Source: Amoeboaphelidium protococcarum X5 (Eukaryota; Fungi; Aphelidiomycota). Taken from it: 5,483 nt of DNA. Made by a program: the position numbers and the translations under genes. The stretch lies in contig JALDTO010000188.1 in assembly GCA_023515725.1 (NCBI GenBank), forward strand, positions 1 to 5,483, given 5' to 3'. Numbering within the stretch: position 1 is the stretch's first letter; every line of letters starts with the position of its first letter. The notes beneath the pieces are model-generated. The model searched no databases, was not told the origin of the DNA, and saw only the letters and a program-made list of their open reading frames with translations. Shown one piece after another: positions 1 to 5,483 of this stretch.

Positions 1-131
1 ATGCTACAAAGGAAGCATATGATGCCGTTGACCAAGAATCTGATGAAAGTGATGCCGAGATGAGTTCACTCGACTCTGATGGCGATGATGACCATGAAGA
101 CGATGAAGCCACTGCCAACATGGAGATGTGA
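1..131 (+). CDS. 3' end of a gene running in from the left edge; acidic low-complexity C-terminal tail, product unidentified
   Basis: The frame starting at 3 reads ATKEAYDAVDQESDESDAEMSSLDSDGDDDHEDDEATANMEM-TGA(129-131). It has strong GAN codon periodicity and is followed by AT-rich UTR-like sequence with ATTAAA near 170-182. GTGAGT at 128-133 could instead be a splice donor. Confidence 0.7.
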   Translation, partial: ATKEAYDAVDQESDESDAEMSSLDSDGDDDHEDDEATANMEM

Positions 132-188
132 GTATTGTTGTGTTGTTGAGATACACTAGTTACTGTTACATTAAAAATTAAAGCACCT

Positions 189-194
189 TTTATT
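189..194 (-). terminator. Putative polyadenylation signal for CAPZA
   Basis: AATAAA on the minus strand about 90 nt past the stop, inside the 154-bp convergent gap. Confidence 0.35.
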
Positions 195-285
195 CCCTTC
201 GTATAACAACGTCTCTCTTCCGAAAACAATCACAACCTTATTACATTCTTACAGGCAAAAAAGGGAGCAGCAACCTTCAGCTTAT

Positions 286-1356
286 TCACTACTGCTGGCC
301 CAGATTAGAACCCACCTTGTAGCCACTGATCTTGCTCCATTCAATCTTGTTTCTGGTGACTGGAAGAGCACGGCGGAGACTCTTGAAAGTTGCATCCGAC
401 AGTTGTGCATAACTCTCATTCAGTGCAGACTGGTACTCCACCTCTTCCTCTTTGATACGCTTAACCAGAGCGGCTGCAAACTTTTACGGAGAGTCCTACA
501 TTAATGATAAAATACGAATAAATAACATTTAGACTGAAGATATAACACTTAAAGTACAAAATACTTACACTAAAGTCTACAGAGAAAGAGACATCTTTGG
601 AAGAGTTTAGCTGAACGTTACCATCTTCATAGTAGTGCACCTAGACTTTAATGAAGCCAGTGACAGCAACAGATCCCTTGCCTGATGCAGTAAACACATA
701 CTCAGATCTCCAACGACCATTCCAAAAGTTGGATGGATTGTACTTATTAGAAGCAGTAACTACAGCAATCTTATCGCCGTTGACCATGGTTGAAGAACAT
801 CCATTCACATAGTGTTCATCCGAATACTTTTTCACTTCTACATCCACGGCGGTTCTCAGATCCTCGTGAGAGTGCTGCGATAGCGCCTACTCCACATTGC
901 TAGCAGTCTACTTGATATGGTCAAATTTGAACTTTTACTTTGAGCGAAAGTCAACAAAGGTGCCGTCTGCTTGCTCATTGTATTTAGAGACAATTGCTCT
1001 CTAAGATACGTCCTCCTCATCGTCATTCTAGTTTTCATTCAACTTGCAGGTGATAAACTGCTCAACGTTATAGTCATGAACAGCCTTTTTTATTCCACCT
1101 TATAGCTTTACATCGTCATTAATCAACAGTCGTACATCTACTATATGTTATTATTAATTGAATATTCAACTGGTTTATACATGTGAACACACATACCATT
1201 TAGGACCTACAAGAATTATAACGTATTCAATGTATATAGAGATATTTAGACTCAAAGCTAATTTGAAATAATTACCTCATGAAATTCTCCAGGCGGACTG
1301 TCCAAGATGAATTTAGACGCCAACTTGATCTTTTGCTCCACTGCAACTTCAGGCAT
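286..1356 (-). CDS. CAPZA: F-actin capping protein subunit alpha (CapZ alpha/Cap1), 289 aa; exons 1356-1276, 1206-1197, 1137-569, 495-286; needs TAA/TAG=Gln
   Basis: The spliced translation gives MPEVAVEQKIKLASKFILDSPPGEFHE|VLND|VRLLIND...KFKFDH...NKYNPSNFWNGRWRSEY...IKV(TAG=Q)VHYYEDGNVQL...TFKSLRRALPVTRNKIEWSKISGYKVG...GQQ(TAG)-TGA. These are the hallmark CapZ-alpha motifs. There are three GT-AG introns and exon lengths of 81+10+569+210=870 nt. In-frame TAA at 1100, 935, 484 and TAG at 1028, 1001, 908, 887, 641, 289 (low coordinates). Confidence 0.97.
496..568 (-). other. CAPZA intron 3 (73 nt, phase 0)
   Basis: GTAAGT...TAATGTAG, AT-rich. Removal joins ...SVDFS|DSPQKF in frame. Confidence 0.92.
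1138..1196 (-). other. CAPZA intron 2 (59 nt, phase 1), tandem TAGTAG acceptor
   Basis: GTATGT...ATATAGTAG. Removal restores N-D-V-R-L-L. Confidence 0.88.
1207..1275 (-). other. CAPZA intron 1 (69 nt, phase 0)
   Basis: GTAATT...TTCTTGTAG. Removal restores PPGEFHE|VLND. Confidence 0.88.
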
Positions 1357-1679
1357 TTTAATAAATCGAAATGTTGTTTGGAGGGCAATAGCGATTTCAG
1401 GTACTACACAGCCACTTTAATGATATAACTTCACTGAAAGAAACAGTTTGAAGAAGAGTTTGTTCTGAATGGTTTTTAGTTCGATCGCTCGTTCCGTCCG
1501 TAAGTTGTTTCAAACACGGCGTTCAACACTGATTGACTTTTCGTTCCCATGTGCCTTCACCTGATTGTTTCACCTCAACCGCGTAAGGGCTTTGTTCATT
1601 TAGTCAAATTACAAAAATATGCCATACGTACTTTATATTGGAAACAACAAATTACATACACCATTTATAAAAATTAAGT

Positions 1680-2933
1680 TCACTTCTTTTGCTTTTCACG
1701 CGCTTTCCTCTCGATGTCTCCGTAATTCACCACTCTCTTCTTAGTGGCAGACGGGAATATCTCATAGCAAGTCTTACAGTACGGCTTCTCATCAATGCAG
1801 TAGTATTTACCACCTTCATTCGCCATATTCTTCTCACAGCCAAAGCATACAAAGTGATTCTCACACCATTTTTGGTTCATGATTGGAATAACTACACTCA
1901 TGGATTCACTTATAACAGCGATATGAGCAGCAAATTAATTGAATACAGCTCACCTTTTCCTCTGATATAGTCGAAACAACGACCGCACTTGGAGCCTGCA
2001 AGTTCATTGAAGTGTAGCTCGCAGTAAGGCCGTCCTTGATGTTCATGGAACGTACTAGTATCAAACGGCTATTCACATTTACTGCAGACAAAATGCTACA
2101 CTCAAAAACTAGAGCAAATAATTACTCCAAGAGTTTTAGATGGTGATAAAAGGAATGATATACCTCTGGATGAAACGACTTGCCCATAGCTGTGACTATT
2201 CTGCCGTAAATTGGCTTTTTACAGACATAGCAGGGAGGTGCAGTTGCGCGAATATAGTCTTCAGGACAGTACAATTGACCATTGAACTTCTTGTAGTCCT
2301 TGTTCAACTATTTACTGCAGAGGACGCAGGTGAAGTGAAACGCGTGATGTTTCTGATCTTCATAGATGAGCGTTTCTTCCTCTTTCAGAATCGGTTTCTT
2401 ACAGCGAGGACACTCTGTTTTACTAACCTGGATATCTACTCAGATTGTTGGCACATTAATTACTACTATCAGAATCTATGAAAGACGATCTATAATACCT
2501 ATATTCTTTAGTTTTAAGTGGCATTCTTTGCAGAATGGTCGGTCACCCTTCTTCATGTAGCTGCTGCCTGCCAAAACTTTTCCGCAATGATCACATGTGA
2601 AGTGGTCAGCGTGCCATTTAAGATCCAGTGCGTCGATCATCCTTTCCATTATCAGTTCTCCACATCTGGCGCATCTATCGCCGAATATGGTGTAATAATC
2701 TTGCTCGCAGTACAAATGCTTATCTTCAGCTTATATGAAAGACCCCTCAGGGAATGGCCTCAAACATTCGAAACATCTACACTCCAAATTCTTGCATACA
2801 ATACCATTGTTCAAATGATCCCGAAACTTTATAATTCGACTTACATGAAACATTCCTAATGAAATTTAGACTCCAAAGCGCTGACTGACTGGCTATCAAT
2901 ATTTTCATTACAGTTAAAACAAGCAGTGGCCAT
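1680..2933 (-). CDS. LIMS1: PINCH/LIMS/UNC-97-type five-LIM-domain adaptor, 330 aa; exons 2933-2845, 2776-2499, 2435-2164, 2095-1954, 1891-1680; needs TAA/TAG=Gln
   Basis: Five tandem LIM domains start at residue 5 (CFNC.., CARC.., CPRC.., CYVC.., CGRC..) with no N-terminal LD region. PINCH-like features: PFPEGxF...YCEQDY in LIM1; [25 protein letters not shown] in LIM4; Cys in place of His in LIM5 (KWCENH); tail KPYCKTCYEIFPSATKKRV (human PINCH1 recalled as KPVCKKCYEKFPLELKKRL). Exons total 89+278+272+142+212=993 nt and end in TGA. In-frame TAG at 2856, 2308, 2069 and TAA at 2731. Confidence 0.9.
1892..1953 (-). other. PINCH-like intron 4 (62 nt, phase 1)
   Basis: GTGAGC...ATGAGTGTAG. Joins IRGK-V-IPIMNQKWC. 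Confidence 0.88.
2096..2163 (-). other. PINCH-like intron 3 (68 nt, phase 0)
   Basis: GTATAT...TTGAGTGTAG. Joins FHPE|HFVC. Confidence 0.92.
2436..2498 (-). other. PINCH-like intron 2 (63 nt, phase 1)
   Basis: GTATTA...CTGAGTAG. It contains an in-frame TGA so it must be removed. It lies in the LIM2-LIM3 linker, so the exact acceptor is less constrained. Confidence 0.8.
2777..2844 (-). other. PINCH-like intron 1 (68 nt, phase 2)
   Basis: GTAAGT...TGGAGTGTAG. Joins HQECF-I-CFEC. Confidence 0.92.
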
Positions 2934-3210
2934 ATCAATATATTTAATAGAATTGATCTAAAGCTGACACTAAATAAAGTTCACTTTATACTCGAGCTGA
3001 AGTTGAAACAGTTTGGTGAAACAAGGAAGGAAATTCAGTTGCGCGCAGTTGGAAAAACACATGCAGAACACTTTATCGCGCCTCACCACCTTTCAGTTAT
3101 ACGAATATGATCAATTTATTGAACTTATCTGATACAAGAAAATGGTGTAGTAGAATGCAATTTCTGTATTTTAAATTTTCAATATTACAAGCAAATAACA
3201 TTTAGAATCA

Positions 3211-3627
3211 TCACTTACCAGAGCTTTTCATCGCCAAATCTAACACAGCATCCACTTTGTCCTCGAGGTGGCTGAAGCTTCCACTAAGATTGTCGAATTT
3301 GTCAGAGAGATTCTTTATTTCTGATTTCAGCTCAGACATCTGCTAATTTTAGTTCTCCTTAAAGTCAGATATCTACTAACTTTAGCTCTCTTTAAAGTCA
3401 GATATCTGCTAACTCTAGCGTAGATTACCATTCTTGATCTCATCCTTAAGTGGCGCGATCAGCAAGTTCATCATAGTAAACAGGCAAGCGGTGTGGGTTG
3501 CAACGGCGGCGAGTATAAGTTGAATCGTGAAGCGATTTTTGCGCATATATTTGCCCCAGCTGAGTTCCTACTCTATCCCGTTACTATTAGTATGAACACG
3601 TCTACGAATGAATTGGCGTAAAATCAT
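3211..3627 (-). CDS. Hypothetical 138-aa protein: Arg-rich N-terminus, one hydrophobic helix, then coiled coil with 11-aa repeats; only open if TAA/TAG=Gln
   Basis: ATG at 3627: MILRQFIRRRVHTNSNGIEQELSWGKYMRKNRFTIQLILAAVATHTACLFTMMNLLIAPLKDEIKNGNLRQSQQISDFKESQSQQISDFKENQNQQMSELKSEIKNLSDKFDNLSGSFSHLEDKVDAVLDLAMKSSGK-TGA-TGA. It has 8 in-frame TAR codons, codon-phase repeats, and AATAAA downstream at 3120-3115. GTAAGT at 3218-3213 could be a donor that alters the last residues. Confidence 0.8.
3319..3417 (-). repeat. Three tandem 33-nt (11-codon) imperfect repeats within the hypothetical CDS
   Basis: Minus strand: TAG AGT TAG CAG ATA TCT GAC TTT AAA GAG AGC / TAA AGT TAG TAG ATA TCT GAC TTT AAG GAG AAC / TAA AAT TAG CAG ATG TCT GAG CTG AAA TCA GAA. 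Confidence 0.93.
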
Positions 3628-3843
3628 TTACTAGACTGCTTATACTTGCGATGTCGTCGCGAATGATATCCAGGAAGAGAAGGAAAAGTGTCGCAATACT
3701 TTTGTTCTGCTGAAAACTACAGTAATTTAAGTATTCCCTTTTGCTATACAAGCGTATAATATTTACACAAACAATCAAAAACGTATTGAAGCATTCTTTA
3801 CGCTCAATAGTAGAAAATGGTGTCATAAAGTTCCATTTCAAAG
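3628..3843. promoter_or_regulatory. Short divergent intergenic region (216 bp), probable bidirectional promoter
   Basis: Lies between the head-to-head ATGs at 3627 (-) and 3844 (+) and is AT-rich. Inferred from gene layout only. Confidence 0.5.
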
Positions 3844-4596
3844 ATGTTACCTCCTCAAGTGAGAGACTTTGTGGTCAAGACTCTGGGAAAGAATTGTACG
3901 TCAAAGTTGGTGGATGCGATGGATTTCAAGGATAAGGCATGTGTCAGCCTGGCTGTGAGTAAAGTCGTCGGCTTGGGTATTGTCGCTGGATCTTCGCTGG
4001 TTAAAGTTCCGCAATTGCTAAAGATTGTAGCTAGTGGTAGCGCACAGGGCATCTCTTTGAATTCTTACATTCTGGAGACTGTCGCCTACTGTATCGCTCT
4101 AGTGTACAATTATCGACATGGGAATCCGTTCAGTACTTACGGAGAGTCGATTTTCGTTACGCTGTAGAACTTTGTCATTATCGCGCTGATGTTGTGGTAC
4201 GGTAGATAGGTTGGAACTTTGAGTGTAGTTGTGGCTGCTTTTGCCGGTATCGTGTATGCACTGATCGATCCGACAATTGTTACGGAGAAGTACTTGATGA
4301 TGGCTCAGACAGCCACCATTCCCATCTCTGTGTCTTCAAAGATTCCTCAAATAATTACAAACTATTCGCAGCAATCCACTGGTTAGTTATCATTCCTGAC
4401 GGTAGTGCTCTTCTTTGCGGGCAGCTTGGCTAGAATATTCACCACTATGACGGAGATCAAAGGTGACAAAGTCTTACTGACCGGGTTCACTCTGGCTACC
4501 GTGTTTAATGGAATTTTGCTTTTACAGATGTTTTGGTATTGGAACAGTAAAGGTGTGTCTTCCAAAAAGGTGGCTGCTTCTAAGAAGACCAAGTGA
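3844..4596 (+). CDS. MPDU1: Mannose-P-dolichol utilization defect 1 (MPDU1/Lec35/SLC66A5) PQ-loop membrane protein, 250 aa, intronless; needs TAG=Gln
   Basis: One continuous frame joins ORF-track pieces 3844-4167 and 4405-4596: CVSLAVSKVVGLGIVAGSSLVKVPQLLKI...PFSTYGESIFVTL(TAG)N...SKIPQIITNYSQQSTG(TAG)LS...GSLARIFTT...NGILLLQMFWYWN...KKTK-TGA. It has two PQ motifs and a C-terminal KKxx ER-retrieval-type signal. TAGs are at 4165, 4207 and 4384. Confidence 0.96.
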
Positions 4597-4620
4597 TTAG
4601 CTACCTCTTATTTCGAATAT

Positions 4621-4626
4621 AATAAA
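4621..4626 (+). terminator. Putative polyadenylation signal for MPDU1
   Basis: AATAAA 24 nt after the TGA stop. Confidence 0.45.
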
Positions 4627-4734
4627 CTGCCTTTTGAGACGGCTTTAGTTAAAGAATTTTTATTTACAGTGTTCATCGTCTATACTATACTAGACACGCG
4701 CAACGAAGTTTGCTTTTTTTAATAGAGAAAATGT

Positions 4735-4788
4735 ATTCATCTCCATGGAGATACGCGTAATTCATCTCCAAAAAATTATTCATCTCCA
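4735..4788. repeat. Three copies of ATTCATCTCCA plus a 14-bp perfect palindrome
   Basis: Copies at 4735-4745, 4760-4770 and 4778-4788. ATCTCCATGGAGAT at 4739-4752 is its own reverse complement. Confidence 0.75.
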
Positions 4789-5132
4789 AGTCGATTTTTA
4801 AGTTCGGGCTCGGCGTACATTTCTGAGAAATGTTTCACTAATTTGTCAAAACGTCTACAGCTACTTTTATACACACCATAGTCAATTCGAACTGAATACC
4901 ATTTGGAAGTGGCTTGTCGATTGTTATTCAGAGCTTGTCTAAGTCTGTTAGTACTACACAATTTGTCGCCGTGTATGGAATTCATGCACTGTAGTTATTT
5001 ACAGTATCTGAATACTTGTTATGCATGAAATGGCGTTCAATGCCGCTAAGCATTTAAGCGTAAGAGAATGGTGGTTTAGATACTACGATCTATAACTGTT
5101 TTGATACATACAGTATACCTTACAACAAGCAG

Positions 5133-5483
5133 TCATTCGTCTGGACGAGTCGAAGCTTTGAGCGTTTATTCCCAATCCACTTCCTTAAAATGTTGGATTA
5201 ATTTGAGTGGCCATGTCTTGTCAAACAAAAACAAATTGAATATGTAAGTGAACCTTTTATCCAATACTTAATAGCGGCTGCAGCTCGCAACTGTGAGTCT
5301 TTCAACTCTCATGATAATGTGGAAATATGAACTTACCTGGCATGTCCGAAAATCCACTTTAGATGGACAATCAATCTTCCGCTTGCTTAAGTTATAGTTA
5401 TCAAACCTGTTGGGTTTTATGTTCTGTCGCTAACCTTAACCGTCGTCTCGGATAAGGAGAAATTTGCTACGCCACTTTGTTTC
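5133..5483 (-). CDS. Possible 3' part of an unidentified minus-strand gene entering from the right edge
   Basis: The frame is open for 116 codons under TAR=Gln (ETKWRSKFLLIRDDGQGQRQNIKPNRFDNYNLSKRKIDCPSKVDFRTCQ...FLFDKTWPLKLIQHFKEVDWEQTLKASTRPDE-TGA). A strong CAG|GTAAGT donor at 5336 suggests it may be spliced differently. No recognised motif, and long frames arise easily with a single stop codon. Confidence 0.35.

Follow-up and report, generated by a model that had tools for sequence, protein, structure and literature searches.

TAA and TAG as glutamine codons in the nuclear genome of the aphelid Amoeboaphelidium protococcarum

The window analyzed here, a stretch of 5,483 nucleotides from Amoeboaphelidium protococcarum, carries genes whose reading frames run through TAA and TAG codons (jointly TAR), which raises the question of what these codons mean in this organism and which codons terminate its genes. 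Pfam searches were run on stop-free pieces, and joined or read-through models with X at each TAR served only for counts and local alignment; the counts come from gene models built on the sequence and on joints in RNA contigs. Two public runs are taken as RNA because their contigs are spliced, and the introns that these contigs reveal in the window are GT-AG introns of 59-73 nt. The features of the window are the following.

1-131, plus strand: upstream gene, 3' end only, with an acidic tail; frame +3 is open to the TGA at 129-131, and the partner subgenome copy ends identically.
286-1356, minus strand: CAPZA (F-actin capping protein alpha), 289 codons, PF01267 on pieces, TGA at 286-288; nine in-frame TAR in the gene model (6 TAG, 3 TAA).
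1356-1276, 1206-1197, 1137-569 and 495-286, minus strand: CAPZA exons, from RNA-contig joints and the gene model.
641-643, minus strand: TAG at the glutamine of the CAPZA motif KV-Q-VHYYEDGNVQL; CAA in the partner subgenome copy.
1680-2933, minus strand: PINCH-like five-LIM protein, 330 codons, PF00412 on pieces, TGA at 1680-1682; four in-frame TAR in the gene model (3 TAG, 1 TAA).
2933-2845, 2776-2499, 2435-2164, 2095-1954 and 1891-1680, minus strand: exons of the PINCH-like gene, with four GT-AG introns in RNA contigs.
3211-3627, minus strand: ORF3, an orphan of 138 codons that includes a hydrophobic stretch and repeats of 11 residues, TGA at 3211-3213; eight in-frame TAR in the gene model (6 TAG, 2 TAA).
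3844-4596, plus strand: MPDU1 / PQ-loop protein, 250 codons, intronless, PF04193, TGA at 4594-4596; three in-frame TAG in the gene model, at 4165, 4207 and 4384.
4348-4350, plus strand: second PQ motif in MPDU1, with CAA here and TAA in the partner copy, in a column that is Gln in 103/109 homologues.

The CAPZA introns and its 10-nt microexon (1206-1197) are present in RNA contigs, which also place the poly(A) site of this gene at about position 171. ORF3 lies in an expressed region, being spanned by contigs of both spliced runs, and shows 33-nt repeats in its DNA. A Pfam search with ORF3 returned no family above the cut-off, a homologue search with one piece of it found none (weakly informative, given the short query), and ORF3 is missing from the partner subgenome copy of the window.

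In total, the four genes contain 18 TAG and 6 TAA codons in frame, against 14 CAA and 15 CAG (29 together). This recount is identical to that of the first-pass annotation, which had listed 24 TAR against about 29 CAA/CAG, and all positions given there (TAG at 641-643, 4165-4167 and 4384-4386; TAA at 1100, 935, 484 and 2731) are correct. The TAG at 289-291, counted among the 24, constitutes no evidence on its own because it directly precedes the TGA of CAPZA. The genes, described earlier as intact, contain no frameshifts, and their TAR codons are present in DNA runs of two samples and kept in spliced RNA contigs.

PMC5304391, PMC6299283 and PMC11687900 credit Karpov et al. 2013 (PMID 23058793) with the report that A. 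protococcarum translates UAR as glutamine, and the present result is a rediscovery in the same species of the code already published. The suggestion that the window might represent an unreported code change is refuted by that publication. The attribution of the DNA to this aphelid was right, as a gene of the genome from which the window derives is identical to that of the species: at another locus, our own translation and KAI3638978.1 (MIR68_003476) are identical over 222 residues, with Q at TAG. Since the NCBI proteins were translated with table 6, Q at TAG in this record is no independent proof of the code. The KAI363xxxx series of accessions is that of strain X5 (PMC10057920), which points to this strain as the source.

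Evidence on the meaning of TAG is provided by conserved positions. A search for relatives of MPDU1 found 1583, and in an alignment of 111 homologues five columns hold at least 80% Gln, which in the window are encoded by CAA/CAG in three cases and by TAG in two. The two TAG columns are Gln in 103/109 (94%) and 92/109 (84%) of the homologues, which bears out the claim that TAG occupies conserved glutamine sites of MPDU1. A similar claim for the CapZ-alpha motif also held, as TAG 641-643 stands opposite CAA in the partner, and the Q encoded by this CAA aligns to Q in solved CapZ-alpha chains. With regard to TAA, the best single proof of a glutamine meaning is the TAA in the second PQ motif of the partner MPDU1 copy.

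The genome of A. protococcarum is duplicated, and paired genes are about 90% identical in their DNA (90% for the window and its partner on contig C146). The published assembly comprises 24.7 Mb in 258 scaffolds with duplication genome-wide (PMC10608142), and the genome examined here consists of 23,646,343 bases in 346 contigs, a smaller total that is probably due to splitting at gaps. The duplication provides a clean internal test of synonymy, for which 3,059 aligned codon pairs in 17 coding blocks, drawn from 229 kb of genome DNA, were compared; the blocks were picked for mostly synonymous change, with TAR excluded from the criterion. Exchange of C and T at the first codon position was observed in 14/140 TAR/CAR cases, against 2/738 in non-synonymous contexts (p 3e-10), a baseline that the choice of blocks somewhat lowers while giving TAR no advantage. 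The TAR/CAR exchange did not differ from that between the leucine codons CTR and TTR (25/206, p 0.6). Where a TAR codon had changed, it stood opposite CAR 20 times, opposite the other TAR 7 times and opposite anything else twice. Both subgenome copies carry TAR, including in the genes of eRF1 and pelota. These data show that TAR and CAR behave in evolution as a single family of four synonymous codons.

The genome contains four tRNA genes matching these codons, two bearing a CTA anticodon and two a TTA anticodon. The CTA and TTA tRNAs are 93% alike, and they are 69-73% identical to nuclear tRNA-Gln(TTG), as compared to 50% or less for Glu, Lys, His, Arg and Ser tRNAs; in the simplest reading, both would descend from one Gln-derived ancestor. 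The tRNA genes with UUA and CUA anticodons that had been predicted from the window were thus found, two of each and nearest to tRNA-Gln(TTG). No tRNA-Gln(CTG) was seen among the 63 tRNAs scored, a list that is a lower bound. The predicted alteration of eRF1 was found as well, with substitutions in both stop-recognition motifs: both copies carry T58A, S60V, L124M and L126Q (human numbering), while GTS, E55, NIKS, S70, Y-C-F, T122 and S123 are unchanged. The QFM_F set of substitutions, which turns human eRF1 UGA-only, includes L124M and a change at 126 (PMC3632111). Because L124M and a change at residue 126 belong to this set, weaker recognition of UAR by the eRF1 of A. protococcarum is plausible.

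The best explanation is that the A. protococcarum nuclear genome uses translation table 6 by way of these tRNAs and this eRF1, to which we assign a probability of about 0.96. The proposal of the first-pass annotation that TAA and TAG both encode glutamine is supported by conserved columns, subgenome exchange, tRNAs, RNA and eRF1. Mechanistically, Gln would be inserted at UAG by a CUA-anticodon tRNA and at UAA by a UUA-anticodon tRNA, both dedicated to this task and descended from tRNA-Gln; the likeness of these tRNAs to tRNA-Gln together with the codon evidence suggests that they are charged with Gln. The substitutions in the stop-recognition motifs of eRF1 would weaken recognition of UAA and UAG, so that UGA would remain as the chief or sole stop.

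The claim that TGA is the sole stop stood in the window, where it ends all five visible genes (129-131, 286-288, 1680-1682, 3211-3213 and 4594-4596), and in the conserved families found by genome motif searches, where TGA followed 4/4 histone H4, 3/3 actin and 4/4 H4-linked H3 ends (11/11 together). Gene ends seen in paired loci were TGA, too. Genome-wide, the claim is less secure: in a motif search, both subgenome copies of one gene (C136:319132 and C244:237731) showed TAA directly after KKCVVM, which fits poorly with a strict table 6. A prenylation tail functions only at the C-terminus of a protein, and KKCVVM-TAA is for that reason a real hint of UAA termination.

It is therefore a serious possibility, at somewhat less than even odds, that UAA and perhaps UAG are ambiguous, being read as Gln inside genes and, as in Condylostoma or Blastocrithidia, ending a minority of proteins close to the poly(A) tail. 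This would supplement table 6 and not replace it, with UGA still the dedicated stop. Apart from the typical prenylation tail directly before TAA in both subgenome copies, it is favored by the retention of GTS and NIKS in eRF1 and by the codons next to 20 basic-basic-Cys-aliphatic tails (TGA 10, TAA 5, TAG 0 and TGG 5, control 8), where TAA occurs five times and TAG never, though TAG outnumbers TAA 101:41 in the coding blocks. Against it, no feature of the window calls for an ambiguous code, the H4, H3 and actin ends are all TGA, and a peroxiredoxin-like gene has TAA immediately preceding its TGA where the other copy ends in Gln. Ambiguous ciliate codes, reportedly described by Swart et al. 2016, are said to show depletion of the ambiguous codon before stops. 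Unlike these, A. protococcarum shows no depletion of TAR before TGA (2.35% in codons 6-20 upstream versus 2.21% in codons 21-80), in a scan of low power limited to 34 TGA gene ends, some of them duplicates. A search for HDEL followed by a stop gave matches at chance level (15 versus 18 in the control). If true, the double meaning of UAA would make this a partly ambiguous code adjacent to fungi.

Table 6, the preferred reading, is shared with ciliates (Tetrahymena, Paramecium, Stylonychia), Hexamita, Streblomastix and ulvophytes, in all of which UAA and UAG encode Gln. Common to the table-6 systems are Gln-derived UUA/CUA tRNAs and eRF1 changes in TASNIKS and beside YxCxxxF; in contrast to the ciliates and the others, the code of A. 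protococcarum originated independently, in an opisthokont, and its eRF1 has Q and not F at 126, with T122 and S123 kept. The species represents a rare opisthokont case of a ciliate-type code. Paraphelidium, another aphelid, uses the standard code (PMC6299283). A likeness to the context-dependent codes of Condylostoma, Parduczia, Blastocrithidia and Amoebophrya would exist if KKCVVM-TAA is a true terminus; A. protococcarum differs from them in that UGA is dedicated to termination and that the TGA gene ends scanned showed no depletion of TAR.

It is highly improbable that U-to-C editing or splicing takes TAR out of the mRNA. Such removal had been named beforehand as an observation that would speak against a glutamine reading, and the spliced contigs retain TAR at joints that are ordinary GT-AG. 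Contigs lose rare variants, which gives room for partial editing; against this, the spliced RNA contigs (X9) have 0 differences from the DNA over 3800-4526 of MPDU1, TAG codons included, and tRNAs for TAR are present. As the RNA contigs match the DNA, assembly error, editing and splicing are excluded as far as the contigs show.

There is similarly little chance that TAA and TAG differ in meaning, with TAA standing for Glu, Lys or Tyr, for example. TAA is the rarer codon and offers fewer test sites; nevertheless, its exchange with CAA was observed in 6/41 cases (p 4e-7), next to 8/99 for TAG and CAG, and TAA and TAG replaced each other seven times. In the second MPDU1 copy, TAA also stands in the invariant PQ motif, and the tRNAs for UAA and UAG share 93% identity. 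Least credible of all, and refuted by the data, is the reading that the genes have decayed into pseudogenes or that their TAR codons reflect mistakes of sequencing or assembly. Even if one copy in a duplicated genome could decay, TAR occurs in both copies (eRF1 and pelota among them), frameshifts are absent, substitutions are mostly synonymous, the codons are identical in independent DNA and RNA runs, and cognate tRNAs exist.

Standard ORF calling hides most A. protococcarum proteins, and annotation needs table 6 for nuclear genes and TAA as a stop for the mitochondrion. The mitochondrial genome is outside the code change: on its 28-kb contig, 17/17 long ORFs end in TAA.

The long open reading frames of the mitochondrial contig of A. 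protococcarum all terminate in TAA (17 of 17), which indicates that the code change is limited to the nucleus. The contig concerned is listed here:

C346 (L074-L076), 28,427 nt, 22.6% GC: mitochondrial genome

The cox1 gene appears to be split over several pieces in this contig.

Among nuclear gene ends, a candidate TAA terminus follows the residues KKCVVM in both subgenomes of the A. protococcarum assembly (C136:319132 and C244:237731). A TAA or TAG codon stands immediately 5' of the terminal TGA in both copies of CAPZA (window 286-291) and in both copies of a small gene of L027/L028; a peroxiredoxin-like gene shows the arrangement in one of its copies. These cases are too few for a claim of enrichment.

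The tRNA genes with CTA and TTA anticodons lie on the same contig, 15-21 kb apart, in both subgenomes (L061/L062 and L069/L070; contigs C158 and C200), and the first acceptor-stem position of these tRNAs is drawn by ARAGORN as an unpaired T-C. In the ribosomal DNA of L072 (7875-9215, contig C233), the region between SSU and LSU holds pieces of SSU and a second copy of 5.8S, and 5S adjoins LSU on the opposite strand. This arrangement represents either a real partial duplication or an assembly artefact.

All seven introns located in window 496-2844 have GTAG at their 3' end, with intron 2 taken in the register of the RNA-contig data, and three of the PINCH introns end in GAGTGTAG. An RNA contig confirms a very short exon:

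1197-1206, minus strand: 10-nt microexon of CAPZA

The orphan gene ORF3 is carried by a 675-nt segment (window 3132-3839) that the other subgenome copy lacks. A repeat flanks this segment:

3132-3164 and 3807-3839: imperfect 33-nt direct repeat, 76% identity between copies

Paralogues of ORF3 on contigs C62 and C155 are degenerate: they contain a frame shift and show an identity of about 50%. They are neighboured by a subtilisin gene and a tRNA-Gly gene. ORF3 is possibly a small orphan gene that is mobile or prone to recombination.

A 12-mer occurs three times 3' of MPDU1 (4735-4789). From position 5408 onward reads of several other loci join, hence the contig ends in a repeat. Metagenomes of biofilm, sediment, freshwater and soil (runs X5 and X13-X19) contain the sequence or close relatives, and a large share (0.68) was observed in run X5 only.
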